From a virus, in IMG/VR virus record IMGVR_UViG_3300003323_001142, positions 1 to 26,296 of that record: a stretch of 26,296 nt of DNA. One strand, given 5' to 3'. Under the pieces are notes generated by a model. That model was not told where the DNA came from. It made no database searches and saw only the letters and a list, made by a program, of their open reading frames with translations. Shown in pieces: positions 1-26,296 of this stretch. Position 1 is the stretch's first letter; each line of letters begins with the position of its first letter. The position numbers and the translations under genes are program-made.

Positions 1-495
1 CCCCTGCCCGCGCCCTTCCTGGTGCCGTGGGGCTACGAACCGGTGCTCCCGCGCGCGGTCGTGTTCCCGCCGCACGCTCCCGTCGCCGATCCGCTGGCGG
101 CGCTCACCGGCGCTGTGCCGACGTGGGGATGGGATCCGGTCGCTCCGGCGGGATCGAGAATCCGAGTCGGCAGAGAGTCCATCGGTCAGCAATGGCCGCT
201 GGTGCTCCAGCAGCTAACCGCGTGGGGCTTTGAGCCGACGACGCCGGGGGCGATCTCGATACGAGGCCACGCTCCCATTGGCGGCGAGCCGATGCCGATC
301 AACGTCGTGCCGGTGCTCGTGCCCTGGGGGTATGAGCCCATGGGGCCGCCGAGCATGATGCATCCGGTCACGCGCATGAGCGGCGGCGGTCCGGACTTCT
401 GGCCTGCGCCTCCGATCGTGTTCGTTGCCATCGCCCCCCGCGAGCGCACCCTCATCGTCCTTCCGCACTCCCGCATCTTCAAGGTCCGAGCGTAA
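1..495 (+). CDS. Pro-rich virion-associated protein with W-G-(Y/F/W)-(E/D)-P repeats, 5'-truncated by window edge
   Basis: Frame open from base 1; four repeats (LVPWGYEP, VPTWGWDP, LTAWGFEP, LVPWGYEP); C-terminal RERTLIVLPHSRIFKV; TAATG overlap with next gene. Confidence 0.7.
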   Translation, partial: PLPAPFLVPWGYEPVLPRAVVFPPHAPVADPLAALTGAVPTWGWDPVAPAGSRIRVGRESIGQQWPLVLQQLTAWGFEPTTPGAISIRGHAPIGGEPMPINVVPVLVPWGYEPMGPPSMMHPVTRMSGGGPDFWPAPPIVFVAIAPRERTLIVLPHSRIFKVRA

Positions 496-1085
496 TGGCC
501 GACTGGTCCGAATCGCCGACAGCCGTCCTGCCGTACGCGTTCGATTGGACCGAGGATCTCGGGTCCGGCGAGACCATTCTCTCGTCTTCATTTGCCATCA
601 CGGGTCCCGACACCAATCTGACCATCCTGGGCGGCTCCGAGTCGATCGCAGCACCGTTCACCCGCCTTTGGATGACCGGCGGCACACTGGGCGTGGTCTA
701 CCAGATCACAAACCGCATCACCGGCTCGCTCGACCCAGGCGACATCGACGAGCGCACGTCTGCGCTGCTCATCAAGATCGAAAGCGCGCTGGACCCACTC
801 CGGTTCAAGGACCCGGACGCGGTGCTCCCGTTCGTCGTTTCGTGGCCGAGGTGGATTGATCCCAATGAGGCGATCGTCTCGTCAACGTGGTCTCTAACGG
901 GGCCGGATTCTTCGCTCGCGATCGTGCCCAGCAGTCAGAGCATCCACGGCACCACGACCGCGCTATGGCTTCAAGGCGGCACCGTCGGTGCTCGGTATCG
1001 AATCACCAACCACATCGTGACTTCGTCGAGCCCGATCGCGCGCCAGGACGACCGGTGGTTCGACGTTCTGGTCAAGCAACGATGA
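495..1085 (+). CDS. Phage tail-fibre adaptor (Gp77-like) with two tandem domains
   Basis: Two copies of (KDP)xAVLP(Y/F)xxxW...E.I.SS.(F/W)..TGPD..L.I...LW..GGT.G..Y.ITN.I.T....DDR/DER. Confidence 0.75.
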   Translation: MADWSESPTAVLPYAFDWTEDLGSGETILSSSFAITGPDTNLTILGGSESIAAPFTRLWMTGGTLGVVYQITNRITGSLDPGDIDERTSALLIKIESALDPLRFKDPDAVLPFVVSWPRWIDPNEAIVSSTWSLTGPDSSLAIVPSSQSIHGTTTALWLQGGTVGARYRITNHIVTSSSPIARQDDRWFDVLVKQR

Positions 1086-1372
1086 GCTACCTCATTCGCA
1101 TCGAGCTCGGCCTAGGGCAATACTACGAGGAGATCCGCTCCACCCCCGAAGGCCGCGACGCGTGCGTGCGAGCGGCACTCGAGGCGCACCCGGAATACAG
1201 AGTCTCTGTCGGCGAGATCCCCGGCCCGGACGAATCGGGAGTCATGCCGCGGATCTTCACGATCACGATGCAGGACGCGGTCCTTCCGCGCGATCCCGAT
1301 AGGGGCGAGCCTGGCGACTTGGCGGCGGCGGCGACTCTTCGAGATTCTCTAAGAGTCGAGCTCACGCGATGA
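1082..1372 (+). CDS. Hypothetical protein (96 aa)
   Basis: ATGA overlap with upstream stop; MSYLIRIELG start; ATGA overlap downstream. Confidence 0.7.
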   Translation: MSYLIRIELGLGQYYEEIRSTPEGRDACVRAALEAHPEYRVSVGEIPGPDESGVMPRIFTITMQDAVLPRDPDRGEPGDLAAAATLRDSLRVELTR

Positions 1373-1812
1373 CCTCCATCGCCGCCGTCACCGCCCTCCT
1401 GCTCTCCCTCGCCCCCTGGGCGTCCGAGCGTGCCGCGCATCAATACGCCGCCGCGATCGTCGATGCTGCCGGGGACGACAACCGGGCAGCGTTGGCTCTC
1501 GCGGTTACGGCCGCGCGCGAGTCCAGGCTCTCGCTTGCCCCGTGCCCCCGTGGTCCGGGCGGTGCTGGCGGTTGGCAGCTCAATCCGGTGCTGCACCCGC
1601 TCACCGTCGCGTGCGGGCCCCTCGCTGTGCAGGCGCGGCGAGCCCTCGCTGTGCTCCGACGAGCCGGTCTCGGGGAGGCACAGTTTGCGCTGGTCGCCGG
1701 TCGGTATCTGGGCGCCCGAGCTCGCGAGCGGCATCCCGAGGCGCGGCGCCGAGCGCAGCTCTATGTCTGGGCGCGGGAGGTGATGGCCTGCCGGTGCTCG
1801 CTCGAAAGGTGA
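1369..1812 (+). CDS. Putative lytic transglycosylase (SLT-like) with N-terminal signal peptide; candidate endolysin
   Basis: Hydrophobic N-terminus; AARES (catalytic Glu-Ser), GAGGWQLNP (cf. GLMQL), AGRYLG (cf. AAYNAG) in SLT order. Confidence 0.55.
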   Translation: MTSIAAVTALLLSLAPWASERAAHQYAAAIVDAAGDDNRAALALAVTAARESRLSLAPCPRGPGGAGGWQLNPVLHPLTVACGPLAVQARRALAVLRRAGLGEAQFALVAGRYLGARARERHPEARRRAQLYVWAREVMACRCSLER

Positions 1813-1815
1813 ACC

Positions 1816-2406
1816 ATGGGATCGAGAATCGAATGCTTTATGGTCGAGCGCGCCGAGCTGATGCAGGTCGACCTGCGCCGCTTCGTCTTCTCGAGCGAAA
1901 GCACATGCCCCGGTCGGTACGGGTATCATACGGCCGACATCGTCATCGAGCCGCAGTTGCCGGCGCCCGCCGAGTACAGCCCAGGCAAGCCGTCGTGGCA
2001 GTTCGACGGGTGGCCGTTCGAGCCGAAGCCATCGCGCGACGATCCGCGCTGGCCAGTCCGCTGTGAATGCGGATACGAGTTTCAGCCCGGCGACCAGTGG
2101 CAGGCGAACGCAAGGAGACTGTACCGAGATCCGCGCTCCGGCTCACTCTTCGTGAGGGAGAATCTTCCGGCTGGTGCGATGTTCCGATCGCCCTGGTACG
2201 AGAAGACGTGGGGCTACAAGGGTCCCGACGGCATCTGCCTGTCCGTGATGCTGCCCGACGGCGTCGTTTGGGAGATCGACGGCGAGGCCCGCGATGGTGG
2301 GAAGTGGACGCGCGATGGTGTGCCGCCGAAGGTGACCGCGCGTCCGAGCATTCTCACCAGCAGGTACCACGGCTGGTTGACAGACGGCTTTCTCGTCGAG
2401 TGCTGA
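1816..2406 (+). CDS. Hypothetical phage protein with DUF6527-like C-terminus
   Basis: WTRDG.PPKVTARPSIL..RYHGWLTDG motif; CECG Cys pair. Confidence 0.6.
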   Translation: MGSRIECFMVERAELMQVDLRRFVFSSESTCPGRYGYHTADIVIEPQLPAPAEYSPGKPSWQFDGWPFEPKPSRDDPRWPVRCECGYEFQPGDQWQANARRLYRDPRSGSLFVRENLPAGAMFRSPWYEKTWGYKGPDGICLSVMLPDGVVWEIDGEARDGGKWTRDGVPPKVTARPSILTSRYHGWLTDGFLVEC

Positions 2407-2409
2407 GTC

Positions 2410-2772
2410 GTGATTTGCAGGCGATGCGGCGGCGCGAAGGTCGTGCGTGGCGACTGCTATCTAATCGAGATTCCATGCCCCATTTGCTGCATCGTAACCG
2501 ACCCACCGGAGCCCGAGCCGCCAGACCTCACGTCTGATGCCGTTCCCGATCCTGACCCAGCCGCTCCCCTCGAACTCGATCTGGATGAGCACGAGACGCC
2601 AACCGTTCCTGCTCCTCCGCCGCCTCCCGAGGATCGGCCGACACCGGTCGTGGAGGTCGAGATTCCACAGGCCGCCATTCGCCCCAACCCGCTCGAAGGG
2701 TATCGGCGCGCGCTTGAGCGTCTGCCGCCGGTCCGCGTTCCCGATGAGCTGAAGAAGAAGTCCAAGCCTTAG
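2410..2772 (+). CDS. Hypothetical protein, N-terminal CxxC...CxxC and Pro-rich tail
   Basis: CRRCGG...CPIC; follows previous stop by 3 nt; ends before terminator. Confidence 0.6.
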   Translation: MICRRCGGAKVVRGDCYLIEIPCPICCIVTDPPEPEPPDLTSDAVPDPDPAAPLELDLDEHETPTVPAPPPPPEDRPTPVVEVEIPQAAIRPNPLEGYRRALERLPPVRVPDELKKKSKP

Positions 2773-2796
2773 CGCGCGTCCCTCCTTCGCGCGCTC

Positions 2797-2839
2797 GACG
2801 CCCCGGTCCCAGCGATGGGGATCGGGGCGTTTGCCTTTT
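2797..2839 (+). terminator. Intrinsic terminator-like hairpin at the convergence of late and early transcription
   Basis: GACGCCCCGGTCCCA-GCGA-TGGGGATCGGGGCGTT followed by TGCCTTTT; second hairpin AGCGCGCG...CGCGCGCT at 2771-2795. Confidence 0.7.
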
Positions 2840-2843
2840 GTGG

Positions 2844-3074
2844 TCACATCTTCGCTCGGTCGAGCATGCGGCGAATCAGGTCCGCTATGTTCGTCACGCC
2901 CTCTCGCTCAGCCATCCGCTCAAGCCTCGCGCGGTCACCCTTGTGCAGACGCAGCGATATCCGATCCCACTTCGCTGCCCGCTCGGCTTCGGTCAGGCTC
3001 CGACCAGTGCTGTTCGGGCCCATGCCGTAGTCGGCGGGAGGCTTGGGCGCGTCTATCCTTTTCTTCCTGGACAT
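2844..3074 (-). CDS. Ribbon-helix-helix (CopG/Arc-like) DNA-binding protein
   Basis: DRISLRLHKGDRARLERMAEREGVTNIADLIRRMLD: strand-helix-G-helix pattern. Confidence 0.75.
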   Translation of the reverse strand: MSRKKRIDAPKPPADYGMGPNSTGRSLTEAERAAKWDRISLRLHKGDRARLERMAEREGVTNIADLIRRMLDRAKM

Positions 3075-3098
3075 GCTCTGGGCGCCCACCGTAGCCGT

Positions 3099-3668
3099 CT
3101 ACGCGGAAAAGACAACACTCGGACCGATGCGCCCATATAGCGGGCTATCGTTGTAGACAAGGTAGGCCGGCCGCTGCGTGCGCATGTGCTCAGGCTTATC
3201 CGGCTGGAAATAGAACGCCACGATGACCCGGCCCGAGCAGAACGTAGCGTGCTCCGGCGGAAGAACGTGAGCGATCACAGGCTCGTCGATCCAGCGATCC
3301 GGGGCGTCGCCGAGAAGTGACTTCTGGTCGCCGCAGAAGGCACGGATTGTCGTGAGTATACCATCCAGCTTGATCTGCCCTCCGGCCTTGGATGCAGAGA
3401 CGCTGACGACGTGTTCCGCCTCGTCGAGCTGAATATCTCGGATGGACGCGAAACTGATTCCGGTATCGTGTTTCGGAAACTCGACACGATACAGTTGGCT
3501 TGTTGGTGCAATCCGCGCGAGTCGCTCGGCCTCGGCCCATGCGCCGGCCTCATCGTTGAACGCGACCGACACGTCTTCCCCGTATCGAGTAACGAAAACA
3601 GACCCTTTGCCATCACCCCGAATCGAAAACCCAAGGCACCTGGCCCGCTCCCTGCTGACTGATTCCAT
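3099..3668 (-). CDS. Hypothetical protein (189 aa)
   Basis: GGAGG SD before MESVSR; globular composition. Confidence 0.7.
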   Translation of the reverse strand: MESVSRERARCLGFSIRGDGKGSVFVTRYGEDVSVAFNDEAGAWAEAERLARIAPTSQLYRVEFPKHDTGISFASIRDIQLDEAEHVVSVSASKAGGQIKLDGILTTIRAFCGDQKSLLGDAPDRWIDEPVIAHVLPPEHATFCSGRVIVAFYFQPDKPEHMRTQRPAYLVYNDSPLYGRIGPSVVFSA

Positions 3669-3676
3669 TGCCGGAC

Positions 3677-3735
3677 CCTCCAATTGAGCCACCGCGGCTC
3701 GGTAGGGCCCCGGTCGCACCCGGGTCCCAGCCGAA
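3677..3735 (-). repeat. Intergenic structured repeat copy A (hairpin with GTGCGA loop + CCGAGCCG...GCTCAAT..GAGG)
   Basis: Aligns with 5183-5242 and shows compensatory stem changes. Confidence 0.75.
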
Positions 3736-3743
3736 TCGCGCGG

Positions 3744-4025
3744 CTATCCGGCCGCCAATTCGCCGCGAATCTCGCGCACGCAGTGCCAAAAGTATTCCTC
3801 GACCAGCATCGGGAAGTCGATCGCGAAGAACTCGACTGCATCGGCCGAGAGGTTAAGGATCGCCCGGGTGGCGTCCCACTGGGCATCCACCCACTCCGCG
3901 GACGGAGCGGCCACGGGCCCAGATCCGACCACGATGGTGTTCAGGTAAATCGAGGCGACCTCGCGGGCCTCGCCAATGATGAAAGGGAGTATGGCGCTCA
4001 TCTTGGTGGTTTCCGTCGTGCTCAT
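3744..4025 (-). CDS. Hypothetical protein (93 aa), probably leaderless
   Basis: ATG 7 nt downstream of the -10 box; starts MSTTETTK. Confidence 0.7.
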   Translation of the reverse strand: MSTTETTKMSAILPFIIGEAREVASIYLNTIVVGSGPVAAPSAEWVDAQWDATRAILNLSADAVEFFAIDFPMLVEEYFWHCVREIRGELAAG

Positions 4026-4032
4026 GAGAGAC

Positions 4033-4061
4033 ACCCTATATCTGGGCGCCCAGATATGCAA
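4033..4061 (-). promoter_or_regulatory. Sigma70-like promoter TTGCAT-N17-TAGGGT containing perfect 20-bp palindrome ATATCTGGGCGCCCAGATAT (4038-4057)
   Basis: Read directly; A/T tract upstream of -35; 12-bp core TCTGGGCGCCCA repeated at 3077-3088. Confidence 0.75.
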
Positions 4062-4164
4062 GAGTTTTTTGAAAATCGACATGGCTCTGTGCGCCGCCCG
4101 TAGACGAGGCCTTACCGGGCTATGGCTTTTGCATTTTGTGCGCGCGAGGGCTACCGCTGCATCC

Positions 4165-4581
4165 GTGCTTCATCGTCATCTCCAGCACTGGCCAGCGGCA
4201 GTCCGGACTGCTCGGCGAAAGTACCCGCGAATTCCCCTTTGGATTTGGATGCGCGCCGGCTATCTCGACACCCTGAAGGGCCCATACGACCCCGTCACGC
4301 CCGCAGAGGCCGGTCGCGCAGCGCTGGACGTGCTCCTCGCCCTGGCCGAGCGAGCTCGAGCCGCGGAGCAGCCTCCAGCGCGCCGCAATCGGGACGTGCC
4401 GGGCTGGTCGGAGAGTCTTCAGGCGGCGCGGGAGACGTGGCCGTGGGTGTCCGCCGAGGCCTGGGAGGCTGCGGGCGACGCGCCGGCGAGGGAGGACAAG
4501 CATTTCGTCTGCAGCCAGAACGAGCTTTGCAGCGAGGTGACGATGCTGGGGCTCGATGATCCGCCGTCGAGTCGTCGGTGA
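4165..4581 (+). CDS. Hypothetical protein with internal duplicated W..A...AR..(Y/W)P.....W..AG motif; lone + strand gene in the early region
   Basis: HWPAAVRTARRKYPRIPLWIWMRAG vs GWSESLQAARETWPWVSAEAWEAAG; possible TTGCAT-N17-TACCGC promoter 4129-4157; abutting convergent stop at 4579-4584; start uncertain. Confidence 0.55.
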   Translation: MLHRHLQHWPAAVRTARRKYPRIPLWIWMRAGYLDTLKGPYDPVTPAEAGRAALDVLLALAERARAAEQPPARRNRDVPGWSESLQAARETWPWVSAEAWEAAGDAPAREDKHFVCSQNELCSEVTMLGLDDPPSSRR

Positions 4582-4827
4582 TCACGCGACCCGATTGCGC
4601 CGTCGGTAATACTCTGCATGTTTCGTGCAGAGCGTCTTGCCTTTCAGCGCGCGCTCGCCGCACACGACGCATTTGCCCGCGTCTTTGCGCGCCTCTCGCC
4701 GCTCGGCTTCGCGCTCTCGTGCTGCTGCGAGGTGTTCAGCGCACCGGCGCTTGCCCGGCTCTGGCGCCGCGCTGCACTCGTGGCAGGTTTCACCGGCTGC
4801 TCTCGCTTTATGGGCGCCACTGCTCAC
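4582..4827 (-). CDS. Small double zinc-finger protein (CxxC-x9/10-CxxH twice)
   Basis: CHECSAAPEPGKRRCAEH and CVVCGERALKGKTLCTKH joined by a charged helix; GTGA overlap. Confidence 0.75.
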   Translation of the reverse strand: MSSGAHKARAAGETCHECSAAPEPGKRRCAEHLAAAREREAERREARKDAGKCVVCGERALKGKTLCTKHAEYYRRRNRVA

Positions 4828-5177
4828 TGTGCTTGCTCCAGCGCCCAGCGCTCGATCGCGTCGTTGTAGTTGTCGAATGCGCGATCGTTGCCGGCGAGTT
4901 CTTCCCAGCGAGCCAGCCACCGGACCAGAGAAATGCGAGCAACGACGCGAGCTGACGCGGCGTCGATCTCGACACCCTCCACGTCGCCGTTGGGCCAGTG
5001 TCGCGGCGCCTCTATCACCACGATCTCGTCGCCATAATGCTCGATCGCAACGTCGGTCTGCAGCGTCTCGTGCGGCGACGAGAAGACATGCAGACCGGTG
5101 GCATCGCCTTCGCTCGGTTCGCTCACGTGGCCCGCGATCTCGAGTCCTGCCGGCTGAATTCGGTAGTAGATCCGCAT
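4824..5177 (-). CDS. Hypothetical protein (117 aa)
   Basis: GAGG SD before MRIYYRIQP. Confidence 0.7.
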   Translation of the reverse strand: MRIYYRIQPAGLEIAGHVSEPSEGDATGLHVFSSPHETLQTDVAIEHYGDEIVVIEAPRHWPNGDVEGVEIDAASARVVARISLVRWLARWEELAGNDRAFDNYNDAIERWALEQAQ

Positions 5178-5182
5178 CGCAT

Positions 5183-5242
5183 CCTCAGATTGAGCTATGA
5201 CGGCTCGGATGGACCCCACGTCGCACCGCGGGCCCGACAGAA
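5183..5242 (-). repeat. Intergenic structured repeat copy B
   Basis: GGGCCCGCG-GTGCGA-CGTGGGGTCC ATCCGAGCCGTCATAGCTCAATCTGAGG; matches 3677-3735. Confidence 0.75.
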
Positions 5243-5244
5243 CG

Positions 5245-5673
5245 TCAGATCGCGACGATTCGGAGGTCCTCCCGCCGTGCGCCTTCGGCAACGCACAACG
5301 TTACGGCCTCGTCGGCCTCGTCGGAGTTAGCGAATCTGCTCGCCTCCTCGTCACTCCTTCCAGTCTGATTGAGTGTGCCCGTGATCGCGGGTCGCCAGCC
5401 GCCCACGGTGCCACCAAAAGATCCTCGGACTTCGACTCGGTAGCTATTCGCCTCGGCGACGGTCACGTGTACCCACGATCGCGACCGGTCGTCTTGGTCC
5501 GGTGCCTCGCTGGCCTCGATGCCCGCCGCGCGGAGCGCGGAGACGAGGCGCTGAGCCTCAGCGCGTGGCAACGACCGGTCGAGCGCCACCGACGCGTCTT
5601 CGCTGCTAGTTTGCAATCGCGCATCCACTCCGGCGTCCGCGATGATTCGTGAGATCGTGCTATTCGTGCTCAT
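5245..5673 (-). CDS. Hypothetical protein (142 aa)
   Basis: AAAGGA SD; first gene after promoter 5721-5749. Confidence 0.7.
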   Translation of the reverse strand: MSTNSTISRIIADAGVDARLQTSSEDASVALDRSLPRAEAQRLVSALRAAGIEASEAPDQDDRSRSWVHVTVAEANSYRVEVRGSFGGTVGGWRPAITGTLNQTGRSDEEASRFANSDEADEAVTLCVAEGARREDLRIVAI

Positions 5674-5720
5674 GGTGCCTGGTCCTTTCAGGTGCTCTCT
5701 CTCGCCGGCCTACGAAATAT

Positions 5721-5749
5721 AGTATGCGCGCGATCCGGATAGCGCGCAA
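5721..5749 (-). promoter_or_regulatory. Sigma70-like promoter TTGCGC-N17-CATACT spanning 24-bp near-perfect palindrome TGCGCGCGATCCGGATAGCGCGCA (5725-5748)
   Basis: Read directly; degenerate copy at 6705-6727. Confidence 0.75.
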
Positions 5750-5752
5750 GAC

Positions 5753-5986
5753 CTATTTTGCGGGCCGTAGCTTTTTCTCGATTGCGTCCAAAATGGCCTG
5801 CTCAACTGCGCCTGCGCGCCCTGAACGACCCGAACTTGAATATCCGAGGTCAACCAGTTGCTGGAGCGCGGCCGCAGCATCTGGGCGAAGGTCTACCTCG
5901 ATAGAGGTAAGCCCGGCGGCCCGACGCTCCGCCCGACTCTTCGACGGCCCGCTTGGCCCGGAAACGCGGCGCTTATGGTTCATCAC
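5753..5986 (-). CDS. Small putative DNA-binding protein (RHH-like)
   Basis: RAERRAAGLTSIEVDLRPDAAAALQQL...RAGAVEQAILDA; basic N-terminal arm like the 2844-3074 product. Confidence 0.6.
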   Translation of the reverse strand: MMNHKRRVSGPSGPSKSRAERRAAGLTSIEVDLRPDAAAALQQLVDLGYSSSGRSGRAGAVEQAILDAIEKKLRPAK

Positions 5987-6693
5987 GACCCAGTTGCCTT
6001 CGTCGTGACGCCGAGTGGATGCCGGACCATCGGCCTCTCAGGCCTGCGCCGGACCGGAGTTGTTGCTGCCCTAGTCGGATCCCATCCGACACGAAGGCGC
6101 TTATAGAATACCCAATCCGAGATCTGGTTACGGCGCGCTAGCTCGATCGCGAGCACGCGCTCTTCGCCAGTCCGGACAGCCACCGTATTCCGGCGGTTGT
6201 TAATTTGATCCAGATGCGTGGCCCACCGGCAATTCGCCGGCCACCCGTTCCGGATGCATTCTTCGCACTTACCGCAGGAGTAGTGGCCGTCGTTGTTGAT
6301 CCGGTCGATGGAATGCGCTGCGGACGGCCGTGCCCCCATGTCGTCGCGGAAAGAAGAAAAATCGCTAAGCCAGCGAGCGCAGACCCGGACCCCTCGGCCG
6401 CCATAAGCGCTGTACTTAGGATCATCGACAACCAGACACCTTCGCCTCATTGCCTTCCAGCAACTGTACTCGGGCGTACCCGCCGCCCCATGAATCCTTT
6501 GCGCGCCTAGGCAGCCGCAGCATCGAGTACTGCCCGATCGTAGTGCATCTCCGCGCACCTCCCGCCGTTCTCCGCAGTCACAAATACACTTCCAGTATCG
6601 TTTCTGACCGTTAGATTTGCCAATCGCAACCACGGTGAGCAGTCCGAATTTATGCCCGACCATGGCCGCTGGTGAGACCTTGCCTCGCGTCAT
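5983..6693 (-). CDS. Phage HNH homing-endonuclease-like protein
   Basis: FGLLTVV..WKCICDCG..GSTRCCGC; TPEYSCWKAMRRRC; YGGRGVRVCARW; SIDRINNDGHY...NCRWAT..Q.NNRR; lower GC. Confidence 0.9.
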   Translation of the reverse strand: MTRGKVSPAAMVGHKFGLLTVVAIGKSNGQKRYWKCICDCGERREVRGDALRSGSTRCCGCLGAQRIHGAAGTPEYSCWKAMRRRCLVVDDPKYSAYGGRGVRVCARWLSDFSSFRDDMGARPSAAHSIDRINNDGHYSCGKCEECIRNGWPANCRWATHLDQINNRRNTVAVRTGEERVLAIELARRNQISDWVFYKRLRVGWDPTRAATTPVRRRPERPMVRHPLGVTTKATGS

Positions 6694-6700
6694 GCTTCGC

Positions 6701-6729
6701 ATTATGCGCGCTATCCGGAGCGGCGCACG
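6701..6729 (-). promoter_or_regulatory. Putative leaderless promoter (-10 CATAAT, ATG 7 nt downstream) overlapping a degenerate operator copy
   Basis: TGCGCGCTATCCGGA (6705-6719) equals the reverse complement of one side of the 5725-5748 palindrome. Confidence 0.6.
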
Positions 6730-6764
6730 CTATATCATGGCCACCGACGGCCGATCAGCAGAAT

Positions 6765-7082
6765 TCAGCCCGATCCGCGCTCCGTCCGCTCCCCTGGCAG
6801 CTCCGGAAACACGATCGCTCCGTGGTCGGCGCTGGCGAAAGTCACGGTCATCTGCGCGCGGTGCCCTTCGAAGTCGTTCGGCGCGGGGCCGCTGCAATGC
6901 TTCGCGCACCGCTCGCAGAGCTCGCAAGCCACAGCCTCGTCGCAGCCGTCGACGTAGCAGGTCCACATGCAGGGAGTTTGGCGCGCTGGAGGGCGGGAGG
7001 CGAGCGGGCTAGGCGCTGCCGTAGCGGAACGATATTCGATCTTGTACCGGCCGAAGGTTTCGGTTTGCCAGAGGGCGCTCAT
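6765..7082 (-). CDS. Cys-rich hypothetical protein
   Basis: CYVDGC...CELCERCAKHC; AAGGG SD. Confidence 0.65.
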   Translation of the reverse strand: MSALWQTETFGRYKIEYRSATAAPSPLASRPPARQTPCMWTCYVDGCDEAVACELCERCAKHCSGPAPNDFEGHRAQMTVTFASADHGAIVFPELPGERTERGSG

Positions 7083-7092
7083 CGCCTGCCCT

Positions 7093-7329
7093 TCAATCCC
7101 TCGCCAGCCATGCGCGCCCCACCATCTCGGCGATCTCGATGTCGCCGCCCATGTCGTCGCTGGCCGGCCAGTAGAAGCCGACCGGGTTGCCGGTCTTGCC
7201 GGTGAGCGCCGTTACCGATGGCGCAGTAGCGAGATCGAAGGTCAGCGCTGGCCGGCTATCGTAAGCAAGCGCCGTCCGGACGGTCTCGCCTCTGCACAGC
7301 GCGCATTCGCCGCAAAGACAGTCGCTCAT
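7093..7329 (-). CDS. Hypothetical protein (CLCGECALC N-terminus)
   Basis: AAGGAGG SD before MSDCLC. Confidence 0.7.
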   Translation of the reverse strand: MSDCLCGECALCRGETVRTALAYDSRPALTFDLATAPSVTALTGKTGNPVGFYWPASDDMGGDIEIAEMVGRAWLARD

Positions 7330-7339
7330 CGAGCCTCCT

Positions 7340-7963
7340 TCATCGCTGCCCAAGAAACAGCGTCACAAATTGCAGCGGATCCGGGTGCATCTTGGCCAGT
7401 AGGCCCCTTTGATAGGGGTCCCCATACCCGTCCGCGGCAACGGCCGCCTCGACAGTAAAACCGGCGTAGCACTGGACGTGGACGTGGGGGTGCCAGCCGC
7501 CGTTCCTCTCTGGCGAATCGACGAATCCGATCAAGTCTTCATTCCGGATCCTTGCCCCGGGCTTGATGTACCCGGTCGGCTCAATGTGTCCATACCCGAT
7601 CAGGACCCCGACGCGATGCAGCTCGAAGATAACGCGGCGCCCCCACCCGTACTCTTCGGGATAATCGTCGCCCGTCCAGACTACGAGCATATCGTCTTCC
7701 GCGTAGATGGCGGTTCCTTCCGGGGCGTTGAAGTCGACGCCGAGATGCAGGTAGCTTCGAGTCTCCTCGAGGTAGCTGCCGGCCCACAGATGGCGCCGAT
7801 CCTCAAGCCATCCGCCGTAGGAGCAATGCAGGCCCATGCCGGCGTGAAGCTCATGGAGGAACCGTTGGCATTCGACCGAGTCAAGGAGCGGGCTCGGTGA
7901 ACTGTGGAGTCCGATGCCGCGCCGCTCGGCCTCAAGGTCGAGATTCAGATAGCCGCATTTCAT
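7340..7963 (-). CDS. M23-family (LytM) zinc metallopeptidase
   Basis: HLGVD (HxxxD), APEGTAIYA, GYGH, GGWHPHVHVQ (HxH); alternative in-frame GTG start at 8023. Confidence 0.85.
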   Translation of the reverse strand: MKCGYLNLDLEAERRGIGLHSSPSPLLDSVECQRFLHELHAGMGLHCSYGGWLEDRRHLWAGSYLEETRSYLHLGVDFNAPEGTAIYAEDDMLVVWTGDDYPEEYGWGRRVIFELHRVGVLIGYGHIEPTGYIKPGARIRNEDLIGFVDSPERNGGWHPHVHVQCYAGFTVEAAVAADGYGDPYQRGLLAKMHPDPLQFVTLFLGQR

Positions 7964-8019
7964 TTGATTTGCCTCACTTCGATTACCGCGGCCCCCGCGC
8001 GCTTTCTGCCAAACGTCGC

Positions 8020-8283
8020 TCACTTCCGTTTCCTCTCCTGCAACCATCGCCGATAGAGATCGACGCACGCGGGCAGATCCGAACGCTTCACGTCGACGAT
8101 CGTGTCTTTGCCAAAGAACGTCATGAGATCGTGAAACGCCTGCAAATGAGCCCCGCGCTGCCCCCTTCTCTCCCCATTCCACCGAGGGTGAGCTCAGAAA
8201 AAGCTCGACGCGGGGGCGAACCCACGGATACGCGGAGCCGAGAGCGACGACGCGGTGCGGGTGAGATCGTAGTCGGCGATCAC
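8020..8283 (-). pseudogene. Frameshifted paralogue of the C-terminal domain of 9740-10150
   Basis: Pieces in three frames; last piece AHLQAFHDLMTFFGKDTIVDVKRSDLPACVDLYRRWLQE aligns to DRVHNYYDLETYLSW...SSEHISACVALYRRCLRR. Confidence 0.55.
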
Positions 8284-8840
8284 GCCGGCCTCGGGATGTT
8301 CGGCCTCGGTTGGGCCATGTTCCGCAGCACGATCGGCTCCCCCTCCGGCACGCGCACGCGACGCTCGCACTCGCGAGCGCACCACTTGTTCATCCGGTCG
8401 GAGTCCGATGGGCGCAGCGGCCTAGCGCTGGGCTTCAGATGGCCGCCCTCGCTGAGTATGCACGTTTTGCCTGGCGGCGGGGCCCGACCGAGCTCGTCAT
8501 CGCCGATGTAGACGTAGTCGTCTTCGTTTGCAGATAGCTGGCGCTTGGGTCGGCCATTGATCCCCCACGCCTTGTCGCATCTGCCGTCGCAGGCGAGGGT
8601 AATGCGCTGACCGCAGAAAAGGACTCGCTTGGTCAGCTTGCGCGTTGCGGCCAGTACTCTCCGCCTCGCTGCCCGTCGAGCGGGGTGACGTGACGGCAGG
8701 TTCTCTCGCATCCCCTCGATGAACCCCGGAAACAGCGCAGAATTCATTGCTGCTCCGTGAAAGCCGATCATGCGCAGCTCGGCGGCGCGGTTGGCTTGGC
8801 GAGTCCTGCGTAGATGTCGGATGCTGGCGAGCCGCTTCAC
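8280..8840 (-). CDS. Cys-rich phage hypothetical protein
   Basis: CDGRCDKAWGINGRP...DDELG.AP...EGG..KP...NKWCARECER; GTGA coupling. Confidence 0.7.
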   Translation of the reverse strand: MKRLASIRHLRRTRQANRAAELRMIGFHGAAMNSALFPGFIEGMRENLPSRHPARRAARRRVLAATRKLTKRVLFCGQRITLACDGRCDKAWGINGRPKRQLSANEDDYVYIGDDELGRAPPPGKTCILSEGGHLKPSARPLRPSDSDRMNKWCARECERRVRVPEGEPIVLRNMAQPRPNIPRPA

Positions 8841-9088
8841 TTCGGCCACCTCTTCCTGCATGCCTTATCAGCGCGAGCTACGGCCTTCGCCAGTGCCTCG
8901 AACGGCGTCCTACCATAGGCTCCCCTGGCATCGCCTCGGATGTGCGCCGCGCCGATCGTTGCACGGATCCGGCCACCGAGTTCCCTTATATCGATCCGAG
9001 CGCCCGCGAAGATGTGAGCGAACACGCGGTCGGCAACCTGCAAGCGTTCGGCGTTTGTGGGGTTGGGCGGGGGCTGGCGTTTGCTCAT
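8837..9088 (-). CDS. Hypothetical protein (83 aa)
   Basis: ATGA-coupled in operon. Confidence 0.65.
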   Translation of the reverse strand: MSKRQPPPNPTNAERLQVADRVFAHIFAGARIDIRELGGRIRATIGAAHIRGDARGAYGRTPFEALAKAVARADKACRKRWPK

Positions 9089-9285
9089 TCAGCAGGCTCC
9101 TTCCAATCGCTGCACGCGCACCCATCCTCCTCGCATCCGCAACCGTCCCCGTATCCATGGCGACAACACCGATGCCCGCACGTCGCGCACAGGATCTCGC
9201 AATCGGAAGGGTCGTACCAATGCCGGCAGAACGGTCCGGATTCGTACTCGGTCCAGTCGTCGTCCTCGATGTCGATATCGGTCAT
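9085..9285 (-). CDS. Small acidic, very Cys-rich protein (metallothionein-like composition)
   Basis: 10 Cys in 66 aa; GGAGGAGG SD. Confidence 0.7.
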   Translation of the reverse strand: MTDIDIEDDDWTEYESGPFCRHWYDPSDCEILCATCGHRCCRHGYGDGCGCEEDGCACSDWKEPAE

Positions 9286-9756
9286 TCACCCCTCCTCCTT
9301 CCGGTCCCGCTCTGGCCCACACGCGTCGAACAGCGGATGCAGCTCGGGTGGCCATCGCTCGTAGCAGGGCCGCTGCGGCCGCATCTTGCGGACGCGGGCG
9401 CAGAAGAGATCGGCGCCCATCCCACCAGCGTCGTACCAGCAAGACCAGTCCGCGGCTTCCTTGTTGCGCTCTTCGTTCGTGGCATCTCTGTCCAGGCGCG
9501 GAAAGTGTCCGGTCGGAACACCGCGCGCTGCGCGAACGTCCGCGACCGCCTGCCGTAGCTCGGGCAGGTTCTCCGGCGTCAGCTTCTCAGCGTCCGCGGT
9601 TGCCCAGTGAAATAGATCATTACAATTTACGAAGAACGTTACCGGCGCATATTCGCCGTCGGTGCGCCACCAGATCGATTCCCAGAGGTTACCGTATTCG
9701 TTGAAGCCATCGCCGATAGATAGAACGGAAGATACGAACTCAAGATCCATGCTCAT
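9286..9756 (-). CDS. Phage hypothetical protein
   Basis: VNCNDLFHWATADAE...LFCARVRKMRPQ motifs; GAGG SD. Confidence 0.75.
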   Translation of the reverse strand: MSMDLEFVSSVLSIGDGFNEYGNLWESIWWRTDGEYAPVTFFVNCNDLFHWATADAEKLTPENLPELRQAVADVRAARGVPTGHFPRLDRDATNEERNKEAADWSCWYDAGGMGADLFCARVRKMRPQRPCYERWPPELHPLFDACGPERDRKEEG

Positions 9757-10150
9757 TGCCCACCTCTCGTCTCAAGCACCGTCGGTAGAGCGCGACGCAG
9801 GCGGAGATGTGCTCGCTCGAAATGAGCCGAGGCTCGATCGACAATCCATTACCCCATGAGAGATATGTTTCTAGATCGTAGTAGTTGTGGACTCGATCGA
9901 CCTCCGGAGGGAGCCACTCGAGTCCCTCTGCCCCCACCGCCGCTCGGAGCTGCCCGAGCCACGCCTCCGCCTCAATAAGCCACGCGGGCTTGGTGTAGAG
10001 CCCCACACCTCTTGCCTCGTCCAACATCGCGAGTAGGTCCCGCGTGAAGCTAGCCACGTCCTCGGGAATGTGCGGCGTGCCGTCCGAGAATTTGCCGGCG
10101 GCCCAGGCGCGGATCTCGGCTTCGCGGGTGGGGGTGGTGGTGGGTCTCAC
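9740..10150 (-). CDS. Hypothetical protein (136 aa)
   Basis: GTGA-coupled with GGAG SD. Confidence 0.7.
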   Translation of the reverse strand: MRPTTTPTREAEIRAWAAGKFSDGTPHIPEDVASFTRDLLAMLDEARGVGLYTKPAWLIEAEAWLGQLRAAVGAEGLEWLPPEVDRVHNYYDLETYLSWGNGLSIEPRLISSEHISACVALYRRCLRREVGNEHGS

Positions 10151-10347
10151 GTTCTCTCCACTGCCGGCACCGCGCGGATGTTGTGGCACTTCGGACACTC
10201 GTTCCAGATCGTGAGCAGCGCGATTCGATTGCGTGTTCCCTTGCTGCTCATGATCACTTCCTTCGAAGGGTCCACGGAACCGATGCACCAGGTCTCCCCG
10301 CAGTCGATACATTCGATGTGAAAGCGCCAGTTGAGGGGAGCGGTCAT
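10147..10347 (-). CDS. Small zinc-ribbon protein
   Basis: CIDC...CPKC; ATGA coupling. Confidence 0.7.
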   Translation of the reverse strand: MTAPLNWRFHIECIDCGETWCIGSVDPSKEVIMSSKGTRNRIALLTIWNECPKCHNIRAVPAVERT

Positions 10348-10550
10348 GCAGCCCTCTCAATCCCCAGCGCGCGCTTGACGGCGCGGGCAACTGACTCGAC
10401 GAGCCATCCGGCCGCATCGACGCCAGCCGCGAAGATCATCACTAGGATCGTCAAGATGATGACGAGAACAGCGCCGAGGAGAGTGAGCGCGATCGCGCCG
10501 ATGAACAGGAGCGTCGGGATGGCGCATAGCCAGAGCAGGACGGTCAGCAC
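10344..10550 (-). CDS. Small membrane protein
   Basis: ~40-residue hydrophobic stretch. Confidence 0.65.
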   Translation of the reverse strand: MLTVLLWLCAIPTLLFIGAIALTLLGAVLVIILTILVMIFAAGVDAAGWLVESVARAVKRALGIERAA

Positions 10551-10954
10551 GGCCCCTCCCCATCCACCACCTCAAGCGCCAGTCCCACCGGCAACAGTTC
10601 GAGCAGCTCCCGATGCAACAGTTCCCTCTCCCAACACGTGCCCCAGTCGAGCGTCACCCGGACCATCCCAGGATACGGAGAGGAGACCTTCACGCGGTCG
10701 GGCGAGATGCAAAGGATCCTGGCGGCTTCCGATTGGAGATGCGCGGACGAGCCTGGGGAAGCGCGCCTGGATAGAAACTCGGTGAGGCGCCGGCGCATGG
10801 TCCGGTTGGTGGTCCACCGCGGGAAGGTCCAGCCGTAGTTGGCGGCGCGGCAGCGGAGGGCACGTCGCGACCAGAGCCAGCAGACGAAGTAGTAGTACCC
10901 GAGCATCGCCGCGACGAAGACGAAGGGGGCGGCGAGGATGAGGGCGGCGGTCAT
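10544..10954 (-). CDS. Hypothetical protein with N-terminal TM helix
   Basis: AGGAGG SD; hydrophobic N-terminus. Confidence 0.7.
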   Translation of the reverse strand: MTAALILAAPFVFVAAMLGYYYFVCWLWSRRALRCRAANYGWTFPRWTTNRTMRRRLTEFLSRRASPGSSAHLQSEAARILCISPDRVKVSSPYPGMVRVTLDWGTCWERELLHRELLELLPVGLALEVVDGEGPC

Positions 10955-11394
10955 CGAATCAGACCTCCTTCCTCGACAAGCGCCGAGAACTCGATCGTTA
11001 CCGGGGATGAAGGGTCAGAAACCGCGACAACGATAGTCCGGTCGCTAAATTGCTTGGGGACGGAGCAACGCCGGAGGCTGATGCTGTCCTTGCTCCACAA
11101 AATTCGCTCTTCTTCGGCAACAGAGCCTAACCTAGCGTGGAACGTTGGAGCCGGCGAACGCAGACCGATCCTCAACGGCAACGCTGATCGACCGGCCCAC
11201 GCGGACGGCAGATGCGTGATGATTACGATCAGGCCGTCGGCAGCGAAGTCCCTATGCAGATGCAGATCGCGCAAGCGAATCGAGCGTCTGCCGGGGTGCA
11301 GGTCGAGCAGGTGAGTGGCGGCGTGAACGCGCACCTCGCCTGCGATCGAGTAGACGCGCGGGTCGGGTTCGTGATTACGTAATGGCCAAACCAT
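10951..11394 (-). CDS. Hypothetical beta-rich protein (147 aa)
   Basis: TAATG coupling; starts MVWPLRNHE. Confidence 0.65.
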   Translation of the reverse strand: MVWPLRNHEPDPRVYSIAGEVRVHAATHLLDLHPGRRSIRLRDLHLHRDFAADGLIVIITHLPSAWAGRSALPLRIGLRSPAPTFHARLGSVAEEERILWSKDSISLRRCSVPKQFSDRTIVVAVSDPSSPVTIEFSALVEEGGLIR

Positions 11395-11756
11395 TACCGC
11401 GCCTCGTTCACCAGCAGCCCATCCCCGTAGACATCCAGCTTGAACCGCCACTCCGGAAGCTCCGGCGAGAAGATGCCGAGTCGGAACGGTCGCTCGCGCG
11501 GGACCGAGGCCGGGAAGGCGATCGATCCGCCGCCGCGCAGCGAGAACGCGCTGTTGAGAAATGGCACGACGGTCCCTTCTCCGGCCGGGTGCGGAGCGGG
11601 GTAGAGCGACCACGTGGCGATCCCGCCGACGTGCTCTTCGGCCGCTGAGATCTCGATAAGCCAGAGTCGCGCATCCGTCGGTTCGAGGAACCAGGGGTCA
11701 GCGCTGATGCTGATGGTGGTCGACTCGCGGCAGGTGGAGCGGAGCTCGTATTTCAT
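11394..11756 (-). CDS. Hypothetical beta-rich protein (120 aa)
   Basis: ATGA coupling, GGAG SD. Confidence 0.7.
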   Translation of the reverse strand: MKYELRSTCRESTTISISADPWFLEPTDARLWLIEISAAEEHVGGIATWSLYPAPHPAGEGTVVPFLNSAFSLRGGGSIAFPASVPRERPFRLGIFSPELPEWRFKLDVYGDGLLVNEAR

Positions 11757-12283
11757 CGCCCCAGCTCCCTCGCAACCCGAGCCGCCAGTTCCTCATCTCG
11801 CAGGGCCTCGCTGCCGACCCGGGCGTGCCTCGACCGGCGCGCAGTCTCCAGCCATCGCGAGTCAGCTCGGAACGGCGCTATCGACTTGAGCCAAGCCCAC
11901 GCATCGCCATCGAAGTCGGGCGCTCGCCATCTGTCGGAGTGACAGAGCGAACGGATATCGCGTAGGGCTTCGGCGTAGGCAGAGAGCCGACCGCGCAACT
12001 CGGCCTGAAGCGGAGCGTTGCCACCCGCCCGAGCGTTCTCGATCGCGGTGAGCAGCCGTGTCACCTCCCCGCGGTAGTGGTCCTTGAGCTTGATGAGATC
12101 GCGGCGCACTGCGAGCCACTTGAAGACGCCACGCGCGCAGAGAATCGCGTACGAGACCCGCCGCGGGACGCCGAAGACCTCGAGGTCGGAGGCCACTAGG
12201 GTCGGTCGGTTTTGCTCGAAGGACCAGACGTTGTCGGGGTGGACGGAGAGGGGGCACGGGGGCGGGAGGGACTTGGTGGTCAT
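11753..12283 (-). CDS. Hypothetical protein (176 aa)
   Basis: ATGA coupling; helical globular sequence. Confidence 0.75.
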   Translation of the reverse strand: MTTKSLPPPCPLSVHPDNVWSFEQNRPTLVASDLEVFGVPRRVSYAILCARGVFKWLAVRRDLIKLKDHYRGEVTRLLTAIENARAGGNAPLQAELRGRLSAYAEALRDIRSLCHSDRWRAPDFDGDAWAWLKSIAPFRADSRWLETARRSRHARVGSEALRDEELAARVARELGR

Positions 12284-13149
12284 CGGGCGCCCCCTTCGGC
12301 TGCGAACTGACTGGCTTGAGGGGGAGCCGCATCGGCCCCCAGCTGTTCAAGGTACGCGCCCGCTTCGCGGATGAGCTGGCTGGCGTTAGGTCCGAGATCC
12401 GAACCCGACTCCCATTGAGCGATCGCGACCATCATCGATGCGCCGCCAACGTGCGGAAACGGCTGCGGACTCGGCGTCCCCTGGAGCCCCGACCACTCTT
12501 CTACGAGCGCCGCGAGCGAAGCGATCGCGTTGCCCCGCCCATTGTTGAGCCCTGCGTTCGCCGCGTACCCGGCCTCAAGCGATTCGAGGAGATGCGGCAG
12601 TTCCTCGCAGCGCCTCCAAAGGTCGACCCTCTCCGGCGGTATCCCGAAGGCCCCCGCGAGCCTCGCCACCTCGTACAGGATTTCGCCCATCGCAAAGAAG
12701 GACCACTCGCACCATCGAGCGGCCGATCTTACCCAGGGTCGCTGGATCGATTCTGGTGCGCCATCCGGCTGGATCGCGTGACAGTGGTTGCAGAGCAGGA
12801 AGAAATTGGAGGGCTGATTCGAGCCGCCCCAAACTCGCGCGTTTACGTGGGCGCGGACTGGGCGACTATTTGCGAACGGGATCCGGCAGGCCCAGCAGAT
12901 GCGCTCGGCTGTGGCGAAGTCGAGCCCCAGATAGAGGAAGAATTTCCTGTTCGCCTCCACGATGAGGCGATGGGACGGAGCCGGGCCTCGGCTCCCGGGG
13001 AGCGTGCCGTATCTGTACGGTACACCCGGTACTCTGGCGGACCATCTGGACCCGGTGAACTCGCACGAATCGCCTGATTCGCCCGAGTTTTCCTGTGGGC
13101 CGGCCGGGACTCGAACCCGGGACCTACGGATTAAAAGTCCCGTGCTCAT
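12280..13149 (-). CDS. HNH endonuclease-domain protein adjacent to attP (start uncertain: ATG 13149 or GTG 12960)
   Basis: CWAC...RAHVNARVWGGSNQPSNFFLLCNHCH. Confidence 0.7.
   Translation of the reverse strand: MSTGLLIRRSRVRVPAGPQENSGESGDSCEFTGSRWSARVPGVPYRYGTLPGSRGPAPSHRLIVEANRKFFLYLGLDFATAERICWACRIPFANSRPVRAHVNARVWGGSNQPSNFFLLCNHCHAIQPDGAPESIQRPWVRSAARWCEWSFFAMGEILYEVARLAGAFGIPPERVDLWRRCEELPHLLESLEAGYAANAGLNNGRGNAIASLAALVEEWSGLQGTPSPQPFPHVGGASMMVAIAQWESGSDLGPNASQLIREAGAYLEQLGADAAPPQASQFAAEGGAR
13002..13021. repeat. Putative integrase arm-type site, copy 1
   Basis: GCGTGCCGTATCTGTACGGT, 19/20 identical to 13202-13221. Confidence 0.7.
13096..13140 (-). mobile_element. attP core: 3' portion of tRNA-Lys(UUU)
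   Basis: GGA-CTTTTAA-TCCGT AGGTC CCGGG-TTCGAGT-CCCGG CCGGCCC A: anticodon loop, T arm and 3' acceptor strand, with no 5' acceptor strand; ~95 bp downstream of integrase. Confidence 0.88.
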
Positions 13150-13201
13150 CTTGCTTTCTCTACCTTGTTTTGTCGGCGAATGCAACGCGGATGCGCTGGA
13201 T

Positions 13202-13221
13202 GCGTGCCGTATTTGTACGGT
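13202..13221. repeat. Putative integrase arm-type site, copy 2
   Basis: GCGTGCCGTATTTGTACGGT, exactly 200 bp from copy 1, on the other side of the core. Confidence 0.7.
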
Positions 13222-13235
13222 TGTCGCGCGACCTC

Positions 13236-14330
13236 TCACGAGGATTTCTCGCTTTCGTCGAGGCGCCGCTGGACGGCGGTAGCCAGCCGCTCGGGGGTGT
13301 CCTGGCCGTAGACCATTCGGGCCATCTTGGTGTCGGCGTGACCGAGCAAGTCGGCCAGGTCGTCCACGCGCACCCCGCGCTGTCGGAGCAATGAAGCGAA
13401 CGTTCGGCGAAGGTCGTTCCAGGTCACCTTCGGGAAGGGGATCTTGGCCAACCACTCGGCCTGCTCGGTCTTCGAGAGTTCCTCCCATGGCCGTCGAGCT
13501 GCTGCGCCGATCATCTTCCGCTGCGCGCGTTCGCAAGCTCGGATGATGTCGCGTCTCGCGTTGCCCCACGGCTCGAAGAGCGTGTCCTTCCCCGGCGCGT
13601 CACGAAGCGCCCGCTGCATCAGGTCCTCGTAAAGGCTGACCACCGGAATCGTGCGCGCCGACTTCTCTGTCTTCGTGCCTCGCAGTTCGGCGAACGCGCC
13701 GGCGACATCGGTCCGGCGCGCGCTGAACGACTCCTTGCGCCTCGCGCCGCTCGCGATCACGTAGGCAACGTGCGCAGCGCGCGCCGGCCCAAGCTCGTCG
13801 AGCAGCGCATGCAGCTGCTCCCAGGTCAGGTACGTTTTGCGGGGCTTGTATTCCGGTGAGTAGCCGATGGGCATGACCTCGCTGATGTCGCGCCGGTACT
13901 CCCCTCGCCTCTTGGCCACCTTCAGCAGCCCTCGCAACGCAACGAGCTCTTTGTGGATCGTGTGCTTGCTCGCCCCCTCCTCTTCGCGCTTTGCGCAAAA
14001 CCAGTCCACGCGCGATGCGGTGATCGTCGCGAGCAACGACTTGGCGCCGAACAGGCGATTGATGTGCCCGCACTTCTGACGATACATCGTCAGGGTGCCC
14101 GCTGCTTTCCCGCGCCGCTCCCGGTCCGTCAGGAATTGCTTCACGGCTGCCTCGACCGTGGTTTCGTTCGCGGATAGGTGATCAGGGTCGGCGTACATTC
14201 GCTCGAGCCGGCGCTTCTCGAGCCGCGCCGCAGTCTTGTCGCGGCGCCCCGTGGACTTACGGGTCCACTTCCCCGTGTGGTCCTTGACCCAACACCAATA
14301 GACCGTTCCTCGAAGGTAGACGTCGGACAT
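13236..14330 (-). CDS. int: Tyrosine integrase
   Basis: N-terminal arm-binding region (YWCWVKD..G...RKSTG), GARRKE, GTKT, NDLRRT, LLGH, MVY. Confidence 0.95.
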   Translation of the reverse strand: MSDVYLRGTVYWCWVKDHTGKWTRKSTGRRDKTAARLEKRRLERMYADPDHLSANETTVEAAVKQFLTDRERRGKAAGTLTMYRQKCGHINRLFGAKSLLATITASRVDWFCAKREEEGASKHTIHKELVALRGLLKVAKRRGEYRRDISEVMPIGYSPEYKPRKTYLTWEQLHALLDELGPARAAHVAYVIASGARRKESFSARRTDVAGAFAELRGTKTEKSARTIPVVSLYEDLMQRALRDAPGKDTLFEPWGNARRDIIRACERAQRKMIGAAARRPWEELSKTEQAEWLAKIPFPKVTWNDLRRTFASLLRQRGVRVDDLADLLGHADTKMARMVYGQDTPERLATAVQRRLDESEKSS

Positions 14331-14527
14331 CGATTCTCTTCCAGCCGCCGAATGTACTCCTCCACGGCTCTGCGAGGCACGCGCAGGCAACCTTGGATCT
14401 TCACCGGGCCGAGCTCGGCCATCAGCTCGTATGCCTTCGTCCGGGTGAGTCCGAGCTCCTCCCCCACGTCCCGCGCGGACATGAAGCGACCGTTGCCGCG
14501 GATCCATTTGGGAGAGGCGTTGCTCAT
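14141..14527 (-). CDS. xis: Excisionase-like HTH protein overlapping int
   Basis: FMSARDVGEELGLTRTKAYELM...LRVPRRAVEEYI; directly upstream of int. Confidence 0.75.
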   Translation of the reverse strand: MSNASPKWIRGNGRFMSARDVGEELGLTRTKAYELMAELGPVKIQGCLRVPRRAVEEYIRRLEENRCPTSTFEERSIGVGSRTTRGSGPVSPRGAATRLRRGSRSAGSSECTPTLITYPRTKPRSRQP

Positions 14528-14775
14528 TACGGCCCCGCTCCGCGCAACACCTCAATCCCCTCCTCCGTCACCCCAAACACCGACATCCCCCCAAGCCACT
14601 CCGTCGGCCCTCGCGTGCACCTCATCAGCCCCCGCGCGATGAGCTCCTGGATGATCGTGCACGCCTCGTCCCCCTCATCGGTGACGTACCGGTTCCGGTA
14701 GAGCGGCTGCCGCGACTTCCATCCGGTCGCGTGCTCCAGGATGTGGAGTTCTTCTGGGGTGATATCACCGAACAT
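14527..14775 (-). CDS. Small winged-helix-like hypothetical protein
   Basis: GGAGG SD; IQELIARGLM...FGVTEEGIEVL. Confidence 0.7.
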   Translation of the reverse strand: MFGDITPEELHILEHATGWKSRQPLYRNRYVTDEGDEACTIIQELIARGLMRCTRGPTEWLGGMSVFGVTEEGIEVLRGAGP

Positions 14776-14822
14776 CGCTCAGTCCTCCACCTTGGTCAGC
14801 CGTCCGAAGATGCAGGCATTAT

Positions 14823-15890
14823 TCAGGCGCGCCTTCGGCGGCCCATCGCCCGATCAAACAAGTCGCCCATCTCGTCATCCGTAAGCTGGCCGGCAGCGAT
14901 CCCGTCGACCTCACCCCGCCGAATCATCGCAAACATCTGAGCCCGCGCTGCACGCTCAATATCGAAGAGCGATGGGGCCACCTTGCATTCAAGCCCTCGC
15001 CACGTGAACTCAGTCGATCCTCTCAGGTGCTCTCGCACCCAGATTAGATCGCCAGCATCGGAGTCTCGCGAACGCCAATGTTGCTGCACCCAATGACGCA
15101 ACGCCGACCGTCTCCCGCTTGTCCCGGCATCACGGTCCGCATATAGATGCCTTACGCCAGCGGGATTTGTTTCGACGGATAATTTCGGGTGCCCACGAAA
15201 CCCCATAACCACGCGCCAATTGTAGCGACGTTCGAGCAACGCATTCAGTGCGCGAACGACGATATCCTGGCAAGTGCGCCTCTTTTGTGGATTGATGCGA
15301 TTGTCACCAAGGACAACGTATCCGAACTGACGCGACCACCCGATCATGGCGCCACCGTTCATCACATACGCGCCGGTATTTAGGATACCAGACTGGTAAT
15401 ACATCCACTTGTAGTCGGCCGCCCCCAATCCCCGCCACGCATGTTTGGCTGCCTGCAAAGTGGCCTGTATTACATACGGCATATTCGGATCGCCAGTGCT
15501 GAGCATCGATTGGTGATGAAGTCCGAGTTCGCCCACGTCGGTCGGCTTGATATCGGGAAACAGGATGTCGTCGGAAAGCCAAGACCCGGAATCGGCTAGC
15601 CGTCTCACCCGGTCCTCGGTCGTCATCTCATCACATGACACGCCGACGTCTAAAGGTTCGACGGTCCGTATTCCGCCAACCATAAACCCGCGCCGACCAT
15701 CAGACTCAGCTAGCATAAGCCACGCTAGCCGATCCTCTATGTCATCTGCAAACATGTCCCGGTGTCGCTGATCCACGGCGCGCTTTGGCCTATCGAGCCA
15801 TTTTGATTGCAACAGACGAACGTCGTCGTCAGATAACCCGTCCAGAAATGATTTGAGCCGAACGTCAACCACAACAGTAGGCCGTGTCAT
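14823..15890 (-). CDS. Hypothetical protein (355 aa), lower-GC insert
   Basis: Long ORF with AT-richer codons; RHWVQQHWR...WVREHLRG motif. Confidence 0.8.
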   Translation of the reverse strand: MTRPTVVVDVRLKSFLDGLSDDDVRLLQSKWLDRPKRAVDQRHRDMFADDIEDRLAWLMLAESDGRRGFMVGGIRTVEPLDVGVSCDEMTTEDRVRRLADSGSWLSDDILFPDIKPTDVGELGLHHQSMLSTGDPNMPYVIQATLQAAKHAWRGLGAADYKWMYYQSGILNTGAYVMNGGAMIGWSRQFGYVVLGDNRINPQKRRTCQDIVVRALNALLERRYNWRVVMGFRGHPKLSVETNPAGVRHLYADRDAGTSGRRSALRHWVQQHWRSRDSDAGDLIWVREHLRGSTEFTWRGLECKVAPSLFDIERAARAQMFAMIRRGEVDGIAAGQLTDDEMGDLFDRAMGRRRRA

Positions 15891-15935
15891 TTCCTGATAC
15901 CTTTCTTTTGGTAAGGCACATTCGATCGGGCGGCA

Positions 15936-16346
15936 TCATCGAGTTGCCTCGCGGTCGAGACATGCGCCCCCTCCCACTTCCGGCCCGCACTCGAAATCCC
16001 CGTACATCCACGCCTCGTCTTCGGGCCACGGCCCATGCCAATCACCGAGCTTCGGCCAGGGCGACTCGCCGCCCTCGATTGATCCCCACTCGCGCGCAGT
16101 CGGCCGCCGAAACGTTCCCTCGCCCTCCGTGTACATGGTCTCCGGGTTATTGCCGCGCGTGACCGGATAGCCCTCCCAAACGGAGATCCCGTCGGGCGCA
16201 TCTTCCAGGCCGAGCTCGTCGAGGTCGTCGTGGTGCTCTTCGTCGATCTCGTGCTGGATCCAGTCGCCGGAGTAGAACAGGACTACGCCCCGACCGTTGC
16301 GGGAGGCGACGACGGCGCGGTTGATGTCGATGTCGTCGTCATCCAT
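15936..16346 (-). CDS. Acidic hypothetical protein
   Basis: GGAGGAGG SD before MDDDDID. Confidence 0.75.
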   Translation of the reverse strand: MDDDDIDINRAVVASRNGRGVVLFYSGDWIQHEIDEEHHDDLDELGLEDAPDGISVWEGYPVTRGNNPETMYTEGEGTFRRPTAREWGSIEGGESPWPKLGDWHGPWPEDEAWMYGDFECGPEVGGGACLDREATR

Positions 16347-16677
16347 TGTCGCCTCCTCCCGCGCTCTGCCGCGCCCCATCCGACAACCTCCGAACCTCAT
16401 AGGTCGTATCCGGATAATGCGGCCGTCTATCGGCGATGATCTCGCGTGCTTCTTGCTCCGATCCCTCCCATCGCCTACCACCGCCGCTGCCGTTCTTCAG
16501 CCACCTGCCGCCTTTGCGGTCGACGAGCCAGACGCCGAACTCGGCGCAGCTAGCGACGCCAATTGGCGGCCGAACGAAGGTCTTGGTGAACCGCGCCTCC
16601 GTCCGCGTGACGGTCACCTCCAGGTCATCGTCGACGCCTTCGAGTTGCTTTCGGAGCTCACCGACCTTCATGGCCAC
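16339..16677 (-). CDS. Hypothetical protein (112 aa)
   Basis: MKVGELRKQLEGVDDDLEV N-terminal motif typical of phage accessory ORFs. Confidence 0.7.
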   Translation of the reverse strand: MAMKVGELRKQLEGVDDDLEVTVTRTEARFTKTFVRPPIGVASCAEFGVWLVDRKGGRWLKNGSGGGRRWEGSEQEAREIIADRRPHYPDTTYEVRRLSDGARQSAGGGDNG

Positions 16678-16990
16678 GCTCCCTCGCTGCTGATTCGACC
16701 AACCCCGCCTGCTCCCTGCACTGCCCGAGCGCCTCCGCGTCCGTCCGCCCCTCGCCCTTCACGTTCCGATCCCCACTCGTGAAGAGCCAGAACGTGTGCG
16801 GCTGGCCGTTCAGCCGATAATCGTTGTGAACAGCGACCGACCAGCCGGCGGCGCGGAGGTCGTCGGGGCACGACTCGACCCGCGGGTCAGCCGGCGCCTC
16901 GCCATGGCCTCCGCAGTTCTCGCACGTGAATACGCAGCAGCTGATGCACTTCTCCATCAGGCCTTCGCACTCGGGGCATCGATCACCCAC
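16658..16990 (-). CDS. Hypothetical protein, Cys-rich N-terminus
   Basis: AAGGAGG SD; LRAAGWSVAVHNDYRLNG..HTFWLFT. Confidence 0.7.
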   Translation of the reverse strand: MGDRCPECEGLMEKCISCCVFTCENCGGHGEAPADPRVESCPDDLRAAGWSVAVHNDYRLNGQPHTFWLFTSGDRNVKGEGRTDAEALGQCREQAGLVESAARERGHEGR

Positions 16991-17282
16991 CGCCCGCCTC
17001 CTTCCCCGCGGCCCCGCTGTCGCGCACCAGCTCCAGCTTCGGAGGTGGGCACGCGCAGCAATTGAGCGGCAGCGGCGCGCCGTCCTTGTGCGGGATCAGG
17101 CCCTGCACATTCCCGTTGACCTCGATGAGCTCGCCCACGTCCCAAGGCCGAGGCCCCTCGCATCCCGGCGCTACCGCTATCTGCGCATGGTCGACATCGA
17201 ACAGCACGAAGCCGCACCACGCGCAGAGCTGTCGACCCTTCGAGCCGACCTTGACCGGGAATCCGGCGATGTGGATCGTCAT
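16983..17282 (-). CDS. Hypothetical zinc-binding protein
   Basis: HIAG...CAWCG. Confidence 0.7.
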   Translation of the reverse strand: MTIHIAGFPVKVGSKGRQLCAWCGFVLFDVDHAQIAVAPGCEGPRPWDVGELIEVNGNVQGLIPHKDGAPLPLNCCACPPPKLELVRDSGAAGKEAGGG

Positions 17283-17284
17283 GG

Positions 17285-17488
17285 CTACTTCGCGATCGAT
17301 GCGCGTACAGCCGCGTCCTTGGCTTCCAGCAGCTTCCGTAGGGCGACCGTCCGCTCCGGGTTGCGCGGCAGGGTCGCGATGATCGTCCGAGCCAGTTCTC
17401 CGAATGGGCGCGAGACCTCCTGCAAGGTCGGCGGTAGATGTTCGTAGGCGAAGAATTGCTCGATGTGCTCTTGGTTATGGTCGGTCAT
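17285..17488 (-). CDS. 67-aa helical-hairpin protein resembling Acb2/Tad1-like domains; internal start within 17285-18883
   Basis: MTDHNQEHIEQFFAYEHLPPTLQEVSRPFGELARTIIATLPRNPERTVALRKLLEAKDAAVRASIAK, preceded by purine-rich GAGAAAGAAAAGG. Confidence 0.6.
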   Translation of the reverse strand: MTDHNQEHIEQFFAYEHLPPTLQEVSRPFGELARTIIATLPRNPERTVALRKLLEAKDAAVRASIAK

Positions 17489-18883
17489 GGTCGTTGCCTT
17501 TTCTTTCTCGGTGTCGTTTCTGTTTGCTGCGGCCCCGCCGTCGCTAGCCTCTCGCTGCTCCCGCAACGGCCGACCGTAATACGCCTCATAACGTCGAGCG
17601 CGCTCCTCCGTGGTCATCGGCACGTGATCGTGCTCGGAACTCGTCATAGCCGTGCAGGCGCCGCCCATCGCTTCGTCCGGGGTCAGCGCGCAGAGCGTAC
17701 ATGCCCGAACGAGGTTGTGTGCTGCCGTATCTGTCGGCTCCTTCCCGAGATCACCGTCCGGCCCACCATCCGCTTGCAGCTTGCTCCACCCGTCCCGCTT
17801 CAGCCTCTCGATCGCGCTGTCCAGCGATTGGATGTATTCGCCCCACGCATGCGGCTGGTCGTCGAACTCGGCCATGATGTCGGTGAGCTGGTCGGCGGCG
17901 CGGGCGACCTGGTGCAGGAGGGAGAGGCGGGTGGATTGCTCCCGCGCGGGGCCCGGGGGCTGGCAATCGATGCGGAAATGCCGCGCATCCCACCAGTGCT
18001 CGCTATCCCATCGGACTTTGACTTTGCCTCCACGCACTGCGATCACGGTGGCGTGTACGCCGAGCTCGGTCACAACGGAGTCGTCGACCCGCAGGCTTGT
18101 CGGCGGGGGCTCATCGATGGGTCCCGGCGGCAGCCCCTCCACCATCGCATTCACGTCGAGATCCGCGAATGCATCCGGAGCAGCGGCGTGCATCGTGTCG
18201 AGAAACTCGGCGCCAGATACGTACCGAGGCGCCGGGCCCGGGGGCCGGGAGACGGCTGCGAGGGCTACGGAAGCGCGCTCGCCGATGCTGATATCGATGT
18301 ACGGCAGTACGTGAGCACCGTTTGCCACGGCGCGTCGATAGGCATCAGCGAAGGGTCGCAACGCCTCCGCCAACCGCTCGCACTGCGCCCGCGCGGCGTC
18401 GCGTTCGTGCACCAGCTCACGGTTGCGCTGCTCCCAATGCCGATTGCAGCCTGGTGCGCGCGCGCAAACGGTATCTTCCCCGCAATCCCACGCTGTGTCC
18501 CTCTCCTCCCGAGCCGCCGCGAGCTCTGCCTCCGTCGCGGCGAGCCTCTGCTCGGCATCGGCCAGATCTACGCGCACCTTCAGCACGCCGTCGATCACGC
18601 ATTGCGCGTTGCCCGCCGGACCGTGATCGCCGCGCGCGAGAGCAGAATGGATCCGGGCGATGTCCGCCTCCGCCTTCTCCGCGCGGGCGAGGGCGGTGGT
18701 GAGCTGCTCACGGAGTTCGGCAATGGGGTCTTTCCCCGCCAGCACAGCGGCGAGAGTGGCCGCGTCAGGCTTCGACTCGCCGGTCCACGTCTGCCCTGTT
18801 GGCAACGGGGCCGCTTGCGTGAAACAGGAACAGCCAGGCAGAAGTTGCCCGCAGCGAAAACAATAGTTGGGACCAATCATCAC
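17285..18883 (-). CDS. Mosaic multidomain phage protein (coiled coil, Cys clusters, SH3/KOW-like segment, C-terminal hairpin domain)
   Basis: 532-aa ORF, GTGA coupling, PPGP linkers repeated three times. Confidence 0.75.
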   Translation of the reverse strand: MMIGPNYCFRCGQLLPGCSCFTQAAPLPTGQTWTGESKPDAATLAAVLAGKDPIAELREQLTTALARAEKAEADIARIHSALARGDHGPAGNAQCVIDGVLKVRVDLADAEQRLAATEAELAAAREERDTAWDCGEDTVCARAPGCNRHWEQRNRELVHERDAARAQCERLAEALRPFADAYRRAVANGAHVLPYIDISIGERASVALAAVSRPPGPAPRYVSGAEFLDTMHAAAPDAFADLDVNAMVEGLPPGPIDEPPPTSLRVDDSVVTELGVHATVIAVRGGKVKVRWDSEHWWDARHFRIDCQPPGPAREQSTRLSLLHQVARAADQLTDIMAEFDDQPHAWGEYIQSLDSAIERLKRDGWSKLQADGGPDGDLGKEPTDTAAHNLVRACTLCALTPDEAMGGACTAMTSSEHDHVPMTTEERARRYEAYYGRPLREQREASDGGAAANRNDTEKEKATTMTDHNQEHIEQFFAYEHLPPTLQEVSRPFGELARTIIATLPRNPERTVALRKLLEAKDAAVRASIAK

Positions 18884-19110
18884 CCACCGTCGCTTTCTCG
18901 CCCGGGAGCTCCGCCGCGGCGCTTCAGAATCTTCGCGATATGGTGCGCGGCCGCGAGGACGATCTTCCGGTCGCGGTCGTCTTCGAGATCGTCGAACAGG
19001 TATCCGCTGCCTTGGCCGATATCGTGCACGATCGTGGCCTGAAGACAGCGATACACGTAGCGTTGCGCCGCACCCCAGGCGCCCGAGCCCGTGAACTTAC
19101 GCGGCATCAC
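18880..19110 (-). CDS. Hypothetical protein
   Basis: AAGGAG SD; GTGA coupling. Confidence 0.65.
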   Translation of the reverse strand: MMPRKFTGSGAWGAAQRYVYRCLQATIVHDIGQGSGYLFDDLEDDRDRKIVLAAAHHIAKILKRRGGAPGRESDGG

Positions 19111-19328
19111 CCCTGCTCCTTCCCGCCATCGGCGGCCGGGGGCTGGGCGGAGGGCGGATCCCATATGTATCGGTCAGCAATTGCGTCTTCGATGACCATC
19201 TTTGCGAACTGCGCCAGAGAATGAAGACTGAACCGCATTTCTCGGCGCCTTGGGCCAAGCACGTTGCTTGCGACCCGGTACCCGCGGTTGATCGCGAATG
19301 CGCGCTGCCGCTCCGTCAGTTCAGCCAT
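19107..19328 (-). CDS. Hypothetical protein (73 aa)
   Basis: Overlapping start MAELTERQ. Confidence 0.65.
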   Translation of the reverse strand: MAELTERQRAFAINRGYRVASNVLGPRRREMRFSLHSLAQFAKMVIEDAIADRYIWDPPSAQPPAADGGKEQG

Positions 19329-19530
19329 TGTAATCCCCGTACTGTTCGAGGTGCTCTTTGCTCCAGTAGCTCTCATGTTCGCGGTTCAATGCCCGGAGAT
19401 CGCGAATGGGCTTCTTCACGATGTTCGCCGACCGTGAGCGGTCGCAAAGGAAGATGCCGTGCCAGCACGTAGCCATCAGGCACTCGCTGCACACGGTCAC
19501 GAGACGGTCGGCGTCCGACTGCTCACCCAT
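19321..19530 (-). CDS. Small Cys-rich protein
   Basis: AAGGAG SD; VTVCSECLMATCWHGIFLCD. Confidence 0.75.
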   Translation of the reverse strand: MGEQSDADRLVTVCSECLMATCWHGIFLCDRSRSANIVKKPIRDLRALNREHESYWSKEHLEQYGDYNG

Positions 19531-21037
19531 CGCTCTCTCCTTTGCCGGCGGCGGGGGCCCCCGGTGCCCGGCGGCAGCGGCCAATCCAGTCGACAGGCAC
19601 GGGCGAAGGTGCGCTAGGAATGGGAATTGCGGCAAAGAACCCTTCACCCATGAGACACCTCCTTCGGCTGCTCGGCCATCGCGCGCTCGTACTTTTCAAT
19701 CGCCGCCCTGGGACCGACGAGCAATCCGCTCCCGTCGCAGCGATCGCAGGTGTCTTCAATTGCCTCACCGGGGTGCGGCCCCCGATGGTGAAATCGGAGC
19801 TTGCCTTTGCCGACAGGCCTCCGCTCGCCGGCTTCGGGACCTTCGGCGCCTCTCGGTGTAAGCCGTCAATCGTATGGCGATTGTCCTCGGGTGCGTCATT
19901 CGCCTTTGGCGCGATGCTCTGGCGGCTTTCGGGGGGAATGGTTCGCTCGAGCGCGCGGGATTTGTACCCGTGCAGGGCGCCGCGCGCGTTGTTGAGCGCG
20001 AGGGTGATGCCCTGCTCTATCTCCGACTTGAGCCGCCCCCACGCCTCCTCATCGAAAACCGGAACCTCGACCCGCTCGGGCTCGTGCTTCGCCGTCTGAG
20101 CCTCGAGCTCGGCGATTCGCGCCCGCGGCGCTTTCGGGTCGTCGGCCTTGGCCCGCTCGATGGTGGCCGCCATCGTGACTCGGAGCTTCTCGAGATCGAT
20201 CGGCGCAAGCTTTCCGGCCGGGACCTCGGTCCCGAATTCGGGGGTCGCAGAACCATCGAACGTGCGCTTTTTACCGAACCGGATTCTTTTGAGCACGCCG
20301 AGCCATTGCGGGCTCCAGCAGAAGCAGTCGCCGGTCGGCAGGTCCGGGAGCTGCTTGACGAGCTCGCCCACATCGATCGACTTGCTCACGATCCACGACT
20401 CGATCGCCTTCCGATCTTGCTTTGCGTTCTGCCGGAAGCAGAAGAGCGTTTCTACCTGATTGAGCACATCCTTGTTCACCGCAGCGGCGCGCTGGGAGAT
20501 GAGGATCGTCCCGATGCCGTAGTTGCGCCCCTTCTTGATGAGCTTTTCGACGGCGCCAACCATCGCTGCGGCATCGCTCATCACCCGCTGGGGCACGATG
20601 TCCTGGCATTCCTCCCAGACCACCATGAGGGGCGACCGCGATCCCTTTTTGAGTCGGAGAAGCGCCGTTGCGAACGCCGTCACGAACTTCCGGAGCTCGC
20701 CCCCCGTGAAATCCGACACGTCGATCACGAGCGGGCTGCGGGTCGACACCGCGGTGTCGGCGACGAGCTCGCCATGACCCGCATCAAGCGGCAGGTCCCC
20801 TTGCTCCCCGCCGAGAATGGGAATCGGTATGCCGGGGCCCTTGCCGTCGGCCGCGAGTCGCAGGCTTCCCCAATTGCCGACCGTGTCGATGATGAGGACC
20901 TGGGCCCCAGCGTCGAGGAGCTCTTCCACGAGCTTGCCGGTTCCGTAGGTCTTGCCGCTGCCCGAGATGCCCAAAACCGCCATTTTCTGCGTAACGGCGT
21001 TCGGTGGGAGAGATAGATCGTGGGAGACGCGGAGCAT
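19523..21037 (-). CDS. HerA/FtsK-superfamily (DUF87-like) ATPase with aberrant C-terminus
   Basis: Walker A GISGSGKT, LIIDTVG, Walker B VWEECQ, KKGRNYGIG (Arg finger), ISQR. Confidence 0.85.
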   Translation of the reverse strand: MLRVSHDLSLPPNAVTQKMAVLGISGSGKTYGTGKLVEELLDAGAQVLIIDTVGNWGSLRLAADGKGPGIPIPILGGEQGDLPLDAGHGELVADTAVSTRSPLVIDVSDFTGGELRKFVTAFATALLRLKKGSRSPLMVVWEECQDIVPQRVMSDAAAMVGAVEKLIKKGRNYGIGTILISQRAAAVNKDVLNQVETLFCFRQNAKQDRKAIESWIVSKSIDVGELVKQLPDLPTGDCFCWSPQWLGVLKRIRFGKKRTFDGSATPEFGTEVPAGKLAPIDLEKLRVTMAATIERAKADDPKAPRARIAELEAQTAKHEPERVEVPVFDEEAWGRLKSEIEQGITLALNNARGALHGYKSRALERTIPPESRQSIAPKANDAPEDNRHTIDGLHREAPKVPKPASGGLSAKASSDFTIGGRTPVRQLKTPAIAATGADCSSVPGRRLKSTSARWPSSRRRCLMGEGFFAAIPIPSAPSPVPVDWIGRCRRAPGAPAAGKGESDG

Positions 21038-21186
21038 CAGTTCCTCACTCCCCTCCGCACCACCAGCCGATTCACCGCCCGCACGAACGTCGCGAGCAAC
21101 AACGCCTCCCGCGGCTCGACCGACACGACCACCCGCTCGACGGGGAGCGGGCCGGTTTGGAGGACGGCTTGGTGGTAGCAGAGCAT
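21037..21186 (-). CDS. Small hypothetical protein (49 aa)
   Basis: MLCYHQAVLQ...RGVRN; TGATG coupling to the ATPase. Confidence 0.45.
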   Translation of the reverse strand: MLCYHQAVLQTGPLPVERVVVSVEPREALLLATFVRAVNRLVVRRGVRN

Positions 21187-21220
21187 GGCGGTACGGAGGG
21201 GAGCATGGTCGTCCTATTGC

Positions 21221-21718
21221 CTAGAACCCGTACCCGTTGTTCTCGTCGTCTTCCGGCGCTTGCTCTTGCCTGTTACCCTGGCGAGTTCCGGACGACTGCT
21301 TGCCCCCGCCCCTCGGCTCCCATTGATGCATCGCTGGACTCGGGCTTGGCGGAGCAGCGGTAACCCGCTCATCGCCGCGCTTGCCCGACCAGACCTCGTA
21401 CGGGAAGAGGCGTCGCCACGCGATCCAGGTGGCAAGCGTGGCCGCGGTCTTGGCGTCCTTGTCGGCGTAGTCGCCGCCAGCGTCGGCGCTTTCTTGCTTC
21501 TTGCCGTGCCACCACTCGAGGCTGCGCAGGTCCATTTCGGACATGTACGTGAAGCCCTTGTTGCCGCGGGAGAGGCGGCCGTCGTAGAGCGGAGGTCGAG
21601 GAACGGCAGGGCGATCCATTGGCTCCAGCCGCGCCCGGGCCATATCGAATACAAGCCCGAGCGCGAGCTGGACGGGCAGCGTCGCGAATTCTTCTCGCGT
21701 CACGGCTGCCTCCGGCAT
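21221..21718 (-). CDS. Hypothetical protein with SSB-like acidic/aromatic tail
   Basis: TAATG-coupled to the Sak4-like gene; ends ...EQAPEDDENNGYGF. Confidence 0.75.
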   Translation of the reverse strand: MPEAAVTREEFATLPVQLALGLVFDMARARLEPMDRPAVPRPPLYDGRLSRGNKGFTYMSEMDLRSLEWWHGKKQESADAGGDYADKDAKTAATLATWIAWRRLFPYEVWSGKRGDERVTAAPPSPSPAMHQWEPRGGGKQSSGTRQGNRQEQAPEDDENNGYGF

Positions 21719-22746
21719 TACGCCGCACCCTTTTGGTCTGCTGCCTGTAGCTCTGCCTTGCGAGCATTCAGCGCCGAGCCGAGCGCCTTCCGTTGTGCGG
21801 CCGTCCACGGCTTGCCCTTGAAGCTCTCTGCGACGTTGCCGATTTCTTCGAGGCTCAGCGCTGCTTTCGCGGCAGCTACCCCGGCCTTGAGCTCTTCCTC
21901 GCTCGGCTCCTTGGCGTCACCGCCAGCAGCCCACTCGGCGAGTTGCTGGCCTATGTCTTCCGATAGTGGAACGCGCCGCTCGAAGATGTGCTGGAACTGG
22001 CCGGGGATCTTCATCATTTCCTGTTCGCCGGGGAACTCGGATTCCCACGTCGGCACCCCGCGCGCGCCCGGCAACAGAACGCACTTCACGGTCATTTCGA
22101 AAATGAACTCTTCGCCTGCAATGGCGCAGTAGCCCATCGGCGTTACCGCATCGAGCCCCGCGGCCTTCTCTTTCTTCGTGGCGATCTTGAGCTTCTGCTT
22201 GGCGCGAAAGTTGAAGATCGCGCTCACCTTTAGCTCGGTGAGAAGAGCGCTTATGAGCTTGCGGCGATTCGCCTTCGGCATACCCCATGCCGACATCTTC
22301 ATCGCCTCCTCGGAGGTCTTATACTGTTCGGCGAGCCGCTTGGCCTCCGCCGCATGCTGCTCCAGCACGCCGCCGACGCCATCGTGCTCGTGGCTCATGC
22401 TGTCCACGACGATGATCTTGGCGCCGCGCTTCGCGCAATGCTCGATGGCCGCGAGATATCGAAGCGAGCCGAACGGCGAACCGAATGGCACGTGGTGAAA
22501 GTTGAACGTGCCGCGAGAAGGGTCCGCTTTCTTACCCGGCAGCGGCGCGTAATGCAGCATCCGATTCGACTCGGTGTCGATCCCGAAGATCTCGCCGCCG
22601 GTCACCCGCTGCATTCCGGTGGCTAGCCGTAGCGCGGAATATGTCTTGCCGGTTCCGCTCGGTCCGACCAGAGCGGCGAAAAGCGGCGTTGCCACTCGTG
22701 CGGCGGGCGTATCGGTGAAAGTCCACTCCTGATTGCTCTGCGTCAT
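21718..22746 (-). CDS. Sak4-like (AAA_24/RecA-fold) phage recombination ATPase
   Basis: GPSGTGKT, GIDTE, IIVVDSMSHEHDG.GG; AAGGAG SD; downstream of exonuclease. Confidence 0.85.
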   Translation of the reverse strand: MTQSNQEWTFTDTPAARVATPLFAALVGPSGTGKTYSALRLATGMQRVTGGEIFGIDTESNRMLHYAPLPGKKADPSRGTFNFHHVPFGSPFGSLRYLAAIEHCAKRGAKIIVVDSMSHEHDGVGGVLEQHAAEAKRLAEQYKTSEEAMKMSAWGMPKANRRKLISALLTELKVSAIFNFRAKQKLKIATKKEKAAGLDAVTPMGYCAIAGEEFIFEMTVKCVLLPGARGVPTWESEFPGEQEMMKIPGQFQHIFERRVPLSEDIGQQLAEWAAGGDAKEPSEEELKAGVAAAKAALSLEEIGNVAESFKGKPWTAAQRKALGSALNARKAELQAADQKGAA

Positions 22747-22808
22747 CTTCGTTCTCCTTCTTCATCTTCACGGTTTGGGTACTGCCTGCTTCAACAGCTT
22801 TTTTGCGC

Positions 22809-23981
22809 CTACAACCCGCCGAACTCTTCTGCCGCGGCTCCGCGCTGCACCTGCGAATCAAGCGACTTCGCCACCATCCACGGGTGCGCCTCGACGCCGA
22901 TCGCCTTCTCTACGTATCCGGGCCACCGGTTCGTTCGGAGGCATTGATCCCAGACGCCGACCGCGTAGTTCCAGCGCGATCGGCCGACCTCACGCATCGA
23001 TCCGCGTAGCTCGATGGGAGTCACGCAAAACGGCTCCGTCGCCTCGATGAATACGAACAGGAACGAGACCCGGCCAGCGAGCTCGGGACGCAGCGCCTCG
23101 ATGGCGCACCGATAGGCCGCGTCCTGGATATCATATCCCATAGCATAGATTTGGCGCGTGCAGAAGTCGGGGTGTGCGTTTGCGGTCGTCTTGATATCGA
23201 TAATTCGGGCCTGGCTCTCGATCCAGTGATCCAGCATTCCGCGGCACACCACGTCGTTGCTGCCGAGGGGGTTGTCTTGCATCCAGAACGCCGCCATTTC
23301 GTTTTCACCGGTGAGCCGAATGTCGAGCGCGTCGAGCTGGGGACGGACCTCCGCGGCAATGGCCTCCGCCCGCTCCAACTCGTGACCAAGAACAGGCGTC
23401 TTGCCCAGTGCACGAAAGGCATCGCGCTTTGCTCTGGCGTCTTTCGTTCGCCAATCGTCGGCGTCGATTCGAACGATGTCCCGGCCCGCGCCTAGCAGCA
23501 GCTTGTGGACGACCGTCCCGACGTCCATGGCCCTCTTAACATCGCCACGACGGTTGCCAAGCCGCGGATGCGCTAGCCTTGCGTGCGCTGGCGATTGAGC
23601 GATCAGGGTATGGGCAATGCCCTGGGAAAGCGACGGCATGACGCATGGATCCGCGTGGTACACGTCGGGATCCATCTGGCCGAACCAGCCAGCCGGCACC
23701 GGATTCGGCGGAGGCGAACGAACGAGCGAGGGGGCTTTCGCGAAGACCGCCCCGGTCTCCGCCGCCGCCCCAAAGCCCGCAACAACCAACGCCTGCCCGT
23801 CGACCCGATCCCATTCCGCCCGAGCAGCCGCAAGCCGCTCTTTGGCCGTAGCAAGCGCCGCATCATGCTGCTCGCAGGGACACGACGCGGCGTCCTGCTC
23901 CGCAATCTCGACCGCGTGCTTGGCCTGGTGGACCGCTACCCGCGCTTCCCCGATCCGGTCTTTGGTGATGCGTCCGCTCAT
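22809..23981 (-). CDS. RecE/exonuclease VIII-like PD-(D/E)XK nuclease (DUF3799-like)
   Basis: YHAD...SLSQ..SPAH, MDVGTVVH..LL, CRGMLD, IIDIKTT, YDIQDAAY. Confidence 0.9.
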   Translation of the reverse strand: MSGRITKDRIGEARVAVHQAKHAVEIAEQDAASCPCEQHDAALATAKERLAAARAEWDRVDGQALVVAGFGAAAETGAVFAKAPSLVRSPPPNPVPAGWFGQMDPDVYHADPCVMPSLSQGIAHTLIAQSPAHARLAHPRLGNRRGDVKRAMDVGTVVHKLLLGAGRDIVRIDADDWRTKDARAKRDAFRALGKTPVLGHELERAEAIAAEVRPQLDALDIRLTGENEMAAFWMQDNPLGSNDVVCRGMLDHWIESQARIIDIKTTANAHPDFCTRQIYAMGYDIQDAAYRCAIEALRPELAGRVSFLFVFIEATEPFCVTPIELRGSMREVGRSRWNYAVGVWDQCLRTNRWPGYVEKAIGVEAHPWMVAKSLDSQVQRGAAAEEFGGL

Positions 23982-24057
23982 CGCTCCGGCCCCCCGCGCA
24001 GATCCCCGATCGCCACCCCCACCCCCCTCGCAATCGCCACAATCTCCAAATCCCGAT

Positions 24058-24690
24058 TCACGAACCCCCCGTCGACGCCACCGCGCGCACTGTCCCTCCC
24101 GCCGGCGTCCGCGCGATCCAGAGGCCAAGGCTTGCGACCTTGGCCGCGTAGCCCGCTCCGCTGTGCAGAATCAGCTCCAGCACGGCTTCGAGGGCGTTCT
24201 GCCTTCGGACGTGATCGGCGACGGACTGCTCTAGCCGCTGAATCGTCGCCTTGTGGTGGGCGAGCTCGTCGCCATCGACGGCCGGATCGGGGAACTCTGC
24301 ATCGCCGGTGGCGCACGGAACAGAATCCGAATACGTCCCGACGATCAGCGGGTGGGCCTGCTTGCGCTCGACAGCCCGGAGCCGGCCGGAGAGGTCACCC
24401 AGGAGCAGGCGGATCTCGTCGAAAAGCTTCTGCGTGCGCTGTGTTGGCCGGCCCCCGTCAATCCATTCCGCAAGCGCACGATCCAGATCCTCCAGCGTAG
24501 CGAGATCGGGTGGCGCCGTTCCGGTCGGCGCTTCGAGAGCGTCAAGCCGAGTGCGGAAGTCATCCGCGTCGCCTTCCAGCGAGGCGATCCGCCGCTCGTG
24601 GTCGCGGTGGAGATCAAGGTGGGATTCGCCGATCGCGCCGCCGATGTGGGGGACAAATGCCTCCTCGAAGGTTTTGAGCGCGCCAGTCAT
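24058..24690 (-). CDS. Coiled-coil hypothetical protein
   Basis: HERRIASLE, RLDALE, RLRAVE repeats; ATGA coupling. Confidence 0.7.
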   Translation of the reverse strand: MTGALKTFEEAFVPHIGGAIGESHLDLHRDHERRIASLEGDADDFRTRLDALEAPTGTAPPDLATLEDLDRALAEWIDGGRPTQRTQKLFDEIRLLLGDLSGRLRAVERKQAHPLIVGTYSDSVPCATGDAEFPDPAVDGDELAHHKATIQRLEQSVADHVRRQNALEAVLELILHSGAGYAAKVASLGLWIARTPAGGTVRAVASTGGS

Positions 24691-24878
24691 CGCGGCACCC
24701 ATACGCAGACGCAGCCGGTGTGCGAGTTCCACCTTGGCGTCATTCCGCTCGGGCACCCGGACCGTTGCTCGCAAGCGTCGTCCAGCTTGCGAAGCCCAAA
24801 CAGCAAAACGGCAATGAGGGCGAGCGCGAAAGCGAAGAACGCCAGTTCTCCCCTGTTCCTTTGGATAAACCGCTTCAT
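24687..24878 (-). CDS. Small single-TM protein with Cys-rich C-terminus
   Basis: Hydrophobic helix followed by four Cys. Confidence 0.7.
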   Translation of the reverse strand: MKRFIQRNRGELAFFAFALALIAVLLFGLRKLDDACEQRSGCPSGMTPRWNSHTGCVCVWVPR

Positions 24879-25014
24879 GTGTGCCTCGTCATGTCACCGC
24901 GGATCCGCCGGATCTCGCGCACGCTCGCAATCAACTCTCCGACGAGCATCTCCCCCGACAGTTCATCTCGATCGATTCCGAATCGCGCGAGCGCCTGTCG
25001 GCAATCGGAACGAA

Positions 25015-25186
25015 TGGGAGCGGCCCCGTTCTGACCGGGGTTTTGGGCCTTCTGCCTATCCTCTGCCGGAGCTACCGGCATACTCTCGGCGCCACCGGGG
25101 GTCTCCCGGCTCTTTCTACTTGCCCAACTCGCTTTACCGTAGACGCGGTCTTTCGCGGTCGTGTCACCATCCACGCCGCCGCTCCC
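25015..25186 (-). ncRNA. tRNA-like structured RNA (172 nt) with expanded central domain
   Basis: 8-bp closing stem GGGAGCGG/CCGCTCCC+A; D-like arm CGTG-GATGGTGA-CACG; T-like arm CCCCG-GTCAGAA-CGGGG; internal stems. Confidence 0.65.
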
Positions 25187-25194
25187 GTAAATAC

Positions 25195-25305
25195 TTGCCG
25201 GTCTCTCCCGACTGTCACGCGAAACTGCGAGGCGCCCGCGTTCAGCGCTTTCGGATTCCGTACCGCTGTTAACGCCGCGTTTGGATACCGAATAGGTCAA
25301 CTCGC
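25195..25305 (-). ncRNA. Structured RNA element
   Basis: GCGAG/CTCGC closing stem; GCGTT-CAGCG...CGCTG-AACGC hairpin; terminal GTCGG-GAGAGA-CCGGC hairpin. Confidence 0.5.
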
Positions 25306-25308
25306 GGG

Positions 25309-25429
25309 TGGAGCATCCGGGACTCGAACCCGATCGATCTTCGCGGCTGCTACCCCGCGCGACCCGCCCTCCGAAAGCAGCTCGAGCTCGCATTTCGGAT
25401 TGACGACAGCTCCCGGCTGCTATTGCCCC
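25309..25429 (-). ncRNA. tRNA-like RNA (121 nt) with Ala-type acceptor stem and no anticodon loop
   Basis: GGGGCAA/ATGCTCC+A (G3:U70), TA linker, D arm GCAG-CCGGGAG-CTGT, T arm TCGGG-TTCGAGT-CCCGG. Confidence 0.7.
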
Positions 25430-25464
25430 AGAAAGTGCCCCGTATGCCCGGGGCCACGGCCCGA

Positions 25465-25528
25465 TGATGTCCGCAGAGGCCGAACCCGCGATCGTCGGAC
25501 AGCAAGCCGTCCGGCAATGTCGGGCATC
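25465..25528 (-). ncRNA. Degenerate D-armless tRNA-like element (64 nt)
   Basis: GATGCCC/GGACATC+A; CGGAC..GTCCG arm; T arm GCGGG-TTCGGCC-TCTGC. Confidence 0.4.
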
Positions 25529-25732
25529 CTGCAAACCAAGTGCTTCGGCTGCACCTCCCTCACGCGGATCGCTGGGCGGTTGGCTCTCATGGCTCGTCCC
25601 GTCCTCCCCGCTCGGCAATTGGAAGCTTTCGCGGGCGCCACCCGCACGCGTCAGGACCCTTTCCGCAACCAGCGGGGCGCAAAAGGTCCCATGGTCGCCT
25701 CCTTGGCAAGGCGCTGCAACTGTGTGCAATCG

Positions 25733-25760
25733 AGTATACATCATACCCCGCTGTTCGCAA
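25733..25760 (-). promoter_or_regulatory. Sigma70-like promoter TTGCGA-N16-TATACT
   Basis: Read directly; AT-richer patch immediately upstream of the non-coding RNA cluster. Confidence 0.65.
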
Positions 25761-25766
25761 TGTCGC

Positions 25767-26027
25767 TCATTGCCCAGCCCTCACGAAGATCCGATACTGC
25801 CCAGCGACGTTGCCTTGCGAGATCTCGCGCAGCTCGCCGAGTTCGAGCATCCGATCGACGCAGGCCATGCTGTGCCAGTTGTCGCCGATCACGCCCAGGA
25901 CCCGCCCGAGCTGACACGCGCCCGCCTCATTCAGCAGCCGAAGGACGTGATCGCGGACTTTGGACAGGGCGCGTTGCCCTTCCGGGGACAAGACCCACAA
26001 TCGCTCTTGGGAATAGGAGTACATCAT
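25767..26027 (-). CDS. Phage hypothetical protein (86 aa)
   Basis: MYSY..ER...EGQ...VRD...AGA...GDNW..MACVDRMLELGELREI...GQYRIFV; ATGA coupling. Confidence 0.75.
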   Translation of the reverse strand: MMYSYSQERLWVLSPEGQRALSKVRDHVLRLLNEAGACQLGRVLGVIGDNWHSMACVDRMLELGELREISQGNVAGQYRIFVRAGQ

Positions 26028-26245
26028 GCCACCGCCTTGCTCAGCGCGCGCCACCACGACCGACCGATCCGGCCGTTCGCATGGCGGCTGCAAACATCAA
26101 CGTCCCGCTCTTGCCCGCGGGGCAGCGTCGGGACGCCGGATACCATAATGACGCGGACGCTGCACTGGCACGGGAGCACGACGATCCGGGCGGTTCGCGC
26201 GATGCTTCGGCGCAGCTTGGCGATGCGGCGGCGACGGGGGTTCAT
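26024..26245 (-). CDS. Basic hypothetical protein (73 aa)
   Basis: GGAAGGA SD; coupled to next gene. Confidence 0.55.
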   Translation of the reverse strand: MNPRRRRIAKLRRSIARTARIVVLPCQCSVRVIMVSGVPTLPRGQERDVDVCSRHANGRIGRSWWRALSKAVA

Positions 26246-26296
26246 CGTGCGCCGATCCTTCCGAATTTGCGCTCATGCTCTCGCCGCAAGAGCGCG

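Follow-up and report, generated by a model that had tools for sequence, protein, structure and literature searches.

Architecture of the locus

The DNA analyzed here (the window; 26,296 nucleotides) constitutes the first 26.3 kb of an uncultured virus record of 101 kb (IMGVR_UViG_3300003323_001142), and the same DNA is also contained in a root-metagenome assembly, the contig being present in sequencing run SRR1924237. Between about 25.7 kb and 13.2 kb the genes are encoded on the minus strand, and among their products are a RecE-like nuclease, a Sak4-like ATPase, a HerA-like ATPase, and an integrase; the same-strand operon starts further upstream, near contig position 30.7 kb. On the same strand, between a non-coding stretch of 580 nt and the recombination genes of this operon, lies the 172-nt element under study. 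Positions 25190-25740 were scored as non-coding by codon statistics trained on the long genes of the same phage. No ordinary tRNA gene was found by ARAGORN on the window's own contig. The features of the region are as follows.

25733-25760, minus strand: sigma-70-like promoter candidate for the non-coding stretch, from a consensus scan
25309-25429, minus strand: anticodon-less tRNA/tmRNA-like element, 122 nt upstream of the 172-nt element
25187-25220, minus strand: upstream module of a conserved 7-nt word, a hairpin with a 5-bp stem and a purine loop, and an A/U-rich spacer of 10 nt; compensatory stem changes
25186 to 25015, minus strand: the whole element, 172 nt; MFE fold of -79.8 kcal/mol
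25179-25186, minus strand: 5' strand of the acceptor-like terminal stem, 8 bp, pairing with 25023-25016 (MFE fold)
25156-25178, minus strand: D-like arm with a 4-bp core stem, an 8-nt loop containing GG, and three extra pairs flanking a bulged A
25136-25149, minus strand: small hairpin at the place of the anticodon arm, 4 bp and a 6-nt loop (MFE fold); not kept in homologues
25043-25127, minus strand: large inner arm located where a class II tRNA has its variable arm, with a 6-bp closing stem and a three-way junction (MFE fold)
25094-25110, minus strand: hairpin of the inner arm (MFE fold)
25054-25090, minus strand: extended arm of the inner arm with a 7x7 purine-rich loop (MFE fold)
25024-25040, minus strand: T-like arm formed by a 5-bp stem and a UC-containing loop of 7 nt, adjoining the 3' strand of the terminal stem (MFE fold)
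25015-25023, minus strand: 3' strand of the terminal stem (25016-25023) and the unpaired discriminator base, A (25015) (MFE fold, alignment)
24875-25174, minus strand: rival 99-aa ORF with a GTG start at 25174, its stop overlapping the ATG of the next gene

Predicted fold of the window copy

The initial annotation had described a tRNA-framed RNA enclosing an ornate inner domain, and all the stems that it listed are present on the minus strand in the MFE fold. This fold was unchanged when the element was folded as part of a 781-nt context. A 5-bp anticodon stem with a 7-nt loop is not formed; the D-like arm is followed by the 4-bp hairpin with its 6-nt loop, from which the anticodon-loop signature is absent in the MFE fold. 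Position 3:70 of the window copy is a G-C pair, and its T loop is non-canonical.

A stability no better than that of dinucleotide-shuffled controls had been named beforehand as grounds for rejecting the fold. Against 200 such shuffles the element gave z = -3.78; the same z was reached by 0.6% of 156 random 172-nt windows from the same contig. After adjustment for GC content, the energy of the element was within the top 3.5% of 8070 windows. Given this folding background of its own genome, a few equally stable windows are expected by chance in 26 kb. Thermodynamics alone is borderline and cannot settle the case. The most over-stable 172-nt windows after GC correction were found elsewhere on the contig, outside the window, at 46876-47122 and 58926-59147 on the plus strand (about -3.4 to -3.75 sd).

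Homologues of the element in other viral contigs

The exact 17-nt D-arm word of the window was used as the seed for a homologue search and was found in 19 uncultured viral contigs. A covariance model built from a single sequence (R1) matched end to end in 12 of these 19 contigs, with scores of 27-53 bits. A second covariance model, restricted to the frame (terminal stem, D-like arm, and T-like arm), was built from six of these sequences with the window left out (R2). With it the window copy reached 66.6 bits (E about 1e-14), and further members were found, including one without the exact D-arm word (L066). The variant word of this member led to 18 more viral contigs and to a second subfamily. 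The D-arm signature, which the initial annotation had proposed to trace across phage genomes, was thus recovered in 19 viral contigs in its exact form and in 18 in its variant form. The resulting family alignment comprises 27 distinct sequences of 100-252 nt.

Other routes did not extend the family. No member was found with nhmmer and R1 at 73 RecE-like loci, among which R2 afterwards detected the single member L066; neighbouring proteins led to no homologous loci; and a gapped D-loop/T-loop pattern yielded 12 stretches in genome contigs, none of which was confirmed by a model. GenBank phages gave no blastn match with the 1.7-kb region or with one family member as queries, and R2 detected no member in 302 bacterial genomes sampled from one order and one phylum, nor in five further genomes. 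The family was not turned up in literature searches.

The comparison with Rfam that had been suggested at the outset was made with Rfam 15, and no family matched the element in the window at gathering or permissive thresholds, the latter giving noise only; an Rfam tRNA hit was not obtained up to E = 10. At 10 homologous loci, Rfam produced only two tRNA hits, both away from the family members. ARAGORN never called the element in default mode, in relaxed mode, or with introns allowed (0 genes).

Conservation and covariation of the tRNA-like frame

The homologues were ascertained through exact D-arm words and their alignments were fitted to the models, and the following values for the 27 sequences are to be read accordingly. 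We found 98.0% of the frame pair cells to be paired, compared with 32.7-38.1% with slid partners, and 11 of the 17 frame pairs show changes on both sides. The covariation score was reached by none of 500 shuffles. In the terminal stem, which is 7-8 bp long across the family, all eight pairs change on both sides with 95.8% of the cells paired, while the T-like stem is 100% paired and shows both-side changes at three of its five pairs. The core and loop of the D-like arm (columns 9-27) are invariant or nearly so in the 27 members; since homologues were collected through exact D-arm words, this invariance is partly there by construction.

The elbow letters, GG in the D loop and UC in the T loop, are invariant in all 27 members and may form the tertiary pairs. 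A precedes the T-like stem in 26 of the 27 sequences and occupies the discriminator column, behind the terminal stem, in 15. Most members have a D stem of 5-6 bp. Three types of T loop occur: the 7-nt non-canonical type of the window, a canonical tRNA-type loop (L085, L100, and L092), and an 8-nt loop in subfamily 2. The 3:70 pair is C-G, G-C, or U-A in nearly all members, and CCA is not encoded in most of them. The inner domain differs in length and sequence between members and cannot be aligned across the family, with a short word seen by eye to be common to the inner domains of a few members. An anticodon loop is also absent from the short members.

These results bear directly on the claims of the initial annotation. 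Its central proposal, a selected RNA fold, is borne out by the covariation of the terminal and T-like stems in 27 sequences, and a lack of structural conservation in homologues, which it had named as a possible refutation, was looked for and not encountered. The tRNA scaffold that it postulated is upheld by the invariant letters of the D and T loops, by canonical T loops in some members, and by the siting of members in tRNA arrays. Two further readings fell short: the letters of a loop-E/sarcin-ricin motif are present in the window copy, but the motif is not kept in the unalignable inner domain, and a protein-binding role of this domain found neither conservation backing nor a recurrent protein partner in the members' neighbourhoods. 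As the inner domain differs in both length and sequence, neither reading is backed by conservation.

Some members show additional features. In L095 (4182-4351, minus strand), a second complete cloverleaf with a canonical T loop is nested, in the predicted fold, inside the inner domain. L117 carries two members about 800 nt apart (3696-3821 and 4633-4738; also in L123), which differ in their terminal stems and inner domains. The element in L093 (739-1034; the same as L086) has an imperfect direct repeat on its two sides, about 35 nt long and containing an RBS and an ATG. This repeat would represent a duplicated gene start or a recombination junction, and it hints at a cassette-like mobility of the element.

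Coding potential of the element

The window copy lies within an open reading frame with a Shine-Dalgarno-like start, which the initial annotation had not remarked on, and the stretch might be taken for the 5' half of a small ORFan gene whose fold arose by chance in GC-rich coding DNA. Several observations favor this explanation. A coding-like signal extends in one frame from a Shine-Dalgarno-like word at 25186 to the stop at 24875. Its P value is about 0.003 (shuffles, six frames) when the 172 nt are taken by themselves, and three sub-segments are each significant; the 31 in-frame codons just upstream show no codon signal. The arrangement of GGGAG, 7 nt, and GTG corresponds to the RBS layout of other genes of the same phage, with GGGAG located inside the 5' strand of the terminal stem, and the stop/start ATGA overlap of the 99-aa ORF is typical of this operon. 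In addition, a public 288-aa gene call spans the element, and the homology to locus L081 stops at this point.

Against this stands the behavior of the family. The 26 homologues keep the fold by compensatory changes, and the length differences between their inner parts are not multiples of three. Stops interrupt the window's open frame in seven of 10 subfamily-1 homologues, and in six of the 10 all three frames contain them. The terminal-stem word of the window recurs in L126 and L118 as a stem and not as an RBS, so that its Shine-Dalgarno-like look is incidental. The 99-aa product had no relatives by word search, in PHROGs, or in the Atlas, and no protein relative for residues 191-289 of the longer call was found among 1.84 billion representatives. 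Moreover, the N-terminal 56 residues, which include the part overlapping the RNA, are disordered in a structure model, and the GC3 of the ORF (0.68) is below that of most neighbouring genes (0.75-0.86). On account of the stops in the homologues and the covariation, the coding reading was rejected as the main explanation, and we regard it as very improbable. The stops, together with the missing relatives, show that the family is not protein-coding; the window copy could additionally be translated.

In the 137-nt stretch that separates the element from the next gene (24878-25014, minus strand), the same codon-like frame contrast persists (0.74). A 24-aa frame beginning at an internal ATG could lie here, or the stretch could be the end of the 99-aa frame.

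Genomic context of the family members

Members of subfamily 2 are located inside phage tRNA gene arrays, where they are co-oriented with real tRNAs. The gap to the real tRNA on the same strand is 5 nt in L119 and L131, 14 nt in L116, and 99-248 nt in L128, L132, L115, and L125, and these sizes fit polycistronic tRNA precursors. Members of subfamily 1, to which the window copy belongs, are found in early regions near recombination genes, which encode Sak4-like and RecT/Bet-like proteins and exonucleases. No recurrent neighbour protein family was detected in the members' neighbourhoods.

In the upstream module (25187-25220), the A/U-rich spacer of 10 nt follows the hairpin and reaches to the first base of the element. 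In L102/L085 (two copies) and in L089, the same word and hairpin precede the element by 28-35 nt; they are present without the element in L081. In L102/L085, a tRNA with a truncated anticodon arm is located 147 nt upstream of the family member, so that L102, an unrelated phage, has a window-like two-element layout. The co-occurrence of word, hairpin, and tRNA-like element elsewhere indicates that the layout of the window, in the order tRNA-like element, hairpins, and 172-nt element, is partly repeated in unrelated phages.

The neighbouring tRNA/tmRNA-like element

The anticodon-less element at 25309-25429 has a canonical T arm and a G3:U70-type acceptor. The block from 25458 to 25234 shares 75% nucleotide identity with L081 (755-982), with compensatory changes in the T stem, and this homology ends exactly at the start of the 172-nt element. 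The neighbouring element resembles the coding-sequence-less tmRNA form of phage DS6A (PMC11915505).

About 32 nt at ~25270-25305 (minus strand) are identical to L081 amid the 75% identity; they make up the 5' side of a hairpin, and the two loci differ in its loop. A search of metagenome contigs with a 20-mer from the core of this block gave only a chance match in unrelated sequence of lower GC content. Public gene calls of 288 aa in the window (24875-25741, minus strand) and 195 aa in L081 (589-1176) cross the non-coding RNA. The 48% 'protein' identity between the two calls, a match from an exhaustive protein search, is RNA-level conservation, and both calls are therefore probably spurious, at least upstream of 25190.

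Both the window (24687-24878, minus strand) and L081 (425-616) encode a membrane protein of 63 aa whose tail is rich in Cys (39% identity, E = 7e-9). Relative to the RNA module, its gene is downstream in the window and upstream in L081, and in both an ATGA overlap couples the gene to the preceding frame. The same phage also carries a T4 Rnl1-type RNA ligase gene (PF09511) at contig position ~33.9 kb (L080 1-93, minus strand in L080), which, given the phage's tRNA-like RNAs, may have a bearing on tRNA repair.

Relation to known tRNA-like RNAs

Three known identities were considered for the element and rejected. It is not a tRNA, as it has no anticodon arm and tRNA finders reject it. A tmRNA was dismissed on the basis of the G-C pair at 3:70 and the lack of an ARAGORN or Rfam tmRNA hit, and a non-systematic look noticed no tag frame. 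The 8/5 geometry of a tRNA-Sec is present, but the UCA anticodon loop is absent.

With canonical and class II tRNAs the element shares a terminal stem that stacks on the 5-bp T-like arm, the GG and UC loops, one unpaired base, a large arm just before the T arm, and the siting of members in same-strand tRNA arrays. In contrast to tRNAs, the family has no anticodon stem-loop, the window copy has an 8-bp terminal stem, the D stem is mostly 5-6 bp, lengths range from 100 to 252 nt, and the T loop is non-canonical in most members.

Non-tRNA RNAs have been described among phage tRNA genes before. The tRNA cluster of phage T4 contains 'species 1 and 2', stable non-tRNA RNAs of about 120-140 nt that are matured together with the tRNAs; by this description they resemble the family. 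The mascRNA/MALAT1 elements and the engineered 'tRNA scaffold' employ a tRNA-like frame for processing by RNase P/Z and for the protection of a passenger RNA; they are eukaryotic or artificial, whereas the present family is from phages, and we know of no natural phage family of this kind that has been described. The c4 RNAs of P1/P7 and the CI RNA of P4 are small RNAs with phage-specific variable parts that RNase P cuts from early or immunity transcripts. Unlike the element, they have a different fold and are represented by the Rfam C4 family, for which no match to the element was obtained.

The tRNA-like acceptor/T frame enclosing a non-tRNA domain is a feature that the element has in common with tmRNA. 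Reduced phage-encoded tmRNA forms exist, and a coding-sequence-less form, which shares this feature, has been reported for Mycobacterium phage DS6A (PMC11915505). The element differs from tmRNA in lacking G3:U70, in its stem of 8 bp instead of 7 bp, and in possessing a real D stem. Its longer acceptor stem and large extra arm, and the family's long D stem, are reminiscent of tRNA-Sec and of the allo-tRNAs of bacteria and their phages, for which 8/4 and 9/3 acceptor/T geometries are reported in PMC5389517. Those molecules decode, are about 90 nt long, and have anticodon loops, which the family has not.

Discussion

The fold of the family is under selection, the family is non-coding, and its members are co-oriented and tightly spaced with tRNA genes. 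We are therefore highly confident that the element is a real conserved RNA. Taken as a whole, the data are probably best explained by a phage family of tRNA-derived structured RNAs which has no match in Rfam 15 and whose members would act in trans. Counting against this explanation are the open frame of the window copy with its codon-like signal and Shine-Dalgarno-like start, the lack of the element in L081 in spite of the shared upstream module, the missing matches in GenBank phages and in the 302 sampled bacterial genomes, and the lack of a recurrent protein partner. The family retains those parts of a tRNA that make up the coaxial stack of acceptor and T stems and the D-loop/T-loop elbow, it has no anticodon arm, and a large domain placed between the D-like and T-like arms varies from phage to phage. 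An acceptor/T stack with the elbow letters is the substrate of RNase P, of 3'-processing enzymes, and of CCA-adding enzymes. As such a frame is recognised by the enzymes of tRNA maturation, the RNA would be excised from its transcript. The early or tRNA-array transcript would serve as the precursor, from which host enzymes could release the RNA: RNase P would cut at the 5' end, the 3' end would be trimmed, and CCA might be added. We consider maturation by the tRNA pathway rather probable. The product may then accumulate as a stable, tRNA-shaped, non-decoding RNA and act in trans, with the tRNA-like frame, the variable domain, or the two together as the active part. It might serve as a decoy or sponge that occupies a factor binding tRNAs, or as a carrier by which an RNA module specific to the phage is stabilised and presented; we put forward such a decoy or carrier role tentatively. 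Even more speculative, and doubtful at present, is a natural 'tRNA chassis' in which a host-processed frame bears an exchangeable, fast-evolving cargo and works as a trans-acting decoy or regulator, for instance toward tRNA-directed defences or tRNA-binding host factors, or as an anticodon-less amino-acid carrier, forming a tRNA-mimic array together with the neighbouring element.

Among possible functions, we infer a ranking in which a trans-acting decoy or carrier comes first, followed by a cis-acting processing signal and then by a chargeable molecule. RNase P recognises tRNA-like frames, for which mascRNA is a precedent, and the element could thus be a tRNA-like processing signal in a long leftward early transcript, the excised RNA being a by-product. 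The location of the element inside a same-strand operon, between the non-coding stretch and the recombination genes, is consistent with this, and other members are also found between early genes. RNase P and 3' processing would then part the upstream non-coding RNA from the downstream mRNA, which runs from the 63-aa gene through the RecE-like and Sak4-like genes on to the integrase, and so set their stabilities. We regard a cis-acting signal, also in this specific form, as unlikely, given that tRNA arrays hold no mRNA to punctuate and that the large maintained inner domains are left unexplained, since a plain tRNA-like minihelix would do.

An RNA that is aminoacylated and acts in or on translation in the manner of tmRNA or the DS6A form, or that donates its amino acid in a non-ribosomal reaction, appears improbable to us. 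An acceptor-like stem followed by an unpaired discriminator A, together with the large class II-like arm, would suit such a molecule, and the Ala, Ser, and Leu aminoacyl-tRNA synthetases do not read the anticodon. Furthermore, a tmRNA-like element lies 122 nt upstream, and the DS6A form offers a precedent (PMC11915505). However, the Ala synthetase needs G-U at 3:70, where the element has G-C and nearly all members C-G, G-C, or U-A, and most members do not encode CCA; ARAGORN and Rfam gave no tRNA or tmRNA match to the element, nor Rfam to the family members, and no conserved tag frame was noticed in the non-systematic look. A functionless, decaying pseudo-tRNA with insertions could account for the absent anticodon loop, the non-canonical T loop of the window copy, and the failure of every tRNA caller to accept the element, but it is hardly credible in view of 98% pairing maintained via many double changes, 27 diverged copies, and invariant loop letters. 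We thus favor the family of trans-acting, tRNA-derived structured RNAs.

Non-decoding tRNA-like RNAs are few, comprising tmRNA, the modules of Y RNAs, viral 3' ends, and mascRNA, and each of them has been instructive on how cells read the shape of a tRNA. The family described here adds at least 27 diverged phage copies in which the acceptor/T stack and the elbow letters are kept, the anticodon is dropped, and a hypervariable insert is present. Gene callers translate across such RNAs, as the 288-aa call exemplifies, and thereby create false 'proteins' whose homology is really at the RNA level. The family is concrete and testable, with RNA ends, RNase P cleavage, charging, and partners all being measurable, and it may explain some of the gaps that annotation has left in the tRNA arrays and early operons of phages.
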